Position numbers and translations under genes: made by a program. Under the pieces are notes generated by a model that ran no database searches, was not told the DNA's origin, and was given only the letters and a program-made list of their open reading frames with translations. A stretch of 11,304 nucleotides of DNA from Geosiphon pyriformis uo1 (taxonomy: Eukaryota > Fungi > Glomeromycota), in contig JAAOMT010000260.1 in the NCBI GenBank assembly GCA_016748015.1, positions 1 through 11,304 on the forward strand, written 5' to 3'. Of this stretch, positions 1 to 11,304 are shown piece after piece (position 1 is the first letter of the stretch; each line of letters opens with the position of its first letter).

Positions 1-1176
1 AAAGGAAATATTTGGAGATGAAAATTCAAATATCGTTTCAGTAGGATCGGAATCAAATTCCTTGTAATGTCTCACGACCCCACAATAGCCTATATATAGG
101 AGGTCTCAAATATTTTTATGACATTCATCTTTAAATTGTGAATCTCTTTACACACTTATCTAAAAGCATAAAAAATAAAAGGTAGCATTTAAACTTAAAT
201 CCTCATTACATGGGAAATCTTACCAACATTATGGTTATATTACTTAAAACGCCGATAATATAGGCAATCAAAATGAGTTAGCTTTATTAAAATATATAAA
301 TGACTCTCTATATAAATGGCCAAAATAAATTGCATTCAATCTATTATACCTAAAGTTGGTGGTTATTTTTTGAAAACAAGATCCAGTCGACATATTGAAT
401 AAAATCATCGAATTTTTGTATTAGGCCTCCATTATCTGATAATATTGCGTATTTGACTTCTTTACTACCAATTGAATTACTTTCTCAGAAAAAAAATTAT
501 TTTAACCCGATTTTCATTAAGGCCCTGCAAGAATACTTAACTTTATTGACTATTATAAATAAATAAATAATCAAAATTCTTGATCTTTCTCGCGTTGTTT
601 TATTTATTTGACGTGAAAAATTACATCTTTATATAGTGAAAGATTTTTAAACAAAGGATCTCCCAAAGCTTTTATCCGATAATCTTAAAGAATAGCGAGT
701 TATCAGCAAAATTAAAATTTTCTAAATCCATTTCCATTTTGATTTCTCTTTAATAGTTATTCTACCACCCCATTGATTAGATATTAGAAAGTCTCATTAC
801 TGACTTTTTGAGTCTTTTTTTACATTTCTTTTTAGAATAACGTCAAAGAACCAGGTGATATGAACAGTTAATCATCAATAGTATATTCATAATATTTTTT
901 CGAGGCATTTTTCTTCGCAGAAATAAATTGACTGGAGCTAGTAAGGAGCAAGGTCAATAATTCAAACTCGATTTCATTTATATCTAAATCTCTAGTCTAA
1001 AAAATGATTAAGTTCGATCGATAAGTGCTATTTTAGTATGAAAAACTTCAGTAAATATTAAAACTATTATAATTAAAGGCATTTCAAATAATTTACAACA
1101 TTAAAAAATGCAACAGCGAGACTTGAGGTGCTCTTTATCCGAGTTGTTACCTAACACTCCTTCAACTTTTGTATAG

Positions 1177-1438
1177 TTCTGATATCAAAGATTGTCAATT
1201 TTTCATTGAACCTCCCAGAATTAAAAGATATAGATATCACCCAGCACGTTTTTAATTCAACCCAATCGCAAATTAAATCCAACTTTGATGATGTTTGCCC
1301 TGCTGGTTCTTATGAATTTAGTGGGTTGCATTAGTTTTGTGAAATATACTTTGATTAAGAAGACTTTGCTTAATCCGATTTTTTAGGCTCACAACAATTG
1401 CACATAAACATTGGTTTTTTGAACAACACCCGTTATTA
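1177..1438 (+). pseudogene. Possible decayed exon(s) of an unidentified gene
   Basis: After a TTTTGTATAG acceptor-like site (ends 1176), the frame starting at 1179 reads LISKIVNFSLNLPELKDIDITQHVFNSTQSQIKSNFDDVCPAGSYEFSG. A second TTTTTTAG acceptor lies near 1386. I found no consistent upstream exon phase and recognised no family. Confidence 0.2.
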
Positions 1439-2518
1439 AAACAAGAGCATTTAATTAGAATAATTTATTTTATAGTAATCCTTCAATACTATATTGGCTC
1501 GAATTGAAATATATTACCAAAGCTATTAATGCTACAATAATAAAATAAGAAAAGAAAGAGAATTATGAATTTCAATATTTTTTAATTCATTGGTCAAAAT
1601 TCATTGGCAATAAAAAGAGTGTTTTTGCATTTCCTTTCTTACTCTCAAGCAAAATGACTTGGTGCTTGGTTTTTTTTATTTTTTAGGACAATTTTTGGCA
1701 ATTGCCCTTCGAAATTAAGAGTCAATTTAGAGTGTTAATTTTGTAGAGTTCATTAAGTAAATACAGTGGAGAAAACTTGTATGATACTGAGAATTTGTTT
1801 AATTTAGAATAAAAAAAAAGATGATCTAAATTTCAGTAATTCATTTAATTATCTTCATAACCTTTACATTCAACCAAAGGACTTGAAACTTCATTTCTTG
1901 TCAGCATATTGGAACACAAAAAATTCTTTTTAATGAATAAGTAATAGTTTATTTTAGATGCATATCTCAGAGAAAAGAGGAGAAATATTAAAATATTTTG
2001 CCCTAAACATAACAATTCTTAAAGTTGATTGATAACAAATGCGCTTTAATAATTTTAAAAAAAGGAAATATGGAGCCATTTATGCATGAAAACTAGAAAA
2101 AGATTTCAAGAAAACCTCAAAATAGAAAGCACGGCAAATGAGTGAAGGAGGAAAATGAAAAATATTAACTTACAATTTCACTGTAATTTGATTGAAATAA
2201 AAGTTGTTACATCAATTAAAATAATTATCTACAAGTCCAAAAAAATGTGCAAAGAAAAAATAGAAACTAAATATTTCCCAAGATAGTTAAATATTTCATC
2301 GGATAGGGCTGTGAATTTTTCAAAATTTTTTTTATAAGTCTCTAAAGGAAAGACTTTTACAGTGAAGTTTTTTTAAAACTAATTATTTCATCACTAAGTA
2401 AACATAGTCTATGCTAAGAAGGCTCTATAATAATTTAATTAATAAAAATTTAGTAGCTGCTTAAAAAGAGTTTTTTATTAAATACTGAATGATATTATTT
2501 ATTATGATAGACATGAAA

Positions 2519-2863
2519 TTAAGCTAAATCAAAAATGCATTCTTTTCTCCACTACTCTCAATTGAGACCAGTTCTCCAGGTTTTACATCAGTGATAAATA
2601 CCCCATCATCCTCATTTAACGTCTCGTTTTCATTAATTCTTACTTTTCCATCAGTATTTGTTAGATGAAGATATAACCTTCTCATTTTATTATTCTCTCC
2701 TTGAACGGTATTTTTAACATTTTTACTAGGTTCTAAGATGTGGAATCATTTTCTTTTTTTACTAAGGCGTCGGTAGTGAGAGGCGCAATCAAATGAGCAA
2801 GAGAATTCTTTTTTTGACTATTAGAAAATGATTTTATAGTTTGAGCTTAAAAATGTTTGGTTT
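2519..2863 (-). pseudogene. Pirin / YhhW-like (RmlC-like cupin) gene remnant, C-terminal half only
   Basis: The minus strand reads, across frameshifts, KPNIFKLK..SFSNSQKKNSLAHLIAP..ILEPSKNVKNTVQGENNKMRRLYLHLTNTDGKVRINENETLNEDDGVFITDVKPGELVSIESSGEKNA..FDLA* (stop 2519-2521). This fits the pirin C-terminal cupin pattern (ILE.G..V, R..Y.H, IN....L..GDG.FI, terminal FDLA). It has internal deletions (IHQD segment and EFxL missing) and no N-terminal metal-binding half. Confidence 0.72.
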
Positions 2864-2885
2864 ATTAATAATTCAAAGTAAATAT

Positions 2886-2975
2886 ATGAAATAACCATAT
2901 GAATATTCAGATTGATGAAATGACATACGAATATTCAGATTGATTAAATGACCATATGAATATTTATATTGATAA
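2886..2975. repeat. Degenerate 28-29 bp tandem repeat, 3 copies
   Basis: ATGAAATAACCATATGAATATTCAGATTG (2886-2914), ATGAAATGACATACGAATATTCAGATTG (2915-2942), ATTAAATGACCATATGAATATTTATATTG (2943-2971). Confidence 0.9.
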
Positions 2976-3000
2976 AAGATCCAGAACAGTCCTCAGATAA

Positions 3001-3098
3001 TGAGCGTGTTTTTTTTTGTGTTTCTATTTTGAACGTGTTTTTTTTGAGCCCACTATCTTGAAATTATCAATTCCCAAAGTCTCAATAACAACGCAATT
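3001..3098 (+). promoter_or_regulatory. Putative promoter/5'UTR of gene A, homologous to the upstream region of gene B
   Basis: It has two GARCGTGTTT motifs, then CTATCTTGAAATTATCAATTCCCAAAGTCTCAATAACAACGCAATT-ATG. The reverse complement of 8492-8570 reads CGTGTTT..GAGCGTG..CTATCTTGAAAAAATATCAATTCCAAAGTTTAATAACAACACAATT-ATG. The homology is seen directly; the regulatory role is inferred from position. Confidence 0.55.
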
Positions 3099-5483
3099 AT
3101 GGAAAACCTTTCTGATGAAAATAGTAAGTATCAAAGAAGAAAACTTTATTTGCAAGAGAGCTGAATATGTAACTCTTTATTCACACTTTTGACAGTTTTT
3201 ATCGAGTACTTTAAGAATACCTCTTCTGAACATTGGTCATATTGGGATTTCTTGCTAACCAACCAAGCTGAAATCATCACATCACCACCTTTTTCAGATC
3301 AATGGACTGGTCTTGATGGTGCTTGGCAAAGGCGTTTCTTTTGCAAGGCTAGAGAGATGTCGCAATTGGAGGATTCAAACTGGAAGGTTATTATGTTTTG
3401 TTTCTTTGGGTAGATGGGGAAATTAATTAGCACAAATATTAATCATTATGTTTCAATAATTATAGCTTCCAAAAAATAGCCAGCTATTTTCTTTTTGGGA
3501 TCACAGTATTCAGAGCCGCAAATCCGATGCAAGTGATCCCAAAAATTTCAGCCTAGAAAAACGTAGTGTTTTTAATGAGGTAAGTAAAATTAGGGCAGTG
3601 AAATAGTTTACATTATTGTACTATTTTTAATATAAGAAAATAGGAAAAGGAAATAAGACAAGATTTCGTAGCACAGAAAAAGGTACAAATATAAATTTTC
3701 TAAGCGTGTTATTTTAAATTACAACAGATTCTTTCAACCAATTTTTTTATTCATTGTTTGTTGGTTTGCAGTTAAAGACAAATGCTGATGGGGAAAAGAA
3801 ATCTCAAATGGATGATAACGATTTGTTTTCAAGACATAATAAAGAAGAAATAGTATTTAATTATTAGATTTTTCTTCTCTTAAGTCAAATTAGCCTGTTT
3901 TTATTAGCAATTTTTAAAATTTTCTTTGTTTTTTAGACACCCAATTCTTCTCCGACAAGAAAATATTCTACTTGTTTACCACAACTTTCACTACATTCAT
4001 CACTCCAAAAAATTGAAGACATTTCTGGTGATGAAGCAGATTTTGATTCAGCCACTTCAAGTATACAAGTTAACTGTCCTATCATTATTAATGATATAGT
4101 GGAGCTGCAATTAGGATCCTTGCCTTGTGAAAATTCTCGATGGTTCATAAACAATTTGGATATTTCTAAAAAATGGCATATATTTAAGGAGGAATCTTTG
4201 AAATTAGCAAATGATAGTGGTCTTTTTTTAGAAAGCCATGTTCAGCAAATACTGTATGTTTCAATCTTTTCATTTTGCAATTGGTCTATACTTTTACTTT
4301 TTATTGATTTCATTCTACTATTCCAAACTCTTCTTTAACTTTATATTATAGATCGTTATCACATATTTTTTTATTAAAGCCCAAACAACATTGTCCTTTA
4401 ATGGTCAAAATATTTGGTGCTGAATTATTGAATATGATGCACAAGGATGTTATGCAAAGGCTTACTAAGTGCAAAATAGAGTTTGAAGTTTTCTTAAAGA
4501 TTACTCCTATTATCAAGGTATGTTGTTTTTTTTGCCCTTATTTAATGTGAAAAAAAGAGAAAATAAATTGTATCTCTTTTTTGTTACAGTGCCTGCAAAG
4601 AGAAGAAATTACAAGAAAAAATGCAGTTTTAAAACTGCGAATGCTTGCAATCGACTGTGCCTATGGAGAGTGCGCTATTTTGCAGGCTATTGAAAACATG
4701 TAAGATTGGGCTAAACTGTGGAGAAAGAAAAGTCATTTAATAATATTAACACATTTTAATTAGTATTCAAAGAGTACCAGCAATGACATTAAAATCCCCT
4801 ATTGGAGAAGTAGAACTATGTACTACTTACATAGATCCAGTTCTTAGCCCAATTTTTGGGGATCCTGATCGTGATGTATTTTTGCGATGGTCCAATAAAG
4901 AGGCACCGGAATCCAAGAATAGAAAGTTAACAGGGAGGGCCAAGCAACCGGATGCCATCATTAGCGTCACTAATCAACTCTCTTGGGGCTCGAGCAGAGG
5001 ACATGGTGAGGTAAAAGTGCAAGGAAAAATGAATAATCTCTACAGCCTATGCACTGATCTTGTCCGAGTGGCTGTGTTCAATAAAGATGCTATTGATTTT
5101 TTTAACATGAATTGTATTCTCGGATTTCAAGTCGTTGGTAAGGTTTTTAACATTTGTTTTTTTTTATCAAAAGTCATACTAATAAGAGCTTAATAGGGCA
5201 ACATATCACATTTTACCTCACCACTCTCTTATATGATGGCATGTATGTTATGGTGGAGGTTGGTCATCTTAATGTGCCGATGTCACTTGAGGAGCTTCCG
5301 GCTTTTCTTACAAGTCTCGACACACTTCTCGTTGTCTCCAATGCATTTTGGAACAATTGTGCTATGTCCCGTCCTGCTGCAGAAATGGAGCCAAAAAAGC
5401 GTAGCACACTTGCAACACCAAATTTCAAAGAACTGGTCGCGAAAAGCCGTGATCGACATCGTTCTTGTGAATTACGATTTTGA
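3099..5483 (+). CDS. Gene A: 10-exon, 567-aa protein with N-terminal header domain and C-terminal PD-(D/E)XK REase-fold nuclease (Crinkler-like architecture)
   Basis: Exons 3099-3123, 3196-3386, 3466-3579, 3644-3682, 3772-3852, 3937-4253, 4352-4517, 4590-4699, 4764-5137 and 5197-5483 are all GT-AG bounded and phase-consistent, summing to 1704 nt with no internal stop. The protein starts MENLSDENIFIEYFKNT. Motifs: HVQQILSLSHIFLL, GEVELCTTYIDPVLSPIF, LRWSN, AKQPDAII, GHGEVK, DLVRV, LGFQVVG, so the PD...ExK catalytic set is present. The small exons 3-5 are the least certain. Confidence 0.85.
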
Positions 5484-5603
5484 AAATTTATCAAAGCACG
5501 AAAATAATATTTTATATTAACAAATGATCAATCTAACCAGGATAAACAAATCTCCTCAATAATGCTAAGTAAAACGGAGGCATTTCAACAATTTTAATTT
5601 CTA

Positions 5604-5642
5604 TAGTCTAATATGTATATTTGACATAAATATATTAGACTA
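5604..5642. repeat. Inverted repeat / hairpin with 11-bp perfect arms
   Basis: TAGTCTAATAT (5604-5614) pairs with ATATTAGACTA (5632-5642) around a partly self-complementary 17-nt spacer, about 120 nt after the gene A stop. Confidence 0.7.
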
Positions 5643-6403
5643 AATTTTTAATACATGTAAATGGAAAATGGCCAAACTTTGATTTTAAAACTTAGATGAT
5701 AAATTTGGGTTAACAAAGAGCAAATTAAATTTTAAATATTCATATCTTTGTGTTCGAATTATTGACTTTATCAAAGAATAAAAATATTATGAAATTTGAT
5801 CCATAGAGTTTTAATTTCAAATATTATAATCACCCAAAAGATTTTTAATAGCTATATATTAAAGCATAAAAAATTTAAACGAGAAATATTAACTGATAAG
5901 ATAAAATCTTTCAAATTTCACATAAAGGCTTATTTCTCCCATCCCTTTTAAATCACATAATTAAAATAAGATCAAATATTAAAGGGTGCGAAATTATTAA
6001 TACCGATAAAAGTAGGAATTTCTAAAATTTAAACTTTCAAATCAAGAGCTTAAATTAGGGCGCAAAAATCACGCTGAAGGAGTCAATCTAAGATTTAAGG
6101 TATCTTTAGAAATCCGAGAAAATTATCTGAACTTTGAATAAAAGGCGTGCATTGACATTCGCGAGAATATTACAACATAATGTTCATTTGTGTTTTTTGC
6201 CTCTTTTGAAAAGCGGTAATACAAAACGGAAATTGAATGAGGCTTATATCGGCAGGATTTGGACTGGGTGATTGTAATTAATTTGCAAGGAATCGTAATT
6301 TGCTTAATTCTATTTTCTTCATATATAAAAGAATTTAACTCCTAGGAGTACTCAAAGTTCTTAATTTTAATTGAGAATTTTGAATTGATTATATGCTAAT
6401 AAA

Positions 6404-7256
6404 ATGGCTCAAGCTCCACAAAGAAATAGATTTCTAGCGAATTGGAAATAATTACAACAACATGATAGGGGCCGGGACCTTTTGTCAGGTAAATTTTCCA
6501 TAATTTAATTTCAATTTGAAATTGAAATTAGAATCCAATGGCTTTAGTTTATTGGATAATAGGGACATTCATGTCTTTATTCGGTTCTTTATCATATGCT
6601 GAGGTTTGTTGAAACTAATCAAAACTTTGGTAAATACTTTCCTGAAATTAGCTAATTAATTATATTCTTTAGTTGGGACAGTAGTAGTGAAGTGATCTAT
6701 TTAAGAGAAAGCTTCAGGCACTTTTCAGTTATATGTTCAGTTTCTCTATGATTAGTGTAAGTCATTAAAACTCTATTATTCAAATCTACCCAATCAAGAA
6801 TCTAAGCATTATAGCTAGTGCCATACACAATATACGCGTTTACTGCTTATGATCTATGTGATAATATGCTGTCGATCAAATGGGCCAATCACTTATTTGT
6901 TTTAAAAGTTACAGTGGATGAATTAGACCCGGAGCCTATTATGTAAGAACAAATTTCGTTGAAGATTTCAATTTATTTAATTTGAGAGATCAGATATCTT
7001 AGTAAACAATTTACTTGCTGTACAATCTGTTTCAGGGCTGAACGAAATAATTGGTAGTCAATTGGCGTTCTCTGTTGGAGGCGAAAATGCAGCTTGGATA
7101 TTAGCGTTCTTTATCCCTTGTTTCGCTTTCGGTGCGCTAGCAGTCATGTTTTCTACAGGGGCACAAATCATTATAGCTGCGGCATATCGAGAATATATTC
7201 CTTTGTTTTTACCAATACTCAGGAAATGGAATATAAACATAAAAGATCAAAGATAA
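6404..7256 (+). pseudogene. APC-superfamily (LAT/MUP1-like) amino-acid permease pseudogene, internally deleted and 3'-truncated
   Basis: ATG 6404 reads MAQAPQRNRFL, then shifts frame into IGNNYNNMIGAGTF (TM1-like). 6538-6603 reads MALVYWIIGTFMSLFGSLSYAE, followed by intron 6604-6672 and LG..SEVIYLRESF..LFSYMFSFSMI (YAELG signature). About 7038-7240 reads LNEIIGSQLAFSVGGENAAWILAFFIPCFAFGALAVMFSTGAQIIIAAAYREYIPLFLPILRKWN. There are several frameshifts, the middle helices are largely missing and the last TM helices are absent. Confidence 0.8.
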
Positions 7257-7336
7257 AAAGATTTGCATAAAAAAAAAGGGAAAACTTGATAAGAAATTTC
7301 TACATCCTTGGGAGGCAATCATAAAAAGATTGTCCT

Positions 7337-8491
7337 TTAAGTGAAAAATTCAAATGGTATAACCCTTCTACGTAAACGCAGGGTGCTTGACCTTCTTGGG
7401 TTTCTGTGACGTGTCCAAAGTGTTGGAGATATATCCCATGGACGAAGAAGGAGGCGTTGATTTCCCTCAAGCGAAAAGCGCATCGATGACCGTGATAACT
7501 CTTCCAGGTTCTCCAGCGCTTGGTTTACCCACAACTGCATCAATACACTATATATTAGATTTAACGGCTTAAATAATTACTTATATAATAGAATTAATCA
7601 TCCTACCTTCAAGTACAGGAGAATGTGTATTGTATCTGGCATCCATAGCAGGTCTGCAGGAGATTGCGGAATCCAGAAAGTTGCAACTTGCTTAAAACGA
7701 TAAAGATGCTTATGTGGAATATCCATTGCATAGATATAGACTTTCCAGCCTAAAGATTTAAAGAAGTATCTGATTAGAACGAAGCCCCCAAAAAGAAACT
7801 CGTAATAAAACTTACCGAACACTTGAATTCCGAACACCTTCAGTTTCTGGAAGATATCACTGTTACCACGCTCACACCTCTTTGCCACAAGGTTGAGGAT
7901 ATCCTTAAGGCCTTTTTGTATCTTAATTTTATCATCACCGAAGTGCTCCAGGTCATTTTCATAAGGTGGCCCACTAACCTCGGACACTAATAACTCCTGA
8001 CCGAAGTGACTTCGTAAAGAGAGGATTGCATCTGTTCGCTGCTCAGGCCTCCGGCGTGTGTTAAATTCAACCTCCTGATTACGCCGAATTGAAGATGCCT
8101 CTAGGCCAATTTCACCCCATTTTACTTGATAATTTTCCTGGAGGTAATGACCTCGCCAAGAGGTTCTGCACCATTTATTAAAAAAACATAATGGCCTTCC
8201 ACTTTGAATCATCCCATTGTGGCATTTCTTTAGCCTTGAGAAAACAACGGTTTTGCCAAGCACCATTGAGACCGGCCCATTCATCTGACCAAAGTGGCAG
8301 TGTGGTAATTACAGCCTCATTGGATCGTAAGAAATGCAAATAGGACCATTTTTTAAAAGGGGTTTTCTTAAAATACTGGTTAAGAACTATCATAAGTGCC
8401 AATAGAGAGGTATTAATACAGTTATTTCTCTTGCAAAATAAGGTTTTCTTCTTTGACACTTACTATTTTTGCCAGGAAAGTTGTCAGTCAT
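7337..8491 (-). pseudogene. Gene B: header shared with gene A joined to a different (EVSG-type) REase-fold domain; probably disrupted
   Basis: ATG 8491; exon 8491-8464 (MTDNFPGKN); intron 8463-8387; exon 8386-8196 (191 nt). The donor then reads GC instead of GT. The REase part reads YQVKWGEIGLEASSIRRN..QRTDAIL..ELLVSEVSGPP..DKIKIQKGLKDIL..VFGIQVFG to 7816, then intron 7815-7750, exon 7749-7607, intron 7606-7535 and a last exon LWVNQALENLEELSRS. A probable 1-nt deletion near 7462 shifts off a natural-looking tail KSTPPSSSMGYISNTLDTSQKPKKVKHPAFT* (stop 7368-7370). As assembled, the frame stops at 7337. Confidence 0.72.
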
Positions 8492-8570
8492 AATTGTGTT
8501 GTTATTAAACTTTGGAATTGATATTTTTTCAAGATAGAGTGGACAAAACGCACGCTCAAATAAACACGAT
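8183..8570 (-). repeat. Inverted, diverged copy of 3001-3399 (promoter to start of intron 2)
   Basis: Upstream motifs, exon 1, intron 1, exon 2 (hand count 145/191 nt identical, no indels) and the first ~13 nt of intron 2 (GTTATTATGTTTT vs GCCATTATGTTTT) align. Similarity then stops abruptly. Confidence 0.92.
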
Positions 8571-8586
8571 AAAAAAAACCAATTAA

Positions 8587-8651
8587 AAAACCTGCGATAG
8601 ATTGGATAGATTGGATAGATTGGGTAAAACCTGCAATAGGGTAAAAACCTG
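8587..8651. repeat. Short tandem repeats upstream of gene B: (GATAGATTG)x3 and AAAACCTG x3
   Basis: GATAGATTG occurs at 8596-8604, 8605-8613 and 8614-8622, reading CCAATCTAT on the gene B strand. AAAACCTG occurs near 8587, 8626 and 8644. Confidence 0.85.
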
Positions 8652-8883
8652 TAAACCCCGTGATTGTATCAAGTGAAATCTGCGATAAATAGACATTTTT
8701 TAAGAACAATGGCACCTTTTGAGAGCAGACCCAATTGAAAGTACTGTAAAGTTGACCAAACGAAGTAACGCAACTTTGAATGGAAAATTCAAACAAGTAA
8801 TACTTTTATTATTGAAACAGGTAAGTTTAAAAATAGAGATCCTTCTTTATTACATATAGCGATCAGTTTTTATTGCAAAAAAC

Positions 8884-10502
8884 TTAAATCTTTCCATAGA
8901 TGACAAAATCCATTGTATAACCACTTTTAGGAGGAGGACGCGAACTTCCAATTGCCATTGCCCTTGCTTTGTAGGTTTTTTGCAGCCCATCGTACTGATA
9001 CCAGCCAGAATTTTTAACATTTTCGAACGAACATCGGCAATATGATCGATGCCGCTACAAAAAGAAACTCCCATCAGGCGATATCTATATTAAAAAATTA
9101 ATAAATAAAGACAGTAAGTGATAAACTTAATTCAAATTTACCTTTGTTTTGTAATTTGATTTCCTTTAGGAAAATTGATTTCTTCTGGTAAATCTTTGTT
9201 CTGAAGAGACGTCTTTTCATTAATAGTGCTAATTCCCGTAACATTGATAACAAGGATCAGAGGCAGTCGCTGGTCGATTTGTCTTTTTGATACAGTATCA
9301 CCTGTGCATCGATAAAAATACCTAAAAAAAGGTTAGAATGCAAAGCGAATAAGAGGAAAAAATATAGACACTTTACTCAAGCTTTCCAGTCTCCAATGAT
9401 ACGCATTTTTTAGTCATATAAGCATTTGTGGGAACGTTTTTTGGAGCCTCTCCATCTGTCGATTTAAATTCTAATCCGCATGCAATAACAAGTGTTCAAG
9501 GCAAGACTCAAAATAATCATTTCCTGATAATACCGGAACATGCGGTTTTCTACAAATTAAATTATGTGCATTAATATAAATATATCGACTGTAGCAAATG
9601 AAAAAAATAAGCAAAAATGTCGCGTAAAATAAAAGATATATAATGAACTTACATTAGAGTAATATCGAAACAATTCACTGCGAATAAGACTTTCTTTGGG
9701 CAGTTGTCAGAGCTGCACGTGGTCGTTATTGTACTTTTGACAACAAGAAGATTCTGGTCCAAGGAGTCATGAAAAAACTGTTCAAAAATCGTTCCGAAAG
9801 CCCTCCGAATAAATCCAACTGTTCTTCTTTCATTAAATTCGCAATCCAAAGAATCTTGGCTTCAATCCATCGTTTCTGTTTCATGAGCTCAAAAACGCGA
9901 AGAAGACGAATTGTTTGCGAAGTTGGTTTAATTTCAGCGAAATAAACGGCTTGTTTATAAATATTTTGGCTGCCGAAGGCGCTTTGAATTAAGGTTAGAC
10001 TTGTATCCACTGGACACGTGGAAATTAAGCGCAAACCTCCATGATTTCCACCATATGGCATCGTATGAACAATCGAATTGCCATAAGAATCTTTGTCTAC
10101 TGGAGCTGACTGCATAGAGACGACTTGCTTCTTCAATTATTGAGTTATAAATTTATTATTGGAGAAGAAAGATCATAAAAAAAGCAGTCATATTACCTTC
10201 AATTTTTTTTAATGGCTCATCAGCTAATTGAAGAGTGTTGCTCAGTATTACCATCTTCAAAGGTAATATCTACAATTATTTTGCCATCGCCAATAACCTC
10301 AGCGATCTGTGCTTTGTAATAAGGTCTGTCTAAAACTGTATCCTGAAGCTGAATGGATTCTTGTTGTATTAATCGGGTTTTCCTTTTATTTTTAGGACCT
10401 CTCTTTTAGGGTAATCTAAGCTCGTTTTCAGCGCGGCCATTAGCATCCCTCTGACGAAGATAAGACTCGAGAGAACTGGTTGTAGATGATTCGGCGGCAG
10501 AC
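8884..10502 (-). pseudogene. Gene C: multi-exon pseudogene with basic/AT-hook-like motif, Tudor-like domain and USP-like (peptidase C19-type fold) cysteine peptidase
   Basis: Exon ~10502-10197 reads LP*KRGPKNKRK (TAA 10406-10408) and RPYYKAQIAEVIGDGKIIVDITFEDGNTE. Exon ~10130-9653 reads PYGG..LISTCPVDTSLTLIQ (Cys box) and TTCSSDNCP. Later exons read ACG..RCTG..KRQIDQRLPLILVINV..LPEEINF, then YRLMGVSFCSGIDHIADVR/ENVKNSGWYQYDG..MDFVIYGKI* (stop 8884-8886). Frameshifts lie near 10235, 9786, 9490 and 9025. The 5' exons were not resolved. Confidence 0.75.
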
Positions 10503-10746
10503 CTACGTAGAAAAGACAGATTATTATATAGACTGTATAACATAAATTATTGCCTTTGCAATTTATATTTGTAAGAGAAAATGATATATCAATATTAGTA
10601 TTAAAAGCAATTAAAAAAACTAACGAGATATTTACTTTTGAAACGTAGATTCACTAAAAGTAAAAGTAAACCATTATTATATATATAAAATTAAACCAAA
10701 TTAATAGAAGCTTTACCTCTCTATCTTAGACTCTTTAATAATTAGA

Positions 10747-11304
10747 CAACCAACTGTGAAAGAGAGGATGAAATCACCACTCTCGGCACTCAATTACCGG
10801 TAGAGATCGTTCACAAAGTCCATTCAAAAATGAATGGTACGAAAAAAGAGGTATATTCCACCCTCTCTCCCCTCCTGGGGTAAGGTAGAAACCTAGCCAA
10901 AAGATTCCGTACCACTTGCAAAAGAAATGAAACACCCAATGCAACCACTGTGAAAGAGAGGATGAAATCACCACTCTCGACACTCAATTACCGGTAGAGA
11001 TCGTTCACAAAGTCCATTCAAAAATGAATGGTACGAAAAAAGAGGTATATTCCACCCTCTCTCCCCTCCTGGGGTAAGGTAGAAACCTAGCCAAAAGATT
11101 CCGTACCACTTGCAAAAGAAATGAAACACCCAATGCAACCACTGTGAAAGAGAGGATGAAATCACCACTCTCGACACTCAATTACCGGTAGAGATCGTTC
11201 ACAAAGTCCATTCAAAAATGAATGGTACGAAAAAAGAGGTATATTCCACCCTCTCTCCCCTCCTGGGGTAAGGTAGAAACCTATCCAAAAGATTCCGTAC
11301 CACT
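10747..11304. repeat. 194-bp tandem repeat array, ~2.9 units, continues beyond the window
   Basis: ACTGTGAAAGAGAGG starts at 10753, 10947 and 11141 (period 194). The only substitutions seen are G10786 (A in the other units) and T11284 (G in the other units). It is more GC-rich than the flanking DNA. Confidence 0.97.

What the first reader, a model, noticed from the sequence alone, without database searches (positions are those of the whole stretch)
3001..8570. Candidate modular nuclease-effector system: one promoter+header cassette coupled to two different REase-fold C-termini
Seen: genes A (+) and B (-) share upstream motifs, a tiny exon 1, intron 1 and an equal-length 191-nt exon 2. Exon 2 encodes a Trp-rich 64-aa domain (YFKxT..WSY..FL..N.A.I.T.P..SD.W.GL.GAWQ.R.F.KA.EM; 35/64 aa identical by hand count). 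Homology ends ~13 nt into intron 2. The nuclease domains are barely alignable and of different types: A has QPDA...GEVK, B has RTDA...EVSGPP. Known: Crinkler/CR effectors combine conserved N-terminal headers with shuffled C-terminal toxin domains, often REase folds. This header lacks the ubiquitin-like LxLFLAK motif of classical Crinklers. Inference: this is a possibly undescribed header family whose expression+header module is swapped onto different nucleases through phase-0 intron 2, like a eukaryotic polymorphic toxin or selfish nuclease system.
Basis: partly seen in the sequence, partly recalled or inferred. Interest (0 to 1): 0.8.

Follow-up and report, generated by a model that had tools for sequence, protein, structure and literature searches.

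The report
Shuffled helical header on fungal nucleases
A mycorrhizal-type fungus carries an intact gene joining a small helical front domain, found on many unrelated predicted nuclease tails across related fungi, to a predicted DNA-cutting enzyme that is likely used in genetic conflict, while its apparent partner gene is a broken chimera rather than a clean swap.

Summary
Genes A (+) and B (-) share an upstream block, exon 1, intron 1 and a 191-nt exon 2 (35/64 aa identical). A is an intact 10-exon, 567-aa gene: all-helical header, linker, predicted PD-(D/E)xK nuclease. The header is a family (99 clusters at 50% identity) in Glomeromycota and Endogonales, with no Pfam or PDB match, not ubiquitin-like. 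It sits on 12-17 groups of C-termini, and tree tests reject congruence in both directions, so family-level shuffling is supported. B is not a clean swap: GC instead of GT after exon 2, a join in mid-exon that loses the first catalytic helix, and a frameshift. Shared sequence usually runs past intron 2 into exon 3, so intron 2 is not the general breakpoint. Unexpected: intron 2 of header genes holds conserved, often tandemly duplicated non-coding elements. B breaks inside one, and the window's 194-bp array is the same element. Verdict: new variant of Crinkler/CR-type header-nuclease effectors. Function is inferred, and Zhang 2016's helical headers could not be checked.

The parts
3005..3098 (+). 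Upstream block shared by A and B (promoter-like, untested)
   Evidence: 72/87 nt identical to 8492-8580(-)
3099..5483 (+). Gene A: intact, 10 exons, 567 aa; header, coiled coil/linker, helical module, REase-fold domain
   Evidence: All introns GT-AG, no internal stop; collinear with paralogue P0001; spliced contigs of a paralogue join the same exon ends
3099..3123 (+). A exon 1 (25 nt, phase 1)
3196..3386 (+). A exon 2: core of the helical header
3387..3465 (+). A intron 2 (79 nt, phase 0, GT donor); lacks the full element seen in relatives
   Evidence: (score 20 vs the 194-bp unit)
3466..3579 (+). A exon 3 with the family FW helix, still part of the conserved N-terminal module
4764..5137 (+). 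A exon 9: REase core with predicted catalytic E (4807-4809), D (4951-4953), E-x-K (5008-5016)
   Evidence: Conserved 24/25, 24/24, 21/23, 20/23 in non-gap rows of a 27-row alignment; fold matches; positions
8492..8580 (-). B upstream block
8464..8491 (-). B exon 1 (28 nt)
8196..8386 (-). B exon 2 (header), followed by GC instead of GT and a stop at 8180-8178 in the header frame
8142..8186 (-). 45-nt remnant of the intron-2 element; B's junction lies at its end
   Evidence: Score 38 vs the 194-bp unit, 0 of 2000 shuffles as high, best other window hit 26; a paralogous contig stops matching at 8142 (record 5)
7368..8140 (-). B nuclease remainder: begins mid-exon, lacks the first catalytic helix, frameshift near 7462
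   Evidence: 93/108, 40/47, 21/26, 23/29 aa identical to Jimgerdemannia P0147/P0148
10753..11304 (-). Tandem array of a 194-bp unit homologous to the intron-2 element of header genes; runs off the contig end
   Evidence: score 125-126 vs L001-L003 intron 2, shuffle maxima 72-85

Best explanation
Gene A is an intact gene for a likely unsecreted Crinkler/CR-type protein, in which an all-helical header, a coiled coil and a disordered linker lead to a predicted PD-(D/E)xK DNase that likely acts in genetic conflict inside the fungus's shared cytoplasm, and gene B is a broken chimera likely made by one illegitimate join. Shown: the header is a family found on many different C-termini, and close relatives of both nucleases carry other headers. 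Inferred: new combinations arise by ectopic recombination among dispersed paralogues, mostly in the linker behind exon 3-4. Inferred (about 45% on its own): the nuclease enters nuclei and cuts the DNA of rival nuclei or invaders, with the header as an interaction domain for targeting or control. Inferred: B arose when the 5' end of a header gene was joined, inside its intron-2 element, to the middle of an exon of another nuclease gene, and it then decayed.
For: A: clean 10-exon frame, catalytic residues conserved, model residues 360-532 match HsdR, BpuSI and DrdV nuclease domains at Z 8.0-8.5. A paralogue is spliced at the same sites. Header: 104 hits, 99 after dropping 5 repeat proteins; confident all-alpha model, pLDDT 91. 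The 31 long members fall into 17 (E<1e-10) or 12 (E<1e-5) C-terminal groups, including AAA-ATPase (Pfam E 2e-39) and SAM. Three architectures are seen directly in DNA: window A, L003 (SAM plus P-loop-like word), L004 (another REase group). AU tests reject congruence both ways, p 5e-7 and 4e-71. Nuclease cores 72-76% identical to P0001 carry unrelated N-termini. No hydrophobic N-terminal stretch in 10 of 10 tested. B lesions. Its junction is spanned without differences by one contig. Paralogues differ mostly by C>T/G>A, 237/238 vs 39/58 for the reverse changes, as expected for methylated repeats.
Against: No activity, localisation or target was tested. Z of about 8 is modest, and two mitoribosomal chains tie at the top. 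Most architectures rest on automated gene models, which can be false fusions; P0002 from this very contig is one. The header tree has 67 columns, 20 of 33 forks open and unsettled bootstraps. In 6 of 23 pairs similarity does stop near the exon-2 end. The transcript evidence is for a paralogue, from a run labelled 'DNA?', not for A itself. A distant header relative occurs on a B-type nuclease (P0152, HHalign 83%), so B could be an internal deletion rather than a fusion.
Confidence: 0.65

Rival explanations
1. One reading: B is a working gene made by swapping the promoter+header cassette onto another nuclease through intron 2.
For: Homology with A ends just inside intron 2. A 58-nt GC-AG intron would put header and nuclease in frame. 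The junction is real DNA.
Against: That AG lies in a codon of the parent's coding exon (QEKY). The product would lack about 226 residues including the first catalytic Glu helix, and the last exon is frameshifted. Family similarity usually runs past intron 2.
Confidence: 0.06
2. The genes are self-mobilising elements: the nuclease serves their own spread, and the header binds the conserved intron-2 repeats as a cis site.
For: Many decaying paralogues with C>T/G>A bias; an A-like and B-like pair lies convergently at a second locus (record 2). B's nuclease is 84-86% identical to Endogonales proteins. The intron element is shared across subphyla and forms tandem arrays. CR domains are traced to transposons (PMC5289972 section 11).
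Against: No terminal repeats or target duplications around A or B. Many introns. No clear DNA-binding fold match for the header (best Z 4.9; inconclusive).
Confidence: 0.2
3. The proteins are effectors exported to a symbiotic partner, like RiCRN1.
For: AM fungi have CR proteins with REase domains that act in plant nuclei (PMC6131194 passages). The family is confined, among 27 named members looked up, to symbiotic-type Glomeromycota and Endogonales.
Against: No Ubl/LxLFLAK header (no Crinkler Pfam hit) and no hydrophobic leader (crude test).
Confidence: 0.13
4. On B's history only: B is an internal deletion of a once-intact header + B-type nuclease gene, so an earlier clean swap did occur.
For: A short word (CCAGGA) is shared by the element and the nuclease exon at the junction. 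P0152 joins a distant header relative to a B-type nuclease.
Against: The closest intact relative, P0147, carries a different header.
Confidence: 0.35

Closest known systems
CR (Crinkler-RHS-type) effectors with header + REase or NTPase+REase (Zhang et al. 2016, seen only through PMC5289972 section 11 and PMC6131194 passages)
   Same: N-terminal header on varied enzymatic C-termini; REase and NTPase+REase tails; repeat-rich setting; helical headers are said to exist.
   Different: This header has no Pfam or PDB match and is not Ubl. It could not be compared with Zhang's helical headers. Conserved intron-2 elements were not mentioned in the passages read.
Classical CRN / RiCRN1 (Pfam PF20147 Ubl header)
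   Same: Modular build; REase C-terminus; occurs in AM fungi.
   Different: No LxLFLAK/LxLWKV, no beta-grasp fold, no signal-like leader.
Type I/IIG restriction endonuclease domains (HsdR 3h1t, BpuSI 3s1s, DrdV 7lo5), Uma2-like TT1808 (1wdj)
   Same: Predicted fold of A's catalytic domain, Z 7.0-8.5, rmsd 3.8-4.5 over 121-143 residues.
   Different: 10-14% identity; no methyltransferase partner; eukaryotic intron-rich gene.
Selfish REase toxins Medea1 and CifB (PMC11342252 passages); Spok (recalled)
   Same: REase-fold domains related to CR effectors used in genetic conflict.
   Different: No antidote gene or resistance domain identified for A; drive not testable here.

Membership tests
CR effectors (broad sense) | N-terminal header joined to a C-terminal enzymatic toxin-type domain | tested here: met
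CR effectors (broad sense) | Same header on varied C-termini, including NTPase+REase | tested here: met
CR effectors (broad sense) | REase fold with catalytic E, D, ExK | tested here: met
   A: (modest Z). B lacks the first E helix.
CR effectors (broad sense) | Nuclease belongs to a numbered CR-REase clade; header matches a described helical CR header | not testable with these tools
   Zhang 2016 and its alignments not held
CR effectors (broad sense) | Toxicity or DNase activity | not testable with these tools
   needs bench work
Classical Crinkler (PF20147) | Ubiquitin-like header with LxLFLAK-type motif | tested here: not met
   Model has six helices and no strand at pLDDT 91; no Crinkler Pfam hit in 70 of 70 rows
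Classical Crinkler (PF20147) | Signal-like hydrophobic leader | tested here: not met
   Best 11-residue hydropathy at most 1.22 in 10 of 10 N-termini; crude, no SignalP
Classical Crinkler (PF20147) | Translocation into a host cell | not testable with these tools
   needs bench work
Polymorphic toxin system | C-terminal replacement at a fixed junction | tested here: not met
   Similarity ends at varied places, past intron 2 in 17 of 23 pairs; B joins in mid-exon
Polymorphic toxin system | Linked immunity gene | tested here: inconclusive
   None recognised in the window; no genome held
Known helical folds (FF, HTH, SAM, LisH) | Structural match to the header | tested here: inconclusive
   Best Z 4.9, FF domains 3.7-4.2; Foldseek best E 0.54
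Rfam RNA families | Match to the intron-2 element | tested here: inconclusive
   No hit over the element up to E 5

The most novel reading that the evidence does not exclude
The header family is an undescribed toxin-antidote switch built into single genes. The conserved, tandem-prone element in intron 2 controls splicing or an internal start, so one locus makes either the full nuclease or a short header-only protein that protects its own nucleus. The same element is a breakage-prone site that helps spread these genes, also between Endogonales and Glomeromycota. That would be a nucleus-against-nucleus conflict system in coenocytic mycorrhizal fungi.
Probability: 0.13. Interest if true: 0.85.

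Novelty: new variant of a known kind. Interest (0 to 1): 0.5.

Why it matters
Orphan, methylated multicopy genes make up much of AM fungal gene sets, and their origin is open (bioRxiv 10.1101/2021.03.30.436303, passages). This work gives one such group an anatomy: a defined, foldable header, intact catalytic nucleases, and shuffling shown in both directions. An intact gene (A) is ready for assay. If these are conflict nucleases acting among nuclei in a shared cytoplasm, they offer a testable handle on nuclear competition and incompatibility in fungi that cannot be crossed. The intron-2 elements, about as conserved as the header protein, point to a regulatory or recombinational site nobody would find from protein searches.

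Tried and rejected
No whole genome held, so copy number in the genome was not counted. Pfam: no hit for header or either nuclease. PDB sequence search with the header alignment: one row at E 1.8. Foldseek: nothing at E<=0.001 for header or full model. VIA-align for header: no Z>=5; this does not show a new fold. ESM Atlas: only low-score leads, best 0.85 for B's exon 2 and 0.79 for P0137 1-100, two unnamed Mucoromycota clusters. Viral contigs: 0 of 42 candidates. Complex prediction for a header homodimer: no verdict. No RNA holder listed. A closer view of read contigs at B's junction was not obtained, so the header of the full-length B paralogue stays unknown. Idea that the 194-bp unit is a protein-coding gene on the opposite strand: rejected, because matching blocks fall in different frames among copies. 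Idea that the header is a stand-alone small gene: rejected by L003/L004, which continue into exon 3. The L004 intron did not align with the window-type element above shuffles, so the two element types are kept apart. RNA structure of the element: z -3.3 for the window unit but -1.3 for L003, so not claimed. Weak tblastn rows (11 hits vs 2-9 in shuffles) were ignored; only those with E<=2e-4 were used. Only 1 of 11 other header groups (P0152) aligned well to this header, so one superfamily of all these headers is not claimed. L006-L008 are short weak matches and were not used. Four look-ups in earlier scan findings returned nothing. Literature searches (listings only) showed no description of this header. 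Zhang 2016 and its supplements were not seen and may describe it.
Full report
1. Source. The window encodes, exon for exon, the automated model P0002, annotated as Geosiphon pyriformis on a contig of 11,304 bases. No whole genome was held.

2. Observation. A and B share a 407-nt inverted homology (76%, E 2e-73). It covers an upstream block (72/87), exon 1, intron 1 (59/72) and a 191-nt exon 2 (145/191 nt; 35/64 aa counting the split codon). Exon 2 has dN/dS about 0.56 and is less conserved than intron 1. A is clean: ten exons at 3099-5483, all GT-AG, 567 aa, no stop, collinear with paralogue P0001. Contigs of run X2 join the same exon ends (4251 to 4352, start at 3196) but carry 20 differences in 189 nt, so they come from a paralogue.

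3. The nuclease of A. The family has 38 hits across Glomeromycota, Endogonales and Mucorales; 27 were aligned. The model is confident from about residue 210 to 535 and disordered in the linker. Residues 360-532 match HsdR (Z 8.5, rmsd 4.5, 131 aligned), BpuSI (8.5, 4.0, 143), DrdV (8.0, 3.9, 136) and TT1808 (7.0). Two mitoribosomal chains tie at the top, and Z near 8 is modest. E, D, E and K of the motif are kept in 24/25, 24/24, 21/23 and 20/23 non-gap rows. A-type and B-type nucleases are distant homologues with the same build (HHalign 92.7%).

4. B is broken. After exon 2 it has GC, then a stop in the header frame. Similarity to intact relatives starts at 8140, inside a coding exon; residues 1-226 of P0041 are absent, including the helix that aligns with A's first catalytic Glu. 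The last exon is frameshifted near 7462. One contig of run X1 spans the junction without differences, and a paralogous contig stops matching at 8142; X1 may be the assembly's own sample. The closest intact relative, P0147, has a different header. A more distant one, P0152, has a remote version of this header (HHalign 83%). Fusion and internal deletion therefore both remain possible.

5. The header is a family. A four-sequence profile found 104 representatives; 5 were low-complexity repeats and were dropped, leaving 99. Of 28 looked up, 27 are named, all Glomeromycota or Endogonales. The 100-residue model has six helices and no strand, pLDDT 91, pTM 0.81. It has no Pfam hit and no clear fold match. 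The module includes exon 3: an FW-type helix is found in 36 of 65 models long enough to test, and 44 of 100 show a KV-type word at the exon-2 end, as read-through of a shared phase-0 donor would give.

6. Shuffling. The 31 members with long tails form 17 groups at E<1e-10 and 12 at E<1e-5. Two singletons (P0108, P0121) show no nuclease and were left out of the tree. Tails include several REase groups, AAA-ATPase (PF09820) and SAM-containing forms. Three builds are seen in DNA: A, L003 (SAM, then a P-loop-like word at the contig end) and L004. On the header tree (36 rows, weakly resolved) the four A-type carriers are rejected as a clade (p-AU 5e-7). On the nuclease tree (22 rows) the three header carriers are rejected too (p-AU 4e-71). 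Both used the non-mixture model. Cores 72-76% identical to P0001 have unrelated N-termini. Among 23 non-independent pairs with similar headers and different tails, similarity runs 25 or more residues past exon 2 in 17 and stops near it in 6 (hand count). Intron 2 is thus not the general swap point. Caveat: most builds rest on automated models.

7. The intron-2 element. B's junction holds 45 nt that match the 194-bp tandem unit at 10753-11304 (0 of 2000 shuffles as high). The same element fills intron 2 of L001-L003, which are near-identical to each other (score 125-126 vs shuffle maxima 72-85). It appears as read-through in P0003, P0044, P0046 and P0106. Frames shift between copies, so it is non-coding. 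A's intron 2 lacks it. A second element type shows as read-through in 16 of 75 models against 0.9 in shuffles; the motif was chosen after seeing the data. In 8 hand-picked pairs its read-through is 39-74% identical where headers are 33-62%. Tandem duplication recurs in L001, L004 and the window. Its role is unknown. For the window type, recent horizontal spread could explain the conservation, since B's nuclease is 84-86% identical to Jimgerdemannia proteins; that search saw only 60 candidates.

8. Mechanism. Shown: architecture, intact motif in A, shuffling, lesions in B. Inferred: recombination among dispersed paralogues in the linker; a nuclear DNase role in conflict with rival nuclei or invaders, given no leader peptide and a basic C-terminal tail; host silencing by methylation, from the C>T/G>A bias among paralogues. 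I put the whole at 0.65 and the functional step alone at about 0.45. Rivals are self-mobility (0.2), export to a partner (0.13) and a working swapped B (0.06).

9. Known systems. It works like a CR effector in the broad sense. PMC5289972 (section 11 read whole, other passages) reports header plus REase or NTPase+REase builds and unrelated helical headers. It is not a classical Crinkler: no Ubl fold or LxLFLAK-type motif (PMC6131194, passages). PMC11342252 (passages) links CR-type REases to Medea1 and CifB. PMC12957317 and bioRxiv 10.1101/2021.03.30.436303 were seen as passages. Spok and the USP and permease labels are recalled. Zhang et al. 2016 was not held; its text and supplements may already list this header.

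10. Verdict. New variant of a known kind; interest 0.5. The family-level claim stands, the B-specific mechanism does not, and the intron-2 element is the most surprising lead.

Noticed in passing
window 10753-11304: 194-bp tandem array (99% identical units) that is the intron-2 element of header genes, here upstream of gene C and in the same orientation; the contig ends inside it.
   Followed up: partly
window 3439-7998, run X1 record 2: A second locus holds A-like and B-like nuclease sequences in the same convergent layout (about 83-87% identical), so the pair is part of a repeated segment.
   Followed up: no
window 7368-8140 (-): B's nuclease is 84-86% identical to Jimgerdemannia proteins, high for two subphyla; possible horizontal transfer.
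   Followed up: partly
window 8880-10500 (-): Broken gene C with a weak Tudor-like exon (Pfam E 0.065) and Cys- and His-box-like words resembling USP peptidases (recalled); wrongly fused to B in model P0002.
   Followed up: no
window 6400-7260 (+): Decayed pieces resembling an amino-acid permease (motifs recalled; no Pfam hit) between A and B.
   Followed up: partly
window 2527-2745 (-): Pirin/quercetinase C-terminal fragment (Pfam Pirin_C_2, E 0.0025).
   Followed up: no
window 8587-9000: High-copy repeat directly upstream of B (summed contig depth 2200-4500 against about 200 nearby), with short tandem words.
   Followed up: no
window 2886-2977: Three degenerate 28-29 nt repeats directly upstream of A's shared block.
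   Followed up: no
P0006, P0007, P0034: Genes with other headers also show repeated read-through sequence just behind the header, hinting at similar intronic elements in unrelated header families.
   Followed up: no
P0049: Carries two copies of the header in one model.
   Followed up: no
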